A stretch of 64,000 nt of DNA, taken from the NCBI GenBank assembly GCA_963733035.1, contig CAVTBU010000005.1, forward strand, positions 992,001 to 1,056,000, written 5' to 3'. Made by a program: the position numbers and the translations under genes. Below, in pieces: positions 1 through 64,000 of the stretch. Numbering within the stretch: position 1 is the stretch's first letter; each line of letters starts with the position of its first letter. A model generated the notes under the pieces. That model was not told the DNA's origin. It ran no database searches and saw nothing but the letters and a program-made list of their open reading frames with translations. This DNA comes from Pirellulales bacterium (lineage in GTDB: Bacteria; Planctomycetota; Planctomycetia; Pirellulales; PALSA-1355).

Positions 1-773
1 GCGCTACGGTGGCGTGCAGGCCGAACAGGTTCGCGACCTCGTCTTCGGTGCGATTTTTACCCGTGGCATAGATGACCTCAAATACACAGCTCTGTTCGTG
101 GGCGGTTCGGACGTCGCAGCTGGCGAAGAGCTATTGTCAAAGATCAAGAAAACGTTCTTCGGGCCAATGCGTGTCTCGGTAATGCTTGACTCTAATGGGG
201 CCAATACGACCGCCGCGGCTGCTGTGTTGAGTGCCGCACGGCATTGCCGGCTGCAAGGCGCTGAAGCTGTCGTGCTCGCGGCCACGGGGCCGGTAGGATC
301 CCGCGTCGTGCGACTGCTGGCGATGGAAGGCACCCGTGTGCGGGTTGCATCTCGGAACAGGGCACGCGCCGAGGCGGTCTGCCAAGCCGTTTTGGAACAA
401 ACTCCCGATGCCGAATTGAGACCTCTGGAACTACGCTCGGCCGATGCGGCAATCGAACCGTTGGCAGATGCTCAAATCGTCATTGCGGCCGTGCGCGCCA
501 GGTGTGGAATTGGCCACTATCTCGGCACGGTCGCAAAGCAAAACTCTGGAAGTCGCGATTGATCTAAGCGCCGTGCCACCTCTGGGACTTGCTGGTGTCG
601 AGGTCATGGACCGTGCTGTTGAGCGTGAGGGGATGACATGCTACGGCGCAATCGGAGTCGGTGGCACGAAAATGAAAATTCACAAAGCGGCGATTCGCGA
701 GCTGTTTGCTGATCACGATCGCGTGCTCGACGCCGAGGAAATCTATCGTCTAGGGCAGCAGATCGGCATCTGA
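1..773 (+). CDS. NAD(P)-dependent methylene-tetrahydromethanopterin dehydrogenase (Mtd family), 5'-truncated by window, apparent frameshift near 490
   Basis: Motifs GAIFTRG, DSNGANTTAAAAV and Rossmann LAATGPVG in ORF 14..562. The C-terminal IDLSAVPPLG...GAIGVGGTKMKIHK continues in another frame (ORF 444..773). Confidence 0.85.
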
Positions 774-799
774 ACGGGAGGAGGCTCCGGCTCCGACAG

Positions 800-1234
800 T
801 TACATTCGGCTGAGCAAGAGTAATGCAATAATCAGCAGGGCGAGTCCGCCAGCCATCAGGATCGTACTACGTCGCTGACGGCGGCGTGTTTTTTCCTCGC
901 GGCTCAAGGTCCGCACGGCGCGTTTTTCAGCGGGCCTCCCCGCTGTATTCTCGACGGCTTCGTCCGCATTCAACTCTTTGGCGGACATCTCTATTCGGAC
1001 TTTTCGGGACGTGCGGCCGGTTCCGATCGAAAGCGTGGGTTGAATAAAATCGAGGGCCGACGATTCCCCGACATCGTCACCGCTGGCGGTTTCTTCGGAC
1101 CGGGTAGCCGGCAACTCGTCGCGTATCGCCAGCGATTGCCCGCACTTCGGGCATGCGACCAGCTCGTTGGTAGCCCGATTTTCCAATCGAAACCGCCAAC
1201 TACAATGGGGACATGCAAATTCAAACGAAGGCAT
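800..1234 (-). CDS. small zinc-ribbon protein with C-terminal membrane anchor
   Basis: ATG at 1234; CPHC...CPKC motifs; basic stretch followed by a hydrophobic C-terminal helix. Confidence 0.7.
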   Translation of the reverse strand: MPSFEFACPHCSWRFRLENRATNELVACPKCGQSLAIRDELPATRSEETASGDDVGESSALDFIQPTLSIGTGRTSRKVRIEMSAKELNADEAVENTAGRPAEKRAVRTLSREEKTRRRQRRSTILMAGGLALLIIALLLLSRM

Positions 1235-1354
1235 CGTCCCGATACCCAGAAAGAGTTTTGACTGCCGCTTCAATTCCGACAATGCGGCTATTCTAGATTG
1301 GAAGCCGAGTTTGAGTAACCACAAACGGCAGTCAGCGCGGAGCCGAAAATTGGA

Positions 1355-2413
1355 ATGAGTCAAGTTTTTCGTACGTCGTTGCCACCGGGACAGCAACAAG
1401 TCGCAGCGGGAAAATGGCCGCTTGTTGGTGAACGCGCCCCACATTCGCTCAATGAATCCTGGAGCATGGATGTCAATGGTGAGGTCAAATGTCCCCGCGT
1501 ATTCTCGCTGGATGCACTGCTCGCGATGCCAAAACGCGAGCTGGTTGTCGACATCCACTGCGTGACTCGCTGGTCGAAACTTGCGGTGCGCTTTCAGGGT
1601 GTGCCGCTGGTCAATCTGATCACCGTCGTAGAGCCAACAAAAAGGGCACGTTTCGTATCGTTTGTCGCTCGGACGGAGCGCAACCACAGTACCTCACTTG
1701 CTCTGGATCAGGCATTGTCACTCGATTGCCTGGTCGCATTCGAGGCGGAGGGAAGGCCGCTCGCAACCGAGCATGGTGGGCCGGTACGGCTAATCGTGCC
1801 GCAGCGGTATTTCTACAAGAGCCTGAAATGGCTTTCGCGAATTGAACTTCTGGCCGAAGATCGCCTTGGATATTGGGAACGGACGGCGGGCTATCACAAT
1901 GGTGCCGATCCCTGGCGCGAGCAACGATATATCGCCAGTCGAATATCAAAAGGAGAAGCCGCGGCCATTCTTACGGGCCGGGACCTACGCCGTCGCAAGC
2001 TCTTGGGTCTGGTAGCCGAGGGGCGCGACTTAGCAGGTCTTCGAGCCGAAAGATCTGTATTACGCGATGCCAATTTTTCTGACTGCAGTCTGGTCGGTGC
2101 TTGTTTCGATGGCGCGAATCTGTCGAATGCTCATTTTGAACGCGCCTGCCTCCAGGGGGCAAGCTTCCGTGGTGCGGATCTTGACGGCGCGAACTTCGCC
2201 GGCGCCGACCTGCGGAGTGCCTGCCTGCTGGCTGACAGCATGGTAGCGGCGTCGTTCAGTGGCCCCGCAGTCAAGTCGCCGTCAGCTGGTGGCGCGCAGT
2301 TCGACGAGTCTACCCAATTCGCAACCCAACTCATCGAGCAGTTGACGCCGGTCCAACAGGCATATGTCCAAGCCGCATTGAAACGGAACCAGGAGCTACG
2401 GAATGCTGATTGA
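1355..2413 (+). CDS. molybdopterin-dependent oxidoreductase (sulfite oxidase/MsrP-like) fused to pentapeptide repeats
   Basis: DIHCVTRWS, HGGPVRLIVP..YFYKSLKWL, GYWE..GYH; C-terminal A(N/D)(L/F)xx repeats. Confidence 0.85.
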   Translation: MSQVFRTSLPPGQQQVAAGKWPLVGERAPHSLNESWSMDVNGEVKCPRVFSLDALLAMPKRELVVDIHCVTRWSKLAVRFQGVPLVNLITVVEPTKRARFVSFVARTERNHSTSLALDQALSLDCLVAFEAEGRPLATEHGGPVRLIVPQRYFYKSLKWLSRIELLAEDRLGYWERTAGYHNGADPWREQRYIASRISKGEAAAILTGRDLRRRKLLGLVAEGRDLAGLRAERSVLRDANFSDCSLVGACFDGANLSNAHFERACLQGASFRGADLDGANFAGADLRSACLLADSMVAASFSGPAVKSPSAGGAQFDESTQFATQLIEQLTPVQQAYVQAALKRNQELRNAD

Positions 2414-3113
2414 CAAGCTTGCCCCACTCGATGTGCTGGTTGTGGCACCGCACCCCGACGACGCCGAACTGGGAATGGGCGGAGCGATTGCGCAGTACAA
2501 GGCTGAGGGCTACCGCGTGGGGGTGCTCGACCTGACCGATGGCGAACCAACACCGTTTGGAAGCCCTGAAACTCGCGCTCAGGAGACGGCTGCGGCCACG
2601 GCAATTCTTGACCTCGATTGGCGCGGAAACTTGGGGCTACCCAACCGGAGCGTGCAAGCATCACTGGAAGCTCGAGCCGCTTTGGCCGCCGTGTTCCGCA
2701 AGCTGAGACCCCGCCTGCTGTTCAGCCCCTATTGGGTCGATGCCCATCCCGACCACATGGCGGCCGTAGAACTTATCGAGGCAGCTCGCTTCTGGTCGAA
2801 GCTTACAAAGACGGATATACCGGGTGAACCGCATCATCCTTCTCGAATTCTCTACTATAACTGTGTGCATCTGCGGTTGGTCGAGAAACCTGCCTTCATA
2901 CTCGATATCAGCAGGACCTGGGAGAAGAAGCTGGCGAGCATCCAGTGCTATCGCAGCCAGTTCATCACAGGTCGTCCAATGGCCCCACCGACATTTCTCG
3001 ACCGGCTCCGCGATCAGGCCGCCTATTGGGGTTGGTCGATCGGCACGTCCTATGGCGAAGCATTCGCGAGTCGCGAGCCGTTAGGGCTTGCCAGCATGCG
3101 AGATCTAGTTTAG
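2403..3113 (+). CDS. bshB1: PIG-L family deacetylase, BshB1-like
   Basis: APHPDDAELG, DLTDGE and DAHPDH motifs; overlaps the upstream gene. Confidence 0.8.
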   Translation: MLIDKLAPLDVLVVAPHPDDAELGMGGAIAQYKAEGYRVGVLDLTDGEPTPFGSPETRAQETAAATAILDLDWRGNLGLPNRSVQASLEARAALAAVFRKLRPRLLFSPYWVDAHPDHMAAVELIEAARFWSKLTKTDIPGEPHHPSRILYYNCVHLRLVEKPAFILDISRTWEKKLASIQCYRSQFITGRPMAPPTFLDRLRDQAAYWGWSIGTSYGEAFASREPLGLASMRDLV

Positions 3114-3538
3114 TCACGATCGTCAAATGCGGCATAGCCCGAAATTGCTAGGCCGCTCGGAACGACCGGAAAATTCCAAACGCCTCTCGGTTCGAATCGA
3201 TTGCTGATGGAGCGAGACCACGACGGCGGCCGGTTCGCCTGCGTTGCTGTCGATCGTCTTGGCAAAACGCCTGCGCCAGCAAAGTAAGCAGCCCGGCTAC
3301 TCCACGTAGCATGTCGCTTCGAGTCAGCGCGGATTCCGCGGTCGCACAGCGCTGACATGAATCTCAAACGGAATTGCACGCCGGACGGTTGTACCGATGA
3401 CCGCTTTTTAGGCCTTGAAAAACGCGAGTCGTGAAACGCGTGTCGAATCGCCGATAAGTAGGGTTGGAATAACTGGGTGAGAGCGGCAAGCAGCTGACCT
3501 CGCCTGCAAGCCTGCCGTGCACTGGAAGGAGCCTCGCA

Positions 3539-3787
3539 GTGAATCAAGACATCAACGTCCTGGCCTTGGTCAAAGGTGCTGAGCGCTACGTTTTTCTGTA
3601 CGACGACACGAGTCGTGCCGAGACCCTGCGCGTGCTGGGACGCTATGCCTCGAATCCAGAACTAAGCTTTACCTGGTACGATGCTGCCGTCCTGAGCCAA
3701 AAGATCCGTCAGGAATCTCGCAAGGCGCCGGCAGGCGTGCGGCGTTTCGACCTCCCGCTTCCAAGTGACGCCGACACCGACGAATAA
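3539..3787 (+). CDS. small conserved hypothetical protein
   Basis: GTG start after GAAGGAG RBS; protein-like 82 aa, directly upstream of xerC. Confidence 0.75.
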   Translation: MNQDINVLALVKGAERYVFLYDDTSRAETLRVLGRYASNPELSFTWYDAAVLSQKIRQESRKAPAGVRRFDLPLPSDADTDE

Positions 3788-3820
3788 TACCGGCAATTGC
3801 TGATTACCCTCGCAACCGCA

Positions 3821-4720
<900 letters not shown>

Positions 4721-4753
4721 CGTGAACGCGGATCTTATTTGACGTGCGTGTGG

Positions 4754-5386
4754 TCAAACCAATCCTTTGCGCACGGCCCAAACTGCCGCTTGCGTGCGGT
4801 CGGTAACCGCAATCTTTCGCAGGATGTTTTGCACGTGTTCCTTGACAGTCTCGATGCTGATCGAGAGCGAACGCCCAATTTCCTTGTTGCTCAGACCCAA
4901 CGCCACATGTCGCAACACTTGTGTCTCACGAGTCGTCAGAGGCACGTCCTGCTTGTTGCCGTTGGGATTCTTGCTCATTGCACCGGCTACCCTTTGGAGT
5001 TCGCCTTTGCTGGAGGGGGCCTTGCCTTCGGCGGCACCGGTGATCGTTGAGATCAGTTCCTGCCGACTGGCACCCTTGAGGACGTAGTCGCAGGCCCCCA
5101 ACGCGACGGCGCGAGCTACATATGTGGGGTTGTCGTACGTCGAGAGCATAATGACCCGCGTGTTCGGAAGTTGGCGATGTATTTTGTCGAGCGCTTCCAA
5201 GCCGTCGGTGCCGGGCATGCGAATGTCCAACAGCGCGACATCGGGTTTGTGCTTCATCGCCAGCTTCACAGCTTCAGCGCCATCGGCAGCTTCGGCCACG
5301 ATCTTTACATTCGACCCCGATAACAGGCTCGCTAGGCCAGTTCGCACCACCTCGTGGTCATCTGCCACTAACACTTTGACACTCAT
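4754..5386 (-). CDS. NarL/LuxR-family response regulator
   Basis: REC domain (VADDH, LLDIRMP) plus LuxR HTH (LTTRE..GLSNKEI..TVKEH); ATG at 5386. Confidence 0.92.
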   Translation of the reverse strand: MSVKVLVADDHEVVRTGLASLLSGSNVKIVAEAADGAEAVKLAMKHKPDVALLDIRMPGTDGLEALDKIHRQLPNTRVIMLSTYDNPTYVARAVALGACDYVLKGASRQELISTITGAAEGKAPSSKGELQRVAGAMSKNPNGNKQDVPLTTRETQVLRHVALGLSNKEIGRSLSISIETVKEHVQNILRKIAVTDRTQAAVWAVRKGLV

Positions 5387-6022
5387 AGTATCTCCAGGAA
5401 CGTGTAGTCGAAGGAGCGGCTTGGCTAGCGGAACCAAGCGCCGACATCGAATGAAACCTGCCCCACCACTTCGGCTTGAGTCTGGGGGTCTCCAGCCGGC
5501 CCAAGCTAATGATACCCGCGTTGTTGGTGCGGAAAAGTCCCCCCCCGAGCGTGCGGCGCTTACTTTATCGTCAGAATGCGCCATGGCGCAGGGTCAGCAC
5601 GACAATCGTCACTGCGCCCGTAGCTCATCGTTCTTGGGGATGTGCGAAGAAGCCCGTGTATTTGCACGTGCAATTCGCTTAAAACACCGTGATTTGTTGT
5701 TTGGCGACAACGTACGTCCAAACAAATAACCCATTGGTCTTTGGTTAGTACTCAATGCGACGAGTGAACATGGCGCTCACCACACCCGTTGTCGTTTTTT
5801 GACGACACCTTTCCCGTGACGTAGATATTTCACGACGCCTACCAAGTGCGCCACAAACTGACTGCGTCGTGTTGGGTTTTCGCCGCGTTTGCAGGACGCA
5901 CAAATCGCTCGGTACCGGATCGTGCCAAATTTGCCGAATCTACTGCCCGTGCACAACGGCTTGCTCTGACATTCGGGTGTCCACCGGCCGGTTATTTGTG
6001 CCCTCCAGACTTGGGAGTTCCA

Positions 6023-7408
6023 ATGAGCAAGGGGTCGCTGCTTCTGGTCGACGATGATCGACTTGTCCTCGAATCGATGGCCGACTGGCTTCGGGAAAAA
6101 GGGTATGCCCTCGATGTGGCCAACAGTTTTGCCGCGGCCCAGGCCGCAATTTCCAAGAAACAATACGATCTGATCCTACTGGATATCCGCTTGGGCGACG
6201 GCGATGGCTTCGATCTGTTGTCCGAATGCCGCCAGCGGCGGCCGGATAGCACCGTGATCTTTATCACCGGCTACGGCACCGTCGACACGGCCATGGAGGC
6301 CATTCGCGCCGGTGCTTTCGACCTGCTCACGAAGCCACTGATCGATGAGGAGCTCGAAATGGCGATCGAGCGTGCGTTGGCCCAGCGCGGAATCACGGAG
6401 GAAAATAAGAATCTCAAGGCTCAACTCGATCTGCGGTTTGGGCTGGAAAATGTCGTAGGTCACGACCACCGCATGTTGCGAGTCTATGACATGATCGACT
6501 CGGTGGCCGACACTAAAGCCACGGTCCTGATCACCGGTGAGAGCGGCACGGGTAAATCTCTTGTGGCCCGCGCAGTTCACCGCCGAAGCGCACGCCGAGA
6601 CAAACCATTCATCGAGGTGGCGTGTGGCGCCCTGCCGGAAACATTGCTCGAGAGCGAGCTGTTCGGCCATGTGGCGGGCTCGTTCACTGGTGCCACTGGC
6701 GAAAAGGAAGGCAAGTTCCTGCTGGCAGATGGCGGGACGATTTTCCTAGACGAAATAGGAACCGCCAGTCCGGCGATGCAGGTCAAACTGCTTCGCGTGC
6801 TGCAGGAGTTTCAGTTCGAGCCCGTCGGTGGCAACAAGACCCAGCACGTGGACGCACGAGTGATTCTGGCTACCAACGAGGACTTGACGAAGCTCGTGAG
6901 CGAAGGCCGCTTTCGCCAGGATCTGTATTATCGTGTCAACGTAATCAACGTCGAATTGCCCCCGCTGCGAGAACGGATCTCGGACATTCCGCTTCTAGCC
7001 AAACATTTCCTTGACGACGTTTGTGAGGAAGCCGGAAAGATAGTGCACGGCTTCACGCAAGACGCCCTGACTGCCTTGCAGCGGTATGCTTGGCCTGGCA
7101 ACGTGCGCGAACTGGAAAACGTCGTCGAACGAGCTGTCTTGCTAGGCAAGTCGGACGTGATCGATCTTGATGATCTGCCGCGTACCGTGGCGGCGGCCGG
7201 GCCGTCCAGTTCTGATGCTGTCGCCGGACGGACGCTCAAGGAGGCGCTCGCCGGTCCCGAGCGGCGGATCATTCTTGACGTTCTCGAAAGTAACGATTGG
7301 AACCGTTTTGCGACGGCCGAAATCCTCGGTATCAACCGCACCACGCTCTACAAGAAGATGAAGCGACTGGGGCTGGAAGAAAGCCGACGCCCGGCAAAGA
7401 CGGAATAA
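6023..7408 (+). CDS. sigma-54-dependent response regulator (NtrC/AtoC family)
   Basis: REC domain, GESGTGKS, ELFGH..GSFTGA, FLDEI, WPGNVREL, Fis-type HTH. Confidence 0.95.
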   Translation: MSKGSLLLVDDDRLVLESMADWLREKGYALDVANSFAAAQAAISKKQYDLILLDIRLGDGDGFDLLSECRQRRPDSTVIFITGYGTVDTAMEAIRAGAFDLLTKPLIDEELEMAIERALAQRGITEENKNLKAQLDLRFGLENVVGHDHRMLRVYDMIDSVADTKATVLITGESGTGKSLVARAVHRRSARRDKPFIEVACGALPETLLESELFGHVAGSFTGATGEKEGKFLLADGGTIFLDEIGTASPAMQVKLLRVLQEFQFEPVGGNKTQHVDARVILATNEDLTKLVSEGRFRQDLYYRVNVINVELPPLRERISDIPLLAKHFLDDVCEEAGKIVHGFTQDALTALQRYAWPGNVRELENVVERAVLLGKSDVIDLDDLPRTVAAAGPSSSDAVAGRTLKEALAGPERRIILDVLESNDWNRFATAEILGINRTTLYKKMKRLGLEESRRPAKTE

Positions 7409-7568
7409 GTCTTGCTAGCAGTGCGTCAATTTGGTCGGCCCGCGTCAATTGGACCATCCAACTCGCACGTGGGGAGTTGACCGGCCGAAGATACTGGTAC
7501 GAGCCGGGCATGCGTTGTCACGGCCCTACAGGCCTTCGCGGGTAGCCCCTGCTGCCGCTGGGAGACAC

Positions 7569-7871
7569 ATGGCGATGAATCGTTGGTCCTTTCGTCTATT
7601 GTTCGTGGGCGTTGCCCTGGCTCTCTGTGCACCTTCGTCGCAAGCGGGGAAGATTTTTCAGCGTATGCAGCGTGAGAAGCAGCAACATCCGCCGCGATAT
7701 GTCCGCGGCACGATGCAGCAAAACTATGTCTTCCGCGACCGCGATGGCAACATCAAGGTGCGGGAAGTCTACCCAGGTTACGCGGAGAAATTCCCGGCTC
7801 CGGCGATGTTCTTCTACGGCTATCCGCACAGCGGATACTTTACCGGCTTGGGCATAGACGGATCGCCGTGA
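7569..7871 (+). CDS. small secreted hypothetical protein
   Basis: GGAG RBS; signal peptide ending SQA. Confidence 0.65.
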   Translation: MAMNRWSFRLLFVGVALALCAPSSQAGKIFQRMQREKQQHPPRYVRGTMQQNYVFRDRDGNIKVREVYPGYAEKFPAPAMFFYGYPHSGYFTGLGIDGSP

Positions 7872-7980
7872 TCCGAGGCAATCTGAACCGGTCGGACCGA
7901 CACTCGACGGCAGAAACGACTTCGACGCGGCGTCTTCTGCTTTCAATTGCGGACACACTGAGGCCAAGGCCGTAGCGTCG

Positions 7981-8907
7981 TTAGGCGGCGTCGAAGGCGG
8001 CTCGCATTTCATCGACGTATCGGGGACAAGCCTCGCGCGGATTCTCGTTCTCTTCAAACTCCAGCACGATATAGCCGCGGTACCCCGCGTCGGCCACGAT
8101 TCGCGCCAAGCGGCCGAAATCGGCATGCTGGCGGCCACCACCTTCTGGCGAAATAGATACCTTCACCTGCACGTTGATCGCGTAGGGCGCTAGACGTGCT
8201 AATTCGGCGTAGGGATCCCGACTGTGGAAGTTCCCGGTGTCCAAGTTGACGCCAAACCAGGGACTTTGCACTGCCTTGACCAGGGCCAGCAATCCGTCGG
8301 CTGTCGCGGTCAGGCCACCGTGATTCTCCAACGCCAACATGACTCCGTGCTCTCCCGCGTACTGGCAGCATTCCTCGATTGCGGCCACTGCCAAGTTCCG
8401 GGCTTCGTCTTCGTCCGTGCCGTGCGGGTGACCGGAAAAAATGCGAATAACTGGCGCGCCCAGAATTGCGGCGTGATCGACCCAACGTTTGACGTGGGCA
8501 ATCTCGGCGTCTCGTTTTTCGCCGGGAGGATGACAAAAGTCATTGCCGACGGCCGTGCCAGACACATCGAGTCCAAGCAAGAAGCATTTATGTCGCAAGT
8601 CTCGTAGAAACTCGGGCGACGGATCGGCCGGAAAGTAGTACGACGTCAGTTCCGTGCCGTCGAGTCCCATCTTCGCGCAGTCCGCCACGAAATCGGCCAG
8701 CTCTAGTTTTTCACTCGGTGATTTGGCCTTCAGAAGATCTCGGTAACTGTATGCCGCCAGACTGTACTTGAAGAAGCTTTTGCCATTGCGTTTGATGGGT
8801 TCGATGGCCCGAACAAGCGTCGAACCATTGGCAGCCCATACTGAGACTCCGGTCGAAGCCAAGACACACTGACGGAGAAAATGACGACGGCTTGCGTGAG
8901 TGGACAT
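7981..8907 (-). CDS. sugar phosphate isomerase/epimerase (xylose isomerase-like TIM barrel), Tat-exported
   Basis: SRRHFL Tat motif; LALENHGG, NLDTGNF, GYIVLEFE. Confidence 0.85.
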   Translation of the reverse strand: MSTHASRRHFLRQCVLASTGVSVWAANGSTLVRAIEPIKRNGKSFFKYSLAAYSYRDLLKAKSPSEKLELADFVADCAKMGLDGTELTSYYFPADPSPEFLRDLRHKCFLLGLDVSGTAVGNDFCHPPGEKRDAEIAHVKRWVDHAAILGAPVIRIFSGHPHGTDEDEARNLAVAAIEECCQYAGEHGVMLALENHGGLTATADGLLALVKAVQSPWFGVNLDTGNFHSRDPYAELARLAPYAINVQVKVSISPEGGGRQHADFGRLARIVADAGYRGYIVLEFEENENPREACPRYVDEMRAAFDAA

Positions 8908-9051
8908 CGGTGCAGCGTCCTTCAGGTGAGCGGATTGTATGGATGACAATTGCACATCTTGGTGCCATTGTGGCACGAGTTGGAGACAAATGGCAACCGC
9001 CGCTCCGCAAGTGCAGCACGGCCTACCGGTCGTGGCAGCAAGAGTCCTTGT

Positions 9052-10017
9052 CTAAACGGCCTTCTGCCGGACGTTGGACTGCGGCTGCCGCTCACGATGA
9101 AGAATTGCTTCGACGGCGCTGGGCGAGACAAACGCCAGGCTCGCGATCATCAACATGAGGGCGAACGTGATGTCGCCCGTAACCATCGCCAGTGATGTCC
9201 AGACGATAACGCCGAGCGTCAGCAAGAGCGGCCGCGCCAGTGGTACCCAGATCAGCACCGGGAAAACTAGTTCGAAGGCAATCACGACATGGGTCCAAAA
9301 ATCGATGACGAGTGGTGACGTTTCAAGCCACGTAAAATCAACCAGCCGAGATTCGTGTCGCGTGATCAAAAACCAGATGCCACCCCCGTTCCACCACACG
9401 TCGCCACCGAGTTGCGAAAATCCCATCATTCCCACCAACAGCGCCATGTGGATCTGGATCAGGCGTGTGGAAATGGTGGCAGTCGTGGAAAGGGGCGCGT
9501 GAGGCACGCCCAACAGAGTGCCTTTACGCGCGGCGAGCAAGGCATCCACGGAGAATCTGCGGCCGCAGGGCGCGACGCACAAGTACAACATTACCATAGC
9601 CAGGATCGATTCGGTACGTCCCGTGATCATCGGCGCCCGATTGACCACCGATAGAAACACAACGAGCGCCAAAACTGATGTGATTCGCGTCCATACACCG
9701 GCGGCGAACATCACCAGGACGGCCAGTCCCAGCAGGTGCACAATCCACAACTCGGTCGTGCCGTAGACGTAGTTCAAGTACGAGAGTGTGTTACCCTCGA
9801 GTGGCGAGATATCGACTGCCGGCAGCATCCCGCCGGGACCAAAGAACGCCGCCAAGTCAAACGTTAGCGTGGCATGCAGGTAGACCACAACGAGCCCGGC
9901 AAGCAGACGGATCGCAGATACCGTCGCAGGGTCACTGGGAATAAACCAGAAACGAGTCCAGGCAGTACCAAACCCGTTCGAAAGTCGAGCAAAATAGGAA
10001 CCGGTTGGGTGGCTCAT
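9052..10017 (-). CDS. HTTM-domain (SdpB-like) membrane protein
   Basis: Multiple TM helices; W.RFWF, RLIQIH, WWNG and EL.FP.LIW motifs typical of HTTM proteins. Confidence 0.75.
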   Translation of the reverse strand: MSHPTGSYFARLSNGFGTAWTRFWFIPSDPATVSAIRLLAGLVVVYLHATLTFDLAAFFGPGGMLPAVDISPLEGNTLSYLNYVYGTTELWIVHLLGLAVLVMFAAGVWTRITSVLALVVFLSVVNRAPMITGRTESILAMVMLYLCVAPCGRRFSVDALLAARKGTLLGVPHAPLSTTATISTRLIQIHMALLVGMMGFSQLGGDVWWNGGGIWFLITRHESRLVDFTWLETSPLVIDFWTHVVIAFELVFPVLIWVPLARPLLLTLGVIVWTSLAMVTGDITFALMLMIASLAFVSPSAVEAILHRERQPQSNVRQKAV

Positions 10018-10739
10018 GGCCGCGAGCTCCTTGGTACCGCGGGCGCAGATCGGGACGGTGTGGGAGCCGGCGGTGCTGCGTTGTCTTCGACCGGAGCAAC
10101 TTCCAAAGTGGTCGACTTGCGTAGCAATTCGACACTGCCGCGGCTGACGATCACCTCGGCTTCGTAGACATTGCTCACGTTTTGTTCGGCGGCCCGGGCA
10201 ACATCGGCCAGGCTGGCCATTTGAGCAAGATCGGCCAATCCGAGCGCACGAATATGAATCACGCCGCCGGTAGCGTTCTCACGCCGCAGGAGCGATCCGG
10301 CGATCGCCTTAGGGAGAATGCTGGTAAGCCCATCCCCCATCTCGCCAGAGGCCAGCGTACCGGTGGCATTGACCAGTGCCTGATAGCGGCGGAATCGGAT
10401 CAGAGGCTGAAGCGGAGTTGGAGGCAGCGTCAAAGTCGCTGCAGAGCCGTCTGTTCGCTCGACGTCGACTTCGATCGAGTAGTCGACGTCAGTGGGGCCG
10501 GCATGGGTCAGGTGAAACCTCGCATATGGATAGCTCGTGGGCAGTGCAGTGAGATGCAGGTTCCGGAGGTAAGTCTCGAACAGGTTGTGCAGGCGTTCTT
10601 GCAAAACGCTTGGTCGAGTATAGGCTGAGACGGCCACAATCACCGCAAACAGATGCGCGAATAAAAGCAAACTGACCCACGTCCTGGTCTCGACGCTCCA
10701 CGTCGGCTCCGGAGTCTGCGTTTCGGACGGTGCTGTCAT
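10014..10739 (-). CDS. membrane-anchored partner of the HTTM protein (SdpA/DUF5819-like)
   Basis: Single N-terminal TM helix (LLLFAHLFAVIVAV); stop overlaps the HTTM gene start. Confidence 0.6.
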   Translation of the reverse strand: MTAPSETQTPEPTWSVETRTWVSLLLFAHLFAVIVAVSAYTRPSVLQERLHNLFETYLRNLHLTALPTSYPYARFHLTHAGPTDVDYSIEVDVERTDGSAATLTLPPTPLQPLIRFRRYQALVNATGTLASGEMGDGLTSILPKAIAGSLLRRENATGGVIHIRALGLADLAQMASLADVARAAEQNVSNVYEAEVIVSRGSVELLRKSTTLEVAPVEDNAAPPAPTPSRSAPAVPRSSRP

Positions 10740-10895
10740 CGTCAACTTCTTATCACCCAACGTCGTGTCATGTGTATGGTGGGAATTCACTATGGCCCGC
10801 ATGCCTCCATCGTCGTGGCGAGGCGTTTGGCTTGACGACCGGCGGGATGGGTGTACTTGGCGCGAAAGACCGTCATGACGCGACCATGATTCTAC

Positions 10896-10933
10896 AAAAA
10901 AAGCCGGACCTCAAGGAATGAGGTCCGGCTTTT
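10896..10933 (-). terminator. intrinsic terminator downstream of the Cys-rich gene
   Basis: A7-GCCGGACCTCA-aggaa-TGAGGTCCGGC-T4, a perfect 11-bp stem. Confidence 0.85.
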
Positions 10934-11063
10934 AAAGCCGTTCTACTCAGTTGAGCCGATCCGCCTGGACCAAAGGCGCCTTCAACTCCTCCGAGCTTAG
11001 TGACTGCGAATGACCAGCGTGCACCATTGCAAGTCACCAGGCAAAATCAACAAGGTCGCGTTA

Positions 11064-11456
11064 TCAGGCACTGGGAGCCGGAGCGGCCGGAGCCTCGGGA
11101 GCTGCAGGAGCTTCAGGGGCCGCCGGAGCTTCGCTACCGCTGCAAGCCGGGGCAGCGCCGCAGCAAGCCGGAGCGGCGCCGGCACATCCACAGCAGCGAT
11201 GCTTGCCAAACAAGCCGTGGCAGCGCTTGCGGCCATGACAACGATGACGGCCGTGGCAACGATGGCGACCGTGGCAGCCACCACAATCGGCACCACCGCA
11301 ATTGCCGCCGTCACATGCCGGAGCGCCACCGCAATCGCAGCCGCAACAACCGTGATGACGGAACAGACCGGCCGAGGCCGTCTTCTCGCTGCCGAGCAGC
11401 GACAGGCCGACGATCGCGAAGAACAACGCGATCCCGAAAACTAACGTGCGATTCAT
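11064..11456 (-). CDS. secreted Cys/His/Gly-rich repeat protein
   Basis: Signal peptide ending ASA; 17 Cys; CHGRHR repeats; EAPAAP tail; GGAGG RBS. Confidence 0.8.
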   Translation of the reverse strand: MNRTLVFGIALFFAIVGLSLLGSEKTASAGLFRHHGCCGCDCGGAPACDGGNCGGADCGGCHGRHRCHGRHRCHGRKRCHGLFGKHRCCGCAGAAPACCGAAPACSGSEAPAAPEAPAAPEAPAAPAPSA

Positions 11457-11996
11457 CTAGAATCCTCCTACAGGTATACCGGAACGTACGGGTCCGTAAA
11501 CAAAAACTTGCTTGTTATGCCGTCCTACGTCCTCCGCTTCAACCGTGACGGCACTCGGCTGAAGGTACCTCGAAAACTCTTAAAAACAGGCGGTCCGCTA
11601 GCAGGCAGAAGGGCCCGTATTATAAGTTTTTCCGATTAGACAAATCCTTCTGGATACGCAGTCTAGGCTGCTTAAGGTATCACGGTGGGTCCCATTGTCA
11701 AGCGGCAACAGGATAATGTGCGAGTCATGCGAGTCGCCGGTATTTTGGGCGATAGTTGCTCCCGGTGTGCTGTTCAACCATAGGACAAGTTTCAAGACTG
11801 TCCACTGGATTGGGGGCGCAAGAAGAAGGGCCCCGAATTTCATTTCGGGACCCACCGGCGGGGCGCGATGATAAGCGGAAAGCCTCGCGAGACTTACGTA
11901 ATTTCCATGCCAGCCATTGACGGGCCTGGACCAACCGAATTCGGCAAAATCACCGTATTTTTGGCAGACCCGAAGTTTGGTTTCCGGGCCTCCCTT

Positions 11997-12575
11997 TTAG
12001 CGTATTGTCGGATCGCCGTCGTTAGTGGCCTCGCTCGAGTCGACTTGGATCAGCGCGTCTCGACGCGCAATTTCCTCCTCAGCCTGTTGTTGCTTGCGAA
12101 GCATGTCTTCCGGATCCTCGAAGTTCAACATGATTGGAGCCATATCCGGAAATACACGAGTGGCCATGCCTCTAATTCGCCAATCAGCACTGTCGCGACG
12201 CAAGAGCCAAACGATACGATCGGTACGCGGCCGACCATCGGCGTCCAAATCGGTCCAATCCGTGGCAACCTGAGCTTCGTTACCTTCGATCTCGGATTCC
12301 AGTACCTTAAAGCTGGCAGTGTCACTGCCGGGGGGGGCTACCACCATCTCCATTTCCGTCGTCTTTTGCCGGGCAACCTGGGTCAAGAGCTCCGACGCTA
12401 GCTTGTCATCCCCCTTTTTCACCGCGGAAAGAAACTCGCGGATTACAGCTTCTGCGCCGCGTGCGTCCGATGTTGCCGTCTCGGCCCCAGGTTTGGGTTC
12501 ACTAGATGTGCCACATCCGGAGAGCAATAGCGCCGCGCAAACCGTAGCCGCCAACCAATCCATTCGCGAAACCAT
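11997..12575 (-). CDS. putative lipoprotein (NTF2-like fold possible)
   Basis: Lipobox LSGC; GGAGG RBS. Confidence 0.7.
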   Translation of the reverse strand: MVSRMDWLAATVCAALLLSGCGTSSEPKPGAETATSDARGAEAVIREFLSAVKKGDDKLASELLTQVARQKTTEMEMVVAPPGSDTASFKVLESEIEGNEAQVATDWTDLDADGRPRTDRIVWLLRRDSADWRIRGMATRVFPDMAPIMLNFEDPEDMLRKQQQAEEEIARRDALIQVDSSEATNDGDPTIR

Positions 12576-12730
12576 AACTGCCTCCTTGCATGGCCAAACG
12601 CGGTGTGTACGTTGCGATGCCGTGATGCGAAAACCGCCGGCGATTCCTCGGGATGCCATTGGCGGCGAAGTCTCGCAACTTCGGCGATCAGGGTCAAGAC
12701 GAACCGCACCAGACGTGCTAGCAATGCGCG

Positions 12731-14224
12731 TCAGCCTGCCCGCAGACCACGATCAAAAGCATCCTGGTCCCTGCTATACAGCGCCAACACCGACTCGAAT
12801 TGCTCGCTGGAGATATACCAACTCGGCTCGTCGTCAGTGTGGGCATTGCAGTGCGCCACCATCAAGCGGTACATGAATTTGAATAGGTGTCGTGGCACCC
12901 GCAGTCCGCGGAAAGCGTCGACTAGCCGACGATCGTTGACGACCGGATCGAATAGGTCGCGTAGCGTGGGTGAACTGCCCGGAATCGCACAAGCCTTGAG
13001 CCGAGCCGAAGCGACGTCATACAACGCCTCGCCGGTCCATTCGAGCGACGGCACCAAGTTTTGCTTATCCAGTCGCGCTCGCTGGTAAAAGTCGCGGTCT
13101 TCCCGGTCAATGTACTGCGAAAGTTCGATCGGTAGTAAAAGCTTGAAGCCAACTCCGGGGTGTTTGAGGAACTTATTATCGAGCATTGGCCATAGCAGGG
13201 CACGCATCTGTTCGACCGACCCATTGATCAGATGTGGTTCGTCCACTCGATCGACCAGCACGACAATCCCGTTGAATCCGAGCGTCTTTAAGATGCCCTG
13301 AAACTTGGCGAGCAACTCGTAGCGATCGTCCGTACGCTGCTTGCGCGGCAACGGTTGTCCCGACAGATCAACGCTCCGCAACTTAGTGAGCATGCGACGC
13401 AGTTGCTGCGTTGCATGCCTGCCAACGCGCACATTGCGTGAAACGCCGACGGCCAACCATAGCCGACGCACGAATCGGACCAGCCAAGGTAACCACGCCA
13501 CGCCCGCGGCCAGGTACAACCACGGAAACTCAAGCCACTCCCACTTACTCAAGTACACCACGAGTCCAAAAACGGCTGCCGTAGTCGCAATACCCAGGCC
13601 CAGATCCCAGTGTGCAAACCAATTGCGGTAGCGCAATTTCCGCCGCAGACGATTCCAGCGGCCCCGCTTCGTTTCGGCGGTCGATTGATCATAGCAGGCG
13701 GCCAACAGCAGCAGATCGCGGGCTTGATGGTGGTCGAGCGAACGCACTTCCGCCGGATCGAAGGCATTCGTGGGCGGATCACCGCTCTGCTTCGTTTCCA
13801 GGATGCGATCGACTAGTCCGGTCACTCCCAGCGACAGAATCGCGTCCATGTGGTCCCAAAGTTTCCAGTCACTTAGCACCTTGTCGGCTCGGCGATGCCT
13901 TGAGCCGAATCGATCGCGAAAACGATCCAGGAAAGGATTGAAGTCGTCGTACTCAATTACGTACACGCGTCCGTGTGGGTGGGCTTGGTTGTGGTCGCAC
14001 AAATGCCTCACGATTTGAAGGCGCATCGCCGTCTTGCCGGCTCCTTTTTCGCCAAAGACGATTGAGGTGGACGGCTCAATTGGATCTCCGTATATCTTGT
14101 CCCAAGTCGGGTGATGCGTGCTTGAAATGCAATAGTCCTTGAACACCGGATCCGTTTGCGCGTCTTCTTCGGCAAACGGATTAGTGCGAATTCCGTGGTG
14201 TTCGAGAAACTGCTGCGTTTTCAT
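12731..14224 (-). CDS. P-loop NTPase with internal transmembrane hairpin
   Basis: Walker A GEKGAGKT and Walker B-like VVLVDRVDE, with two hydrophobic helices between them. Confidence 0.75.
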   Translation of the reverse strand: MKTQQFLEHHGIRTNPFAEEDAQTDPVFKDYCISSTHHPTWDKIYGDPIEPSTSIVFGEKGAGKTAMRLQIVRHLCDHNQAHPHGRVYVIEYDDFNPFLDRFRDRFGSRHRRADKVLSDWKLWDHMDAILSLGVTGLVDRILETKQSGDPPTNAFDPAEVRSLDHHQARDLLLLAACYDQSTAETKRGRWNRLRRKLRYRNWFAHWDLGLGIATTAAVFGLVVYLSKWEWLEFPWLYLAAGVAWLPWLVRFVRRLWLAVGVSRNVRVGRHATQQLRRMLTKLRSVDLSGQPLPRKQRTDDRYELLAKFQGILKTLGFNGIVVLVDRVDEPHLINGSVEQMRALLWPMLDNKFLKHPGVGFKLLLPIELSQYIDREDRDFYQRARLDKQNLVPSLEWTGEALYDVASARLKACAIPGSSPTLRDLFDPVVNDRRLVDAFRGLRVPRHLFKFMYRLMVAHCNAHTDDEPSWYISSEQFESVLALYSRDQDAFDRGLRAG

Positions 14225-14233
14225 GCGGCGTTG

Positions 14234-14845
14234 TTAGTTCTGCTTGAGGCCTTCGATCATTTCGACGAATGCCCGTTCATTTTCGGCGATGGTTTGATTG
14301 GGCCCGTAGAGCTTGACGAAATAGTTGCCGTTTCCGTTGGTCGAGATAATTGCCGCCAGCATTCGAAAGTTCGGCCGTTCGACTGCCGGGGCCGCCGGAC
14401 CGCGCTGATCTCGGAAGTTGCCCGAGATTTCCACCAGGTGCACGTCCTGTCCGGCAACTTTAATCTGCTTGATCTTGGCCCGCTCGCGAGTGCTACTACC
14501 GTCTGGTTGCGAAAACTGTCCGAACCAGCGGTCAATATTTGCCTCAATGCTTCCGCCCGCTCCCATTACGGTTAGACGGCCGTCGATCTTGTCGCCCTCA
14601 GCGGCCGGAATGGCAAACTCTTGCTCGACGATCCTCGTTCGCGGCTGTTTGCGCACCCACGTTTTGGGTGCGGTGAGTTCGAACTTGCCTTCCGCAATTG
14701 CGAATTTCGCAGGATGATCCTGCGCGGTTGCCACGACGGACGAGGCCCATATGACGACCGCACCGGCGCAGTGTACGAGCGTTCGGCAAGACATAGATGC
14801 CCCCATCGATTTTGAGAGTTTAGAACCTTGAAGTAAGTCGGACAT
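14234..14845 (-). CDS. secreted hypothetical protein
   Basis: Signal-like N-terminus; GGSIEANIDRWFGQF motif; start uncertain. Confidence 0.7.
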   Translation of the reverse strand: MSDLLQGSKLSKSMGASMSCRTLVHCAGAVVIWASSVVATAQDHPAKFAIAEGKFELTAPKTWVRKQPRTRIVEQEFAIPAAEGDKIDGRLTVMGAGGSIEANIDRWFGQFSQPDGSSTRERAKIKQIKVAGQDVHLVEISGNFRDQRGPAAPAVERPNFRMLAAIISTNGNGNYFVKLYGPNQTIAENERAFVEMIEGLKQN

Positions 14846-14877
14846 GCGGCCAGACCATCGCCCAAAGCGTCATCAAC

Positions 14878-15699
14878 TTAGCCGCACAGGGAAATCGGCG
14901 TCAAATCAGGCCTTCTGGTCACTTGCTGCTTCGGGTGGCGAAACGGGCTCGATAGGCGCGTTTTGCGCCGAAAAACCAGCGCCAGAATAATGATCAGAAT
15001 GACCGTTACGGCGACCAGCACGGCACTGGCCATTAAGCTTACATCTTTTTTTCGCCTGCGCTTGCGGCTCATTTCGGCCAGCGGAGGCACGGAACCGGAC
15101 GAGGAAACTTCGTGTGGTGGCGGGCTGGGAGCCAGCACTTCGGCGACTCGCCCGCGCGGCAAGTCGGCGGCCGATGTGCCCGCACCTGGAAGCGGCGCCT
15201 GCGGCATCGCTGGACCGGGGGCTACGAGTTGGGACCCGAGTTGTGGAAACGTGGCCGCCGCGCTTCGCCACTCCGACCACCCGTCGCGCCAAACGAGTGA
15301 ACTTGCCCCGACACGACCGTCCTTTATCCAGCCCCGCATGATTTCGCCGGAGGCCGGGCCGAACTGACCGCCGCTAGCCGGCCGCACGTACCACACGGCG
15401 CCTGGCGCTTCGGCGATGGGGTCATTCGCGGTGGTTTCGGTCACCTCCCGCGAGGGCGCGGTCGGCTTGGCCGAAATGGCGACAGCCTGGCTCAACTCCA
15501 CCAGCTGCGACTCATCCAATTCGAGTGACGGTTCGGTCGACGTGCCGTCGTCTCGCGCCGTTTCCGTATTCGACGTTCTCGTATTGTCAGCAGGAACTAC
15601 AACCCTTGCACCACATTTTGGGCAAATGGCCCGCTTGCCACTGAGGAAACTCTTAACGTGAAGTTTATGCCCATTGGGGCACAGAAACTTGATGCCCAT
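14878..15699 (-). CDS. zinc-ribbon + GYF_2/DUF4339-domain membrane protein (possible frameshift near C-terminus)
   Basis: CPNGH..CPKC; WYVR..GGQFGP..W...GRV...SLVWRDGW; C-terminal TM helix. Confidence 0.8.
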   Translation of the reverse strand: MGIKFLCPNGHKLHVKSFLSGKRAICPKCGARVVVPADNTRTSNTETARDDGTSTEPSLELDESQLVELSQAVAISAKPTAPSREVTETTANDPIAEAPGAVWYVRPASGGQFGPASGEIMRGWIKDGRVGASSLVWRDGWSEWRSAAATFPQLGSQLVAPGPAMPQAPLPGAGTSAADLPRGRVAEVLAPSPPPHEVSSSGSVPPLAEMSRKRRRKKDVSLMASAVLVAVTVILIIILALVFRRKTRLSSPFRHPKQQVTRRPDLTPISLCG

Positions 15700-15908
15700 C
15701 TTCTATCCGCTTGCCCCAGGAATCCTGCCGCATCACGGTCCTACCGGACCACCGAGTGTGTATTTACCGGGGCAAGGATTGATGTGAAAAAACCCCGGCG
15801 AACTGCCATTATATATACTTTTGGCGCAGCGGTGGAAAACGACAGTTGTCCGCGGTTGGCAGGAAATGCGACCCTAGGAAGGAAAAGCAAGTTGCCGGTG
15901 CAACGTCG

Positions 15909-15938
15909 CGTCACGACAGGGCTCGTCACGACAGGGCT
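15909..15938. repeat. 15-bp perfect tandem duplication CGTCACGACAGGGCT x2
   Basis: Read directly in the intergenic region between divergent genes. Confidence 0.9.
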
Positions 15939-16125
15939 CTCGCATCGCCAAAATTGGTACAACACATGAGGCCCACTGCTGGGGGCCCCTCAGGAGCCTA
16001 GAAAAATGCGGGATTTTCGCGTCGGAACTTGATTGTTCTGGGCATCCAGTCAAACTACATGCAGGGTACTGGCAGGTCCGCCACACGGGCCGGTCCAACG
16101 TGCAAAACATAGGGGACGTGGCACG

Positions 16126-16746
16126 ATGCAGCAGCAACATGAAGAGGAAGGTCCGCTTGAACTTGCTCTCGTCGGGGACCTGACCGACAACGAAGTCGAA
16201 CTCACTGACAAGCTTTTGGCCGTCGAGCCTGGCGGCGAATGTACGATGTTCATCGATTCGCCAGGCGGAAGTCCGTACTGCGCGATGTCGCTGATGACGC
16301 TCATTCTGGTCCGTGGCCTTCGCGTTACGGGCATCGTTACCGGCGAATGCTCTTCGGCCGCCTTGTGGCCGTTTGCTGCTTGCACTCGACGCTTGGTCAC
16401 ACCATATAGCGTACTGCTATTCCATCCCATGAAGTGGCAGAGTGAAGAGCACGTGGGCTTAGCCGAGGCGGCCGAATGGGCGCGCCATTTCGGCAGTCTG
16501 GAAGATGACATGGACTCCCTGTTGGCCGAGTTGTTCGGGTTGCCGAATAGCGAGATGGAAAAATGGATCAAACCCGGCCGCTACGTTTCGGGAAACGAGA
16601 TCGCCGAAGCGGGCCTAGCCGAGATGATCGACTTGCGAAAGTTTCGCACGTTGGCAGCGGCACCGAAACCGGCCCGGCGTCATCGTAAGCGGGCGTCCAA
16701 CGGCAGTGGATCCGAAGCCGTGCGTCCGGCGGCCCAGCGCCGATAG
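16126..16746 (+). CDS. ClpP-like protease subunit
   Basis: FIDSPGGS, GECSSAA (nucleophile Ser position), LLFHP (His position). Confidence 0.8.
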   Translation: MQQQHEEEGPLELALVGDLTDNEVELTDKLLAVEPGGECTMFIDSPGGSPYCAMSLMTLILVRGLRVTGIVTGECSSAALWPFAACTRRLVTPYSVLLFHPMKWQSEEHVGLAEAAEWARHFGSLEDDMDSLLAELFGLPNSEMEKWIKPGRYVSGNEIAEAGLAEMIDLRKFRTLAAAPKPARRHRKRASNGSGSEAVRPAAQRR

Positions 16747-16766
16747 GTCGAGCCAGTCGAAGCGGC

Positions 16767-17756
16767 CTAGCTGCGGTAGCCGTCGTGGCAGTTCGTGCAT
16801 GACTGCCCAAGTTTGCCGGCCGCCTGACGAGCTTGTTCGTAGTTCCCTTGCAGTGTCGCATCTCGCAATGATAGCGCCTGTTGCTGCATCTCCCGAGCAA
16901 ATTCAACATACGACGCGTCGTCGGCAAATTCGTAGCCCGGTCGGGTAATCACCTCGGCCAGTGCCGCCACGATCTGTGTTTCGTGCAAGAGTTGATCGGC
17001 ATTTTGCTCAAATTGACGCTCACTTCCCACCAGGGGGGTGATGCCTTGCTGTTCGGCCTGATCGAGCCGTTTCATGAGGGCTGATCGGTCTGCAACTCGC
17101 GGCCATTCCAGGATGGTGGATGGTTCTGACAATTGCAGCGATCCGCCGCGGACGAGGGTCTGCAGATCCTCGGCTCGACTGCGGGCCTCGTTGAAGGACG
17201 CATCGCTGGCAACCTTGCAATTCAATCCCGCACGACCAACGAGGTCTCGAAGCGATGCCGCCTCCTGTTTCCAGCGAATTGGTCCGTCGAATTCTGCGAC
17301 AATGGCCAACATGGCGGCCAGCATACTCAACCGTGTCCGGGCCTGTTGGTACTCCCCGCCTTTAAAACGGGTCGCGTTTTGGACGGTCTGCGCCAGCTTG
17401 AGTTGCTGGGCCTTTACTTCGTCCTCGACTGCTTCGGCGGTGATAAACTTCGACCAAGAACCACCTGGCGTGACTTCTCCGCTCGAATTGGCCGCACCTG
17501 GCGAAGTACTGGCCACCGTCAGCGGGCGGCCGTCGGATATTTCGGGACGCGGCCCCTCAAGCTTTTCGCGCGCATCCGAGAAGAATACGTCTTGAATGCT
17601 CTTGGGAAACTTTGGAGGCCGTGCGCGCTTTCGGGGAGGAGCCGCTTCCGACGGTGTAATGACGCCGATCACCAGCGCCATGAGCAGGATTGAGAGCGGC
17701 AACGCCGGCCTAATGGCACGGGAAAAACGACAATATCCAGGTGGTCGGTAGTACAT
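16767..17756 (-). CDS. secreted c-type cytochrome (cytochrome c'-like C-terminal heme motif)
   Basis: Helical protein ending SCTNCHDGYR (CxxCH); N-terminal signal. Confidence 0.75.
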   Translation of the reverse strand: MYYRPPGYCRFSRAIRPALPLSILLMALVIGVITPSEAAPPRKRARPPKFPKSIQDVFFSDAREKLEGPRPEISDGRPLTVASTSPGAANSSGEVTPGGSWSKFITAEAVEDEVKAQQLKLAQTVQNATRFKGGEYQQARTRLSMLAAMLAIVAEFDGPIRWKQEAASLRDLVGRAGLNCKVASDASFNEARSRAEDLQTLVRGGSLQLSEPSTILEWPRVADRSALMKRLDQAEQQGITPLVGSERQFEQNADQLLHETQIVAALAEVITRPGYEFADDASYVEFAREMQQQALSLRDATLQGNYEQARQAAGKLGQSCTNCHDGYRS

Positions 17757-17848
17757 ACCTCGATTATGTTCACGGTCGAGCGGGATGACAACGTGCCTAC
17801 CTGGCTTGTGATGTCAGCAATTGACGGCACCAGGGTATAATTTGCTTG

Positions 17849-18940
17849 ATGCATGGGAAGCCCCACTCTACTCGCCGCGAGTTCCTGACCGGCCAAGCCG
17901 CGGTCGACGCGCTAACGCAATTCGACATTGGCGGTGTCGAGCCCTTACCCCCACCTGCGGCCGCGACCGATCGATATCTGCTGCGGTTGGCGCGGCGTGC
18001 CATGGCCTGCTCGTTCGAAGTCTTCTTAAATGCCGGTCAACACCGGCAATCTACCGCCGCCGCACTCGCTGCGCTCGACCTGGTCGATCGGCTGGAAACT
18101 CAACTGACGGTCTACTGCGAAACGAGTGAAGTGAGCCAACTCAATCTCGCGGCCTCGTTTTCCGCGGTCGAGGTCGAGCAAAGCCTGTTCTCGCTCCTTG
18201 AACTAGCCGTGAGATTGCATCGCGAAACGGGGGGAGCGTTTGACGTGACGGCAGGCCGGCTGTCCAGTATCTGGGGATTTACCAATCGCGCTGGCAGGAT
18301 TCCGGACGAAGCTGAGCTCGAGGCGGCTCGAAGGTGCGTCGGCAGCAACTATCTTGAGCTTGATGCGGCCACTCGCAGCATCCGCTTCAAGCGCCCTGGA
18401 CTTGAAATCAACTTGGGAGGCATCGGCAAGGGCTACGCACTTGATCGATGCGCCGAACAGCTCGAAGGTGCCGGAGTTGAAAGCTTTCTCTTGCACGGGG
18501 GGAGCAGCAGCGTTCTTGCGCGAGGCTCGCATGCCGCCGAGACCGATCTTGGCGGTTGGCTCATCGGAGTCCGCAACCCGCTGCGACCAGACCGCCGGTT
18601 GGGACAATTTCGCCTCCGAGACAGGGCGCTGGGCACATCAGGCTCGGGAACCCAATTCTTCGAGCACGCCGGGGAGCGCTATGGGCATATTCTCGACCCG
18701 CGTAGCGGTTGGCCGGCCAAAGGCGTGTATACCGTCAGCGTGCTGGCACCCACCGCCAGAGAGGCTGACGCCTTGGCAACCGCGTTTTATGTGATGGGAC
18801 CGTCCGCGGCCTCGGAGTATTGTGCAAGCCATCCGGACGTCGCGATGGTGATGCTTTGCCCAGGCGAACGCGCTGGGGCGATTAAGATTGAAACCTATGG
18901 GCTTGCCGAGGGGGAATGGACACTCGTCGAGTTCCCATGA
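17849..18940 (+). CDS. apbE: FAD:protein FMN transferase ApbE
   Basis: GAFDVT, NLGGIGKGYA, GTSG, YGHILDPRSG, ADALATA. Confidence 0.92.
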   Translation: MHGKPHSTRREFLTGQAAVDALTQFDIGGVEPLPPPAAATDRYLLRLARRAMACSFEVFLNAGQHRQSTAAALAALDLVDRLETQLTVYCETSEVSQLNLAASFSAVEVEQSLFSLLELAVRLHRETGGAFDVTAGRLSSIWGFTNRAGRIPDEAELEAARRCVGSNYLELDAATRSIRFKRPGLEINLGGIGKGYALDRCAEQLEGAGVESFLLHGGSSSVLARGSHAAETDLGGWLIGVRNPLRPDRRLGQFRLRDRALGTSGSGTQFFEHAGERYGHILDPRSGWPAKGVYTVSVLAPTAREADALATAFYVMGPSAASEYCASHPDVAMVMLCPGERAGAIKIETYGLAEGEWTLVEFP

Positions 18941-19049
18941 GCCTCGCCGGAAGAGGCCACTAGTTTCGGTCGCAGTTGATTGAACGATCGGGCCGTTTCA
19001 CGCGGATTGCCTAGTTTGACGTATTCCAAGCACCGATCGTCGGGCTAGA

Positions 19050-19754
19050 ATGCCTTCGGATTGGGGCAGCTCTGAACCCGGCGGACTAGGCAAGACTTTG
19101 TTCGACTTACCGCTCGATCACATGTCGTATTTGGGGATCATTATGATCCTCGTGTTCACGGGTTGCGGATTGCCAATACCCGAGGAAGTGCCGATCATCG
19201 CGGCAGGCATTGCGAGTTCCGTCGGGACGCTGAATCCCTGGTGGGCCTTCCTATCGTGCGTCGTTGGTGCCGTTGCCGGCGACTCGGTGTTGTACGCCAT
19301 CGGCTACCATTTTGGGCATTCGCTCGTTTATCGGCACCCCCGCTTTGCGCACCTGTTGCATGCCGAGCGTGAAGCCAAGATCGAACAGATGATCCGAAAG
19401 CACGAAGTGAAAGTCTTGTTTCTCTCGCGGTTCATGGTTGGCGTACGAGCGCCCGTATATCTTGCCGCAGGAATCCTAAGAATTCCGTTTCTGCGGTTCT
19501 TGATCATCGATGTGGTTTGCGCGACTACCGTCGTGGGGTTATTCTTCGGTTTGAGTTATGCCTACGGCGATCGCTTGACACGGCTGATTCGGCAGTCTGA
19601 AATCGGTTTAACGGTTGTCATTGTCGCGGCCGCCGTGGCTGTGACCGCATATTTCTTCTGGCGCCGCCGCCGAAAGTTGCAGCAGGTACTGGAACCGGAA
19701 CTCAGGGACGAGGAAGCGTGCACAGTTGGAGCACGGGATTCCGAATCGCTTTAA
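19050..19754 (+). CDS. DedA family membrane protein
   Basis: GLPIPEE, GDSVLYAIG, SRFMVGVR; start uncertain. Confidence 0.9.
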   Translation: MPSDWGSSEPGGLGKTLFDLPLDHMSYLGIIMILVFTGCGLPIPEEVPIIAAGIASSVGTLNPWWAFLSCVVGAVAGDSVLYAIGYHFGHSLVYRHPRFAHLLHAEREAKIEQMIRKHEVKVLFLSRFMVGVRAPVYLAAGILRIPFLRFLIIDVVCATTVVGLFFGLSYAYGDRLTRLIRQSEIGLTVVIVAAAVAVTAYFFWRRRRKLQQVLEPELRDEEACTVGARDSESL

Positions 19755-19818
19755 AATCGCTCCGTACGGACTTCGTAGTCAAATCTGGAGGTGGCGAACT
19801 TTTTTGCCGCCGGGTGCC

Positions 19819-20861
19819 ATGCTTCGCTGGGCCTTGATTACGTTTACCTGTTGCCTGTCTCTTGGGGCTCACGGCGGCTGGGCCAGTTGGCGGCTCCTGT
19901 GCTCGTGCCCAGCAAGGTCAACGCGGCACGGTTGCGATGGCTGCAATACAAACTCGTCGCCGGACGAGTCATGGCCAACAGCTCGTACCCGGCTGGCATG
20001 AACATTTCGTTCGGCCCGTCCGTGATCGACGGCCGATTTCGCGAACATTTGCAGCTGCTCATTCTCAAGGACCAAGCCAGCATCAATTACGAGTTGTCGG
20101 GCGACGGCGAGGAACTGGCGATCGAATTATCCGAGACGGGCGCGTTTGCCATTCGTCGAACGCGTGCCAATCCGGCTTTTGCCCTTGAGTACTTGCAGCC
20201 TCCGGACCATCCGGTGACGCTTTTCGTGACGGCCGACGACGAAGAGCGAGCTATCGCGGGCGACAGCTTCTGGCACGTTTACTTGGCCGAGCCGGACCTC
20301 GTGCGAAACGAACTCGTTCCGTACTTGGAATTGCTACGCCCCTCGTGGCAGTTGGCCGCCACTGGTGCGGCGATTGAAGATGCATTGATTCAGCAGGCGC
20401 AACATCCTCATGCGATCGACACCGAGCGGTGGCAGGCGCTCGTTGCGCAACTTGGTAGCGATCGCTTTGCCGACCGAGAGAGTAGCGAGCGCGAACTATA
20501 TCGCGTCGGCCAGCTAATACTGCCCTATCTAGAGGACCTCGATCCGAAGTCGCTTGACGCTGAGCAGGCTGCTCGAGTTGGAAAACTGATCAAGAAGCTT
20601 TCGGTCGATTATGAAGATGCGACTGACCGAATTGCCAACTGGTTGGCGGGCGACCGTCAAGTATGGCTGTCGTTGCTCGATCGTGACGAACCCGTCAAAC
20701 GCCGTGTCGCAGCGCAGCAACTCGCATTGTTAGTGGGCAGACCGATCGAATTTGATCCAGAAGCCGACGCTGCCACCAGGCGCGACCAATTCGCAAAACT
20801 TCGTCAGCGCTTTGGTACGACCCGACCACCGGCAAAGGTGACAGAGCGGGCCGGACGCTAG
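19819..20861 (+). CDS. secreted hypothetical protein with apparent frameshift near 19883
   Basis: Signal peptide MLRWALITF...GWA lies in a different frame from the long ORF 19791..20861. Confidence 0.65.
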
Positions 20862-22581
20862 TCCCACCACCAGGCATCAAGCGGCAGCTCGCCGCTGGCC
20901 CAACTTAACCGCTCGGTAGCCAAGCGGCCTTGCGGGTCGCTCTGGATCGCGGCTGACCGAACGTACTTCCACGGTTCGGCACGCACGCCGCCGCTGACTC
21001 CCACGACGAGATGTTTGCCGCCAATGCGCCGATGGTTGATGACCGATTCGACACTCTGAGGCGCAGGCCCTAATGCAACCTGGTACTGTTTCGGGTCGCC
21101 AAAGCAGGTCATATGCCAGCCGACACGTTCAGCAAGGCCCTCTTGTCGCACAAGGGCGGCCACAAGCGCCAAATCAAATACGTTCTGCAGATCGGCATAA
21201 ACAGGATATATCGCCGCCAACTCGGCGAAGTGCTGTGTGAAGCGATTCGAGAATTCTTGATTCGTTACATTCGACTTCCCGGTATGGATACGCCGTCCCA
21301 GTTGGGTGAGAAATTCATTTTCGCTGAGAACTTGCACGCCTTGGCCGCGAATTTCAAACCCGTCACGGTTTGTCGTCGGCGCAGGGCATCATACTTTAGC
21401 GTGAACCACCACCGCAGCACGTCGAGCGGCGGCGGTGTTGCGCCCGGCCTAACCCGAATCAGTTCCAGATAGCTTGGCACGTCGACCGTTCCCCGCTCCA
21501 ATCCCATGCCGACCAGCTTCATGTGGTAGTCCGCCTTGACAAGCACGCGAGCCACGCGGGTACGAGGATCGATCCCTTCGACGGAAATGGCTTGACGGCC
21601 CATACAATTGCGCAGCTTGTCGAGCCAGCTCGTTCGCTGGCTAGGATTTAACGGAGCAGCGCTGGATTGTTCCGCGAATCGCCGCGTGCGAGCCAACCCC
21701 TCTTGTGTCGGATTGATCGAGCAGGCGAAAGCCGCATGCGGATCGGCCATTTGTTGCCGCAACAGCACGACCAGATCGTCAAGTTGAAGCACAGGCCGGC
21801 CCGTGTGGCGACTCACTTGTCGGCCCTCGGCGTCGGTTTGCCACGAACCGGCCGGACCGGCAAGGACGAGATCGCCGGTTTCAGGATATACGAGCACATA
21901 CTGGATCTTCTCTAGCCCAGCGAGATTTCGCATCTCGTCGTTCGGTTGCCGTCCCGAAGCCAGCGCAAGCTGCACGTGCTTTTCCAACCGCGTGACAGAA
22001 ACTTTCCGTAGTGGACTGCAAAGGCGTGAATCGACGTTCGCGTCTTTGTTCAGCGAGGCCAATCGTGCGATGGCCAACCCCCGCGCTTTCCGCACGGCCA
22101 GCTTTTGTCGCAAGACGCCCTGGGGATCGACGTACACGCCGTTTTGGAACTGGGAGATCGTGCCCGGACCGCCGACGTCATCCCAGGTTTGTGGTCGCAC
22201 GGTCGTCGTAATCAAGTCAATGAGCGCACCGAAGTTCGCTTGTGATCCGCCACCTGTGCCTCGCCCACCGAGGACACGAATTGCTTCGCTGCGCGACAAA
22301 TCGCTCTCGACCGCCGCAAGCGTATGGAAGGCCGCGTCTTGACCACCGGCACTGGCTTGGGCTTGAGCCAGTCTGCCTAACAGAGCGTCACGCTGTGATG
22401 CGTCCGAAACGGCTCTGGCAGCCGCCAATGCGGGTGCAAATTCGCCGGCGGCCAACTGAGCCTCAAAACCGTCCGGGTCGAGCAGCTCGCCGCTTGAGGC
22501 GGTCGTGATCCCAACAGCAAGAATGGCTAGGCCGCATCCGAAGACGACAAGCCCGCGCGTGGACATCGTAGGCGCTCTCAT
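20858..22581 (-). CDS. DUF1598-like planctomycete protein with apparent frameshift near 21378
   Basis: LVLAGPA, LQLDDLVV, CSINPT, ADYHMKLVGMG, RWWF; continues in another frame as GVQVLSENE...LQNVFDLALVAAL...GVSGGV. Confidence 0.8.
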
Positions 22582-22676
22582 GAGAAGGACTCCCTGTTCC
22601 GGCGGAAAGGCGAATCGCAGCGCGCGACGACCTTTAAGCTCGCACAACAGTAACCGGAAGTCAAGAAAACGCCACG

Positions 22677-22724
22677 AAAAACGAACGGCCCGCCCAAGTC
22701 GTGCTCAGGCGGGCCGTTGTGTTT
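22677..22724 (-). terminator. intrinsic terminator-like hairpin downstream of the Cys-rich gene
   Basis: AACGGCCCGCC / GGCGGGCCGTT inverted repeat with an A-rich flank on + strand. Confidence 0.7.
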
Positions 22725-22774
22725 CTACTGTCAAGGAGACCGCTCAAATGTTCGCGGGTGCTCCGCTGTGGCAA

Positions 22775-23257
22775 TTAGCCACCGCAACCGCAGGACGGTT
22801 CGCAAACCGGGGCACAGCAGCTGGGCTCACAGCACGGCGTGCAGCAGCTCTTGCGGCAGCAGTGACGGTGGAACAGGTGGCAGCGGTGACGGCAGCACTT
22901 CGGAGCGCAGCACGAAGGCGCGGCACAGCACGAAGGTTCTGGCGCACAGCATGTCGGTTCCGGCGCACAACAAGTGGGCTCACAGCACGACGTGCAGCAG
23001 CTCTTGCGGCAGCAATGACGGTGGAACAGGCGGCAGCGGTGACGGCAGCACTTCGGAGCGCAGCACGAGGGCGCCGCACAGCACGAAGGTTCTGGCGCAC
23101 AGCATGCCGGCTCACACACCGGAGCGCAACACGACGGCTCGGGGGCACAACACGACGGCTCACAACAGCCGCCAAACAGGCGGGCTTCCGCTTGCGAAGC
23201 GGAAAGCACAAACAGACCGGCCAACAGCAGGGCCGGCAACACGATCCGGGATTTCAT
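22775..23257 (-). CDS. secreted ultra-Cys-rich repeat protein (CCxP repeats)
   Basis: AGGAG RBS; signal peptide ending AEA; 44 Cys in ~135 mature aa; 51-aa (153-nt) internal duplication. Confidence 0.85.
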
Positions 23258-23748
23258 GGACGGAACTCCTAAACAGAAACTTTGGGGGATTCCACTTCTC
23301 CTTTGACCGCACAGCCAATCAGACCTCTGGCGCATTTTTATGCGAAGTATCAGGCCTGGCTGAGCAGCTACGTCTGAGGTCGTTCCCGTAGGAAAGCCTC
23401 GCTGATGGTTATCGTCGACGCAGTTCCGCCCTTTTAGTCTGTCTATCTATTTCTCCTAAACTTCCTGGATCAGGAGTGCATGCAGACGGGATCTAGCGGT
23501 TTTGCGGCACCTCGGTTCCGTCGCTGGCCGATGTTAACCATCCACGCAGAGGGGATTTACGAAAAACCGACGCCAATACATGCGGTATCGCAGGCAAAAT
23601 CGCGCCGAGCGAACCAACCTGGCTGGGCAGCAACTAGGCCGGCGCACTTTCAAATTCCCAGTTATGACCTAGAGTTAGCTGGAGCTTTGATAGGCCGCGT
23701 TCGGCGAGCTTTGGAGTTGCCGGTACCGCATCCGGCACTGGGGCGGAA

Positions 23749-24081
23749 ATGTCGCAGATTCGCACGCAACTTCCGACGATTCACTCGTCTCTTGCAGCGG
23801 ACCCCGTGTTGGCAGAACTCGTCGCTGAATTCGTCACCGAGATTCCCGGACGGTTGGCACGGTTGCGACGCCACCTCGAATCGGAAGATTGGGACTCGCT
23901 CCGACGCTCGGCGCATCAACTGCGAGGAGCGGCCGGGAGCTATGGTTTTGACCCGATTACTCCGCTCGCTGCGGAAGTCGAAACACTTGTCTGCCAGTGC
24001 GCAAGTCGCAAACAGGTGGCCTCAGCCACGCACCTCCTGATAGCGCACTGCCAACGGATGAGTGCCGATACCGCTCGGTAG
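23749..24081 (+). CDS. stand-alone Hpt (histidine phosphotransfer) protein
   Basis: AHQLRGAAGSYGF motif. Confidence 0.85.
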   Translation: MSQIRTQLPTIHSSLAADPVLAELVAEFVTEIPGRLARLRRHLESEDWDSLRRSAHQLRGAAGSYGFDPITPLAAEVETLVCQCASRKQVASATHLLIAHCQRMSADTAR

Positions 24082-24092
24082 ACGTGGCGCCG

Positions 24093-25490
24093 CTACCTTT
24101 GCTCACGGTCGGCAGCCATCGACAGGGCGACTAAGTAGGGCACCGGTTCACTGCCGAGCGCGTTTAAAACGGTCCCACCTGCCGTAAAGACGTGGGTAAC
24201 GTCCGCGGGCTTGCCGTACCGTTCGAGAGCTGCGCCACCTTCGCCACCGCCAACATAGACTTCCACGCCCGCATCGTGGAGGCGTTTGAGTTGGCTGATG
24301 AAGTGTTTGGTGCCCTCGGCAAACTGAGGATCTTCGAACTTGCCGAACACGCCGTTGTAAAACGCCACAGTACGGCGGCCCTTGTGCCTATCGATGAATT
24401 CACCGACCTTCGTCGCAAATAGTTTGCTCGTCATTGGACCAACGTCGAGTTGTTGGTCTTTGGGCCCGATCGTTTCGCCAACTTGGCCATTCTGCAGAAC
24501 GAAGTCTACCGGCAAGACAAATTCAATCCCTTTTTCACGGCCTTCGGAAATCATCCGCCGAGCTTGTTCAATTCTCTCTGCCGGAATGAAGTAAGGCTTG
24601 TCTGCGTGCGTCGGATCTTCGGCGACACCCATCGAGAATTGTTTTCGATCAAGTTCTGCTGAAGCCTTTTTGAGCGCCATGGCCAACGAACCCGCGGTGA
24701 ACACCATTTTCACTTTGCCGCGCCCGATCATGGCCTCGAGATCGTCAAGCTTGTCGGTCTTCAGGCCACTAAAGATCACGAGCTCCGTGTCGAGGCATCG
24801 CAGCATTGGCCCATCGAATTCCTTGGCCACATAGGCACCAAGGGCCACACGATCCATCGCGGCTGGCACGATGATGGTGGACGTATCGAGGCTTCCGGCC
24901 GACAAGGCTTCGTTAACGTAGACCTTTGCCACGTTGTCCGCCATTTGCTTGGCAAAACGGGCAAGGGGTCCGGCGAGATTTGCAAGGTCGTCGGGTTCGG
25001 CCTTCCAGAGGACGCGTTCAATTTCGTATCGACGTGTGTTTTCAAGTACCAAAATGCTTCCAGGTGCCGCCGCGCGAATCGTTTCGACAACGTGATTCTT
25101 GACCGTCAGCGATGATTCGTCGAGCCAATCTTCCACTAGCGGCACGTTGCACTTGAGCAATTCGCCGATCCGCCGCGTAACGTTGGCCAACGTTTCGTCC
25201 GGCTTGCGTCCACGATGGCCGAAGATAATCTGCTTCCACCCATTCTTGCGGCCGAATTCGAGTGATTCCACCATCGAACGCAGACGGATATCGCCGTCGC
25301 CGATTTGTGACCCGGGTTTTGCATCCACGTCGCCGCGTACCAGCACGGGCGTACCGCTCTGAATCTCGCGTAGCGAGTCGAGTCGCGGAATACTCTTGAG
25401 GAAGTCAGCCAGCGATCGCATCGGACGCTGCCCGTCCACGTTTAACAGCGTTTGGCACCACTTCAGCATGAATTCGGGGGAGACGTTCAT
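24093..25490 (-). CDS. pgk: phosphoglycerate kinase (divergent)
   Basis: VLVRGD, LENTR, LPVDF, DVGP, NGVFGKFE..F..GT, VGGGE; ATG at 25490 with AGAGG RBS. Confidence 0.75.
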   Translation of the reverse strand: MNVSPEFMLKWCQTLLNVDGQRPMRSLADFLKSIPRLDSLREIQSGTPVLVRGDVDAKPGSQIGDGDIRLRSMVESLEFGRKNGWKQIIFGHRGRKPDETLANVTRRIGELLKCNVPLVEDWLDESSLTVKNHVVETIRAAAPGSILVLENTRRYEIERVLWKAEPDDLANLAGPLARFAKQMADNVAKVYVNEALSAGSLDTSTIIVPAAMDRVALGAYVAKEFDGPMLRCLDTELVIFSGLKTDKLDDLEAMIGRGKVKMVFTAGSLAMALKKASAELDRKQFSMGVAEDPTHADKPYFIPAERIEQARRMISEGREKGIEFVLPVDFVLQNGQVGETIGPKDQQLDVGPMTSKLFATKVGEFIDRHKGRRTVAFYNGVFGKFEDPQFAEGTKHFISQLKRLHDAGVEVYVGGGEGGAALERYGKPADVTHVFTAGGTVLNALGSEPVPYLVALSMAADREQR

Positions 25491-25677
25491 TGGGGTTCCT
25501 CTTCTTCGCGCAGATTCAAACGGCGATGGCCAAGGAGCTGCTGAAAGCAACTTCCTCGCCAATTCCACTGGTTGGCGGGCGACCCATTCTATGAGCTCGC
25601 CTGATAATCGCCCCGCCGAGCGGCCACTCAATGTACAGAAGTGACCGTTGCCTCGCCATGGCCGATAGGGGGAGATG

Positions 25678-27051
25678 CTACTTGGGCGGGACGGCACGAC
25701 CAGCGATTTCCGAATCGTTCGGAGCCTCGTGGGCATCGACGAGTACTTCCGTTAACCGACGCTCGAACTCCTTCTTTTCGGCTTCGTACGCGTCCAGTTC
25801 CGCCTGAGCGAGGTTTTCTCCGGCCAGCAGTTTGTCGAGCTTAGCTGGTAGCGTCTGGGGCAGCTGGGGATCGTAGCCGATGTGATAGTCTTGCACCGTG
25901 CCGTCACGTCCGAGGACGACGGTCGTTGGCAACCCTTGCAAGGCAAATACGCGATCCGTGAGCTGTTCTTGGTCGCGTGCTATCGGGATCGTCAGGTTGT
26001 GGTTTTTGAAGGCCTCCTCCACTTTCGCATTGCTGAGTGCCAGATCGTCTTTGCTGACAGCGAGAAACGCGATTTGGTCATTGTCTTTGTATTGCTGATA
26101 GACCTGTTCCAGCAGCGGTAGACCTTCAAAGCACCAACCGCACCAGGTTGCCCACAGGTCGAGCACAACGACCTTGCCAGCCAGCGATTCCCTGCCCAAG
26201 GCTGTTCCGTCGAGCGTGACGAATGTAAATTTGTCGACCGGCTTGGCCAACAAGGCCGGCGGTGCCGGTGGCGGTGGCATGACAAACTGTTTGACAAGTT
26301 TCACGTCCTCGGGCACTTCCATCTCGAATGCCACTGGATTGATCGACTCATTGACCGCAGCGCCGCGAAACTCAGCCCACAGCCGCGCCAGCGGGAATTG
26401 TTTGCGGATCTCGTCCAGCGGAAATTCGTATTTCACCAGCAGCCCGCTTTGTTGTTCGATCCAGAGCTCACTTTTGCCGGCGGGACCTTCCAATGCGATG
26501 CGCCAGCACTTCTTCCCTTGAAACTCCGAATCAGAAAGTTGCCGCGGCGTGCACTCGCTTGTGAGCGTTTCGAGCGGTTGGTCGCCAGACAGCAACAACA
26601 ATTGCGGTAAGTCGACCCCGAGCTGGCCGTGCATGGCCTTGTCGAGCATTTCGTCGGACATCAGTTCCGAGGCCGTCAATTCCGCGGGACATTTTCGCAC
26701 AAGTACCTGACCGGGGAGCGATTGGACCACGCTGTGAATCCATTCGCCATCGGACACGCTCGTCGTGTCAAGTGCGTGAATTCGCAGACGGTTTGGTCGC
26801 TCCAGCGACACCGAAAATGGTAGGGAGCGGAATTCACCCTCGGGCGCGCCATCGACAAGAAACCGCAATTCGCCTGCATCTTGATAACTGGCGGCCTTGC
26901 GATAGCGCTCCGCCAGCGTGGCCAGACGTTCGCGAGGACTGCGCTGCCTACCAACCTCCCTTTGCTGCGACGTCGAGTCTCGGCCGCATCCTAGGAGAAA
27001 CAACACGACAATGGCCGTGAACGCCATCCCGTAGGTAGTCGTAATCTTCAT
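25678..27051 (-). CDS. lipoprotein with LolA-like domain and C-terminal TlpA/redoxin domain
   Basis: Lipobox LLGC; DLWATWCGWC; GLPTTVV. Confidence 0.8.
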   Translation of the reverse strand: MKITTTYGMAFTAIVVLFLLGCGRDSTSQQREVGRQRSPRERLATLAERYRKAASYQDAGELRFLVDGAPEGEFRSLPFSVSLERPNRLRIHALDTTSVSDGEWIHSVVQSLPGQVLVRKCPAELTASELMSDEMLDKAMHGQLGVDLPQLLLLSGDQPLETLTSECTPRQLSDSEFQGKKCWRIALEGPAGKSELWIEQQSGLLVKYEFPLDEIRKQFPLARLWAEFRGAAVNESINPVAFEMEVPEDVKLVKQFVMPPPPAPPALLAKPVDKFTFVTLDGTALGRESLAGKVVVLDLWATWCGWCFEGLPLLEQVYQQYKDNDQIAFLAVSKDDLALSNAKVEEAFKNHNLTIPIARDQEQLTDRVFALQGLPTTVVLGRDGTVQDYHIGYDPQLPQTLPAKLDKLLAGENLAQAELDAYEAEKKEFERRLTEVLVDAHEAPNDSEIAGRAVPPK

Positions 27052-27242
27052 CTCGCTAGCATCCTTGCATGGAGTTGACGACCGTGTGGGCGGTGTCTGC
27101 AGTACGTGAAAACTGTCGCAGGCGACGATTATTCGCAACTTCGCCGGCTACGTAAAGCTCGACTTCTTGACCGCTTGCAAAGGCCCTCCCTATGATGCCA
27201 GCAGGTCGGAAATTGGATCTCCTCGCTTTGTCGATGGCCGCA

Positions 27243-28493
27243 ATGATTGAACTCACTTACGGTACCGGCTCGAAAATCGAACTTGAGCTCGAAAACGATG
27301 CTCTGGTGACGGTTTGCGACGCGCCGCGTGGACGACCACTGAACGACGTGGCAACCGAATTGCAGGCTGCTTTGAACACTCCACGTGATTTTCCAGCCCT
27401 TTCACAGGCTGCCGTGCCCGGCGATCGGGTGGTGCTAGCACTCGATGACAGCGTGCCCCAGGCGGCGACATGCGTAGCCCAAACAATTGCCGTACTGCTC
27501 GAGGCTGGCGTGCGGGCGAGTGAGATCACAATTCTCACTACGGCCGGGCGCGCTTCCACGGCCGAAACATTGGCCGCGCTACCTGCCGAAATTCACGGGG
27601 CCGTCAAAACACAAGTCCACAACCCAAGAGATCGCGAACGGTTGAGTTATCTTGCCTCCGCGACCGATGCCAGTCCGATCTACATCAACCGGGCAATTCA
27701 TGATGCCGACCTGGTCGTTTCAATTGGTGCTCTGCATCTACCTCATACGTTGGGCTACCACGGGATCTACTCCGGAATCTTTCCTGCGTTCTCCGACAGC
27801 CGCACCATAGCTCGCTTTCGTTCACCGAAGGCCACCCGCGCTGAGGAACAGGACCGCCTACGTGAGCAAGCCAACGAAGTCGGTTGGCTGCTAGGAGCGA
27901 GGTTTACCATTCAGGTCATTCCCGGAGCGCGTGATCATGTGCTCCACGTCTTGGCCGGCGATCAGGACGCCGTCCTTGCCGCCGGTGGAGAACTTTGCAG
28001 AGCGGCTTGGAGCTTTGAGGTGCCTAACCGAGTCGGACTCGTGGTGGCTGCGATTGAGGGCGACGTTTCACAACAAACCTGGGAGAACGTCGGTCGTGCC
28101 TTGGGCGCTGCGGAACGCGTGCTCGACGAAGGCGGCGACGTTGTCATTTGCAGCCGGCTGAATCAACCGCTCGGTCCGGGACTTGAACGCCTCATCGGTG
28201 CCGACGATCTAAACGTGGCATTGCGTGAGATCGCTCGGGAACAACCCATCGACGGACTCCCGGCGGCACAACTCGGCCATGCTCTCGAACGAGGTCGGGT
28301 CTACTTGTTGAGCGACCTGCGCGACGAGCGGATGGAAGAATTGGGTATTTATCCGCTCGATGCTGAACACGTTTCACGCGTCGCGAGCCGTTACAGTTCG
28401 TGCATCGTCCTGGCTAATGCGCAATACGCTCAGGCCTGGCCTCGTGCCGAGTCGTTACCTGACAAACCTCGACCACGCAAATCGCGAATATGA
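27243..28493 (+). CDS. lactate racemase (LarA/DUF2088)-domain protein
   Basis: LTYG N-terminus, HNP..., IYINRAIHDADLVV, GYHG. Confidence 0.7.
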   Translation: MIELTYGTGSKIELELENDALVTVCDAPRGRPLNDVATELQAALNTPRDFPALSQAAVPGDRVVLALDDSVPQAATCVAQTIAVLLEAGVRASEITILTTAGRASTAETLAALPAEIHGAVKTQVHNPRDRERLSYLASATDASPIYINRAIHDADLVVSIGALHLPHTLGYHGIYSGIFPAFSDSRTIARFRSPKATRAEEQDRLREQANEVGWLLGARFTIQVIPGARDHVLHVLAGDQDAVLAAGGELCRAAWSFEVPNRVGLVVAAIEGDVSQQTWENVGRALGAAERVLDEGGDVVICSRLNQPLGPGLERLIGADDLNVALREIAREQPIDGLPAAQLGHALERGRVYLLSDLRDERMEELGIYPLDAEHVSRVASRYSSCIVLANAQYAQAWPRAESLPDKPRPRKSRI

Positions 28494-29476
28494 CCACTGC
28501 GCCTGCTAGCCAACCGGCCTGGCTATCTGACTATCAAGCTCTAACCCAAAGCGTCGGGTTTGTGCCGCTTGGCCGCACACAAATCGAACTGTCCGGCAAG
28601 GATCGCGGCGCGTTTCTGCATAATCTCTGCACGAACGAAATCAAGAAGTTGGTCGTTGGGTCCGGCTGCGAAGCGTTCATCACGTCGGTGCAGGGCAAGA
28701 CACTCGGTCACGTCTTAGTATTCGCCGAGCCAGACTCGCTAATACTCGACACCGTCGGCGGACAAAGCGAAACACTGCTGAAACACTTGGATCACTATCT
28801 GGTTTGTGAGAATGTCGTTCTAGCAGATCGTACCGAGGACTGGTTCGAATTGTTGTTGTCCGGCCCGAACGCTGAACCGATACTGTCGGAGCAGTGGCAC
28901 GTCGCGCTACCGACCTCGCGGCTGGCTCACGTTTCAATCAATGTCGATCGCCGGCCGATTCACATTCGCCGTATCGACATGACAGCCGGCGGAGGTTTTC
29001 TGATAAGTGTTGCCCAAAACGATTCTGACTGGCTCAAATTGCAACTCAAGGAGGCCGGCGCAATCGAATGTGCAACTGCCGCATTTGAGGCAGCTCGCAT
29101 TGAACACGGAACGCCACTTTTCGGCCATGACATTAGCGACAAGAACCTTCCCCAGGAGTTGGCACGCGACGATCAAGCGATCAGCTTCGTAAAGGGATGC
29201 TATTTGGGTCAGGAAACCGTCGCGCGCATCGACGCACTCGGACACGTCAATCGATTGCTGGTCGGCATCCGCTTCGCGGGAAAACGGATCCCAGAAGTCG
29301 GTGCTGAGTTGCGGGTGGGAGACCAGGTAGTGGGCGAGATCACTTCAGCGACTTATAGCCCACGATTGTCCGCACCCCTGGGATTGGGCTTTGTACGCCA
29401 GGCGCACGCGCGCCCTGCGACACGGCTGGCGTCGATGAACGGCGACGCGGAAATAATCGCGCTGCCGGTCGGTTAG
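28490..29476 (+). CDS. ygfZ: YgfZ/GcvT-family folate-binding protein
   Basis: ISFVKGCYLGQETVARI signature. Confidence 0.9.
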   Translation: MTTAPASQPAWLSDYQALTQSVGFVPLGRTQIELSGKDRGAFLHNLCTNEIKKLVVGSGCEAFITSVQGKTLGHVLVFAEPDSLILDTVGGQSETLLKHLDHYLVCENVVLADRTEDWFELLLSGPNAEPILSEQWHVALPTSRLAHVSINVDRRPIHIRRIDMTAGGGFLISVAQNDSDWLKLQLKEAGAIECATAAFEAARIEHGTPLFGHDISDKNLPQELARDDQAISFVKGCYLGQETVARIDALGHVNRLLVGIRFAGKRIPEVGAELRVGDQVVGEITSATYSPRLSAPLGLGFVRQAHARPATRLASMNGDAEIIALPVG

Positions 29477-29961
29477 TTGGACCGCGGCGAGGCGGCGATG
29501 GTAGTCGTTGCCGCGTGTGTCGTTAACCACTCACCGACTCTGCCGAGCACATTGGCGGTTTTCGGAAATTGGGAGGCACAACAGTACGACTTTTTCGAAA
29601 GCGAATCAGCAAGGCATTGAAGGTACTCTTGCATTTCAGCTAGAAATGCCCGCGCAGCTTCATCGCTGAGCGCCTGACTGATGAGCAGTACGTCCGCGGT
29701 GTGGCGTTCACGTCGCAGCGAGATGAGCTCTCCGGCCCTGGCCTTGTAGAGCAAGCCATCAACGTAAGCTCGACGTAACTTGCCATTCGAGGTGAACTGG
29801 TAGACTCGATCCGGGGTCACGTACACTGAGAAGCTCCCCTCGCGACGAAAGCCCACGACGGTCTCTTCGTCACGGCCCGGCAAACGCACACTGGCCCGCT
29901 CGACCAGCGAGGTGGCTTCGGCCATCAGATCTTCACGGTCTTCTTCTTGTCGGGCCATCAC
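29473..29961 (-). CDS. hypothetical protein
   Basis: Protein-like ORF (MARQEEDREDLMAEA...LRRAYVDG) filling the gap between flanking genes. Confidence 0.7.
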   Translation of the reverse strand: MMARQEEDREDLMAEATSLVERASVRLPGRDEETVVGFRREGSFSVYVTPDRVYQFTSNGKLRRAYVDGLLYKARAGELISLRRERHTADVLLISQALSDEAARAFLAEMQEYLQCLADSLSKKSYCCASQFPKTANVLGRVGEWLTTHAATTTIAASPRSN

Positions 29962-29964
29962 AGG

Positions 29965-31449
29965 CTATTCTATTGTCCGCCGATGCCGAACGCGGCCGCA
30001 GACCATAAACAGGGCAATCGTGGCCAGACAGGCGAGCAGGTATCCTTCCGGCTCGGGTACCAGGATCTGCGTAATGTGGGTGGCCCAGGCATCGGATGAC
30101 AGGGGGTACTCCTGGAACGTCCAAAACACGTTCGGATCGTAGGGATCGACTAGTGTTGTGGTGTAGTCGCCCCAGCGGCTGTTCAGATAGTGATAGTCGT
30201 CGACGGTACCGGCCAGCAGAAGGAAGGGATCGGAAAAGGTGGTTACGTCACCCACCGTTGTTCCCAAGGCCGACAAGATGCTGATCTGACCATCTGGCCC
30301 AAATCCTGATCGGTTAAAACCAACCATCACGTCGCCGTCCGGGTTTGCCGCGATCGACGCTTGGTAGAAGTCGTAGTTCGGGTCGCTGATCGTCCCGGAC
30401 TGAATGACCTGATTCGTGGCCTCGTCAATCTTGTACCAACGGATGCCGGAATTGACGCCAACAAGCACGTCTTGCACGGCATAAATAGTGCCGCCAACTT
30501 GGACGACTTCGCTCTTGAGGCGGTGATCGATCAAGCCGATCGTCCGCGTTCCGTCGGGCTGTGCCGCGTTGGGAGGGAACGAATAATCGGGGACAGGAAT
30601 CTCCGTGGCAGAGGGTGTCATTGTGGCGCCGGCCCCGGCCGTGTTCATGAGGTCCGTGCGGTAAAGATAGCTGTCGGTGTAAGTGAGCCCCGTCGCCAGT
30701 ATAGGGGCATGGTTGCCGACTGATCCAAAGTTGATGATTGGCTGAAGTGTCCAGCCGACGAATGGCTGAAAACCAGAAATCAAGCCATCGAAACGCGTCA
30801 TATTGGCCAGCGAAGGCGTCGATGCCAGGAGGTCAGACTTTGGCACGGAGAAAAGGGATACGCTGTCGAGACCGCCCGCCAGACTGGCAAAGTTATCGGT
30901 GGAAACATAAACCCCGTTGGCATCCAAACCGAGAGCCGTGTAGTCGACAAACCTTCCAGTTCCCCCGACGTTTCCGGCGAAACTGACCGCCTTCCACGGC
31001 CCGGTCGGATCGCCGGTTTCGCTACGAGCCAACATCACGCGGTTGTCAACGCTGTCTGCTGTAAGAGCTGCCGCGATCCAACGATCCTCGGTCGGGTCAT
31101 AGATGATCCGCTGGTTAAAGGCGCCGAGATTGTTGATTCCGGTGCCGGGGTCAACGCCGGCGTTAACCCAGAATTGTCGCCCGGAAATCGCCTCAATTTG
31201 CGCGCCGGTTGACTTGTCGTAGACCGCAAACGCACCATTGATGAGTTGCACGATCTGTGATTGCCCGACCGCCCCGGCATCGTCCGGCGGGGCATAGCCG
31301 TTGTTGCCCGTGAGCAGCGCGCCCTGGTCGCGTGTGATCCCGGTGAAGTTCAAGCCAATCGTTTGGCTGAACGCCATCGAGTCGACAAACGTCAGCAGTA
31401 CGATTGAAAGAATAGCGCCCTTCAGAGGCGCGAGCGAACGCTGCGACAT
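29965..31449 (-). CDS. PEP-CTERM-sorted surface protein
   Basis: Signal peptide; PPD..GAVG, RWGDY motifs; C-terminal VPEP + TM helix + basic tail. Confidence 0.85.
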   Translation of the reverse strand: MSQRSLAPLKGAILSIVLLTFVDSMAFSQTIGLNFTGITRDQGALLTGNNGYAPPDDAGAVGQSQIVQLINGAFAVYDKSTGAQIEAISGRQFWVNAGVDPGTGINNLGAFNQRIIYDPTEDRWIAAALTADSVDNRVMLARSETGDPTGPWKAVSFAGNVGGTGRFVDYTALGLDANGVYVSTDNFASLAGGLDSVSLFSVPKSDLLASTPSLANMTRFDGLISGFQPFVGWTLQPIINFGSVGNHAPILATGLTYTDSYLYRTDLMNTAGAGATMTPSATEIPVPDYSFPPNAAQPDGTRTIGLIDHRLKSEVVQVGGTIYAVQDVLVGVNSGIRWYKIDEATNQVIQSGTISDPNYDFYQASIAANPDGDVMVGFNRSGFGPDGQISILSALGTTVGDVTTFSDPFLLLAGTVDDYHYLNSRWGDYTTTLVDPYDPNVFWTFQEYPLSSDAWATHITQILVPEPEGYLLACLATIALFMVCGRVRHRRTIE

Positions 31450-31637
31450 GATGACCTGCTACCGACCGAAAACGTAGAGTTGCCACGACGAGGAAAACGG
31501 CCTCAAATCACGAGCAACTCCAGCAGGTGTTTCAAACGAGAAGAATGGTGGCGGTTAATCTCCGCACGGTTACATCCTATTTGGCGTTCAAGTCAATTTC
31601 AACGGTTTTGTGATTATCTGCGAAATTCCCGTTCCGA

Positions 31638-32870
31638 CTAGCGGGCGATTTCCAAGTGCTCCGTGCTGACAGTTAGTCCGCGGTCATCGCGTGACGTGAA
31701 AAAGCAGATCAGCGGCCTGGTGGTCGGCAAATTGGCTGAAAGTTCGTGCTTTGCTTGATCAATTTCGGCGGGCAGGGTCGTCCAACTACGCTCCTGCCAG
31801 CGGCCAGCGTCGGTCGTGCAGTGTAGCTTTGCGCTCGCCAATGGCACGGCGGACGAGAATCTAGCGACTGCCCGATTCGCGTCAACCGTAACGGGCGACA
31901 GGGTGGCCAGTGACTTCCCGTCTTTGAGCACACTGTCGACGAACGCGGCGATTTCTGGCGGTGCCCAGCCGGCTTGATGTCCGTGGGGCATCTTTACCGT
32001 GATGCAAAGATTGCGAGGCGATGTGACCAATCGATACGATTTCTGGTAGCTATCGAGCGGATAGGCAAAATCGTTCGTACCGTTGACGAACAAAATTGGG
32101 CATTTTACGCCGGCCAGGTACTGCGAAGGGTCGAAGTTCTTCAGCCAACGATTGCGGGCTCTCGACGACAGGCGGTCAAATCGCCCGGATTCCTTCCATG
32201 CGCTGTTGTCACCCAGAAATCCACATCCGTAGACCGGTACGGCCACGGCGAGGCGATGATCGATGCCTGCGACAATGCATGTGAGATAGCCTCCCCAGCT
32301 AATTCCGGTAATGCCGATACGGGACTTGTCGACTTGTGGTTGCTGCAACAGCAGCGCGTGTCCTCGTAGTACCGCAGCAACGGCTTGGTAAGGCCAAGTG
32401 TCCTGAATCGAATTGGTCTCGGTAGCTTCGAACTTGGTATCGTCGTCTTGGGGAGGTCCACCGTGTGCCAAACGTTTGCCGTCGGCTCCGTTGCCGGCCA
32501 GGTCCATCGCGAGCGCCACATAACCACGGTCGGCCCAAAGTTGCGCCCATTCTGCAAACGCTTTCCCACCACCTCCATGCACCAGCAGCATCGCCGGAAA
32601 CGGCCCTGATCCCGATTCGGGCACGGCGTAGTACGCGAACACCTCCGTCTCGTGACCAAGATAAAGCTCGGACCGATACCGGATCGCCCGTAGGCTGCCT
32701 TCCCGCACGTCGACTTCAAACTGCGTGCGAGTGCTGAGAATTCGCTGGACATCCCACGGTCCGGTCGAATTGGGCGGGGCGCCTACCTCATCGGCTGTGG
32801 TCAGGCCTGCCAATAAAAGCACGGTCAGCGGGATGGCTGATAGGCGTGGCACGGGTGAAACTCCTGGCAA
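31638..32870 (-). CDS. secreted alpha/beta hydrolase (acetylxylan esterase-like)
   Basis: LVHGGGG, GISWGG nucleophile elbow, NGTND, PHGH. Confidence 0.85.
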   Translation of the reverse strand: MPGVSPVPRLSAIPLTVLLLAGLTTADEVGAPPNSTGPWDVQRILSTRTQFEVDVREGSLRAIRYRSELYLGHETEVFAYYAVPESGSGPFPAMLLVHGGGGKAFAEWAQLWADRGYVALAMDLAGNGADGKRLAHGGPPQDDDTKFEATETNSIQDTWPYQAVAAVLRGHALLLQQPQVDKSRIGITGISWGGYLTCIVAGIDHRLAVAVPVYGCGFLGDNSAWKESGRFDRLSSRARNRWLKNFDPSQYLAGVKCPILFVNGTNDFAYPLDSYQKSYRLVTSPRNLCITVKMPHGHQAGWAPPEIAAFVDSVLKDGKSLATLSPVTVDANRAVARFSSAVPLASAKLHCTTDAGRWQERSWTTLPAEIDQAKHELSANLPTTRPLICFFTSRDDRGLTVSTEHLEIAR

Positions 32871-32898
32871 GCGAATGGACGGGAGAGACTAATAGGAA

Positions 32899-34185
32899 TT
32901 AGAACGGACCGAACGTTGCGTCCACATTTCCGCGGAGCACCTGCGCGCCCAAGGCAACTGCCCGTTCCTCGGTCCAGCCGCGGTCAACTACGAACCGTTC
33001 GGCTAGGACCTTCGCCAGAATACGCTTGTACATGGCGAACTTTGGCAATGCGAATTCAAGCTTGTACATGTCGCTGTAATAACCGATCTGTTTCGTACGC
33101 GGCACCGCTTCGAGCCGAGCGGCCGCGTCGTGCTCGATATACGTTGGCGTGTTGGAATACCACCAGTGACCGTTGCACAAGACATTCGGGAAAATCCAGC
33201 TGTAACTGACCAGTTCCTGGTTGGTGACACTGGCAAGTACCGAGATCGGGAATCGCACTTGGGGAAAGGCGTTAAATAGTCCTTGGTACTGAATCAACGA
33301 GACGCGGCTATCGTATAAATCACGCCCCTGATGGACGCCATCGGCATAGACGCCGCGATTGACGCCAATCATCAAATCGAACGGTAAACGATACTCTGCA
33401 CAAAACTCGGCGAGCGTCCAAAATACAAAACCCCCAAGCTCCTGTCGTCGTTGCTGGGAAGATGAAAGGCCATGCCTGAAAACATCATCGACTGCGGCAC
33501 TCGCTTGCGCATCACTAACGTCGGTGGGTGAAAAATCCGGCGGCAGCGAAATAGCGCATGCGCGGGCGTTCCTTTGCGTGAAGTACTCAAACAGGGTGCC
33601 AATCGCCGAGCGTAGCGTGGCTGCGTCGCGGACGGCAGTGCCGGCAATCTTATCGAGTCGCTGACGCACGCTGGGCTGGGCAAGGTGAAAAACAAGGTCG
33701 TCGGTGCGCAGGCAGGGAATATATTTCTTCGTGTCAAAGCCCGCCAATGCGTCGTCGAAGTCGTTTGTGAGAAACACCGCTTCGAGTTTGCTTTGCTCGA
33801 GCACACGCTCGGCCCAGTCGGGTTGCTGCATCAGGGTCGCAGCTCGATCGTAAAGTGCCTCCCAGTTGTCAGCGGTCACGGCTTCCATCCGAAAGTCGAA
33901 AAATGCCCGCGACATTTCGATCAACCAACTCGACTGAATTGTGTTTTCGAGCGCCCCGAGATGCTCGACCAGGCGTCCGACTTTCTCTTTCGGGTCGAGG
34001 CCTTCCTGTTCGATATGATCCTTGGGCATACCGGCCGAGTGGGCGAGCTCGGTGTAGTAGTGGTAACCCAGGATGTCGGCAAGCGTATCGGAGGCCGGTT
34101 TTAGCGCATTGATGTGGGTGTGGGGATCGATCAGTACCAGATCAGCAAGGGCATCGTATAGTCGCGTGCGGAGTAGATCAGACAT
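32899..34185 (-). CDS. uxaC: glucuronate isomerase-like amidohydrolase
   Basis: IDPHTH, YHY, TNDFDD, GHWWY, YYSD. Confidence 0.75.
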   Translation of the reverse strand: MSDLLRTRLYDALADLVLIDPHTHINALKPASDTLADILGYHYYTELAHSAGMPKDHIEQEGLDPKEKVGRLVEHLGALENTIQSSWLIEMSRAFFDFRMEAVTADNWEALYDRAATLMQQPDWAERVLEQSKLEAVFLTNDFDDALAGFDTKKYIPCLRTDDLVFHLAQPSVRQRLDKIAGTAVRDAATLRSAIGTLFEYFTQRNARACAISLPPDFSPTDVSDAQASAAVDDVFRHGLSSSQQRRQELGGFVFWTLAEFCAEYRLPFDLMIGVNRGVYADGVHQGRDLYDSRVSLIQYQGLFNAFPQVRFPISVLASVTNQELVSYSWIFPNVLCNGHWWYSNTPTYIEHDAAARLEAVPRTKQIGYYSDMYKLEFALPKFAMYKRILAKVLAERFVVDRGWTEERAVALGAQVLRGNVDATFGPF

Positions 34186-34288
34186 AGTCCAACAAGGGTA
34201 ATAATTGGGAGAAGTGGAAACGACTTGCCAACCCAATCTGTCACTTGCGACGACAACATGCAAGCCGAGCCGGCTGCGCCGTTCGATC

Positions 34289-35092
34289 TCAAGTCGTCAA
34301 CGGCAAGTCTTCGCTCAGAAATGACAACCAGTGTCGCGCAACCGTGGCCTTGTCGTCGCGCCGATCGACCAAGACGCCTAGCATTCTGGCCCGCAATATC
34401 ACGCCTTTTTCGAGCCGGTTGGCGAACAGCTCGTGGCGCAATTGCAAGCGAAACTCCGTGCCGTGCAACCACCCGTCCCACGACGACGATTGTGCATCAG
34501 CGGGTTGGATCATTTCCGCATAGCTATACTGCCGGCCGGGCAGTCGAAACAGGTAACATTGAGGAGCCCCCGGTGTACTATCGGGGTCCGCTTCGTTCGA
34601 CGGCGGGACGATACTGGTGAATGTTCCAGTTTCTGCGTCGGTGAGGCGAAATGCCTCGCCGGCGAGCAGTTGGCTGCGGATGGCGAACTGCGGGCAACTA
34701 TCGAGCAGCGACGTTTGCACCGAGGCCACGAGTTCCACTGTTGAAATTGCGCCTTTGCGATCGTGAGCCGTGGTCCGCCAATAGATTTGCGTACGCATCT
34801 GCGGCGCTGGACGATCGTTGTAGGTGACAACTAGGTCGCCACCGCGCACATAGCGATCGATGTCTGCGGCGGATTCACTGGCCGGAGTCGGGGGCAACTC
34901 GGGTGCAAGAGGATGAAAGCCGGCGATCACCTGTCCATCAACTCTGACTTGTTGCAATCCGCCAGCGGGATTTGTCGGATCGACGACCGCCAAAAACCGC
35001 TCTAGTTGAAGACAAATCGTGCGATCGTCTACGTCCTGCCACGGCCGCATGGTGTCGGAATCCGTCGGATCAAAACTATCGAAGGAGGGCAA
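34289..35092 (-). CDS. hypothetical protein (alternative start 35050)
   Basis: YVRGGDLVVTY, YAEM, LEKGVILRAR, C-terminal LPLTT. Confidence 0.7.
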   Translation of the reverse strand: MPSFDSFDPTDSDTMRPWQDVDDRTICLQLERFLAVVDPTNPAGGLQQVRVDGQVIAGFHPLAPELPPTPASESAADIDRYVRGGDLVVTYNDRPAPQMRTQIYWRTTAHDRKGAISTVELVASVQTSLLDSCPQFAIRSQLLAGEAFRLTDAETGTFTSIVPPSNEADPDSTPGAPQCYLFRLPGRQYSYAEMIQPADAQSSSWDGWLHGTEFRLQLRHELFANRLEKGVILRARMLGVLVDRRDDKATVARHWLSFLSEDLPLTT

Positions 35093-35100
35093 AAGTCGAA

Positions 35101-35258
35101 AATAAAAAAACCCCGCCGCTCGCGCGAGGCGAAACGGCGGGGCCGGAACAGAGAAGAGGCCGATCAGTTTGCGAGCTGCAAGAATAATTTTGGATAAGGC
35201 CGACTGCCAAAAGACAGTCCTATGCTCGCGAACTCGGGGCTACTCCCTCCGCTCGCTG
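35101..35258 (-). ncRNA. candidate structured small RNA or attenuated leader ending in an intrinsic terminator
   Basis: Promoter TTGCTT-N16-TAAGAT at 35262-35289; several hairpins; CCCCGCCG...CGGCGGGG followed by a U-run. Confidence 0.5.
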
Positions 35259-35354
35259 TTGATCTTACCACAATTGCGCACGCAAGCAATAGTCTGCGAG
35301 AATTTTTTCTCACAATTTACAGCCGTGTCAGTCTCCAGGGGGGGAATCGGATTG

Positions 35355-35383
35355 TTGGCGGAGTCCGACCGCTTTCCTATAAT
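35355..35383 (+). promoter_or_regulatory. sigma70-like promoter for suhB
   Basis: TTGGCG-N17-TATAAT. Confidence 0.55.
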
Positions 35384-35435
35384 CCCTGCGCGTAATAACC
35401 AACTTTCGGATCAGTGATTTCGCAGGACGCCCCTA

Positions 35436-36221
35436 GTGCCCGACTTTCTAACGCTTTGTGAACATGCGGCCCGCGCCGGAGGTGACAAGCTGCTCCAATG
35501 GGTTGGGCGTTTCAACGTGCGTGAAAAGGGTCCCCGAGACCTGGTCACGGAGGCTGATCTGGCCTCGCAAGAGGCGATTAGGAACGTCATTCAAGCAGCC
35601 TTTCCCGACCACGATTTCGTCAGCGAGGAGGGGGACGGGCCGGTGCGCCTCGACGGAAAGTACTGCTGGGTGGTCGATCCGCTAGACGGTACGACAAATT
35701 ACGTCCACCAAATTCCCCATTACGCGGTTTCCGTGGCACTCCTTGAGCACGGCACGCCGCTCGTGGGAGTCATTCATGACCCAGTCAATAACGAGTGTTT
35801 CGCTGCTCAACGCGGGCGCGGGGCAACTTTGAACGGCCAGTCCATCCACACGAGCGGAGTTAGCGATATTGCACAAGCCGTGGTAGCGGCAAGTTTTGCC
35901 GCCGAAGTCCAATTTCCGTCGCCAGAGGTCGATCAGTTCGTAGCGGCTGTCCAGGCGACTCAGGGTGTCCGTCGCACTGGCTCGGCCGCCTTAAATCTCT
36001 GTTACGTGGCATCAGGACGGTTCGATGCGTTTTGGGCGCTTAGCACGAAGGCTTGGGACGTGGCGGCCGGAGTGTTGCTGGTGGAGGAGGCGGGCGGAGC
36101 CGTCACGCGGCTCGATGGAGGACCGTTTGACTTGAGTGAGCCGCGTCCGGTGGCCACGGCCAGCGCGGCCTTGCAGAATCGATTCTGTAGGCTGCTCATC
36201 GATGCCAGGCCTTTGCGCTAA
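35436..36221 (+). CDS. suhB: inositol monophosphatase family protein
   Basis: DLVTEAD, SEE, WVVDPLDGTTNY, GSAAL, WDVAAG. Confidence 0.9.
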   Translation: MPDFLTLCEHAARAGGDKLLQWVGRFNVREKGPRDLVTEADLASQEAIRNVIQAAFPDHDFVSEEGDGPVRLDGKYCWVVDPLDGTTNYVHQIPHYAVSVALLEHGTPLVGVIHDPVNNECFAAQRGRGATLNGQSIHTSGVSDIAQAVVAASFAAEVQFPSPEVDQFVAAVQATQGVRRTGSAALNLCYVASGRFDAFWALSTKAWDVAAGVLLVEEAGGAVTRLDGGPFDLSEPRPVATASAALQNRFCRLLIDARPLR

Positions 36222-36419
36222 GTTACAGCGTCGTAACAATTTGACGCCGCCAACCGGAGTGAATTCGCAGCCGCGTCTGCGAACACGCGCAGATGCGGTA
36301 TCCCGTGGCAATAGTTTTGAGGTTGCGGGCGAATCGAATTAGACTGAAAGGTGATTTCTCCCATCTACTTTCGCAATACCTAACCGGTTTGGGCGTGCTC
36401 GACGCGTGGCCGGCAGCTC

Positions 36420-39400
36420 ATGGGCGTTTTTGCCATGCGACCGCGACTCTGGAAAACCGGGGGGCTATTGTTCTTCGCGATGGCCAACAGCCTTTTTGCG
36501 CTCGGTGTGTTGGCTCGAGCCCAGGACGAGTCGTCCGCTCCGAACGGCGCGACGGCCGATGCCGCAAGCCCCCTGACGGCCAAGTCGGCAGAGAATGCCA
36601 ACGAAGCTTTACCCTTCGAAGTCAAGCCTGGAGTTTTCTATGTCAGGGACGAGCACGGCAAGTTGCAGCCCGTGCCAGGCATGTGGACCTACTCACAACT
36701 CATGGAGCTGTGGAAAGACAAACATCAGCTTGCCGGTGGGAACCAGCGACCAGCCTACAGCTTGGAGCAACTAGAGATTTCCGGTACGGCATCAAACACG
36801 AGCGCCGAACTGATTGCACGCTTCAAAATTGTCGTACACGAATCCGGCTGGACCGGTGTGCCTCTGCGACTCAACGGAGCGGTGATGCGGGACGCGGCGG
36901 CCTACGACGGTCCCGGTCAGCAGGTCATGCACTTTGACCCTGACGAAGATGGCCACGTAGCCTGGATCCGCAGCCAAGCCGATGAGACCCACACATTGAC
37001 GCTCAAGCTACTGTCCACTGTCGAACAAGTTGGGCCGCAGTCGCGACTAAAATTGAGTCTTCCCCGTGCCGCGGACGGTCAGTTGCAACTACAGGTGCCC
37101 CTGGGGAATGCGGTCGCAGAAGCAAGTGAGGGCAGCATCCTTGATGCCGTGCGGCCACTGGCGGGCGGAAAGACGGAATTGCGCGTGATCGGCGTGGGCG
37201 GCGACTTCGAGCTCACTTGGCACCCCGCCGACAGCAACGTCGCGAGCGTGCCAACCATTCTGGAGGCAAGCACCACACAGCTCATTCGCATCAACGGACG
37301 CAGTGCGAACACAGAGGTCACGCTCAAAGTCGGCAGCCTAGGGAGTGAATTCGATCATTTTCAAGTTCGGTTGCCGCCTGGAGCAGACTACGTCGGAACG
37401 CCCGAAGCCGGTGTTTCGCTTGTGGCCGTGGACGTCTCAGCGGCCGAGGGCAAGCTCTACGATGTGCGACTCGAGAAGAAAACAACCGGTCCGGTGGAAG
37501 TGCAACTTGTTACGGAACGAGTGCACAATGCGGCCCAGGACAAGAGCGCGCTGGAACTTGCCGGGTTCGAAGTTGTAGGAGCGGTGCGACAATGGGGTAC
37601 GATCGCAGTACAGGTCGAGGGAAACTGGCATGTCGTCTGGGGTGAATCGGAACATGTGCGCGCGGTCGATGACGTCGAGACGAACGTTCCTCGCGATGAA
37701 TTTGTCGCCGGTTTCGAATACTTTGTGCAACCCTATTCATTGACAGCTCGGGTCGTGGAGCAAACGACTCGCATACGCGTCGAGCCGCAATACATACTGC
37801 TGGTGAGTGGTGACGACGTTCGTCTTCAAGCGCGCCTGAAGTACATTATTCGTGGCGCCAAGGTGCGTACACTTTCGGTCGATGTTCCAGGCTGGGAAAT
37901 CGACTCCGTGGGTCCGGCAAGCCTGATTAATGTGGATACTGCCATCGCGGACGTGGACCAGACATTGACCATCCCGCTCCTGCAGGCCACTAGCGGTGAA
38001 TTGGAACTGACTTTCGAAGCACGCCAGAGACTTGTCCCCGATGCCGAGGACGTCCGACTCGACTTGCCCCGACCGAAGGGGGACGTGATGGCGGCGGACG
38101 TGGCCGTCCTCAGCGACAATCACATCGAATTACTGCCGCGGCTCGAGGAATTGCGACACCTCGCGCCGCAAGCGATGCAGCCGGCAATGACGTTGCCCCA
38201 GCGTCAACAAGAGCCCTTGTTCTATCGCACGACGGGAGAGGAAGCTCAATTTGTGGCCGATTTGAAAGCTCACGGACAAGAAATCTCCACAACGATCAAC
38301 ACCTTGCTACGCGTGGGCGAAACAGAAACGGTTGTTGAGGAAACGATTGCTTACCGTGTCGCGTATCGGCCGACGGACCACTTTACGCTGATCGTGCCAG
38401 CGACCATTCGACCGGAGCGGCTGACAATTCAATACGAAGGCCAGCAGCTCCTTCCCACGCCCGATCGGGACCATTCCACATCCGAGGGCAGTGCAATCCC
38501 CGTGCGTGTCGATCTTCCAGCGCCGACCATCGGTCGCTGTGAATTGCATGTCAAATACGCTCCACGACACGAAAAACCCCCCACGCAGGCCAGTGCCCTG
38601 GTGGCCGTGCCACTGGTCGTCCCTGGCGAAGGGGCCCTCTCCGACAACCGGCTGGAAGTTGTCGCCGAGAAGGACATCACCGCCAGTTACCCGCAGGGTC
38701 CGTGGACGGCTGAGGGTGGAGTGACCACGGTTGGCGACGGTGCGAGTATTGACGATCCTTCCGCGTTAACGCTGACTGCCACGCGCGCGATTGGCGAAGT
38801 GACGCTCGCCGTCAGCTCCAAGCAAAGAACTATCGAAACGTCTACGGCCATCGAACGGGCGGTCATTGAGACTCAACTGACTGATCGGGTGCGGCAAGAT
38901 CGGGCCATGTTTCAGTTGACGACCGATCGCCAGCGACTCGATGTCAGCCTGCCCGAGGGTGCCGACCGGCAAACGCTCTTTCTAATCGTCGATGGCATTC
39001 GAGTGGAACCCGAGGCCGTGGTCAAACGCATGGTCACCGTGCCCCTGGCGGAAGGTCGACGCGACCATTCGCTGGAGTTGCGCTACCATTTCGCAAGTCG
39101 GCCGGCACAGGGTTCACTCGTACTTGAAGGTCCCCAGATCCCGTCCGCGCGTTGGGTCCAGCAATTGTATTGGCAATTGGTCGTTCCGTCGGGCGAGCAT
39201 GTCCTTTTCACGCCACGCCACTATACCGAGGAACTTGCCTGGACTTGGGCTGACTTCTTCTGGCAGCGCAAGCCCACGCTGGGCCAGGCTGATTTGCACC
39301 GCTGGGTCAACTCGACGGCGCTATCTGATTTGTCGGGCGGAAATCCGGATTCGCTGCCATACGGCCACAAGGGCCAATTGCAATTCGCCAACAACCGCTA

Positions 39401-39836
39401 CCTTTTTAGTACGGTGGGCTCCGTGCAGCCGCTCGCTCTTTATACGTTGAGTCGAGCTCGTCTCGTGTTGCTGGCATCGCTCCCGCTACTCGTTGTAGGA
39501 CTCGTCTTGATCTATTTTCCCGCGTCGCGGCATCCGGCAATATTACTCTTGCTGGCTGTTGCCTTGGCGACCAGCGGGATCGTGGTGCCGCAATTGACGA
39601 TACTTCTGGCGCAAGCATCACTACTGGGCCTTGTGCTTGTTGCGCTTGCTGCGGCGTTGACTTCCCTCATGCCGCGTGCCAGACGCGAGTCGGCAGCACC
39701 GATTCGTGGCAGTTCGTATGCAGTAATCGAACGGAGCGCAACAGAGCTGTACCACCGTTCGCCACCCAGCGGTAGCCATCCTGCCTCAACCGCAACAAAT
39801 CCTCTGGTGCCCACCTCTCCCGAAGGCGAGTCATGA
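36420..39836 (+). CDS. large hypothetical membrane-anchored protein (1138 aa)
   Basis: Signal peptide, long beta-rich body, ~3 C-terminal TM helices. Confidence 0.85.
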   Translation: MGVFAMRPRLWKTGGLLFFAMANSLFALGVLARAQDESSAPNGATADAASPLTAKSAENANEALPFEVKPGVFYVRDEHGKLQPVPGMWTYSQLMELWKDKHQLAGGNQRPAYSLEQLEISGTASNTSAELIARFKIVVHESGWTGVPLRLNGAVMRDAAAYDGPGQQVMHFDPDEDGHVAWIRSQADETHTLTLKLLSTVEQVGPQSRLKLSLPRAADGQLQLQVPLGNAVAEASEGSILDAVRPLAGGKTELRVIGVGGDFELTWHPADSNVASVPTILEASTTQLIRINGRSANTEVTLKVGSLGSEFDHFQVRLPPGADYVGTPEAGVSLVAVDVSAAEGKLYDVRLEKKTTGPVEVQLVTERVHNAAQDKSALELAGFEVVGAVRQWGTIAVQVEGNWHVVWGESEHVRAVDDVETNVPRDEFVAGFEYFVQPYSLTARVVEQTTRIRVEPQYILLVSGDDVRLQARLKYIIRGAKVRTLSVDVPGWEIDSVGPASLINVDTAIADVDQTLTIPLLQATSGELELTFEARQRLVPDAEDVRLDLPRPKGDVMAADVAVLSDNHIELLPRLEELRHLAPQAMQPAMTLPQRQQEPLFYRTTGEEAQFVADLKAHGQEISTTINTLLRVGETETVVEETIAYRVAYRPTDHFTLIVPATIRPERLTIQYEGQQLLPTPDRDHSTSEGSAIPVRVDLPAPTIGRCELHVKYAPRHEKPPTQASALVAVPLVVPGEGALSDNRLEVVAEKDITASYPQGPWTAEGGVTTVGDGASIDDPSALTLTATRAIGEVTLAVSSKQRTIETSTAIERAVIETQLTDRVRQDRAMFQLTTDRQRLDVSLPEGADRQTLFLIVDGIRVEPEAVVKRMVTVPLAEGRRDHSLELRYHFASRPAQGSLVLEGPQIPSARWVQQLYWQLVVPSGEHVLFTPRHYTEELAWTWADFFWQRKPTLGQADLHRWVNSTALSDLSGGNPDSLPYGHKGQLQFANNRYLFSTVGSVQPLALYTLSRARLVLLASLPLLVVGLVLIYFPASRHPAILLLLAVALATSGIVVPQLTILLAQASLLGLVLVALAAALTSLMPRARRESAAPIRGSSYAVIERSATELYHRSPPSGSHPASTATNPLVPTSPEGES

Positions 39837-42800
39837 GTTGGCGGCAATACTTCGTTGCGTCGTGCAGCTTGCTGTGCCTGACGATGGGGACGCTCGTCTG
39901 CCAGGCAGAGGAGCCGCAGAGAGAACAAACGCGCCTTCGCTTCCATCGGTTGTACCTCCCGGAAGAGGATATCGAAGCCCGTACTTGGAATCAGCGTTAT
40001 CTGCCCGTCGATGCCGAAGCATTTGAGCGCGACCTGCAAACCGTCTCGAACGGCGAACGCGGTGTTCCCACAGCCTCTCGAGCCCGCTTTGAACGTGCCG
40101 AATACCGTGCTCAGCTGGTAGGCGATGATTTACTCGTGGGCAGCTTTCAGCTGCATCTTGAGTTTCCGGCTGGCCCGTCGACGCTGTTGTCGCTGACTCC
40201 GTGCAGTTTGGCCATCGAATCAGCAAGATGGAGTGAGCAAGCAAAGCACGCCGTCCTGGGAGCCGACCCAACGGGAGACTTGTGCTTACTCGTCGAGGGG
40301 AGGCAACTTGAATGTGAATGGTCGCGGCGCGGCGAGCGAACGGCGTCGGGCACGGTCAAGTTTCGACTTGGATTGCCAGCCTGTCCAATGTCGCGCATTG
40401 AGGTTACCGTCCCTAACGGCGCAGAAGTTGTCGCCGATCATGGCGTGGTGTCTCGACGGGAGAGCGATCCTGGCGAGGCGAGCCGATGGCTAGTGGAGCT
40501 GGGAGGAAATTGCGAGGTCGAACTTCGCATCGTGCCAGACGAAGCCGGACGAGACCGCCGGTCCCTTACGCTCTTGCGACAGGCGACGACCTATCAGTTT
40601 TCCTCCCGCGGGATCAATGTTGGAGCCCAATTGCGACTTGACGTACACGGAGAGCCGCTCACCCGTCTGCTGGTCGACCTTGATCCCTCTTTGCATCTAA
40701 TCGAGGCGAAGTTTGGCGAATTGGCCCTGCCTTGGTCAGCCACGACCGACTTGGAAACCGGACAATCACACGTCCATTTGGATTTTCCAGAACCGCTGGT
40801 AGGAACCGGTCGAGTGCTTCAGCTTTCGGCCGTTGCGCCGCTCACAACCGGTCACCGTTTCATGTTGCCTCGCGTACAACCTCAGGGTGTTGCTTGGCAA
40901 GAAGGCACGGCCGACCTGATCATCCCCAGCGCACTCCTACTCGAACAACTCCTGACCACCGGTTGCCGCCAGTCACGCGTGACGGCACTCCCGGCGCCTC
41001 TGGCCGGCGAATCGATTGAAATACAGAGCTTCGAAGCAGGCGCCAAGGTCGAGGTTCTGGTCGATGAGCCCCGTAAACGCCTGGCGTTGCAGAGAGCGGC
41101 GGTCGTTGAAGTGAAAACGGACGTGATCGCCAACCGCTGTGCGCTGATCGTATTAGGCGAGCAGGGGCGGAGGCACCGCGTCAAGATTCCCCTTCATGAC
41201 GGCTGGATCGTCGAAACGGTGGAGAGCTCTCTCCCCAATCAACCGGTCGATTGGGACTTGCATGAATCTCAAGACAAGCCCGCTGAGTTGCATGTTGAAT
41301 TAGTGGAAGGGAGCCGAATTGTCGTACAAGGTCACCGTGTGCGCCCTCCCGCCGACACCTTCGAGGCAAGCCAGCTGCTGATGCTCGACTTCACGGCGTT
41401 CCCAGGGGGCACCAGCCTAGTTAGCGTACGTGCTTCCGAGGGGCTGGAACTGCGCTGGAGCGGAACCGAAACGCTGCAACGCCTTGACGCCGCCGAGTTG
41501 TCGACGGAACAACTCGGCTTGTTCCCGCGATTGCCCGAGGGGGTATTGTTTTCCGAGGACGAACAATTCGTGCGATCCCGCGTCAGTGTCTCTCGTCGCC
41601 GCCCCAGCTACTCGGCCGATATCCATATCGATGCGGCACTACAGAACGAAGCCCTAACCGAGACGTTCACTATTCTTTGCACACCGGACGCGTCCCGCAT
41701 TGAGAGGTTGCTGATCCACTTCTCACAACCGCGCACGGAGCCACTCGAATGGCGTCTGGCCGGTGGAAACAATTCCGGACAGTTTTCGGCGAGAAAACTG
41801 TCAGCCGGCGAGCAAGCCAAAGCTGGCATTCAAGCGGCTGGCGAAGTGTGGGAGATTTTGCTTCAGTTGGCACGCCCGGGTGTCTTCGAGCTTCGCGCCG
41901 AGCGCAAGGCTCACTTTACTGTCGAGACGCCGCTTTCGCTCGTTTCCGTTGAGGGCGCCACCACGCAACGTGGCACGCTCTCTATTCGCGCATTGGGCGA
42001 CACTGGAATTCGCCTTGAAAATCGCGGGCTGATGTCGGTTCCGGCCGAACTTCTCGATGACGACTATTATCAGACCGCTCGCGCGACCTATCACTACCAA
42101 CCAGCCGATGACGATTTCGAGACAGATCCTCTAGTAACAGTTGCCCCAGCATCACCCCAGCAGGCAGACACCGGTGCCTGGGTCTGGGATGTTCGGCTTA
42201 TGTCACGTTTTGCTAGCGATGGTGCCGTCGCACACGAGGCTGTCCTGCACATCGAGACCGCCGGGCGCCGTGCCTTTCCCTTAGAACTCCCTGCAGGCAC
42301 GACACTCCAAGAGGCGTGGATCGATACGGAACGATTGGCGCTGTCTGATAAGGGGCCTTGGAACATCGAGCTACCGGCCGGGCGGAGCCGTGTTACTCTC
42401 GCCTTGCGTTTTTCGGCCGTTGCCCACCTTCCCCTCTTGACATCAGAAATAGAACCTCCCGTTCCAGACATCGGGCTGCCGGTCGTGCAGCGTCAATGGA
42501 CCGTTTGGTTACCACCGGAATACCGCCTGAGCGACGCGGAAGGGTATGCGCAACATGAACTTCTTCCCCCACTGAGCTGGTCCGAGCGATTGTTTGGGCC
42601 TTTGGGACGGAGTTCGGCCGACCACATCTTCAATCCGCTCGTGGCTGCGGATTGGCGCGAGATATTTCGCGCCAGCAGCGATATGGAGTCGGCGCGGGCC
42701 GCTCAGAATCAACTCCTAGAGAGTTTTGGCACGCTGGCTGCCACCTATGCCGACGACGAGGAACTTACTTGCGGACAGCTATTGTCAGCCGCGAGCGAGA

Positions 42801-45800
42801 CGGAGGCCCAACAGGGGCGTTTGCTGTTGGTCGACGCAGATGGGTTGGCCGAAGCCAGAATCTCGCCCCAGACGCGAGTCACGCTTCCGGCCGGTCCGAC
42901 TCCGCTCGTACGCGGCCTCACCATGCTCCGTCAGGCGAGGTTATTGCCCATTGCCACTCCGGCCGCCATCATCGTCACCACGGCTGCTCGCGCGGCGACG
43001 TATCGCGATCAATTGGTAGTGGATGAGGATGGTCATGCAGTGGCCGTTGCCGGTGGTTTCCTGTCGACCGCCGCTCACCGCGCGGCCGGTGGCGATGTCG
43101 TTGGAGGAATAGAAACCCTCGAACTTTGGCGTGCCGATTCAAACAGCCAGCCAGTGACCTGGGTGGATCCCCCTCTCCCTCCATTCGCCGACATCGATCC
43201 ACTTGGTTGGCGAAGCTACACCGTCCAAATCCCGTCCCACAGAGCCGCAACGATAAGCCTAATTCACGCCACCCGACTACAATCGCTGACCTGGGCGGTG
43301 CTCTTGGCGACTGTGGGAGTTGGACTCTGGCGATCCGTGATTGGCGGACTGGGGTTGGTGCTGATTGTCGGTGGCTCGGCTGTGACCAGCCTAGTCGTTT
43401 CGCCCGCGCTGGCGACCCTTTTTAGTGCCGCAACGGTGGGGGGCCTCTTGTGCCTGGCTGCCCGAATGGTGCGCATCGAGCCGCGAACAACGATTGTGCC
43501 CGACGCCGCGGATGGAGTGTCGAAGGCTCGGAGCAGCTACGTTCAACCGGTAGCCACAATTTTACTGGTGATGGCATTTGTCCAACTTGCCGCCGCACTT
43601 GATGCAGCCGAACCCTCCGGCGTTGCTGAGCCCCCCTTATATGCGGTGCTCGTGCCGATTGACGCCGATCAGCATCCGGTTGGCGACAAATACTATGTCC
43701 CGGATACGTTGTATGAAGAATTGCTGCGACGTGCGGCGGAGATAGCTGGTACTCCCAAGGCTTGGATTGTGACAGGTGGTGCATTCGAAGGTGCCCTTTT
43801 GCGCGATCCAGTCAGTTCGCAGCTCGATCTCGCGCGGCTTGACGTGAAGTTCGATCTCGAAGTCTTTCAGGCCAATGTGCCGGTACGGCTTCCCTTGCCG
43901 CGCAGTGTCTGGGGCACTGCTATCCGGTCCGTGCGCTTTGATGGGCGCAGTATTTCTCCACGCTGGTCCTTCGCCGGTGACGCGATGGAACTAGGAACGA
44001 CCGCTGTTGGCTCGCACCGGCTGGAACTCGACGTTTTACCTACTCTCCAAACGGAAATCCGCCACCAGCGTTTTGACCTACCGATTCCGCGGCTAGGTCA
44101 GGCGAACCTTAAGTTGTCGTTCCCGCAAGACGTCACGTCGATCGACGTGCCTAGTGCTCGTGGCCGCGTTGAATTCACCTCGGGCGGTGGTGAACTTCGC
44201 GCTCAAGTTGGTGGCTCGGACCGGCTTTCCGTTCGCTGGCCAACTGTAAATGGAACCGACGCCGCTACGGCGAACCTCGAGGTTGAGGAGCTAATTTGGA
44301 TTAAGGTCCGGCCCGGAACGACGGTTCTGGACGCGCGTTTCAAATACCGGGTGCTCTCAGGGCGCATTCGCACTTTGCGGCTCCTCACTGACTCGCGATT
44401 GCGTTTGCTCACATCGCCGGCGGCACCTTCACCTGTCACTGCCGTGCATACGATCCCGGGTGATCCGCAGCGCATTGAGTTGGAACTCGCCGAGGATGTC
44501 GCCGACCATGTCACAATCGATCTATCGTTCCTTGTGACCCGTGCGTCGGGCGTCGGCAGTCTAAGGCTCCCGCGTTTGGAGTCCGTGGACGCCCGCGCGA
44601 TGCGCAGATGGTTGGGTATGTCGGTGGATGTTGCTTTGCAACATCGTGTACAAGCCGGCGAAGACACGCGCGTTCTGGACACCGGCGAGTTCGTCGGCGC
44701 ATGGGGGCCTAGCGACGCAAAGCCGCTGCAGTCTTTTAGCATTCCCCGAGGTGAACCCATCTGGTTTTTGGCCACACAGCCCGGAGAACCAAAAACCACC
44801 GTTGAACAGACCACGGCAGTCAGCCTGGGAAGAAACTCGGCGGAAGTTCGCTTCGGCGCGGCAATTTCAATTTCTAGCGGCGTGCTGGCTCAATTAGCCA
44901 TCGAAGGCCCACGAGGTTTCTCCGTCGAATCTATTTCAGTTCCAGAGCAAGACGTCGAACGGGTTGCTCGCTGGTCGATTGATGAATCCGGGCGCGTAAC
45001 CGTATTCCTCACCGCGCCAATCGAGGGGAAACAATTCCTATCGATGCGTGGCCGATGGATACTTCCAAACGATAGTCCAATCACGATTCCCAATTGGAAG
45101 CTTCTTGGTGCCGACGCAACACGTCGACATCTGCAGCTCTATCGCCAACCCGCTGTTTTGGCGACTGTCAAACCCTCGGTCGGTGCACGACCACTTGAGG
45201 ATGTCGTGTCACAGCGATCGAACAGCTTGGGCGCTCCATGTGGCGGATTTTCACTCGACGACGAGGGTGCAAGCGTTGAAGTGACTCTCATGCCAAACGA
45301 GCCCAAACAGAAGGCCTCGGCCATCACATATCTTGAGCACCGTGACGATCAGTGGCTTGCGGAGTTGCAGTATCACGTCGATGTCGCCGGTGGGCTGGCT
45401 GACTCATTGCAGTTTGAAATTCCTCCCCAATGGTCAGAGCCGTTTCGCGTTGAACCCGCGGCCGAGTTGTCCGTTGTAACGATGGCCGGTGAACAGCGTA
45501 GACAACTCACGCTTACGCCTTCGAAGCCATTGGCCGGGAAGCAGACGTTCCTAGTGCGAGGTCGGGTAGCGCCGTCTCCGGGTGACCGATTGAGCGTGCC
45601 CGACATTCTTCCACTTAACGTTGACGAATTGCAGAGGTTCGTTGTCCTGCCGCGATACTTCGAGTCGCAACAAGTCACCTGGGATACGCTGAGATTATCT
45701 CCGGCCCGGCTGCCAGCCGAATTCTTGCCGCGGCATTGGCAGGCCGACCAGATGGCGGTTTACCACGTCGCCGGGGAGCATTTTCAAGCTTCGTTGAAGG

Positions 45801-46855
45801 CCGTCCAGCGCCAACAAGCCACTGCGAGCGTCAAGCTCGCTGACATTCAACTGGCTTGGCTGCCGAACGACGGGTATCAGGCGTCGGCTGCGTTCGATGT
45901 GGAGCCCGGTGGAGCAACGCATTGCCTGCTCGAACTCCCGGCGGATTGCGAACTCGTTCACTTGGCCGTGGAACAACTTCCAGCGTCGATTGTCCCAGCT
46001 GGCAGAAACAGATTTCATGTATCGCTCGGCCCCGAACAGCTACCTCAGCGCATTGAGTTGCTCTATAGCGGTTCTTCGCTCGGTGACTTTCCCATTAAGG
46101 AATTTGTGGCCCCGCGACTCATCGGTTTGACAGTCGAGAAGACACTATGGACTGTGTACGCACTTCCTCGCTTTGGCCCGGCCACGACGAATCAACGTCT
46201 TGACCAAATCGCTCCCGGCGAAAGGCAATTGGCTCGACTAGAAGCCATCGCAGACCTGGTCCAATTGCCCACGGAAGTGGTCAGTGAGCACTTGCCTGAG
46301 GAAATCGCCCGCTGGTATGACGTTTGGCGCAAACGCTATTGGACAGGGCGATTGGCGCTGCGGCACGATTTGATCGAGGCCCGCCGTGAAACGGCCCAAT
46401 CGGAAGAAAGTATCGCCGCGCGTCAGCTCGATCGGCAGATGACGGCAATGGACAAACGGCTAGGAGCCGGTCAATCGGGTCTCCCACCACTGCTGGCCGG
46501 GGATACGACCACGCGACTGGCTGCCGCTGAAAGCTCCAACTTGCGAGCGCAGCATTTTTTGGTGACCTCGCCAACGGGCAATTTGCAGCTGCGATACCTG
46601 CAAGATAGCAGCGAGCGTGTTATGCCACGCTGGTTAGCCGTGGCCGCAATTCTGTTCGTTTGCGGCCTCTCTTTCAGGTCGTTCAGCGGGCGACCGTTTC
46701 CGCAGTGCACGCCGTTGACCATGGTGAGTGGACTGGCCTTTATCTGGTGGCTCCTCTTGGCTCCAAGTTTCCTTGGGTTAATCGCACTAGTCTCGATCGC
46801 AGTTGCATTGATCTGGAAACGTTGGTCGTGGACGCATGGCGTTGCCATCCGCTAG
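39833..46855 (+). CDS. giant hypothetical membrane protein (2340 aa)
   Basis: ATGA overlap with upstream gene; signal peptide; central and C-terminal TM clusters. Confidence 0.85.
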   Translation: MSWRQYFVASCSLLCLTMGTLVCQAEEPQREQTRLRFHRLYLPEEDIEARTWNQRYLPVDAEAFERDLQTVSNGERGVPTASRARFERAEYRAQLVGDDLLVGSFQLHLEFPAGPSTLLSLTPCSLAIESARWSEQAKHAVLGADPTGDLCLLVEGRQLECEWSRRGERTASGTVKFRLGLPACPMSRIEVTVPNGAEVVADHGVVSRRESDPGEASRWLVELGGNCEVELRIVPDEAGRDRRSLTLLRQATTYQFSSRGINVGAQLRLDVHGEPLTRLLVDLDPSLHLIEAKFGELALPWSATTDLETGQSHVHLDFPEPLVGTGRVLQLSAVAPLTTGHRFMLPRVQPQGVAWQEGTADLIIPSALLLEQLLTTGCRQSRVTALPAPLAGESIEIQSFEAGAKVEVLVDEPRKRLALQRAAVVEVKTDVIANRCALIVLGEQGRRHRVKIPLHDGWIVETVESSLPNQPVDWDLHESQDKPAELHVELVEGSRIVVQGHRVRPPADTFEASQLLMLDFTAFPGGTSLVSVRASEGLELRWSGTETLQRLDAAELSTEQLGLFPRLPEGVLFSEDEQFVRSRVSVSRRRPSYSADIHIDAALQNEALTETFTILCTPDASRIERLLIHFSQPRTEPLEWRLAGGNNSGQFSARKLSAGEQAKAGIQAAGEVWEILLQLARPGVFELRAERKAHFTVETPLSLVSVEGATTQRGTLSIRALGDTGIRLENRGLMSVPAELLDDDYYQTARATYHYQPADDDFETDPLVTVAPASPQQADTGAWVWDVRLMSRFASDGAVAHEAVLHIETAGRRAFPLELPAGTTLQEAWIDTERLALSDKGPWNIELPAGRSRVTLALRFSAVAHLPLLTSEIEPPVPDIGLPVVQRQWTVWLPPEYRLSDAEGYAQHELLPPLSWSERLFGPLGRSSADHIFNPLVAADWREIFRASSDMESARAAQNQLLESFGTLAATYADDEELTCGQLLSAASETEAQQGRLLLVDADGLAEARISPQTRVTLPAGPTPLVRGLTMLRQARLLPIATPAAIIVTTAARAATYRDQLVVDEDGHAVAVAGGFLSTAAHRAAGGDVVGGIETLELWRADSNSQPVTWVDPPLPPFADIDPLGWRSYTVQIPSHRAATISLIHATRLQSLTWAVLLATVGVGLWRSVIGGLGLVLIVGGSAVTSLVVSPALATLFSAATVGGLLCLAARMVRIEPRTTIVPDAADGVSKARSSYVQPVATILLVMAFVQLAAALDAAEPSGVAEPPLYAVLVPIDADQHPVGDKYYVPDTLYEELLRRAAEIAGTPKAWIVTGGAFEGALLRDPVSSQLDLARLDVKFDLEVFQANVPVRLPLPRSVWGTAIRSVRFDGRSISPRWSFAGDAMELGTTAVGSHRLELDVLPTLQTEIRHQRFDLPIPRLGQANLKLSFPQDVTSIDVPSARGRVEFTSGGGELRAQVGGSDRLSVRWPTVNGTDAATANLEVEELIWIKVRPGTTVLDARFKYRVLSGRIRTLRLLTDSRLRLLTSPAAPSPVTAVHTIPGDPQRIELELAEDVADHVTIDLSFLVTRASGVGSLRLPRLESVDARAMRRWLGMSVDVALQHRVQAGEDTRVLDTGEFVGAWGPSDAKPLQSFSIPRGEPIWFLATQPGEPKTTVEQTTAVSLGRNSAEVRFGAAISISSGVLAQLAIEGPRGFSVESISVPEQDVERVARWSIDESGRVTVFLTAPIEGKQFLSMRGRWILPNDSPITIPNWKLLGADATRRHLQLYRQPAVLATVKPSVGARPLEDVVSQRSNSLGAPCGGFSLDDEGASVEVTLMPNEPKQKASAITYLEHRDDQWLAELQYHVDVAGGLADSLQFEIPPQWSEPFRVEPAAELSVVTMAGEQRRQLTLTPSKPLAGKQTFLVRGRVAPSPGDRLSVPDILPLNVDELQRFVVLPRYFESQQVTWDTLRLSPARLPAEFLPRHWQADQMAVYHVAGEHFQASLKAVQRQQATASVKLADIQLAWLPNDGYQASAAFDVEPGGATHCLLELPADCELVHLAVEQLPASIVPAGRNRFHVSLGPEQLPQRIELLYSGSSLGDFPIKEFVAPRLIGLTVEKTLWTVYALPRFGPATTNQRLDQIAPGERQLARLEAIADLVQLPTEVVSEHLPEEIARWYDVWRKRYWTGRLALRHDLIEARRETAQSEESIAARQLDRQMTAMDKRLGAGQSGLPPLLAGDTTTRLAAAESSNLRAQHFLVTSPTGNLQLRYLQDSSERVMPRWLAVAAILFVCGLSFRSFSGRPFPQCTPLTMVSGLAFIWWLLLAPSFLGLIALVSIAVALIWKRWSWTHGVAIR

Positions 46856-46864
46856 ATCGGTCAG

Positions 46865-47272
46865 TCAGCGCTTCGCGCTGAAATAGTGTGAGTAGTGCAT
46901 AAATCGAACCGCGGAGGGCCGACCGCCAGCGCTGCCACGCGTCGTATCCGCTCGGTTGTCGGAACCATTCGATCCGTGCATTTGCTGGTTTAACTGCTCA
47001 AGGGCCGTCCATTGGCGATTCAGTTCCTCTCGCTCCTCGAGCAGCGGGCGAACGAGCGCCTGGTAGTTGGACAAGCCACCGTTGTTGTTTGCGAGATTTA
47101 CATAAGGACTAACAGTTGGTCGCGATTCGATCGACTGGTAAGGACGGCTCCCAGGCCGATCGAACGGCCGCATTGATTGTGCCCTGGCCGTCACAGAAGT
47201 AGCTAGCCAGCACGCGCAACACATCAAAGATAGTTTGACAACTGAATTCAGCATGCCCGTGTTCTCCGTCAA
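46865..47272 (-). CDS. small secreted hypothetical protein
   Basis: Signal peptide; PTVSPYVNL..NYQALVRP; F.HYSHYF C-terminus. Confidence 0.7.
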   Translation of the reverse strand: MTENTGMLNSVVKLSLMCCACWLATSVTARAQSMRPFDRPGSRPYQSIESRPTVSPYVNLANNNGGLSNYQALVRPLLEEREELNRQWTALEQLNQQMHGSNGSDNRADTTRGSAGGRPSAVRFMHYSHYFSAKR

Positions 47273-47296
47273 GAGTATCCAACGCCGTGGGTTAAT

Positions 47297-48394
47297 TTAG
47301 AAGCCGACGCCGGAGTTGAATCCGAGGGGGTAGCGGTTGATGGTTTGGATGGCTTGGGTGCTGAGCAAGGTGACGCCGAACAGACGTTCGACGGGTGCGA
47401 TGACGCGGTTGAGTGTGGAATCCAGGGCGATCAGCGGATCCTGGGCGATGAAGATTCGATCGCCCGGCAGCACTTGGTAGTTGCTGGCCGTGGCGCCGCT
47501 GGCGGTGATTTCTTTCCAGTTGACCGGCAGAATCGCGTCGCAGCCGGCCCCGCCGGGCATCGGCCGGGCGATCCAGATCCGTTTGCTCGACACCCGGCTC
47601 AGACCGTTGACTTGCGTCAACGCGTCGAGCACCGTTTCGTTGCCGGTGACCGGGAAGCGGGCCACCGTGTCGCCCAGCCCGGCCCCTTCGGTCACCACGT
47701 AGTACACCTTGCTGTTGTAGGCGAACACGCTGATCGAGACCTGCGGGTTGTCGAGCTGCTCGGAAAGGTGCTCGTTGACCGCTTTGGTGGCCTCTTCCAG
47801 GGTCAGGCCGGCCACGTAGACCGAGCCGTAGCTGCCCAGGTTAACCGTGCCGTCGGGAGCCACCAGGTGCTCGCCGGTGATCGGTTGCATGCCGGCCGAC
47901 TGCGAGAGCTGCACCGAGACCTGGGGGTCCTTAACCACCTCGCGGAGCGAGGCTTCGATCTTGCGGGCCGCCTCGTCCTCGGTCAGACCGGTGACTTCCA
48001 CGCGGCCGGCCTCGCCGTAGGCGGGACCCAGATCAATGCGTCCCGAGGGGCTGACCAGGTACTGATCGGCGTTCGGGCCGCCACCGACCGGAGGTGTGGG
48101 AAAGCCGCCTTGCAGCTGAATGCTCAACACGTCGGTTGCCTGAATGTGATACGGCGGTTTGGGCACCACCCGGATGGCCTCGATGAACAGGATGTCGGGC
48201 GGTTCGATGGTATAGGGTGGGAGCGAGGTCTTGTCCTTCTCGGTGGGGACCAGGCCGCCGAACGGATCGCCCGTTTGGGGGCCTACAAGGCGGGGGTCGG
48301 GCCGATTGACCAGCGCATGGCAGCCGGACCCCAGCGTCAGCAACACCAGCAAGGCGAGCCCGCAAGCCCAGCGATCGACGTGTCGCGCCAGCAT
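47297..48394 (-). CDS. wza: polysaccharide export lipoprotein (Wza/Poly_export + SLBB)
   Basis: Lipobox LGSGC; YTIEPPDIL, V.PDG.VNL...GSVYVAGLT, ETVLDAL, PGDRIFI. Confidence 0.88.
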   Translation of the reverse strand: MLARHVDRWACGLALLVLLTLGSGCHALVNRPDPRLVGPQTGDPFGGLVPTEKDKTSLPPYTIEPPDILFIEAIRVVPKPPYHIQATDVLSIQLQGGFPTPPVGGGPNADQYLVSPSGRIDLGPAYGEAGRVEVTGLTEDEAARKIEASLREVVKDPQVSVQLSQSAGMQPITGEHLVAPDGTVNLGSYGSVYVAGLTLEEATKAVNEHLSEQLDNPQVSISVFAYNSKVYYVVTEGAGLGDTVARFPVTGNETVLDALTQVNGLSRVSSKRIWIARPMPGGAGCDAILPVNWKEITASGATASNYQVLPGDRIFIAQDPLIALDSTLNRVIAPVERLFGVTLLSTQAIQTINRYPLGFNSGVGF

Positions 48395-48927
48395 GGTCAA
48401 GTTGGCCAACCCTTGTCTGGACCTAGCCCGTCGCGGAGCGGAGCGCACCGGCGCCCTCAACGTCCTCCCGACCGTCACAGACCTACTAATCGGCAAACTC
48501 AACCAAACACTTTGCCCCCATTCCCACCCCAAACCAAAATCTCGGGGAGGTAAGTGCGCCGAAATGCCACGGATCCATCCATTTACCCCATTTTACTCAT
48601 GTAACAGTCGGATCTGCCGACCCAACGTGGGCGCGACTCGTATAGGTTTGCAGGACCTGCTTATTGAGCATTCTGTTAGGGGGTGATTGGTTCGTTGACA
48701 CTGCCTATTGGACAAGTACGATAGAGTGTAAGCATTTCGACTTTGGATCGTGGAAGGCCGCACCGTCAAAGGCTTCCAATCCGCGGTTCAATGGCTCTAC
48801 GGCAAGGCGGTTCGCGGCGGCTTCATTGCAGCTATCGGGTGTGATCGAACCGCGTCTGCCTCGAATCCCCAATTTGCCAGCCAGCCGTCCGAGCTGGTCT
48901 GTGCAATTCTCGAAAACTGGATGAGAC

Positions 48928-51900
48928 ATGAAACGCCTGAACGTCAAGCTGGCTCTTTGGCTCGTGGGAATTACGGTCTTTTCCGTGGTAGGTGGTTACT
49001 TTCTGCACGGATTTCAGGAGGACCGCAACGCTGAGTTTTTGAAGGTCCAAGCAGAACAAGCTCGCAATGAAGGCAATGACCAGGACGCAATCAAACACTA
49101 CAGCCAGTACGTCCGACATCGAGATGACGTAGAGGGCTACAAGGCGCTGGCGGAGTTGACTGTCAAGGTGGCCAAAAGCCCCAAGGCCACCCGAAACGAT
49201 CACATTCGGGCATACAACCTCTTGGAAGAAGCGATTCGCCGCTATCCCGACCTGGATGAGGCGCGTTCAAGTCTGATTGACTACACAATGCTGATGCGGC
49301 GGTACGGCGAAGCGCTCGATCACATAGCGTATTTGCAAGCGAACGGCAGCAAAGACACAAACCTCGAGCTCAAAAAAGCCATTTGTCAACTCAATAATGG
49401 CGAGGAAGATGCGGCCAGAAAGAAACTGTTCGAAATCGTCGGTTACGACTCCGAAAATCAGCAGTTTGCCGCTGAGCCACCAGCGACGGCCAAGGAAACA
49501 GAGGCCTATCTAATCTTGGCTCGACTATTTCGAGCCGAACGAAAGAACGACACCGCCGACGCGTTAATGCAGAAGTTGGTCGAATGGAATCCTGATTTGG
49601 CCCAGGCCCATATCACAAGAGCGGCCTATCTCCTCTCGGTTTGGGAAACGGTGCGGTCCGATACGCCCGAGGGACAGGATCTGAAAGCGCAATTGTTGGT
49701 CGATGCCAAGAACGAATTGAAACGTGCATCAGAAATCGAACCGGACGACGTCGACACATTGCTGATGACTTCCGGCATTGCCGTTCATGAACGTGACTTT
49801 CCACGCGCTCAGGAATTGCTCGATCGGGCGATGAAACTGAATCCCGAACGAGCTGACGTCTATCTGCGTCGTTCGGCGCTTGCGTTCGCTCAAGGCGATC
49901 AGGAAAAGGCCACCGCTGAACTCCAGACGGGGTTGGACAAGACTGAGAACGTGAAGCCTTTGCTCGAGCAGCTTGTGGAGATTCAGTTCACCCAACGTGA
50001 CCTGAAAGGGGCCAAGGCAACCTGTGAGAAGATGAAGAAGGTTGCGACGATTCCACCCGAGTACGTTGGCTATCAGGAAGCACGGCTCCAAATGGGTGAG
50101 GGGAAAGTGATCGAGGCTGCCCGGGCATTCGAAAAAGTTCGGCCTGCGATGGAGCGACTAGGCGGGCAATACCTCAACACGGTCAATTCGCTGCTCGGCC
50201 GCTGCTATGAAGTCCTAGGTATGCCCGACCGGCAGTTGGAGGTCTATCGTCGCGTCTTAAGCGCCTATCCGAACTTGCTTCAAGCCCGCATCGGTGAGAC
50301 CGCGGCATTGCAAGCCTTGGGGCGTCACGCTGAGGCTGAAACCTCCGTGAAGCTGTTGGCCAGCTCGGCGCTCAGGGATCCGGAACAGACCTCGCGGATC
50401 TTGCAGCTGGTAGTAAACCAGCAATTGAGTAAGCCCCAGGACGAGAGAGATTGGCAACAAGTCGAGAAACTGACCGCGATGCTGCAAGACGGTGGCAAGC
50501 AAACACCCCTGCAGACCCAGTTGTTAAAGTCACAATTATTGCTAGCTCAAGGTAAGTCCGGCGAAGCCCTGAAGATCTTGGGCACATTGCGAAAGGAACA
50601 TCCAAAAGAAGCTGGCGTCTGGATCGCCCTATGTAATCTCATGGCGAGCGAAGAAGAATACCGTGATCGTCTCCCGCAAGTGATCGCATTGGCTGAAAAC
50701 GCGTTGGGAGACGTTGCGCCGCTCCAGGCCGAACGCATTAAAATCGTGGCCCGTGAAGGTGGCGATGATGCGTCGCAGAAATTGCAAAAGCTCGAGGACG
50801 GAAACAAGACCTACGAGCCCAAAGAACAGCAAGCCTTGGTAGCCCTCTTGGGGACCGCCTATCTGCAGGTTGGGGACTACGAGAACGCCAAGCGATGCTT
50901 GAAGGAGGTGATGGCCCAAGAGGGGAGTAATCTGCGGGTTCGTCAGTTACTGTTTGACCTGGCGATGGAACGTAAGGACGACGCAACGGTCGAGGGGATT
51001 ATCAAGGAACTGGGCAAATCTCCCTACTTCGGTCAAGGCAGTGCGTTGTACCGATACTGCAAGGCAGCATACGAATTGCAAAAGTTCACCATCGGACGTC
51101 AAGGCAAAACCGGTGGGCTTTCAAAGGCAGAACACCAGCAATTGTCTGAAGTCCGAAAGTCTGTCGACGAAGCCATCGCATTGCGCGGGGAATGGGCTCC
51201 GCTCTGGCGGCTCCGTGGCCAAGTCGATCAACTCGACGGCAACGTGACGGGGGCAATCGCTAATTATCAACGGTCTCTCGACTATAGCCGGTCAGGACAA
51301 ACGGGAACCGCCCGCCGGCTCGTTACCCTCCTTTATGCGGCTCAGAGGTATACGGAAGCAAATGAAGCAATGCGGTATCTGGACGGATCCGAATTGCCTG
51401 ATGCAATGCGCAAATTGGTTGAGGCCACAAAGCAACGGGTTGGCGATACGAAAGCGGCGCTGGAGATGGCCCGAGCCGACCTGCAGAAGGATCCGGACAA
51501 TCCGGGCAACTACGTGTGGTATGGCCAATTGCTGGAAGGCGACGGTGATTTCGAAGGTGCCGAACAGGCATATCTGCAGGCCGTAGCCAAGGGGCCGAAG
51601 TTGGCATCCGCCTGGGAGAATCTCGTTCGCCGATTGATGTCCAACAATAAGAAACAGGAAGCAGTTGCGGCCGCAAAGAAAGCCGCGGAATCTCTGGGAG
51701 ACTCGCCTCTAGAACTGGGCCGCTTGTATCAGCGGGCCGGTGAATCTGCTGACGCCGAAAAGCGGTACAAGCAGGCACTGGCCAACGAACCGGACAACTT
51801 GATGATTATGCGGCACCTGGCGGAACTTTATCTGAGTGAGGAGAACATCAAAGCTGCGCTAGCCCAACTCGACAAGATCATCGAGAAGGCCACGGTCGCA

Positions 51901-53295
51901 AAAGATCCGCAATCCGCCGCTCATGCGGCTTGGGCTCGCACGCAGAAGGCCCAGAATTTCGCTCCCTCGCGCGACTATGGAAATACAATGGAAGCCGTCA
52001 AACTCGTCGAGCAAAACGCTCAAGACGGCAAATTGGCGACGAATGACATGTTGACCATCGTGTCGTTGCTGGCGCCGCGCATGGATGAACCGCCGTCCCG
52101 TGCAAGAGCAATTGAGCTACTGGAAAAGGTTCGGCTCACAGATAAGCTCAATGCCGCGCAAATGGTCGCGCTTGGGCGACTGTACGAACGTGACGGAAAC
52201 TGGGATCAAGCGCGAAATACGATGTCGGCGGCAATGAGCATGGGCGACGACAATCCAGAAGCATGTTTAATATTCGCCGAAATGCTCTTCGACCACGAGG
52301 ACTTCGAGGAGTCGCAGCGATATGTCGATCGAGCCCAAGATTTACTACAGAATACTTTGGCACAACCTTCGAGCCCACTAAGCCAGAGTGCACGAGTCCT
52401 GAGAGCTCGCTTGTTGGTAAGAGATGGAAAGTCAGAAGAAGCCGTCAAAGTACTGGAGGGCTGGCTGCCAAGACCGCTTCCGCAAAATGGACTCGTGTGG
52501 CTCCTGCAGGTCGCGCAGCAAGCGGAGTCCCTCGAACTGAATGATGCCGCCTCTCGTCTCTTCGAGGAGTACGCTTCCTTGGACCCAACGACGGGCAAGT
52601 TGGCGCTGGCGGCCTACCGAGGTCGCCGCGGAGACATCGAGCAGTCATTCGCCTTGCTCGAAGATTCTCACGAAACCTCGCCGATGATCGAAATCCTGCC
52701 GATCGCGTTGGCCAACGTGCGGGCCTTTCCGGAAAAGATCACCCCAGGGCAATTCAAAATGCTCGACGCGTGGGCCAAGACAGCGTTGAAACAGAGTAAG
52801 GATCCAGCGCGGCTGAAGCTTTTGATTGCCGAAATGTACGATCTTCAAGGTCGCTACGACGACGTCATCAAGGTCTATCGCAAGATGCTTGCCGATCCCG
52901 AGATCTCGCGTATTTATAAGGCTTATGTCCAGAACAATCTGGCGTTTATACTTGCGGCAGTCAATCCGACCCAGCAGAGCGGCGCCGAGGCCGAAAAGTT
53001 GATTGAACAAGCAATTGCCGTTTTGGGCCCGACCTCCGATCTGCTCGACACGCGGGCGCTTTCCTTCCTGGCTCAGGGGAAAGTGGACGAAGCGGCGGCC
53101 GACCTGAGAACGGCTGTCGACGACCGTCCGACAACGTCGAAGTACTATCACTTGGCTCAGGTCGAAAAGCGCCTCGGAAACGCTGACGCGGCCAAAATCG
53201 CGATTGCCAAAGCCGAGGAATTGCACGGCGGCCGTAATAGTTTTACGCCTGCCGAACGCAAGGGTTACGAGCAACTCAAAAGTGAAATGAATTAG
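48928..53295 (+). CDS. large TPR-repeat protein with N-terminal membrane anchor
   Basis: Many TPR-like helical repeats; NNLAFILA..LLDTRA..YHLA C-terminus. Confidence 0.88.
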   Translation: MKRLNVKLALWLVGITVFSVVGGYFLHGFQEDRNAEFLKVQAEQARNEGNDQDAIKHYSQYVRHRDDVEGYKALAELTVKVAKSPKATRNDHIRAYNLLEEAIRRYPDLDEARSSLIDYTMLMRRYGEALDHIAYLQANGSKDTNLELKKAICQLNNGEEDAARKKLFEIVGYDSENQQFAAEPPATAKETEAYLILARLFRAERKNDTADALMQKLVEWNPDLAQAHITRAAYLLSVWETVRSDTPEGQDLKAQLLVDAKNELKRASEIEPDDVDTLLMTSGIAVHERDFPRAQELLDRAMKLNPERADVYLRRSALAFAQGDQEKATAELQTGLDKTENVKPLLEQLVEIQFTQRDLKGAKATCEKMKKVATIPPEYVGYQEARLQMGEGKVIEAARAFEKVRPAMERLGGQYLNTVNSLLGRCYEVLGMPDRQLEVYRRVLSAYPNLLQARIGETAALQALGRHAEAETSVKLLASSALRDPEQTSRILQLVVNQQLSKPQDERDWQQVEKLTAMLQDGGKQTPLQTQLLKSQLLLAQGKSGEALKILGTLRKEHPKEAGVWIALCNLMASEEEYRDRLPQVIALAENALGDVAPLQAERIKIVAREGGDDASQKLQKLEDGNKTYEPKEQQALVALLGTAYLQVGDYENAKRCLKEVMAQEGSNLRVRQLLFDLAMERKDDATVEGIIKELGKSPYFGQGSALYRYCKAAYELQKFTIGRQGKTGGLSKAEHQQLSEVRKSVDEAIALRGEWAPLWRLRGQVDQLDGNVTGAIANYQRSLDYSRSGQTGTARRLVTLLYAAQRYTEANEAMRYLDGSELPDAMRKLVEATKQRVGDTKAALEMARADLQKDPDNPGNYVWYGQLLEGDGDFEGAEQAYLQAVAKGPKLASAWENLVRRLMSNNKKQEAVAAAKKAAESLGDSPLELGRLYQRAGESADAEKRYKQALANEPDNLMIMRHLAELYLSEENIKAALAQLDKIIEKATVAKDPQSAAHAAWARTQKAQNFAPSRDYGNTMEAVKLVEQNAQDGKLATNDMLTIVSLLAPRMDEPPSRARAIELLEKVRLTDKLNAAQMVALGRLYERDGNWDQARNTMSAAMSMGDDNPEACLIFAEMLFDHEDFEESQRYVDRAQDLLQNTLAQPSSPLSQSARVLRARLLVRDGKSEEAVKVLEGWLPRPLPQNGLVWLLQVAQQAESLELNDAASRLFEEYASLDPTTGKLALAAYRGRRGDIEQSFALLEDSHETSPMIEILPIALANVRAFPEKITPGQFKMLDAWAKTALKQSKDPARLKLLIAEMYDLQGRYDDVIKVYRKMLADPEISRIYKAYVQNNLAFILAAVNPTQQSGAEAEKLIEQAIAVLGPTSDLLDTRALSFLAQGKVDEAAADLRTAVDDRPTTSKYYHLAQVEKRLGNADAAKIAIAKAEELHGGRNSFTPAERKGYEQLKSEMN

Positions 53296-53325
53296 GCACC
53301 TGACAAATTGTCGAGGGACAATGCC

Positions 53326-53610
53326 ATGGCAACGGAAGCCGCAGAAACCTGGCGTCAGTGCTTTGCTCGTTGGCCAAATGACGTCGACCGTCGCGGAGTT
53401 CTAGTAACGTCATTTGGCGAACAAATCGCTTTTGAGTCCTTTGCCGCCAGCGACGACATGCTGCTGATCGAACGACGTTCGCCCGACAATGTCGGCGCGA
53501 GGATGGTGCTGATCGACTATCATCACATCCAAGCTCTCAAGCTGGTCGACGTACTCAAGATGAAAGTCTTTCAGCCGCTCGGATTTGTGTTGCCCCCTTC
53601 GCGCAAGTAA
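53326..53610 (+). CDS. small hypothetical protein
   Basis: Protein-like ORF between the TPR gene and the ATPase. Confidence 0.7.
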   Translation: MATEAAETWRQCFARWPNDVDRRGVLVTSFGEQIAFESFAASDDMLLIERRSPDNVGARMVLIDYHHIQALKLVDVLKMKVFQPLGFVLPPSRK

Positions 53611-53672
53611 CTCGCCACGATCTCCCCTGCCCTGCCTGCGAACCCTTGCCTGCTAGCCTGCCCGAATTCGAA

Positions 53673-54560
53673 ATGAACTCCGTCCAACGCTATTCCACCG
53701 GTGTACCTGGCCTGGACAAGCATCTCGGCGGCGGATTGATACCGGGAACGCTCACCACGATCGTGGGAGCCAGTGGCATCGGCAAAACACAGCTCGGATT
53801 GCAATTCGCTCACACCGGCGCGGCGCAAGAAGGCCGCCGCGGTGTCATCTTCGACCTTAGCGCACGCATCGATCCCCAAAGCCATGTGCCTTATGCCGAA
53901 CGCATGTTCGGGTGGAACGTCACCGCGCATCCACACGGCCGCTTTTCGTCGGACTCGGCGTTTGACCCGGCTCGACCGGTTGGCGAGTACTTGCACGTCT
54001 TCGATCAGACCGGACGTCGTGTGACGCACAGCGAACTTGGATTCGACGCCTGGCACGATTGGCAAGTCGAACTGGCGGCCAAGCTCGAAGTGACGATCGA
54101 CTTCTTCTACTCCAACTTCGCCCGCGGGGCGCGGCGCGTCGTCGTCGATGGCATCGAGCCGGCAACTCGCCCCAGCGACTCCATCCAAATCGAACTCTTC
54201 GAATACGTTTACCACCAGGTTCTGCGCAAAGAATCCGATTGGGTTGCGCGCGATCTGTTTCGGCAGGCGTTTCGAGCGAACCTTGCGGCCATTGAAGAAC
54301 ACGCCTACGACGCCACGCAAGTCGGCGCCGTCCTGCTGATGACCGCGCATGATACGATGCTCGACGACCTGATCGAGCGTCCGCTCGTCGATGGCGATCC
54401 ACTGGCAACCGCCAACACACTGATCTACATGGGCAAGATTCGCGAAGGCAACAAACTCGCCCGCGGGCTGTTCATTGCCAAACACCGCGGCAGCGCCTGT
54501 TCTGACGAGATATTGCGCTACACGATTGACGACGCCGGTCTGCGATTGATCGACGCCTGA
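53673..54560 (+). CDS. KaiC/RAD55-like RecA-superfamily ATPase (single domain)
   Basis: STGVPGLDKHLGGG, GASGIGKT, VVVDG, KHRGS. Confidence 0.85.
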   Translation: MNSVQRYSTGVPGLDKHLGGGLIPGTLTTIVGASGIGKTQLGLQFAHTGAAQEGRRGVIFDLSARIDPQSHVPYAERMFGWNVTAHPHGRFSSDSAFDPARPVGEYLHVFDQTGRRVTHSELGFDAWHDWQVELAAKLEVTIDFFYSNFARGARRVVVDGIEPATRPSDSIQIELFEYVYHQVLRKESDWVARDLFRQAFRANLAAIEEHAYDATQVGAVLLMTAHDTMLDDLIERPLVDGDPLATANTLIYMGKIREGNKLARGLFIAKHRGSACSDEILRYTIDDAGLRLIDA

Positions 54561-54636
54561 ACATCGTGCTCAAGCCAGCGGTCGCCGCTCGACGGGCTTG
54601 AATTCCACCCCTTCGATCTAAATCGCTTCTGGCATT

Positions 54637-54954
54637 CTACCCCTGCGCTTGCAACATCCGCGCCTTGGCCATCGCGTCTTCGGCCTCGGGAATCTTGCCC
54701 GCTCGCTGAAAGGTAACGCTCATGGCTGTGAAACTAAATGGCTCGTTCGGCTCGAGTTCGCAAACCCGCAAGCCATGCTTGATGGCGTCTTCGTGCCGGT
54801 TCAACCGCCCGTAAAGAACGGCCAGAGCGGAATGCGCCAAGGCAAACGTGTCGTCTTGCGACAGCAACGTCTCAAGCTGTTGAGCTGCCTCGTCTAGCTT
54901 GCCTTCGTCTTTGAGGCGTTCGTATTCGCGGTATAGCTCTTCGTTGGTCGGCAT
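54637..54954 (-). CDS. small TPR protein
   Basis: TPR-like helices; GGGAGG RBS. Confidence 0.8.
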   Translation of the reverse strand: MPTNEELYREYERLKDEGKLDEAAQQLETLLSQDDTFALAHSALAVLYGRLNRHEDAIKHGLRVCELEPNEPFSFTAMSVTFQRAGKIPEAEDAMAKARMLQAQG

Positions 54955-55390
54955 TGCCCCTCCCGTCGTTGGCAGAATTCGCTGTAAAGGTACTTGCGGT
55001 CAAGCGGCTTGGGTCTGGCTAGAATTGCTAGCACGCTGGCGATTTTAGCAACTTTCGCCGGCGCTCGCTGGGCCTGCAAGCCGCTGGCCGCCGGCGCTCG
55101 GCAGGCCAGGCCGCCGGGTGCACGTTTTCCCGCATTTCAAGGCCCTTGGCGCGGCCCAGCCGTCATATTCGTTACCTTCGGCAGACTCGTTAGATGTCGT
55201 GTTTTGGGTTGAATTGGCACGCCTGGAAAATCCGATAGTGAAGTCAGCACGAGCACTCGAGAGTTCTCGCCCCCGGCGGGGACGCCAACCGAGTGGCTCG
55301 CCTCCTCGCCATGCCCGCGCGAGGGTCCCTCCCGAGGGACGAAGCCGCCATGGTAGCCGGGAAGCGACCCTGCCTCGGAGAATCTGCACG

Positions 55391-56248
55391 GTGAATATCC
55401 ATCCGCTCGCAATCGTGAGCCCCGCAGCCAAGCTGGGGCCAGGCACCACAGTGGGTCCCTTCTGTATCATCGAGCCCGACGTCGTCCTGGGCGCTGGCTG
55501 CACGCTGGCCAGCCGCGTCGTGATCAAAAACGGCGCTACGCTGGGCGACCACAACACGGTTTGCGAAGGAACCGTGCTCGGAGGCGCGCCCCAACACCTG
55601 CGAACCCCCGAACGAATGGGCCGCATTCTGATCGGCTCTCACAACACCTTCCGCGAGAACGTGACGGTCCATCGGGCCTTGAGCGAAGACGCGGTGACCA
55701 CAATTGGCGATCACAACTTGCTGATGGTTGGCGCGCATGTGGCCCACGACTGCACGGTGGGCAATCACGTCGTGCTCGCCAACAACGCCCTGCTGGGAGG
55801 CTTTGTGTCGGTGGCGGACCGGGCGTTCGTGTCCGGGGCCGTGGCCGTGCACCAATTCTGCCGCATCGGTCGCATGGCAATGGTCGGCGGCTGCGCCCGC
55901 GTGGTTCAAGACATCCCGCCGTACGTCATGGTCGACGGCCACAGCGGACTGATCGTGGGGTTGAACCTGGTCGGTTTGCGTCGCAATGGTTTCAGTCATG
56001 AGCAGATCGCACAACTCAAAGCAGCCTATCGCACCATTTATCGTAGTGGCCTGAACTGGAAAGGCGTGCTCGAAGCTCTCGTCCGCGAGTACCCAGAGGG
56101 TCCAGCGGCCGACTTCCATCCGTTCCTTTCGCAGGGCACGCGGGGCTTTGTCCAAGAGCGACGCATGCCGCCGACCGCCACGCTCAAACTCCGCCGCGCC
56201 AGCGACGACGATGGCGAAGGCCACCGCTACCGGGCCAAAGCCGGCTAG
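55391..56248 (+). CDS. lpxA: acyl-ACP--UDP-N-acetylglucosamine O-acyltransferase
   Basis: IHPLAIV, hexapeptide repeats, HVAHDC, VHQFCRIG, DIPPY, GLNLVGLRR. Confidence 0.92.
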   Translation: MNIHPLAIVSPAAKLGPGTTVGPFCIIEPDVVLGAGCTLASRVVIKNGATLGDHNTVCEGTVLGGAPQHLRTPERMGRILIGSHNTFRENVTVHRALSEDAVTTIGDHNLLMVGAHVAHDCTVGNHVVLANNALLGGFVSVADRAFVSGAVAVHQFCRIGRMAMVGGCARVVQDIPPYVMVDGHSGLIVGLNLVGLRRNGFSHEQIAQLKAAYRTIYRSGLNWKGVLEALVREYPEGPAADFHPFLSQGTRGFVQERRMPPTATLKLRRASDDDGEGHRYRAKAG

Positions 56249-56975
56249 CGCTTCCGCAGCACACAAGTTCGGTGTCCGCTCCCAGGGGTCGGAAACGCTG
56301 GTTTCCGGCCCCTTGCCGTTTTCGCGGCGCGGCCAAGTGCCTGCTGCCTCGAACCCAGCCGCATTGTGCGGCAGGCGCCGGCTCGATTTCAACCACCGGC
56401 GAACGCGTGCACGATTGTTCGGTGTGCAACGGGCGGCCCGGCCGCTCCCCACGGCGCCGACAAGTGCGTCGATTGGCCCGGTTCGGAATTCGCAAAGTTT
56501 TCGAGTGGCATTTTTTCGGGATGAAAGTTGTGCGCACTTTTCTTTTCGCCTTTTGTAACCTGAAAAATGACACCTGTCGTAGCACGCAGCTTTCGCATTT
56601 TGCCCGATATGAAACATGACGATCCTCCGCGCGTCCCCTGTGCAGAATTTGCCGACCGTAGGCTAGCCCAGGTGCTGGCCCGATTGATAGAGGCAAAGTC
56701 GTGCAGGGCGTTCCCTAGCTGTGCGCGGCAGGAAGAATGCAGGCGAAATGCCACGCACAGCCGCACCAAGCGTAAAGAGCGACCGCCAGCGTCAAGCACA
56801 AAAATGTACTAGCATTCTGGTCGGGTGCCGGTACTACAGTTCGAGGCGCGAACCGGAAGCGTCGGATTGGCGCAGGCACGAGCAAGCAAGGTTGATGCCG
56901 CCGCCACGTCGCACCCGTGCCCGTATTGGTTCCGGGCGCCTTTAGTTTGTTGCGCGCAAGTCTCGCGCTGAGCCT

Positions 56976-57977
56976 TCAATCCGCCAACGTCATGCCCGTA
57001 CGCTTACGAATTGGGGGCGCAGGGCATTTGCGTAAATAGTCGAGTATCTCGGAGACTTGGGCGGTAGCCAGAGCCAGGCAGCTATCGGCTCCACCGTAGT
57101 ACATGCGGATGGCGCCACTCGTTTTGTCCAGAATCCAACCGCATGGAAAAACCACGCCGTTGACATCCCCCTGGCGTTCGTACGGCATTTCCGGTGCAAA
57201 GATCCATTCGTCACTGCGCCGCAAAACCCGACACGGATCTTCCAGATCGAGCAATGCAAGTCCCAAGCGATAAAGGCAACCACCCGCAGTCACGCGTACA
57301 CCGTGATACAAGATGAGCCAGCCTTCAGGCGTCTCCAAGGGCGGAGGGCTGAGGCCAATTTTGTTGGCATCCCACCATGCCCCACGCCGCGCATGCAACA
57401 GAATGTGGTGATCACCCCAATGCGTAAGATCCGGCGAAAACGAAATCCACATGTGAGCGCCAAGCCCGGCAGACACGGGGCGATGGATCATTGCGTAGCG
57501 GTTGCCGAAGCGGCGGGGAAAGATCGCGGCATCCTTGTCGTCTGGTGGCATGACCGGGCCAAGTCGCGCGAAATGAACAAAATCTTTTGTCGCAGCCAAT
57601 GACACCAGCGGACCGCTGGTTGAATACGCCGTGTAGGCGATGATCCACTCGTTGCGTTCTTCAATCCAGGTTACACGGGGATCCTCAACGCCCCAGGCTT
57701 CTTCGGGAAAGTCAGCGGGGTCGGCTGCGAAACTCGGCCTCGAATCAATTTGCCAGTTGCCAATTCCGTCGTTACTTCGGGCAACGCAAAGATGCGAATG
57801 GCCTCGCCGGTCTTCGACTCGTACCAGTAGAATCGTTTCGTCGCCCGACTGACATGCGCCGGCATTAAAAATCGAATGCGCTGGATAAGGCCAATCGTGG
57901 GCCGTGAGGATTGGGTTCGTGGAATTGCGATGGAACAGGTCAACGTGCAAATTGGCGACCGTCGATTCTCGACGCAT
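56976..57977 (-). CDS. GH130-family glycosidase/mannoside phosphorylase
   Basis: NPIL, IFNAGA, GVEDPR, DKDA, YHGV, VVFPCG, YYGGAD. Confidence 0.88.
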   Translation of the reverse strand: MRRESTVANLHVDLFHRNSTNPILTAHDWPYPAHSIFNAGACQSGDETILLVRVEDRRGHSHLCVARSNDGIGNWQIDSRPSFAADPADFPEEAWGVEDPRVTWIEERNEWIIAYTAYSTSGPLVSLAATKDFVHFARLGPVMPPDDKDAAIFPRRFGNRYAMIHRPVSAGLGAHMWISFSPDLTHWGDHHILLHARRGAWWDANKIGLSPPPLETPEGWLILYHGVRVTAGGCLYRLGLALLDLEDPCRVLRRSDEWIFAPEMPYERQGDVNGVVFPCGWILDKTSGAIRMYYGGADSCLALATAQVSEILDYLRKCPAPPIRKRTGMTLAD

Positions 57978-58021
57978 GCATTTTTCCTTTTGGGCGGTTT
58001 CTCAGGCTTGGTTCACGGAAC

Positions 58022-59098
58022 TTATCCGTTCCCGACGGCAGCTTGCGGGCTACCATCTAGGACGCGCTGAAGATTGCAGTTGTGGACTTCGGTCCACAAG
58101 TAAGCGAGTGTCGATTCGGCACCTTGGTTTCGGTTGATGCCCGACGCGTGCAGACCATCGCAACAGGCTCCCCGGGGAGCATCGACCAGAGGCTTTCGCA
58201 AGCTATTCTGGCCGTGGAACCAGCCATGTGCGCGGCGAAAGGTGGACAAGTACTTCTCTTCTCGTTGGCGTCCGAAAGCGGTTAGCGCCGCTTCGGCCAT
58301 CGTGGACGCCTCGACCGGCTGTTGATCGTGCAAGGCTTTGCTTTGCTTAGGGGCGTGCCATCCCCCATTGCCAATTGGCCAAAACACGCCTTCGGCTGTT
58401 GTTTCGCGGTCGAGGAACGAAAACGCAGCCTCTGCTACGGCAAAAAAGGGCTCCGTTGGCCAGCGTTGGGACGCGGCGAACAGCGCATGCGGTAATACGG
58501 CATTGGCGTAGGTCATGCGAGGCTCGAACCACAACCAGTCCGCTGACCGACATCGCTCGAAGCACTCGACCAGTTGCCGAGCCGCGTACCAAGCAATGTT
58601 TTCCAGTGATGCGGCATCGGCCACTTCGGATCGGCAAAGATGATCCCACGCCAGCACGATATACGCCTGGGCCCGCGGGCTGCGCACGTCGATGAGCGTA
58701 GGCACAAGCGAGCCGATAAGTTCCCGAGCCAACCGCCGATGATCGTCTGGCAATTTACTGCCGAGTACTTCGGCTAACGCAAGGACGGCTTGTCCTTGGC
58801 AGTCGTCGCAGCCTTTTGCGTCCAGCCAACTACGTTGATAACTGAGGTAATTATGAAAGCCTCCGTCGGCACACTGCGCAAATTGCAAGAATCCCAGATA
58901 ACGTGTCACGCGTTCAAGCATTCTTGGGTCGGGGCGTTCCGAGCACAATTGAGCACAAAGCCGCAAAGCGCGGGCGTTATCGTCGGTCGTATAGCCGCTC
59001 TCGCGCCGCGGAATGCTGTAGATCGCATGCTGAATCAAGCCAGTCGAGTCCGTCATGCGGTCCAAATGATCCAGAACGACCGGATTGTGACGATGCAC
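58022..59098 (-). CDS. (alpha/alpha)6-like protein usually found fused to or beside GT4 glycosyltransferases
   Basis: TDSTGLIQHA, GYTTDDNARAL, WFE..MTYANA, DQQPVEA, NQGAESTLA; GTG start overlaps the upstream stop. Confidence 0.8.
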   Translation of the reverse strand: MHRHNPVVLDHLDRMTDSTGLIQHAIYSIPRRESGYTTDDNARALRLCAQLCSERPDPRMLERVTRYLGFLQFAQCADGGFHNYLSYQRSWLDAKGCDDCQGQAVLALAEVLGSKLPDDHRRLARELIGSLVPTLIDVRSPRAQAYIVLAWDHLCRSEVADAASLENIAWYAARQLVECFERCRSADWLWFEPRMTYANAVLPHALFAASQRWPTEPFFAVAEAAFSFLDRETTAEGVFWPIGNGGWHAPKQSKALHDQQPVEASTMAEAALTAFGRQREEKYLSTFRRAHGWFHGQNSLRKPLVDAPRGACCDGLHASGINRNQGAESTLAYLWTEVHNCNLQRVLDGSPQAAVGNG

Positions 59099-60333
59099 TA
59101 CAAGCCCCTTTGCAAAGATCGTTCATAGGGTTTCAGCTCACTCGACGCGGCGACGATCTTCCGATGGAGTCGCGTGATGTTGGCCCGTCGGGTCGATACG
59201 ATTCGGCCGAAGAGCTTTAAATACTTGTGTCCCACATTGTTCCAATGCATCGGACGGGAATACTCGTAGGCCCTGCGACGCGTCTCGAATTGAAACTTGC
59301 TATCGCCAAGGAATCGCAGTGCCGCATCGGCGAGGCCATCGCTCTGTTCAAATGGCGTTAGCAGGCCCCGACCGTCGGCCAGGACTTCTTGAGCATACAG
59401 ATAGGGAGTGCTGACGACTGCCAGCCCCGCCGACAGGGCATACGCCAATGTGCCGCTGGCAATCTGATCTTTTCCGGGATACGGAGTAACGTAGACATCG
59501 CAGGCTTGCAAGTATGCCAGCAGATCGGCCAAGCAAAGAAACTGATTTACGAAACGTACATGTTCGCCCACGCCCAGGCTTTGGGCCATGGCCGCCAGAC
59601 TTTCGCGATAGACCTCGCCCTCCTGACGTTTGACCAGCGGATGAGTGGCGCCGACGATCAGATATATCGCGTCTGGGTAGGCGGCCACGATGCGGGGCAT
59701 GGCTTGGATCATGTACTCCAGGCCCTTTCCTCGATTGATGAGGCCGAACGTGCAGATGACACGCTTCCCCGCCAACCCAATCCGCGCCTTGTGCAATTCA
59801 TCGCGATCAAAGGGAACTTCCGGCACGCCATGGGGAATCACCCGAATTCGGCGACTAGAGACGGCGTACACGCTGCGCAAGAGTTTCGCGGCAATCTCTG
59901 TCATGACCACCAAGCCCTGACTGTGCGCGGCGATCCGCTGGATCACGCGGCGCGGTAGCGGAGCGGGTTCGGTCATCAACGTATGAAAGGTCGTTACGAT
60001 GGGCTTGTGACATGCTTGTACGAACTGCAGTACGTCCTTTCCCCACTCGCCCGGGTAAAGTCCGAACTCATGTTGCAGGCTTACTACGTCGCAAGGGCCG
60101 TCGTTGGCCATTTCGGCAGCTATTCGGTAGGCGCCTCGCCGCGAGTTCTCTATGACGTGCACCACGCGAGGATCGTGCAGTTGAACCGGCCCCATCTTGC
60201 GGATCGCCGCGACCGACGAAATGTCGGAACCGGCTGCCAGGTCCACAGCGTCAGCCGAATCCCTGGTAAACGTGGCCAGCCCGCATTCCTCTGGCGGGTA
60301 GGTCGAAACAAACAGCGGTCGGACGATTTCCAT
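59098..60333 (-). CDS. glycosyltransferase family 4
   Basis: STYPP..CGLATFT, QHEFGLY, IPHG, TFGL..GKG, SGTLAYA, VVSTPY. Confidence 0.9.
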
Positions 60334-60336
60334 CAG

Positions 60337-60540
60337 TCACCTTCGGTTATTGGTTCCGTGTGTCGAGAATCCTGTGAAGACTTCATCGAGCCCTTGCCGT
60401 CTTTTTTTGCAGTCGCGGCCATCGCCCTCGGTGACGCGTGGCCGGCGCTCCTTTTCCCCACTGCCGTCCGAAGGGAACAGCAATCCGTGCCAAACGCCGA
60501 CGACGACCACAGCAACCGCGAGCACCAGCAGCACTTCCAT
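60337..60540 (-). CDS. small membrane-anchored hypothetical protein
   Basis: N-terminal hydrophobic helix; ends 3 nt before the GT4 start. Confidence 0.45.
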   Translation of the reverse strand: MEVLLVLAVAVVVVGVWHGLLFPSDGSGEKERRPRVTEGDGRDCKKRRQGLDEVFTGFSTHGTNNRR

Positions 60541-60627
60541 AAATGCGCCTGTCGTGGTTGGCCGAGTTTTCTTGAGCGAGCGGTACAGAGAAACTCCCCT
60601 CGGGCACGCCGCCGAGCGTGGCCGCTC

Positions 60628-60774
60628 TTAGGTCAGTCGGCGACCTTGAAACACGTTAACGAGCAGCACCACAAGCGCGACTACTAGCAGAGCGTGAATG
60701 AGTCCGCCCCCAACTCCGAAGCCGAACCCCAAGGCCCACAACAGCAGTACGATTAACAAGACGGTCCACAACAT
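60628..60774 (-). CDS. 48-aa membrane protein, lmo0937/DUF5670-like
   Basis: Translated by hand: MLWTVLLIVLLLWALGFGFGVGGGLIHALLVVALVVLLVNVFQGRRLT; GAGGTG RBS; below the ORF-track size cutoff. Confidence 0.85.
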   Translation of the reverse strand: MLWTVLLIVLLLWALGFGFGVGGGLIHALLVVALVVLLVNVFQGRRLT

Positions 60775-60880
60775 ACGTCACCTCAGCGTGTAAAATTTCT
60801 CATTCGATCAAGCAAATATGGTCTGTGGGGAGACATGGCGATGCGCTCCGGCAGCACTCTGTCCGCCTCTAATTTTTCGC

Positions 60881-61156
60881 TTAAGATGGCATGATCATCT
60901 CAATGGAGTTAGTCCCAGCATCGCCGCCATGCGTCACCGATGCGGCCGCATCGTGATTCAACGGATTCAATTGGCCGCCGTTGTGAATTCGTTCCCAGAC
61001 CTCCAGGCGATGGACCGGAATGTCGGGATCAACGTCGAATCCCAGTTTCACCTTCTCGCCGCGAATCTCGAGCACGGTAACTTTCAGCATGCGCTGAACG
61101 CCGTCGGCGCCTCCAACCACGACCGACTCCTTGTTCCTTCTCGTCAGCACTAGCAT
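60881..61156 (-). CDS. csrA: carbon storage regulator CsrA-family RNA-binding protein
   Basis: MLVLTRR..ESVVVG..VTVLEI.G.KVKLGF....IPVHR.EV. Confidence 0.88.
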   Translation of the reverse strand: MLVLTRRNKESVVVGGADGVQRMLKVTVLEIRGEKVKLGFDVDPDIPVHRLEVWERIHNGGQLNPLNHDAAASVTHGGDAGTNSIEMIMPS

Positions 61157-61179
61157 CGTCGCACCTTCCTTTCTCATGC

Positions 61180-61593
61180 CTACCTCTGCGTTCCATTTCC
61201 GCTCCAGGTTCCGGCAGTCACACTGTCGGTGAGCAGGAACACTTGAACCACCGTTCCGGTAGTAAACGCCTTCACGACGGTACCCGACGTCGGTGCGATC
61301 TCGACCCCCGATTCACGCACGTTTACCCCAGTGATTCGCTTGATTTCGTCCCGCAGCGAGTCGGCAGAGTTGTCGAACAGCTGACGGTGAAACTTCTGCA
61401 CCTGGACGGCTCCTTCCGGGGTCTTGGCCAATGCCTGCTCCGCCGGTGACAACGCCCCTTGGAGCGTGATGACCAGCGTATTCTCACTGAACACGACAGT
61501 TACCGACTGGGGCATGATGCCAGTCCGTCGGCGCTCGAAATCACTGGCTGCCAAGGCGACTTCCTTCGCCATCGCCGAACTGGAATTATCCAT
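61180..61593 (-). CDS. DUF2294 / MpsC-family protein
   Basis: TG..PQSVTV....TLVITL.GALSPAEQAL...L..EIKRITGV.V; AAAGGAG RBS. Confidence 0.75.
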   Translation of the reverse strand: MDNSSSAMAKEVALAASDFERRRTGIMPQSVTVVFSENTLVITLQGALSPAEQALAKTPEGAVQVQKFHRQLFDNSADSLRDEIKRITGVNVRESGVEIAPTSGTVVKAFTTGTVVQVFLLTDSVTAGTWSGNGTQR

Positions 61594-61631
61594 TGGGTCG
61601 CTCCTTTCAGTTGTGCCCGCGGCAAGCAACC

Positions 61632-61745
61632 GAAACAAAAAAAGCCGACGTGGTGAAACACCCATAGGTGTCCCAACACGTCGGCTTACTCGTTAACGAG
61701 CCGCCCGGCATCGCCGGGCTGCCCTTTAGTTAGTCGTCCGATAAA
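61632..61745 (-). promoter_or_regulatory. conserved leader RNA with overlapping intrinsic terminator, copy 1
   Basis: Near-identical to 62872-62985; AAGCCGACGUG...CACGUCGGC-U7 ends ~40 nt upstream of the DUF2294 start. Confidence 0.85.
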
Positions 61746-61793
61746 CTCAAGAATACGCGGAACCGAATCAGAATGGCCTTCACGAACACCTTA

Positions 61794-61825
61794 ATCATAG
61801 TGTTTGTACCCTAGAAAGCAAACGA
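61794..61825 (-). promoter_or_regulatory. sigma70-like promoter for leader copy 1
   Basis: tcgtTTGCTT-N16-TATGAT. Confidence 0.6.
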
Positions 61826-61865
61826 GAGCCTGTTCCGCCTGCATTTCCGCCCGGAAGGATTTCCA

Positions 61866-62054
61866 TTAGTCCTCCTTGATCGACTTGTCCATGGCCTTGA
61901 GGCATTTGTCGCACATTGGTCCGAGTGATTCTGCTACCACCACTAGCGTTTCTGGAAGCGCGCCATGATGGTGCAGCAGATGCTTGAGTCGTGGAAGCCA
62001 CTGTGTAGCCTCCTGGCCAATCATCAAGGACCGGCAGGTTTTGCAAATTTGCAT
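61866..62054 (-). CDS. small putative Zn-binding protein
   Basis: CKTC...CDKC pairs, 62 aa. Confidence 0.45.
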   Translation of the reverse strand: MQICKTCRSLMIGQEATQWLPRLKHLLHHHGALPETLVVVAESLGPMCDKCLKAMDKSIKED

Positions 62055-62072
62055 ACGATCAACAGCTTTTTT

Positions 62073-62306
62073 CTAGGTCGCCAACTGATCGCGAGCTCGG
62101 CCCTGACGGTCGAAACGGGTGCCGCACTTGGGGCAAGTCCAATCGCCCAGAACGAGTTCCGCGGATTGGTTGGACAAGCGAATCACGGGGAGTCCGCCGC
62201 CGCACTCACGGCAAGTCTTCCGACCCATCCCTGTCGAAAAAAAGGCGATCAGCGCAAACCCAACAAACACGGCCAGCGTTATGGTCCCAATCAAAAGAAT
62301 TTGCAT
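62073..62306 (-). CDS. small membrane protein with zinc ribbon
   Basis: N-terminal TM helix; CREC...WTCPKCG.RFDRQG; abuts the upstream stop. Confidence 0.7.
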   Translation of the reverse strand: MQILLIGTITLAVFVGFALIAFFSTGMGRKTCRECGGGLPVIRLSNQSAELVLGDWTCPKCGTRFDRQGRARDQLAT

Positions 62307-62828
62307 CTACAGACTCCCGGGCAATTCGGTCCTAGTTTCAAGCAATGGTTGTCGGTGGGAAGTGGCTTCATCGGTAACGACGCTTAAGCGCGACGTTCTC
62401 AAATAGGGAGCGTCGTCGAGAGCGAATTCCACCGCAACGCTCCGCTCCAATTGATCGAATCGACGATTTGTCAGCGCTGACGCATCAAAGAAGACGTCGC
62501 CGGCGGGCGTTCGAATATAGCCGTATCCCACGGTGTTGTGGCTGGGAACCAAATGCGTCGACGGAACATCCGTCCCGCAGGAAAGGAATTTCAGTTGACT
62601 AATCACACCCCGCACCAACCCCGGCGGCTGAGGACGGGAAGTCTGAGCGAGAGTCGCAGGTGTTACTACTCGAATTCCATTTCTTTTGTCGCCGATCAAT
62701 TCGTTTTCCATTCCAGCCTGTCCATACGATTCGCATTGCCCGCCATCGTCACACCAACGATCCTTTGCGGACGCTTCGGAGCCAAGCAACGAATTCTGAC
62801 TGCTCGACGGCGTGTTGATAGATTTCAT
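62307..62828 (-). CDS. protein with C-terminal cold-shock-domain-like OB fold
   Basis: GYGYI..PAGDVFFDASAL...FDQL....VEF (RNP1/RNP2-like); start uncertain. Confidence 0.55.
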   Translation of the reverse strand: MKSINTPSSSQNSLLGSEASAKDRWCDDGGQCESYGQAGMENELIGDKRNGIRVVTPATLAQTSRPQPPGLVRGVISQLKFLSCGTDVPSTHLVPSHNTVGYGYIRTPAGDVFFDASALTNRRFDQLERSVAVEFALDDAPYLRTSRLSVVTDEATSHRQPLLETRTELPGSL

Positions 62829-62871
62829 GACGCATACCACCAAAGGATCACGCCGGTTCCCAATTTGACGA

Positions 62872-62985
62872 GAAACAAAAAAGCCGACGCGGTGGTATAC
62901 CCCGAGGTACATCACCGCGTCGGCTTACTCGTCAACGGGCCGCCCGCTGGCAACTGGGCTGCCCTTCAGTTAGTCATCCGACGAT
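62872..62985 (-). promoter_or_regulatory. conserved leader RNA with overlapping intrinsic terminator, copy 2
   Basis: Near-identical to 61632-61745; AAGCCGACGCGGUG...CACCGCGUCGGC-U6. Confidence 0.85.
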
Positions 62986-63040
62986 TCAAAAACCCGCTGC
63001 GGCCAGATCGGAACTGATTATCCGCGCTAGCTCACCCCTA

Positions 63041-63072
63041 AGTTTAACCTTCCCATGGTGGAAAGCAAACGA
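63041..63072 (-). promoter_or_regulatory. sigma70-like promoter for leader copy 2
   Basis: tcgtTTGCTT-N16-TAAACT. Confidence 0.6.
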
Positions 63073-63219
63073 CTGCCATCTTGACATCACCTATTTGGCT
63101 GGCATACAGCTTTTCGCCCGCGAGACTGCCAGTGCCTGTTTTCGAGAACAATTTAGAGTTAGAATCGGACAGGCATTCCGGACGAGCCGTCGCCCACGCA
63201 ATGTATCTGTTGAATCACA

Positions 63220-63600
63220 ATGAAAAGTCAAGGAGAAATTGAAGCAGCGATCTGCGCGGGACTGAATCGCTTTGAACAAGAATACATGGGGCGAGGGCCG
63301 AAGCAGATTCACGCACACCTGATTGGCGATTGCCTGATCATTCGGCTGCACGGTGTTTTGACCGCGGCCGAAAAACAATTGGTGAAGACCTTGCCGGCGG
63401 AGAAAGGAAGGGATTTGCTCAAGCAAGTTCGAACACATCTCATCGAAACCGCACGGCCGGTCATGGAGGCGATGGTCGAGGAAGTGACGGGCGTAAAGGT
63501 CGTGAGCTTGCACCACGACATCAGCACGACGACTGCCGAGGAAGTGGTGCTCTTCACGCTGGCGACTGCGCCTGCTTTCCGCGAAACGCGAAAAAAATAG
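63220..63600 (+). CDS. DUF2294 / MpsC-family protein
   Basis: FEQEYMGRGP......L.IRL.GVLTAAEKQL..GRDLLKQVR..TGVKV.SLHHDIST.T.EEV. Confidence 0.85.
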   Translation: MKSQGEIEAAICAGLNRFEQEYMGRGPKQIHAHLIGDCLIIRLHGVLTAAEKQLVKTLPAEKGRDLLKQVRTHLIETARPVMEAMVEEVTGVKVVSLHHDISTTTAEEVVLFTLATAPAFRETRKK

Positions 63601-63620
63601 CTCATTGCCAACGAGCGTAC

Positions 63621-63971
63621 TCAATTGCCAGAGTTGCTCGATTCTTGAGCGCGAAACTGGCCGAGACGCTCCGCCTCGGCCGCTCGCAATTCCGCATGGA
63701 CACGTTGGCAATGGACGTTCGCATGCGTCAGACGGTAGTCCAGCCACTCCTTGTCGACGCTCAGGAACCGCCCCATCGCCTGTTCGCGGTCCATCCAATC
63801 TTGCAGGTAGTTGCGGCGGATCTCCGAGAGATCGGCCAACAACACTTGAACGCTCAAGGTATCCGCGTAGTCAGGATAGAACGTAGCTTGCAACCTACGA
63901 CGAAATGCAAGCAGCGCTTCGGCGTCGGTAATCTGCTCGTCCGCCAAATGCAGATACATTTTGTCATGCAA
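63621..63971 (-). CDS. hypothetical helical protein
   Basis: 116-aa ORF converging on the DUF2294 gene. Confidence 0.45.
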   Translation of the reverse strand: MHDKMYLHLADEQITDAEALLAFRRRLQATFYPDYADTLSVQVLLADLSEIRRNYLQDWMDREQAMGRFLSVDKEWLDYRLTHANVHCQRVHAELRAAEAERLGQFRAQESSNSGN

Positions 63972-64000
63972 ACTATGCTGCTCTGGCGCCGGATCCGCCT

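Follow-up and report, generated by a model that had tools for sequence, protein, structure and literature searches.

A structured leader RNA that ends in an intrinsic terminator is found in several copies per genome in Planctomycetota, where it precedes general-stress-type genes and is coupled in the genome to two subfamilies of DUF2294 proteins, type A directly behind it and type B beside it on the opposite strand. We propose, with a probability of roughly 0.4, that type B is a candidate dedicated trans-acting partner of this leader, setting read-through into a stress regulon. The window, by which we mean the whole 64,000-nt stretch of Pirellulales DNA that was analysed (C5:992001-1056000), contains two copies of the leader and one gene of each DUF2294 type, arranged as follows.

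60881..61156, minus strand: CsrA paralog of 91 aa, with its start 23 nt behind type A (PF02599, E 1.4e-14)
61180..61593, minus strand: type A DUF2294 protein of 137 aa, first gene behind leader 1 (PF10057, E 1.2e-19)
61637..61747, minus strand: leader copy 1, with conserved core, P1 hairpin and intrinsic terminator (covariance model R1, 114.7 bits; alignment A2, row 1)
61794..61821, minus strand: promoter-like hexamers of leader 1, TTGCTT (61821-61816), a 16-nt spacer and TATGAT (61799-61794), putative, from sequence
61866..62054, minus strand: cysteine-rich protein of 62 aa, found in 4 copies (cluster 27)
62073..62306, minus strand: small membrane protein of 77 aa with a zinc ribbon, found behind the leader in 4 copies (cluster 26)
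62307..62828, minus strand: RWxDDGG-motif protein, first gene behind leader 2 (listed ORF 62307-62915; probable start ATG 62828)
62876..62987, minus strand: leader copy 2, with conserved core, P1 hairpin and intrinsic terminator (R1, 102.2 bits; A2, row 2)
63041..63068, minus strand: promoter-like hexamers of leader 2, TTGCTT (63068-63063), a 16-nt spacer and TAAACT (63046-63041), likewise putative
63220..63600, plus strand: type B DUF2294 protein of 126 aa, divergent from leader 2 (PF10057, E 3.1e-36)

The leader RNA and the genes behind it

Covariance analysis of relatives revealed a covarying leader RNA of about 110 nt whose 3' end is the intrinsic terminator. The repeated leader described in the first-pass annotation is borne out by the scores of both copies against covariance model R1, which was derived from 125 relatives, and the 20-nt core GACTAACTRAAGGGCAGCCC occurs twice within the window and in none of 100 shuffles. 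Each copy folds into a hairpin followed by a long terminator hairpin with a U-run (copy 1, -57.8 kcal/mol, z -6.9 against shuffles; copy 2, -59.7 kcal/mol, z -5.6). A pattern scan returned at least 133 stretches, which give at least about 145 unique copies, and among the matches listed nearly all copies are held by Planctomycetota MAGs. Matches L017, L018, L021 and L022, together with L061 from a Pseudoxanthomonas record, were left out of the leader set as chance matches because the hairpin and terminator architecture was missing; a hairpin with a U-run is present in 139 of 144 leader copies.

The leader consists of an irregular hairpin of about 70 nt with invariant internal loops and a base helix that overlaps an arm of the terminator. 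Its loop sequences are GACUA, GAAGGGC and ACGAGUAAG. In the RNAalifold consensus of 125 leader copies, compensatory changes were found in 18 of 29 pairs, and the upper P1 helix showed covariation in 5/5 pairs. The 5' segment GUCGGAUGAC carries an invariant GGA within one strand of P0, a GUCGG/CCGAC pairing (A2 columns 9-13 with 78-82) that is paired in 96.5% of cells; as a short helix of 5 bp, P0 shows little covariation, with compensatory changes in 2/5 pairs. Across the whole window, the Rfam 15 covariance models gave no match at gathering score, and below threshold solely chance matches to miRNA models, lying over the terminator hairpins. Listings and abstracts of the literature on planctomycete RNA motifs, riboswitches and stress attenuation do not describe the leader. 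It is a previously undescribed RNA class that has no Rfam family, and this holds for a protein-controlled element and a riboswitch alike.

Promoter-like sequences accompany many of the copies. The pattern TTGNNN-15..18-TANNNT occurs 25-90 nt 5' of the core in 72 of 141 leader copies, compared with a single match in a control placed in downstream genes, 300-430 nt beyond the conserved core. In 60300-63700 a consensus scan for promoters and terminators missed the promoter-like hexamers as well as the leader terminators, so both were judged by folds and by conservation across copies.

The gene content behind the leader was established by all-against-all clustering of forward ORFs from 93 leader copies, which superseded simple gene maps in which 43 of the 93 had no called downstream gene. 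Clustering showed that the same gene families return behind the leader, and that the several copies in a genome precede unrelated genes. General-stress-type genes are found downstream (CsbD, DUF3309, DUF1328, ferritin, YmgE-type and others), and type A is the commonest regulated gene, lying downstream in 30 of 93 copies. Behind leader 2, the product of 62307..62828 has a weak match to the cold-shock domain (CSD; E 0.0012, below cut-off), and similar first ORFs occur in loci L007 and L015; the cysteine-rich 62-aa protein has no Pfam match. The leader is a cis-regulatory element in its arrangement, a covarying structured domain and a terminator standing directly 5' of a co-directional gene.

A strong terminator, a conserved sequence and a promoter-like element of its own could also mark a small RNA gene, whose terminated transcript of about 150 nt would act in trans while the downstream genes were expressed independently. 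We consider this highly improbable: same-strand coding genes follow close behind, gene families recur there, and in 53 of 93 copies no more than 400 nt separate the terminator end from the start of the first recognised gene downstream. In the window the terminator is separated from the type A start codon by only 43 nt, which leaves no room for another promoter, and expression must therefore pass through the terminator.

Two DUF2294 subfamilies coupled to the leader

The two DUF2294 genes of the window both exceed the PF10057 (MpsC/DUF2294) cut-off of 23 bits, the minus-strand ORF 61180-61665 with 70.9 bits and type B (63220-63600) with 124.3 bits, and on these scores type B is the more canonical copy. 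Both had been correctly placed by the first-pass annotation, one as the first gene behind leader 1 and the second, more canonical one as divergent from leader 2. The likely start of type A is the ATG at 61593, which has an AAAGGAG ribosome-binding site ahead of it and follows the leader 1 U-run; type B lies on the other strand, its start 233 nt away from where leader 2 has its 5' end, and is therefore divergent. The two had been described simply as paralogs, and both do belong to PF10057, but they are not interchangeable and form separate subfamilies. Among 87 unique DUF2294 segments in the leader loci, type A accounts for every one of the 34 directly behind a leader, and type B for every one of the 29 placed upstream in divergent orientation. 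A relative of type A scores 71.4 bits with PF10057, and type B is strongly conserved, having relatives with 70–90% identity across Planctomycetota; an SLHHDIST strand is among the features specific to type B. Histidine kinases are recurrent in type A operons. The earlier suggestion that the leader-1 copy regulates itself needs correcting, as that copy is type A, a distinct subfamily that is always the regulated gene; any 'autoregulation' would therefore be feedback by a paralog and not by the regulator itself.

To quantify the coupling, we picked 40 type B genes by protein similarity alone and scored a full leader as one of at least 77.7 bits within 1.5 kb. Such a leader was close to 33 of the 40 genes and divergent in 33 of these 33, with its 5' end about 195–500 nt from the type B start codon; 7 genes had no leader close by, and in none of the 40 loci did a leader lie directly 5' of type B on its own strand. 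Viewed from the leader, the motif is not common in genomes that lack DUF2294, as the first-pass annotation had required of a cognate pair: 47 of 50 leader-holding genomes carry a DUF2294 gene and 46 carry a close type B (E 1.8e-41 or better), leaving 4 MAGs of the 50 without one. In a phylum sample of 151 genomes, type B of at least 59% identity was found in 4 of 7 leader-positive genomes (G000, G403, G530 and G525) and in 0 of 144 leader-negative ones, and G530 and G525 have the order type B, leader, type A seen in the window. Related genomes are not independent, so these co-occurrence counts overstate the statistical weight. The results support a tight functional tie between the leader and DUF2294, above all its divergent copy, and type B shows both the linkage of a regulator gene to its RNA target and the co-occurrence with it that are seen for attenuation proteins.

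Other observations fit a riboswitch of a new class, sensing a small molecule or ion that serves as a stress metabolite or second messenger, with DUF2294 as a regulon member or neighbour and not the regulator. We regard this as a serious if tentative alternative, and as part of it the DUF2294 proteins might bind or handle the same ligand as the leader. An irregular hairpin with invariant loops and a base helix overlapping a terminator arm is typical riboswitch architecture, the conservation of the loops fits a small-molecule aptamer equally well, and the many copies per genome stand ahead of unrelated genes, among which type A may simply be the commonest. In the phylum sample, a strong leader also occurs in two genomes that lack a close type B: G455 (89% complete) has no PF10057 match, and G444 (88% complete) has as its DUF2294 only a homologue of 46% identity on another contig. 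Weak structural neighbours of type B, described below, are ligand-binding domains. A riboswitch would leave unexplained, however, why type B, which is never downstream, sits divergently beside the leader in 33 of 40 cases, and why close type B is confined to the leader-positive genomes of the phylum sample. For 42 of 93 leader copies, the locus retrieved (up to 5 kb per side) contains no DUF2294, which is compatible with a trans-acting factor and also with a riboswitch.

Coupling to leaders may extend beyond this motif. Among 11 loci of leader-negative genomes with a more distant DUF2294 gene (39–50% identity), 6 have behind that gene a leader of another kind, which also bears a terminator. 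A second leader variant precedes a DUF2294 gene, and also genes that read as GTP-type PEP carboxykinase; a rigid pattern for this variant recovered 2 of the 6 known examples in the 151-genome sample, together with 3 probable chance matches.

A possible mechanism and its alternatives

In the mechanism that we propose for type B, a module conserved across Planctomycetota would consist of the leader, a divergent type B gene and leader-controlled output genes. The leader, as an RNA of about 150 nt, would be constitutively promoted and end at the intrinsic terminator. The recognition sites of type B, which would convey a putative signal, would be the invariant internal loops GAUGACUAG..GAAGGGC and GCCCGUURACGAGUAAG, and binding of type B, with a direction of effect that we can only postulate, would select between pairing of the 5' GUCGG with CCGAC and formation of the terminator. 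The first pairing, P0, would serve as an antiterminator by taking up the 5' arm of the terminator, and the choice between the two would set read-through into general-stress genes. Type A, with the CsrA paralog after it, often comes first among the output genes, and may be an induced paralog that gives feedback.

The first-pass annotation had suggested that the DUF2294 proteins are cognate regulators of the leader, acting as sensors or as RNA-binding antiterminators. The genomic tie sustains the first part of this idea and does not extend to binding or antitermination by the protein; the antiterminator claim gains no support from the predicted fold, which lacks a clear relative. The AF2 model of type B has a pLDDT of 94.8. 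Foldseek returned no match to it at E ≤0.001, a VIA structure search gave a best Z of 6.6, where the tool's meaningful level is 8, phmmer found no match among PDB sequences, and a look-up in the ESM Atlas gave no usable match. The weak matches that recur are Bet3/TRAPP, V4R, PoxR sensor and H-NOX domains, which are ligand-binding and not nucleic-acid-binding folds. TRAP, PyrR, HutP and LicT are absent from the matches listed, and a relationship to them is still compatible with this result.

A divergent layout of regulator and target is classic for DNA-binding regulators. It is therefore worth considering that type B acts by a route other than RNA, either on the DNA of a shared promoter or through a sigma, anti-sigma or kinase partner, with the leader forming a separate layer. 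The fairly constant gap of type B to the leader, the conserved TTGCTT-type -35 element common to the copies, and the recurrence of histidine kinases in type A operons would all fit. This is nevertheless unlikely, given that Pfam, Foldseek and VIA detected no helix-turn-helix or other DNA-binding fold in type B, and that, between type B and its targets, strong conservation is confined to the transcribed leader.

The CsrA paralog offers another candidate for leader binding. It scores 54.2 bits with PF02599 (cut-off 27) and keeps the N-terminal MLVLTR and the VHR motifs, which are the RNA-binding motifs of CsrA; in an alignment of 13 sequences of its subfamily R6, E10 and K25 are invariant and V48, H49 and R50 nearly so. 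FliW is a protein antagonist of CsrA, and it is conceivable, at quite low probability, that the paralog binds the invariant GGAUG at the 5' end, over the P0 strand, and thereby controls termination, while DUF2294 modulates CsrA in a FliW-like manner. The position of the invariant GGA inside P0 would suit such binding; in addition, 13 of 93 leader copies have a member of this distinct CsrA subfamily behind type A, and the third DUF2294 gene of the genome, a frameshifted type B with no leader close by, also adjoins a CsrA. As with CsrA and FliW, a small protein gene directly adjoins a csrA paralog within one operon. However, DUF2294 is not FliW, only 13 of the 30 copies with type A downstream have the CsrA, which is missing from the modules of many lineages, and the leader has no second conserved GGA. 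Of the 50 leader-holding genomes, 48 encode CsrA, some with as many as 17 matches, and with so many paralogs its co-occurrence is uninformative. A complex prediction for the CsrA dimer (residues 1-62, A4) with type A (A5) scored 0.00 and 0.00, which says nothing either way.

Relation to known systems and significance

Protein-dependent transcription attenuation is known from TRAP and the trp leader, PyrR and the pyr leaders, HutP and hut, and the LicT/BglG proteins and their RAT elements. By analogy with these systems, type B would be a small dedicated protein that chooses between antiterminator and terminator on a conserved leader, its gene adjoining a target and one factor serving several leaders. 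DUF2294 and the leader motif show no recognised relation to these proteins and RNAs, and the regulon consists of stress genes instead of a single metabolic pathway. The c-di-AMP (ydaO) riboswitch is an example of the terminator-type riboswitches that control stress or osmotic regulons. The leader resembles riboswitches of this kind in its aptamer-like hairpin overlapping the terminator, and in its many copies per genome ahead of varied stress-related genes; it differs in having no Rfam 15 match, and so strict a coupling to a divergently placed gene for a protein would be unusual for a riboswitch. The yjbJ motif is a weak riboswitch candidate, reported in PMC11109978 with 40 representatives in the genus Streptococcus only; like the leader it has two hairpins, the second a terminator, and lies upstream of a gene discussed with the CsbD family, but the leader differs from it in distribution and gene association.

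Both window proteins, like S. aureus MpsC, score above the PF10057 cut-off. The premise that MpsC accompanies the MpsAB transporter in Firmicutes is weak: according to Fan et al. 2019 (PMC6689103), S. aureus shows no phenotype when mpsC is deleted, MpsAB can do without mpsC, and mpsC and mpsAB lie together in staphylococci only. Whereas S. aureus mpsC lies behind mpsAB, the DabA/MpsB homologues of this genome are elsewhere and the partner is an RNA leader. No MpsAB/DabAB gene is found in the window, in agreement with the first-pass annotation; the two DabA (PF10070) genes are far away at C5:2906951 and C6:229534, near none of the three DUF2294 genes of the genome, and we reject an MpsAB link for these DUF2294 genes. 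Listings and abstracts on DUF2294, MpsC and YbcI/COG5609 do not describe a regulatory role.

The DUF2294 family comprises 1541 clusters at 50% identity that reach E ≤0.001. To our knowledge it is a large family without an assigned function, of which S. aureus MpsC is the sole studied member, and very little is known of gene regulation in Planctomycetota. The presence of one leader ahead of CsbD, DUF3309, DUF1328, ferritin and YmgE-type genes points to a general stress regulon controlled at the RNA level, and its tight coupling to type B offers a concrete, testable protein-RNA pair. If type B does act on the leader, control of leader termination could replace the sigma-factor-based stress switches known elsewhere, and type A with the CsrA paralog could constitute an induced feedback arm. 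A broader and more doubtful possibility is that DUF2294 proteins in general are ligand-sensing, RNA-binding regulators, with type B governing the stress regulon of Planctomycetota and distant members paired with other leaders; regulation linked to leader RNAs would then extend across the whole family, including YbcI of B. subtilis and MpsC of S. aureus. Confirmation of the role of type B would give DUF2294 a function.

Gene order around the two leaders

The first-pass annotation described two DUF2294 (PF10057, MpsC) genes around the leaders, and Pfam matches and gene order bear this out, with type A behind leader 1 and type B divergent from leader 2.

Features of the window
63220-63600, plus: DUF2294 type B (PF10057, E 3.1e-36)
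62987-62876, minus: leader 2, promoter-like hexamers in front
62307-62828, minus: small gene between leader 2 and leader 1
62073-62306, minus: small gene between leader 2 and leader 1
61866-62054, minus: small gene between leader 2 and leader 1
61747-61637, minus: leader 1, promoter-like hexamers in front
61180-61665 as ORF, likely start ATG 61593, minus: DUF2294 type A (PF10057, E 1.2e-19)
60881-61156, minus: CsrA (PF02599, E 1.4e-14), 23 nt past type A
59098-60333, minus: GT4 glycosyltransferase, downstream of CsrA
58022-59098, minus: unnamed 358-aa protein, after GT4
56976-57977, minus: GH130 phosphorylase, downstream of CsrA

The minus strand thus reads hexamers, leader 2, three small genes, hexamers, leader 1, type A and CsrA, and AAAGGAG precedes the likely type A start. 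Leader 2 and type B run in opposite directions; given this order, and because type B reads away from leader 2, the original observation was correct as written. CsrA is followed by a small hydrophobic ORF (MLWTVLLIVLLLWALGFG..., 60700-60774, minus), whose relatives are grouped in cluster 11; this cluster matches DUF5670 and recurs behind leaders in eight copies.

The same annotation gave as established that MpsC is encoded with the MpsAB transporter in Firmicutes, a premise that proved weak. According to the available part of Fan et al. 2019 (PMC6689103), mpsC is dispensable, its deletion giving no phenotype and mpsAB alone complementing, and both DabA homologues of the window's genome lie far from every DUF2294 gene, so the name of the family is no guide to function in this case. 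In the literature on DUF2294, MpsC and planctomycete RNA motifs or riboswitches, we found neither the leader nor a regulatory role of DUF2294 described. The yjbJ motif, confined to Streptococcus in the part of its report available (PMC11109978), is a different element from the planctomycete leader.

A widespread leader RNA and the genes behind it

The leader, an element of about 110 nt, is a real, widespread RNA outside Rfam. Its core, GACUAACURAAGGGCAGCCC, occurs twice in the window and never in 100 shuffles, and each window copy closes with a long hairpin and U-run, folding at -57.8 (z -6.9) and -59.7 kcal/mol (z -5.6). At gathering scores Rfam 15 gave no match to it, only chance sub-threshold matches over the terminator hairpins. 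Across an alignment of 125 copies the invariant elements are GG and GAC.A, which were free of the search patterns, and AAGGGC and ACGAGUAAGCC, which the patterns fixed. Compensatory changes occur in 18 of 29 consensus pairs, in both the P1 hairpin and the terminator. The 5-bp helix P0, formed by 5' GUCGG and a CCGAC at the start of the terminator 5' arm, is paired in 96.5% of cells, with a few compensatory changes in only two of its pairs. As read from the sequence, P0 and the terminator are predicted to exclude each other, as in an attenuator or riboswitch.

In 72 of 141 copies, promoter-like hexamers of the form TTGNNN-15..18-TANNNT stand 25-90 nt 5' of the core, compared to one match in a control stretch 300-430 nt past the core, inside downstream genes. 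The most frequent hexamers are TTGCTT and TACAAT, spaced 16 nt apart; a simple consensus scanner run on the window did not call the hexamers of the leaders. Many copies (e.g., L043, L036, L053, L049) carry an extra 5' hairpin of the GGAGCC...GGCUCC type between hexamers and core, variable in sequence and outside our covariance model, R1.

A two-part pattern matched in 19 of 401 same-order genomes, of which 15 were kept; four matches without the hairpin and terminator architecture were discarded as chance. A stricter three-part pattern, with one genome per species, returned at least 133 stretches, and among the matches listed nearly all were in MAGs labelled Pirellulales, Gemmataceae, Isosphaeraceae, Planctomycetaceae, Phycisphaerae or Tepidisphaeraceae. 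One Pseudoxanthomonas match was judged chance. Unique copies number at least about 145 in all, with several per genome in some; the window's genome has just two by R1, and three DUF2294 genes.

For 93 copies with enough flank, forward ORFs up to 2.5 kb downstream were clustered and cluster representatives scanned with Pfam. Type A DUF2294 follows 30 of the 93 copies, CsrA 13, DUF1328 13, histidine kinases (HisKA + HATPase) 12, CsbD 9, and DUF3309 10 and 5 in two clusters. Smaller clusters include DUF5670, DUF3185, holin-X-like, ferritin-like, DUF3568, Transgly_assoc (YmgE type), an RND pump, and the window's 358-aa protein from the region 58022-60333. This set presumably resembles general stress regulons such as sigma-B, RpoS and EcfG. 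It seems highly improbable that the element serves chiefly as a gene for a small RNA. Since the same GT4 and 358-aa genes directly follow the leader in other genomes (L013, L090), the window's GT4, 358-aa and GH130 genes may belong to the leader regulon, perhaps serving synthesis of a sugar-type compatible solute. At L167:3065-5993 (G444) the leader is followed by a pair of large ORFs in different frames, possibly through a frameshift; judged by eye, the pair resembles a glucan phosphorylase or synthase of GH94 type.

Association of type B with the leader

When all loci were translated in six frames and searched with a local HMM, 87 unique DUF2294 segments emerged. All 34 segments just downstream of a leader are type A (roughly MAQQIAQAA..FE..TG..PKSVTVVLS..TLVITLHGALSPAEKALA...TWSG; window 61180-61593), and all 29 divergently upstream are type B (GEIEAAICEG..RFEQEYMGRGPK...GRDLLKQVR...SLHHDIST; window 63220-63600). 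Type B sequences from different orders are 70-90% identical; between A and B the identity is only 20-28%.

The 40 best type B matches in leader-holding genomes were picked by protein similarity alone, with 1.5 kb fetched on each side. A full leader (at least 77.7 bits) stood beside type B in 33 of the 40, and in every one of the 33 a copy is divergent, about 195-500 nt separating its 5' end from the start codon of type B. A leader directly upstream on type B's own strand was seen for none of the 40. Even without filters, the remaining seven gave no score over 9.5 bits. The idea that the DUF2294 pair may act on the leader, as sensors or RNA-binding antiterminators, was not refuted by co-occurrence: 47 of 50 leader-holding MAGs have a DUF2294 match, 46 of them at E 1.8e-41 or better (the exceptions being G561, G568 of only 1.5 Mb, G598, and G582 with a type A-like match only).

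Across 151 evenly sampled Planctomycetota genomes at least 85% complete, R1 matched in seven (six strongly, G511 at only 26.8 bits) and the type B query in 16. Type B matches of at least 59% identity came from G000 (the window's genome), G403, G530 and G525, all leader-positive; the 144 leader-negative genomes gave none. Two leader-positive genomes of this sample are exceptions: G455 (89% complete), which has no PF10057 match, and G444 (88% complete), whose sole homologue is 46% identical and lies at the end of a contig. All these co-occurrence counts are descriptive rather than a formal test because related genomes are not independent. No DUF2294 lies in the fetched locus (up to 5 kb each side) for 42 of the 93 copies, as a trans-acting factor would allow.

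The most economical account, to which we give a probability of roughly 0.4, is a regulatory module with type B as the leader's dedicated protein: a constitutive promoter would drive the leader, the leader would terminate by default or on a signal, and type B would be the regulator encoded next door. A strong rival, somewhat less probable, is that the leader is a small-molecule riboswitch, which would explain the RNA features equally well and account for the two genomes without type B, but leaves unexplained why a never-leader-regulated gene is held divergently beside it.

The third DUF2294 of the window's genome (G000:C8:511095-511587; L170:3095-3587) is a type B gene that adjoins a CsrA paralog and a histidine kinase; being split over two frames with no leader nearby, it is probably a decaying copy. 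With CsrA recurring near DUF2294, a CsrA paralog might bind the GGAUG that is invariant at the 5' end, partnered by a DUF2294 protein, which we regard as quite unlikely. Leader-holding genomes G551-G600 carry up to 17 CsrA and up to 11 type B matches each, sometimes clustered within tens of kb (e.g., G573:C10:2429105-2470526).

Type B fold and a second leader type

Structure prediction gave type B a confident AF2 fold (pLDDT 94.8, pTM 0.86; 72-sequence alignment) of helix, two strands, two helices and two strands, and the proposed RNA-binding role found no known RNA-binding fold there. Phmmer found no match among PDB sequences and Foldseek none at E 0.001 or better, its weak top rows including Bet3/TRAPP subunits, B. 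subtilis YslB and H-NOX domains. In an exhaustive VIA search the best Z was 6.6; entries listed include TRAPP subunits (5.6 and 5.5), the PoxR sensor domain (4.8) and a V4R protein (5.0), and every score stays below what the tool calls meaningful. These outcomes therefore lend no support to a known RNA- or DNA-binding fold. We consider it unlikely that type B acts on DNA or another protein. The model bears a faint resemblance to small-ligand-binding domains, and the HHD of SLHHDIST, invariant and specific to type B, might bind a ligand or a metal.

Eleven loci were fetched from leader-negative Planctomycetota genomes for DUF2294 genes that share 39-50% identity with type B. In six, a different element lies on the same strand, 50-200 nt downstream of the DUF2294 gene, reading GGCAGA..RGGGG, hairpin, CUGC..GAnnAnGCC and terminator with U-run, with its own TTGACA/TATAAT-like promoter.

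Second leader type in fetched loci
L211:1928-2022
L212:1903-1996
L213:1928-2014
L214:1224-1317 (minus)
L215:1955-2042
L218:1964-2059

Behind this element lie another DUF2294 gene in L213 and, by eye, ORFs for a GTP-type PEP carboxykinase in L215 and L218 and an argininosuccinate-synthase-like ORF in L212. If confirmed, this would mean that DUF2294 subfamily and leader type change together; a direct link between protein and leader would then be better supported and would extend beyond stress genes.
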